A stretch of DNA of 339 nt from Escherichia coli (GTDB lineage: Bacteria > Pseudomonadota > Gammaproteobacteria > Enterobacterales > Enterobacteriaceae): the NCBI RefSeq assembly GCF_003334335.1, contig NZ_QOWQ01000214.1, one strand, 5' to 3'. This document shows, one piece after another, positions 1 to 339 of this stretch (positions are counted from its first letter, which is position 1; every line of letters begins with the position of its first letter). The notes beneath the pieces were generated by a model that saw nothing but the letters and a program-made list of their open reading frames with translations, ran no database searches and was not told where the DNA came from. The translations under genes and the position numbers were made by a program.

Positions 1-339
1 GAATGCGGGTATCCTTCTTGTTCCATGTGGCCGTGGCGATTCGGGATTTACTGCGGGGGCCGAGGGGGCGTTTAACGAAGCGTCGGGAGCGACCGCAGGC
101 TCGTCCCTGTGGGGGGCGGATAAACCGCTGTATCATGACCTGGTCAGCAGAACCCGTGCGGCCCTGAAGAAAAATCCGAAGAACGTGCTGTTATCAGTGA
201 TCTGGATGCAGGGAGAAAAAGATGTCAGTTCGGGGAGACATGCAGAACACAATGCGCTTTTCCTTGCCATGGTAAATCAGTTCCGTACGGAACTGGCAGA
301 TGTGGCAGAGCAGTGTACTGGCGGGACAACGGCCAGCGT
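1..339 (+). CDS. Internal fragment (partial at both ends) of a putative SASA-domain / SGNH-superfamily carbohydrate esterase, sialate 9-O-acetylesterase-like (NanS or prophage NanS-p type). Codons are in phase with position 2 (first full codon 2-4, last full codon 335-337).
   Basis: Seen in sequence: + frame 2 is open for all 112 codons, whereas + frame 1 stops at 73-75 (taa), + frame 3 stops at 165-167 (tga), and each reverse frame has at least two stops (reverse complements of tta/tca at 48, 72, 133, 144, 191, 194, 225, 277). Translation: NAGILLVPCGRGDSGFTAGAEGAFNEASGATAGSSLWGADKPLYHDLVSRTRAALKKNPKNVLLSVIWMQGEKDVSSGRHAEHNALFLAMVNQFRTELADVAEQCTGGTTAS. Established knowledge (recalled, not searched): SASA/CE6-type SGNH esterases have a QGE block III preceded by Trp and hydrophobic residues, matching VLLSVIWMQGEKD at 185-223, and a hydrophobic Gly-containing block II, matching ILLVPCGRGDSGF at 11-49. 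Codon usage is enterobacterial-like. The family assignment is inference from motifs only. Confidence 0.7.

Follow-up and report, generated by a model that had tools for sequence, protein, structure and literature searches.

A 339-nt Escherichia coli sequence very probably derived from within a prophage nanS-p gene, encoding catalytic-core segments of a SASA-family sialate O-acetylesterase

The window and the gene that contains it

The window, meaning the whole 339-nt stretch of DNA that was analysed (GC content 56.6%), corresponds to positions 15001-15339 of locus L001 (NZ_CP075632.1), where it lies within a 1,980-nt coding sequence (CDS; L001:14471-16450). The product of this CDS is WP_062890964.1, a protein of 659 amino acids, and the window covers its residues 178-289. 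The following features were identified in the window.

2..337, plus strand: internal fragment of the nanS-p CDS, 112 codons, residues 178-289 of WP_062890964.1
5..31, plus strand: core beta-strand AGILLVPCG, residues 179-187, leading into block II; AlphaFold2 (AF2) pLDDT block-mean 81-89
32..49, plus strand: SGNH block II RGDSGF, residues 188-193; gap-free alignment to NanS RGGSAF, residues 120-125
50..124, plus strand: NanS-type loop insertion, residues 194-218, joining block II to the helix that follows; sequence variability within the window is highest here
125..169, plus strand: alpha-helix, residues 219-233 (PLYHDLVSRTRAALK); AF2 pLDDT block-mean 86-94
185..223, plus strand: beta-strand, residues 239-246, then SASA block III WMQGEKD, residues 245-251; aligned to NanS MQGEFD, residues 178-183
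239..313, plus strand: helices after block III, residues 257-274 and 276-281; AF2 pLDDT block-mean 85-95 over residues 250-289

As the original prediction had stated, a single frame is open across the window: frame +2 (nt 2-337, 112 codons) has no stops, in contrast to the other five, which have two or three each. Because at least one fully open frame was also present in 9.1% of 20,000 shuffles of the window, the open frame alone is weak evidence, and its significance comes from homology. The 112-aa product matched PHROG 143 (E=1.8e-51, residues 1-111) and Pfam SASA (PF03629, E=1.6e-9), with the Pfam match to the window alone beginning at aa 30, while the 112-aa fragment had no match in NCBIfam. 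No Rfam match was obtained on either strand of the window at E<=1, and a scan of both strands of the window for promoters and terminators found no such site. The remaining open reading frames of the window (54 aa on the plus strand, 45 aa and 34 aa on the reverse strand) were rejected as genes, being unsupported and lying inside a strongly conserved CDS.

The best explanation, with a probability of roughly 92%, is that the window is an internal fragment of a prophage nanS-p gene and encodes part of the catalytic core of a NanS-p sialate O-acetylesterase, a type II SGNH hydrolase of the SASA family. A gene-internal fragment of a SASA/SGNH esterase was what had been predicted, and this is upheld by one continuous 659-aa CDS together with the PHROG 143 and Pfam SASA matches; the reading frame, whose possible interruption in the flanking sequence had been raised, is unbroken through the whole 659-aa CDS in L001. 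The window itself could stem from a truncated or disrupted gene copy that is identical over these bases. Both the gene and the family are already known, the RefSeq annotation being SASA family carbohydrate esterase and the best solved homologues being NanS (3PT5) and NanS-p (6YP6), in agreement with the earlier view that this is a known family and not a novel system.

The Pfam match expected for the fragment (SASA, PF03629) is accompanied in the full gene by DUF1737 and DUF6645, and the protein can be divided as follows.

Residues 1-657: whole protein, PHROG 143 (E=9e-304)
Residues 3-50: DUF1737 (PF08410), Pfam E=2.3e-15
Residues 74-394: esterase core, PDB 3PT5 (NanS/YjhS), E=3.4e-114, 55% identity over 317 residues
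Residues 81-276: SASA, Pfam E=3.9e-9
Residues 445-653: C-terminal domain, PDB 6YP6 (phi24B NanS-p), E=3.6e-48
Residues 508-616: DUF6645 (PF20350), lectin-like jelly-roll, Pfam E=1.6e-32

The DUF1737 region is also matched by PHROG 2036 and PHROG 9498. This three-domain layout, DUF1737-SASA-DUF6645, is the NanS-p architecture of the literature (PMC10462455, PMC8065619). Gene identity, domain architecture and genomic position are thereby established. Conservation is lowest in the inter-domain linkers, residues 51-73 and 395-444 (L001:14621-14689 and 15653-15802), where residues 395-444 have 20% identity to VT2-Sakai.

An AF2 model built from a 40-sequence alignment (A1) had a mean pLDDT of 71.9. 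When this model was used in a fold search, the top PDB entries were 3PT5 (TM 0.85, E=2.7e-29) and 6YP6 (TM 0.90, rmsd 1.8 A), followed by the sialic-acid-binding lectin domain of the V. cholerae sialidase (2W68, E=3e-8) and, further down, by the SASA enzyme 1ZMB (E=6e-6, 17% identity). The likeness to the sialidase lectin concerns the C-terminal domain, residues 445-659 (L001:15803-16447). The modelled protein has the type II SGNH alpha/beta/alpha fold, with a predicted strand-loop-helix pattern in the window at pLDDT 81-95, and the loop insertion at residues 194-218 is modelled for the most part as coil with short bridges. The loops carrying the catalytic Ser (residues 87-102) and His (residues 370-378) have pLDDT <50; therefore, active-site geometry cannot be judged from the model, even though the core around these loops, with the window in it, is confidently predicted.

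DNA 100% identical to the window was found in 31 of the 5,426 complete E. coli genomes, and DNA with 80-90% identity was found in five more, placing the lineage in 36 of the 5,426 genomes (the annotation is 'SASA family carbohydrate esterase' or 'DUF6645 domain-containing protein' at every match listed). Among phages, PhiR5_1 is 100% identical to the window DNA and five PhiR12 phages are 89% identical. A sensitive DNA search recovered homologues in 4,088 of the 5,426 genomes (11,297 places in total, with a maximum of 15 in one genome); in the 5,426 genomes, this search returned nothing with DNA identity to the window between about 70% and 89%, and the best match in EDL933, from which most of the assayed NanS-p enzymes come, is about 70% identical. 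Homologues also occur in 351 phage records. The same separation is seen in the window protein, which shares 89-100% identity with the members of its small cluster and 55-69% with every other homologue retrieved (60% with VT2-Sakai NanS-p), and 52% with NanS.

Chromosomal NanS and prophage NanS-p had both been put forward as candidates, and the gene proved to be the prophage copy. It is extremely unlikely that the window represents the periplasmic, nan-regulon nanS (yjhS) of the chromosome. While the core is homologous to NanS and most of the 4,088 genomes with distant matches carry nanS, the DNA identity of the window to nanS loci is just about 68-70%, and the 100% identical sequences are instead prophage genes with DUF1737 and DUF6645. 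Chromosomal NanS, a single-domain protein encoded in the core-genome nan locus, was excluded on the basis of the extra domains, the prophage location and the 52% protein identity.

Catalytic blocks, the block II substitution and selection

The four sequence blocks compared with NanS, whose positions are those of a structural survey of SGNH hydrolases based on 3PT5 (PMC10792757), are distributed between the window and the rest of the protein as follows.

Block I, outside the window: NanS GQSNA (17-21); query AGQSNS (84-89), with Gln86 and Ser87
Block II, in the window: NanS RGGSAF (120-125); query RGDSGF (188-193)
Block III, in the window: NanS MQGEFD (178-183); query MQGEKD (246-251)
Block V, outside the window: NanS R-x-SHFS (to residue 303); query RKTH-FSS (370-376), with His373

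These block positions are established by the alignments. The original prediction had recognised blocks II and III correctly: ILLVPCGRGDSGF, which spans block II, occupies aa 4-16 (nt 11-49 of the window), WMQGEKD occupies aa 68-74 (nt 203-223), and both blocks align without gaps to those of NanS. WMQGEKD contains the SASA signature (H/M)QGE that replaces the classical GxND. The GQSN catalytic-Ser block that was expected upstream was found at residues 85-88 and is conserved in all homologues covering that motif. In contrast, the DxxH block expected downstream is absent, as there is no Asp at His-3 of block V in the full 659-aa protein, and His373 is found in RKTH-FSS. The corresponding block of NanS is RSSH, with a Ser-His pair that lacks a catalytic Asp (PMC9063846, PMC10792757). 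Since NanS deviates in the same way, the missing DxxH is a trait of the NanS/NanS-p subfamily and is no argument against membership in it.

Statements on the active site draw on secondary sources (PMC9063846, PMC10792757, PMC9487903, PMC8065619). NanS uses Ser19 and His301 without a catalytic Asp, and its oxyanion hole consists of Gly and Gln18, with no block III Asn (PMC9063846); in SASA enzymes, the hydrogen-bond network of the (H)QGE motif holds the Gln of block I in place within the oxyanion hole (PMC9487903). From these relatives we infer the enzymatic activity, substrate and regulation of WP_062890964.1. By homology to NanS, Ser87 (GQSN) would act as nucleophile and His373 (RKTH) as base, in the absence of a catalytic Asp, while the oxyanion would be held by the backbone amides of Ser87 and the block II loop together with the side chain of Gln86, which in turn would be oriented by the Q247-G248-E249 network of block III. 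Because Ser87 and His373 lie outside it, the window would supply two blocks that support the oxyanion hole (II and III) and neither catalytic residue. Expression would depend on Q upon prophage induction, and the enzyme would be freed at lysis; the released enzyme would then strip Neu5,9Ac2 and mucin glycans of their 9-O-acetyl groups, enabling E. coli to catabolise the sialic acid.

Conservation across the window is extensive: in 118 divergent homologues, 38 of the 112 positions are at least 98% invariant, and all 38 residues are retained here. Positions invariant in these homologues include A179, G180, I181, L182, V184 and C186 in the core strand, P219, L220, Y221, D223, R227, T228, A230, A231 and L232 in the helix at residues 219-233, W245, M246, G248, E249 and D251 in block III, and F264, F271, R272 and Q281 after block III. 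In addition, R188 and G189 of block II are invariant, as is Q247 of block III in the 40-sequence alignment A1.

At the canonical position of the oxyanion-hole Gly (NanS Gly122, the third residue of RGGSAF), the window encodes Asp190 (window nt 38-40; L001:15038-15040). Among 125 aligned sequences this position is occupied by Gly in approximately 105, Ala in 11, Asp in 8 and Ser in 1. Seven of the eight sequences with Asp, including the query, belong to the lineage of the window, and the remaining one is an independent sequence (P0014) in which Asp stands in an otherwise consensus background. The lineage reads CGRGDSGF where the family consensus is CCRGGSAF, so that Asp190 is flanked by changes from Cys to Gly (residue 187) and from Ala to Gly (residue 192). 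Since the contribution of block II is a backbone amide, the change from Gly to Asp is probably tolerated.

The dN/dS ratio of the window and core was about 0.14 relative to the PhiR12_1 allele, and 0.09-0.10 relative to VT2-Sakai. These low values establish purifying selection and indicate a constrained protein. Judged from its sequence, WP_062890964.1 is much more likely to be an active esterase than a decayed or re-purposed protein.

A catalytically impaired or re-specialised variant, one that has lost activity or acts on another O-acetylated substrate (other sialate positions, O-antigen or capsule), is an unlikely alternative for this lineage. Such a variant would be compatible with D190 in place of the canonical Gly, with a rare block V (RKTH, found in 4 of the 125 aligned sequences including the query), and with a divergent lectin domain in which Phe replaces Y510 and Y540, two of four aromatic residues for which a carbohydrate-binding role has been proposed in the phi24B C-terminal domain. 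Its appeal is increased by the discreteness of the lineage, as reflected in the DNA identity gap from about 70% to 89%, and by the suggestion that LPS O-acetyl groups are a possible target of NanS-p (PMC8065619). However, the dN/dS of about 0.14 speaks against decay, and the Ser, His, Gln and QGE residues are all intact. The block II position supplies a backbone amide and tolerates Ala, Ser and Asp in the family, with Asp occurring independently in P0014, and the changes from Tyr to Phe retain the aromatic rings. Of the core positions with at least 98% conservation across the family, just three are altered in this protein, each by a conservative change.

Prophage context and association with the virion

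Six genomic contexts were read (L001, L002, L004, L005, L006 and L007, comprising four chromosomes, PhiR5_1 and PhiR12_1), with VT2-Sakai as the reference. In 6/6 contexts nanS-p is found after the Q antiterminator and before the holin-lysozyme cassette, in the order Q, nanS-p and then, directly, DUF1378, DUF826, class II holin, lysozyme, spanins and terminase; in VT2-Sakai the same slot is held by nanS-p after stx2AB. The suggestion that the gene might be prophage cargo is therefore borne out by its place in a lambdoid late operon. Of the neighbours that the original prediction proposed to look for, the lysis genes (holin, lysozyme and spanins) adjoin nanS-p, while no stx gene is present in the five contexts carrying the allele lineage and tail genes are far off. 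L001 has an Ile/Arg/Arg tRNA cluster that is 92% identical to the VT2-Sakai cluster, without stx; such a cluster is typical of Stx phages.

The cargo encoded on the minus strand between Q and the esterase varies (L001:9499-11890, L007:8582-9739), consisting of a 404-aa hypothetical protein and a nucleoid-associated protein in L001 and of a type I restriction endonuclease in L007. Immediately before the esterase gene, whose start codon is at L001:14471, are two strong plus-strand copies of STnc100, an Rfam sRNA family (L001:13557-13762 and 14040-14249). With a gathering score of 47 for the family, these copies reach 141 and 166 bits, and each terminates in the hairpin AGCCCCTCTCCGGAGGGGCT; a weak, sub-threshold copy is located at 13801-13974. 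Approximately 460 bp upstream of nanS-p are conserved in all contexts and are also found downstream of stxB in VT2-Sakai (77%). The arrangement of PasD/STnc100, esterase and holin has already been described in a 2026 preprint (10.64898/2026.05.13.724894). PGAP annotates a 141-nt pseudogene on the minus strand at L001:13576-13716 ('hypothetical protein, internal stop, incomplete'), which is also present in L005, L006 and L007; because it overlaps the first STnc100 copy, it is probably a mis-annotated sRNA region.

A homologue of nanS-p together with DUF1378 and DUF826 is also found inside a Mu-like prophage (L010:5284-7820; NZ_CP074995.1, p8479-1), between a Gin-type recombinase and com-mom, which indicates that the esterase-DUF1378-DUF826 trio is a mobile cassette not confined to lambdoid Q-S regions. 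The record in question, a 167-kb 'plasmid', also has the chromosomal genes yeaW, yeaV and dmlA.

The original prediction could not settle whether the protein is a free enzyme or a phage structural protein. A tail protein is excluded by the Q-to-lysis locus; for the phi24B homologue gp84, a preprint reports attachment to the capsid through DUF1737. The chance that the window encodes the SGNH esterase domain of a tailspike or tail fibre, acting as a receptor-destroying enzyme, is close to negligible. Hints of such a protein are a weak match to PHROG 25867 'tail protein' (E=2.5e-5) and a cyanophage tailspike at rank 30 of the fold search (TM 0.26-0.28, rmsd 20 A), but the match to PHROG 143 is stronger by >45 orders of magnitude. 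Additionally, Pfam finds no tail-attachment or trimeric beta-helix domains, and every lambdoid context read has the gene between Q and the lysis genes, with the terminase downstream of it and the tail genes a long way off. A tailspike or tail-fibre esterase was rejected for its position before the lysis and terminase genes and for the absence of Pfam tail domains.

In the classical view, NanS-p is an enzyme that benefits the lysogen, is induced with the late genes and is released at lysis (PMC8065619, PMC10462455). In phi24B, full-length gp84 (NanS-p) has been reported in fresh virions by a 2026 preprint, in which a DUF1737 hexamer sits on the hexons at the face centres of the T=9 capsid, cleavage subsequently frees the esterase, and SSP motifs (SISSP, PSSPS) are proposed as autoproteolysis sites (10.64898/2026.04.10.717836). 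Neither a sequence search nor a fold search returned a PDB entry of the phi24B DUF1737 capsid complex. A role as a virion component, in which DUF1737 anchors the esterase on capsid hexons until it is cleaved and thereby aids contact between phage and mucus, is compatible with the nanS-p reading of the window and is a minor possibility for this allele. It has the phi24B precedent of gp84 in virions with DUF1737 on hexons (10.64898/2026.04.10.717836), and the allele has a DUF1737 of its own that keeps the aligned Tyr42 'tooth' and Gly54.

Several observations point away from this role, among them the fact that the allele rides with three head modules. These are a 645-aa major capsid protein (L001 and L007), a fusion of ClpP protease and capsid protein (L005) and lambda gpE/gpD (PhiR5_1). 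BLASTP among the capsid proteins of the three modules and the VT2-Sakai/phi24B type detected no similarity (E>0.9), the loci compared being L001:23439-25376, L005:22030-24009, L002:31868-32896 and L008:5643-6857. PhiR5_1 and PhiR12 could be laboratory recombinants, which is a caveat on the lambda-head example; however, the natural chromosomes L001 and L007 versus L005 still represent two unrelated head types. Such variety in head modules is at odds with a general capsid-anchoring role of the lineage's DUF1737. The three-fold axis is the only site decorated in phi24B, and one of the heads accompanying the allele is that of lambda gpE/gpD. A T=7 lattice of the lambda type has no hexon on the three-fold axis. 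In addition, SSP motifs are missing from both linkers, and DUF1737 is only 63% identical to that of VT2-Sakai. The dissimilar head modules, the T=7 geometry and the lack of SSP motifs make capsid decoration by the NanS-p of this lineage doubtful.

The same sequence differences (Gly to Asp in block II, RKTH in block V, two changes from Tyr to Phe and linkers without SSP motifs) may also be read as marks of a distinct NanS-p subtype, although the odds of this are low. Such a subtype might have another O-acetyl-glycan specificity, a DUF1737 that binds several unrelated HK97-fold capsids, or a DUF1737 that has lost capsid binding. If capsid binding has been lost, the role of 'capsid-decorating esterase' seen in phi24B would not be general for NanS-p.

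The lineage in comparison with known esterases

NanS-p lets pathogenic and commensal E. coli use the O-acetylated sialic acids of intestinal mucin, and it is a multi-copy prophage cargo linked to the Shiga-toxin locus. The window adds nothing new to this picture beyond flagging a rare and divergent lineage, which could serve as a natural test of the weight of the block II Gly in NanS-type enzymes, and possibly as a natural test of DUF1737-mediated capsid decoration beyond phi24B-type virions.

The closest known systems are the NanS-p proteins of Stx phages (933W L0105/z1466, VT2-Sakai orf42 and phi24B vb_24B_21/gp84), which have the same three domains, occupy the same slot between Q/stx and the holin, and carry block variants in common with the lineage and with NanS (GQSN, CxRGxS, WMQGE and RxxH-FSS). 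Induction of nanS-p occurs together with stx (PMC10462455), and active Neu5,9Ac2 esterases that support growth include the NanS-p of 933W, seven alleles of EDL933 and five alleles of O104:H4 (PMC8065619). The assayed alleles are about 55-61% identical to the lineage overall and about 60-69% identical in the window. Compared to VT2-Sakai NanS-p, identity is approximately 55% overall, with 63% in DUF1737, 69% in the core, 60% in the window and 46% in the C-terminal domain. The lineage differs from the Stx-phage proteins in that there is no stx upstream (five contexts), Asp replaces the block II Gly, block V is RKTH instead of RASH/RSSH, the linkers are without SSP motifs, and the head modules are of non-phi24B types.

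Like the lineage, chromosomal NanS (3PT5) has a Ser-His pair without Asp and the 'inverted' oxyanion hole of Gln plus QGE that is typical of SASA. In contrast to it, NanS has no DUF1737 and no lectin domain, is encoded by a core-genome gene of the nan regulon, and retains RGGSAF as block II. More distant are the SASA/CE6 enzymes, represented by C. acetobutylicum CAC0529 (1ZMB), A. thaliana At4g34215 (2APJ) and human SIAE, which share PF03629, GQSN and (H)QGE. Unlike the lineage, these enzymes keep the block V Asp and are without NanS-type insertions (e.g. residues 194-218), and several of them act on acetylxylan rather than sialate. Finally, the viral haemagglutinin-esterases (influenza C HEF and coronavirus HE) and the esterase tailspikes of phages (G7C gp63.1 and the Vi phages) are integral attachment proteins of the virion. 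No sequence relationship to either group was detected here, and the likeness is instead a functional analogy to NanS-p, in that these SGNH esterases de-O-acetylate surface glycans (PMC9487903, PMC8065619).

Follow-up and report, generated by a model that had tools for sequence, protein, structure and literature searches.

Analysis of the 339-nt window, by which we mean the whole stretch of DNA under study, indicates with a probability of roughly 0.85 that the G-rich tract at positions 50–121 encodes an ordinary ordered loop following the oxyanion-hole motif of a prophage NanS-p, and that its G runs are incidental codon choices. An ORF scan revealed that frame +2 is open across the whole window, which is the coding sequence (positions 2–337, + strand) for residues 178–289 of a 659-aa prophage NanS-p, a SASA family carbohydrate esterase (WP_062890964.1), as identified by the open frame, DNA identity, Pfam, the structure 3PT5 and phrog_143. 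The tract had been described as coding, and frame +2 is indeed open throughout it, the translation being TAGAEGAFNEASGATAGSSLWGAD; the frame and the residues had been read correctly, except that 23 residues were given, with the final D missing, where there are 24. Three short ORFs of 34–54 aa that overlap the NanS-p frame were also noticed, at positions 3–167 on the + strand (frame 3) and at positions 133–270 and 225–329 on the − strand. Nothing suggests that they are genes, and the conserved frame +2 protein fully explains the reading.

The DNA of the window was 100% identical to part of a CDS annotated as "SASA family carbohydrate esterase" in a lambdoid prophage of E. coli 2018-166, and phage PhiR5_1 also showed 100% DNA identity to it. 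In strain 2018-166, the gene (nucleotides 7471–9450 of a 16339-nt locus) has the antiterminator gene Q and a tRNA-Ile/Arg/Arg cluster upstream, and DUF1378, DUF826, holin and lysozyme genes downstream. The established site of nanS-p is between Q and the lysis genes (PMC10462455), and the same late-region lambdoid placement, by which a NanS-p is recognised, with Q on the 5′ side and lysis genes on the 3′ side, was found here. Homologues were present in 343 phage records, mostly of Stx-converting phages, at about 68% DNA identity and annotated as NanS or yjhS. It was also noticed that, in the prophage of strain 2018-166, stx genes are absent from the interval from Q to nanS-p, the position of stx in Stx phages being occupied by a 141-nt pseudogene fragment only.

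Searches with the full protein revealed 1) Pfam matches to DUF1737 (residues 3–50), SASA (residues 81–276, E = 3.9e-9) and DUF6645 (residues 508–616), 2) PDB sequence matches to E. coli NanS/YjhS (3PT5, residues 74–394, E = 3e-114) and to the NanS-p C-terminal domain (6YP6, residues 445–653, E = 4e-48), and 3) a full-length match to phrog_143 in PHROGs, and a search of NCBIfam gave no family match. The window fragment alone matched Pfam SASA (PF03629) with E = 1.6e-9. The Pfam SASA and 3PT5 matches bear out the preliminary description, in which the protein had been taken for an SGNH esterase of the NanS/SASA type. By these sequence matches, the protein is a three-domain prophage NanS-p, i.e. 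a putative sialate 9-O-acetylesterase consisting of DUF1737, an SGNH/SASA esterase and a lectin-like C-terminal domain. An AlphaFold2 model, for which an alignment of 30 sequences (A1) was the input, had the SGNH alpha/beta fold (mean pLDDT 94.8, pTM 0.93), and the best Foldseek matches were 3PT5, 1ZMB and 2APJ. The protein belongs to the NanS-p family, a known one, its architecture, context, fold and motifs all being those of the family except for the strict Gly at the OxyII position.

Comparison with E. coli NanS (3PT5) gave TM-scores of 0.91/0.96, an rmsd of 1.5 Å and a Foldseek identity of 54%, and the two proteins have in common the GQSN of block I, the MQGE of SASA block III and the His of block V. 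NanS is chromosomally encoded and has a single domain, whereas the present protein has DUF1737 and the lectin-like C-terminal domain in addition; block II is RGGSAF in NanS and RGDSGF here, so that an Asp stands at the OxyII position. The loop of NanS is of the same length, 24 residues, and has the same W-G end, but 12 of the 24 residues differ, mostly being changed to Ala, Gly or Ser in the present protein (e.g. Y to F, R to A, H to S and R to L). The NanS-p proteins of Stx phages (933W L0105; phi24B vb_24B_21/gp84; C-terminal domain 6YP6) have the same three-domain architecture, Q/lysis placement, loop length and residue numbering, whereas their identity to the present protein is only about 70% in the esterase domain and about 68% for the DNA of the window. 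The canonical SASA/CE6 esterases At4g34215 (2APJ) and CAC0529 (1ZMB) share the SGNH fold, the GQSN of block I, the GG[ST] of block II, a Trp after block II and the QGE of block III, at an overall identity of 15–17%.

In NanS, the blocks are GQSNA (block I, residues 17–21), RGGSAF (block II, 120–125), MQGEFD (block III, 178–183) and SHFS (block V, 303) (PMC10792757), the catalytic residues are Ser19 and His301, with Gln18 as a contributor to the oxyanion hole (PMC9063846; PMC9487903). The GQSN of block I provides the nucleophilic Ser and, next to it, the Gln of an inverted oxyanion hole (PMC9487903). Two of the corresponding blocks of the present protein lie outside the window: block I, GQSNS at residues 85–89, with G, Q, S and N nearly invariant in A1, and block V, in which His373 of THFSS aligned to His301 of NanS SHFS and was invariant in A1. 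Inside the window and on its + strand, a core beta-strand predicted by DSSP on the model (AGILLVPCG, residues 179–187, positions 5–31) leads into SGNH block II, RGDSGF (residues 188–193, positions 32–49), the oxyanion-hole block, which aligned to RGGSAF 120–125 of NanS (PMC10792757) and in which G189 was conserved in 82 and F193 in 78 of 88 sequences. The flagged segment (residues 194–217, positions 50–121) is the ordered loop from block II to the helix beginning at P219, an alpha-helix predicted by DSSP for residues 219–233 (PLYHDLVSRTRAALK, positions 125–169) with a near-invariant R227 (86/88). A further predicted core beta-strand (residues 239–246, positions 185–208) leads into the SASA-type block III, MQGEKD (residues 246–251, positions 206–223), aligned to MQGEFD 178–183 of NanS; this block is of the (H/M)QGE type, with G248, E249 and D251 invariant and Q247 nearly so in A1. 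The position of the segment between blocks II and III, as proposed earlier, is thus upheld by the alignment to NanS, which places these blocks at residues 188–193 and 246–251. Since the segment starts one residue past the oxyanion-hole block, its N-terminal end must adjoin the active-site zone.

The model gave pLDDT values of 97–98 for the segment (10-residue blocks), and DSSP predicted a small beta-hairpin, F201-N202/G206-A207 with the turn at E203-S205 (positions 71–91, + strand), together with isolated bridges at G192 and L213. Alignment of the homologues revealed a conserved motif, G-x-[YF]-[DN], corresponding to G199, A200, F201 and N202 (positions 65–76, + strand), in which the anchors G199, [YF]201 and [DN]202 were conserved in 63/83, 80/84 and 64/84 sequences, respectively; G196 and G215 were conserved too. 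The segment ends near W214-G215 (positions 110–115, + strand), where W was found in 84 of 88 sequences and aligned to the W of 2APJ and 1ZMB, i.e. the Trp common to the canonical SASA enzymes (GGTxIxxW). Residues 204–213, the C-terminal half of the loop, were variable across the NanS-like clade, and their poor conservation in the alignment fits a surface excursion that would have little direct catalytic role. Position 209 is among nine variable SASA positions of Stx2a-phage NanS-p (PMC10462455). Compared with the PhiR12_1 allele (89% DNA identity), the segment had nine synonymous changes and one nonsynonymous change (dN/dS 0.03), the corresponding dN/dS being 0.14 for the esterase domain and 0.19 for the whole gene; as judged from these substitution ratios, the segment is under strong purifying selection.

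These properties leave very little room for the view that the segment joins the two conserved blocks as a low-complexity linker, flexible and intrinsically disordered, a reading to which its composition lends some appeal: 62% of the 24 residues are Gly, Ala or Ser, and the entropy of the segment ranked 8th lowest of the 636 24-mer windows in the protein. Against it are the pLDDT of 97–98 with the hairpin bridges, the invariant length among NanS-p alleles, the conserved anchors G199, [YF]201, [DN]202 and W214, and the dN/dS of 0.03. In addition, the minimum 12-residue entropy was 2.36 bits, with no 12-mer below the SEG trigger of 2.2 bits, so that the segment would not trigger the SEG default, and the NanS counterpart, TAGSEGTYSERHGASHDACRWGTD, is of ordinary composition. 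The compositional bias of the segment is real but mild. Of the earlier claim of a low-complexity Gly/Ala/Ser segment, the biased composition therefore stands and the low complexity in the sense of SEG does not; the flexible loop that had been envisaged is contradicted by the pLDDT, the hairpin, the anchors and the dN/dS, and the fallback wording, ordinary loop sequence, was essentially right, as the loop is ordered and conserved in length as in 3PT5. In the ordered loop that we prefer, the Gly/Ala/Ser bias would reflect small residues at turns and at variable, presumably exposed positions.

The three G runs are located as had been stated, GGGGG at positions 55–59, GGGGG at 64–68 and GGGGGG at 111–116, all on the + strand, whereas the GC content of the tract, given before as about 65%, is actually 72.2%, compared with 56.6% for the window and 54.4% for the whole gene. 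A null was obtained by keeping the protein fixed and drawing synonymous codons from the gene's own usage. Under this null the expected GC of the tract was 65.7 ± 3.3% (P ~0.04 for a GC as high as that of the tract), and at least three runs of G≥5 were seen in 0.7% of the synonymous draws, a test that is post hoc because the tract was selected for its runs. The richness in GC is mostly due to the Gly (GGN) and Ala (GCN) codons, and the excess of G runs is due to three GGG Gly codons, each of which stands after a codon ending in G and before a GCN Ala codon, namely GCG-GGG-GCC, GAG-GGG-GCG and TGG-GGG-GCG in the first, second and third runs, respectively.

The rarity of so many runs in the null would be the argument for a DNA- or RNA-level element laid over the coding sequence, for example a G-quadruplex, a tract for phase variation by strand slippage or a structured RNA. 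However, a DNA alignment of five alleles revealed that runs 1 and 2 are without counterpart in the 89%-identical and 933W-type alleles, being interrupted by synonymous or neighbouring changes, and that run 3 is kept as G6 in PhiR12_1 and as G4 in the other alleles. This third run is largely forced by the Trp-Gly codons, as TGG-GGN for W214-G215 brings at least G4 with it, and nucleotides T110–G114 were invariant in the same alignment. No canonical G4 motif was found on either strand, and a search of Rfam gave zero matches. Contingency tracts are typically longer than G runs of 5–6, and the four other copies examined (PhiR5_1, S19-651, PhiR12_1 and a Min27 CDS fragment) are in frame across the tract, without a frameshift at the runs. 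With the G runs not conserved even at 89% identity between alleles, there is no indication of a DNA-level element, and we regard one as highly improbable. The three runs would rather be by-products of the choice of GGG and GCG codons in the present allele, with no function of their own.

To place the length of the loop within the family, the phmmer alignment to 3PT5 may be taken first; it was gapless through the segment (TAGAEGAFNEASGATAGSSLWGAD against TAGSEGTYSERHGASHDACRWGTD), so that residues 126–149 of NanS are the counterpart of residues 194–217. The segment was of the same length, with zero indels, in all 120 of the 120 close NanS-p clusters (E. coli and E. albertii), the consensus of which was T.G..G.[FY][ST]..[ST]GA[ST]..S..WG. 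A wider set was drawn from 376 matches at E≤1e-3 among 1.8 billion representatives, with identities down to about 26%, and comprised 88 sequences. In 84 of these, F193 and W214 were spaced by 19–34 residues, with a mode of 20–22 (20 in the present protein), and in the remaining four by only 4–5 residues. As the loop is absent from these 4 of 88 homologues, the fold can do without it. The short form of the link was also found in 2APJ (IGLVPCASGGTAIKEW, GGTAIKEW) and 1ZMB (IGLIPCAEGGSSIDEW, GGSSIDEW), in which the Trp is located 6 residues after GG, whereas it is located 24 residues after GG in NanS and NanS-p (in NanS, RGGSAF+18+RW). Relative to 2APJ, 1ZMB and the four short-loop homologues, there are about 16–18 extra residues. 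In terms of these alignments, the loop is an insertion of about 18 residues belonging to the whole NanS-like subfamily, already visible in the solved 3PT5 and not specific to one lineage.

It follows that the lineage-specific insertion considered in the preliminary description holds at the subfamily level only, relative to 2APJ and 1ZMB, and fails relative to NanS and to the 120 NanS-p clusters; the alignment to NanS, which had been proposed there as the check, revealed a conserved length, and this counts against an insertion at the NanS/NanS-p level. That the segment is an insertion of the present NanS-p lineage, relative to NanS and other NanS-p alleles, has a negligible probability. The compositional impression alone speaks for it, along with the rarity of the allele, which was found at ≥99% identity in 31 of 5,426 complete E. 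coli genomes; the gapless alignment to 3PT5 and the lack of indels in the 120 close clusters speak against it, as does the fact that the rare allele differs through substitutions only. The flagged tract is already known, then, the solved structure of NanS having a loop of equal length, and it adds nothing new. In distant NanS-like homologues (P0154, P0155, P0167, P0127 and P0132, some of 700–1,600 aa), more insertions were observed in the loop or after the Trp, for example RVYVDGSRGG inside the loop and GGLAGNGG past the Trp. On the alignments of these proteins, the loop site appears to be one that tolerates repeated elaboration.

As for the origin of the loop in the NanS clade, we considered that the motif running from block II to the Trp, GG[ST]xxxxW, had been duplicated in tandem. 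Such a duplication would account for the observation that a GTSFGAGDWGT stretch of a short-loop homologue (P0249) was aligned by phmmer to NanS twice, at 133–146 and 149–162, for the re-entry of the Pfam SASA model into the window fragment at residue 207, and for a self-match in the present allele (P ~0.013, shift 14). However, the self-match in NanS was not significant (P ~0.18) and had a different shift (16), and a profile-profile comparison of the loop halves (hhalign, 84 sequences) gave a score of 3.9, within the 2.8–7.7 of column-shuffled controls. With the self-alignment inconsistent between the allele and NanS, and the half-versus-half score no better than controls, an origin by tandem duplication is unsupported and improbable.

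The substitution at the oxyanion block deserves separate mention. The OxyII residue stands third in block II, as exemplified by Gly44 of TAP, in which block II is ISGDTS (PMC10792757). The alignment of block II revealed that the present allele has a GAT codon (positions 38–40, + strand) for Asp190 at this SGNH "G" position, which contributes its backbone NH and is occupied by Gly122 in NanS. In the NanS-like clade the OxyII column was variable (G65 S7 D4 A4 E3 N2 M2 L1), and only the backbone NH is used at OxyII. Asp190 is kept in the 89%-identical allele, for which the dN/dS of the esterase domain was given above; that allele was carried by five more of the complete E. coli genomes. No assayed enzyme of the present allele lineage was found, and the reference strains EDL933 and Sakai, both well studied, are absent from the carrier genomes.

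Block II is part of the nucleophile-oxyanion zone in the SGNH topology (PMC10792757). In the ordered loop proposed here, the chain would leave the core sheet right after block II RGDSGF, make the short beta-hairpin F201-N202/G206-A207, and come back at the family-conserved Trp214 ahead of the next helix. To judge by the isolated bridges at G192 and L213, both ends of the loop would return to block II. Since the loop starts one residue past the oxyanion block and both of its ends return there, the hairpin is probably located at the rim of the substrate cleft; as judged from fold topology alone, it probably forms part of that rim. By the same topology, it is possible that the hairpin helps the NanS-like subfamily to recognise the sialic-acid moiety.

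A bolder reading, which we consider unlikely, is that the hairpin of about 18 residues is the element by which a generic acetylesterase of the SASA type is adapted to 9-O-acetyl sialic acids, and that the substrate range or activity of the rare allele is perhaps altered. The features of the allele behind this reading are the Asp at the SGNH "G", the change of Tyr201 to Phe and the changes of polar loop residues to Ala, Gly or Ser, under purifying selection; were it true, the rare allele might differ in substrate range or activity from the characterised NanS-p enzymes. Through NanS-p enzymes, E. coli strains, enterohaemorrhagic ones among them, are able to use the O-acetylated sialic acids of mucin, and allelic differences near the active site could, in principle, change the host glycans that are usable. 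For the ordinary loop that we prefer, two points are modestly useful: the NanS-like subfamily is marked out by this loop, which exceeds the link in the canonical SASA enzymes by about 18 residues, and in the rare allele an Asp takes the place of the classical oxyanion Gly.

In a 2026 preprint, the DUF1737 domain of gp84, the NanS-p of phi24B, is reported to attach in hexameric form to the central hexons of the T=9 capsid, and gp84 to be proteolytically processed, with release of the esterase and lectin domains (bioRxiv 10.64898/2026.04.10.717836). If this preprint is right, NanS-p is a virion decoration protein besides being a fitness factor of the lysogen. Foldseek also revealed that the esterase model resembles SGNH/SASA-like domains in the phage tail structures 9VYH and 9LC0 (TM ~0.4–0.5), the structures with such domains being the tailspike of cyanopodophage Pan3 and the tail complex of phage N4. 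This likeness of the model suggests that acetylesterase domains borne on virions recur across phages.

A frameshift as the cause of the alternative "DUF6645" annotation was ruled out, the CDS concerned being a full-length gene of 662 aa. In Stx phage 2851 (NC_049943.1), a TGA stands where the window has TGT (Cys) at positions 314–316, and the annotation of this phage gives nanS-p as a truncated "DUF1737 domain-containing protein" of 280 aa, with a hypothetical CDS as a separate entry after it; the gene of phage 2851 looks like a nonsense-mutated NanS-p.
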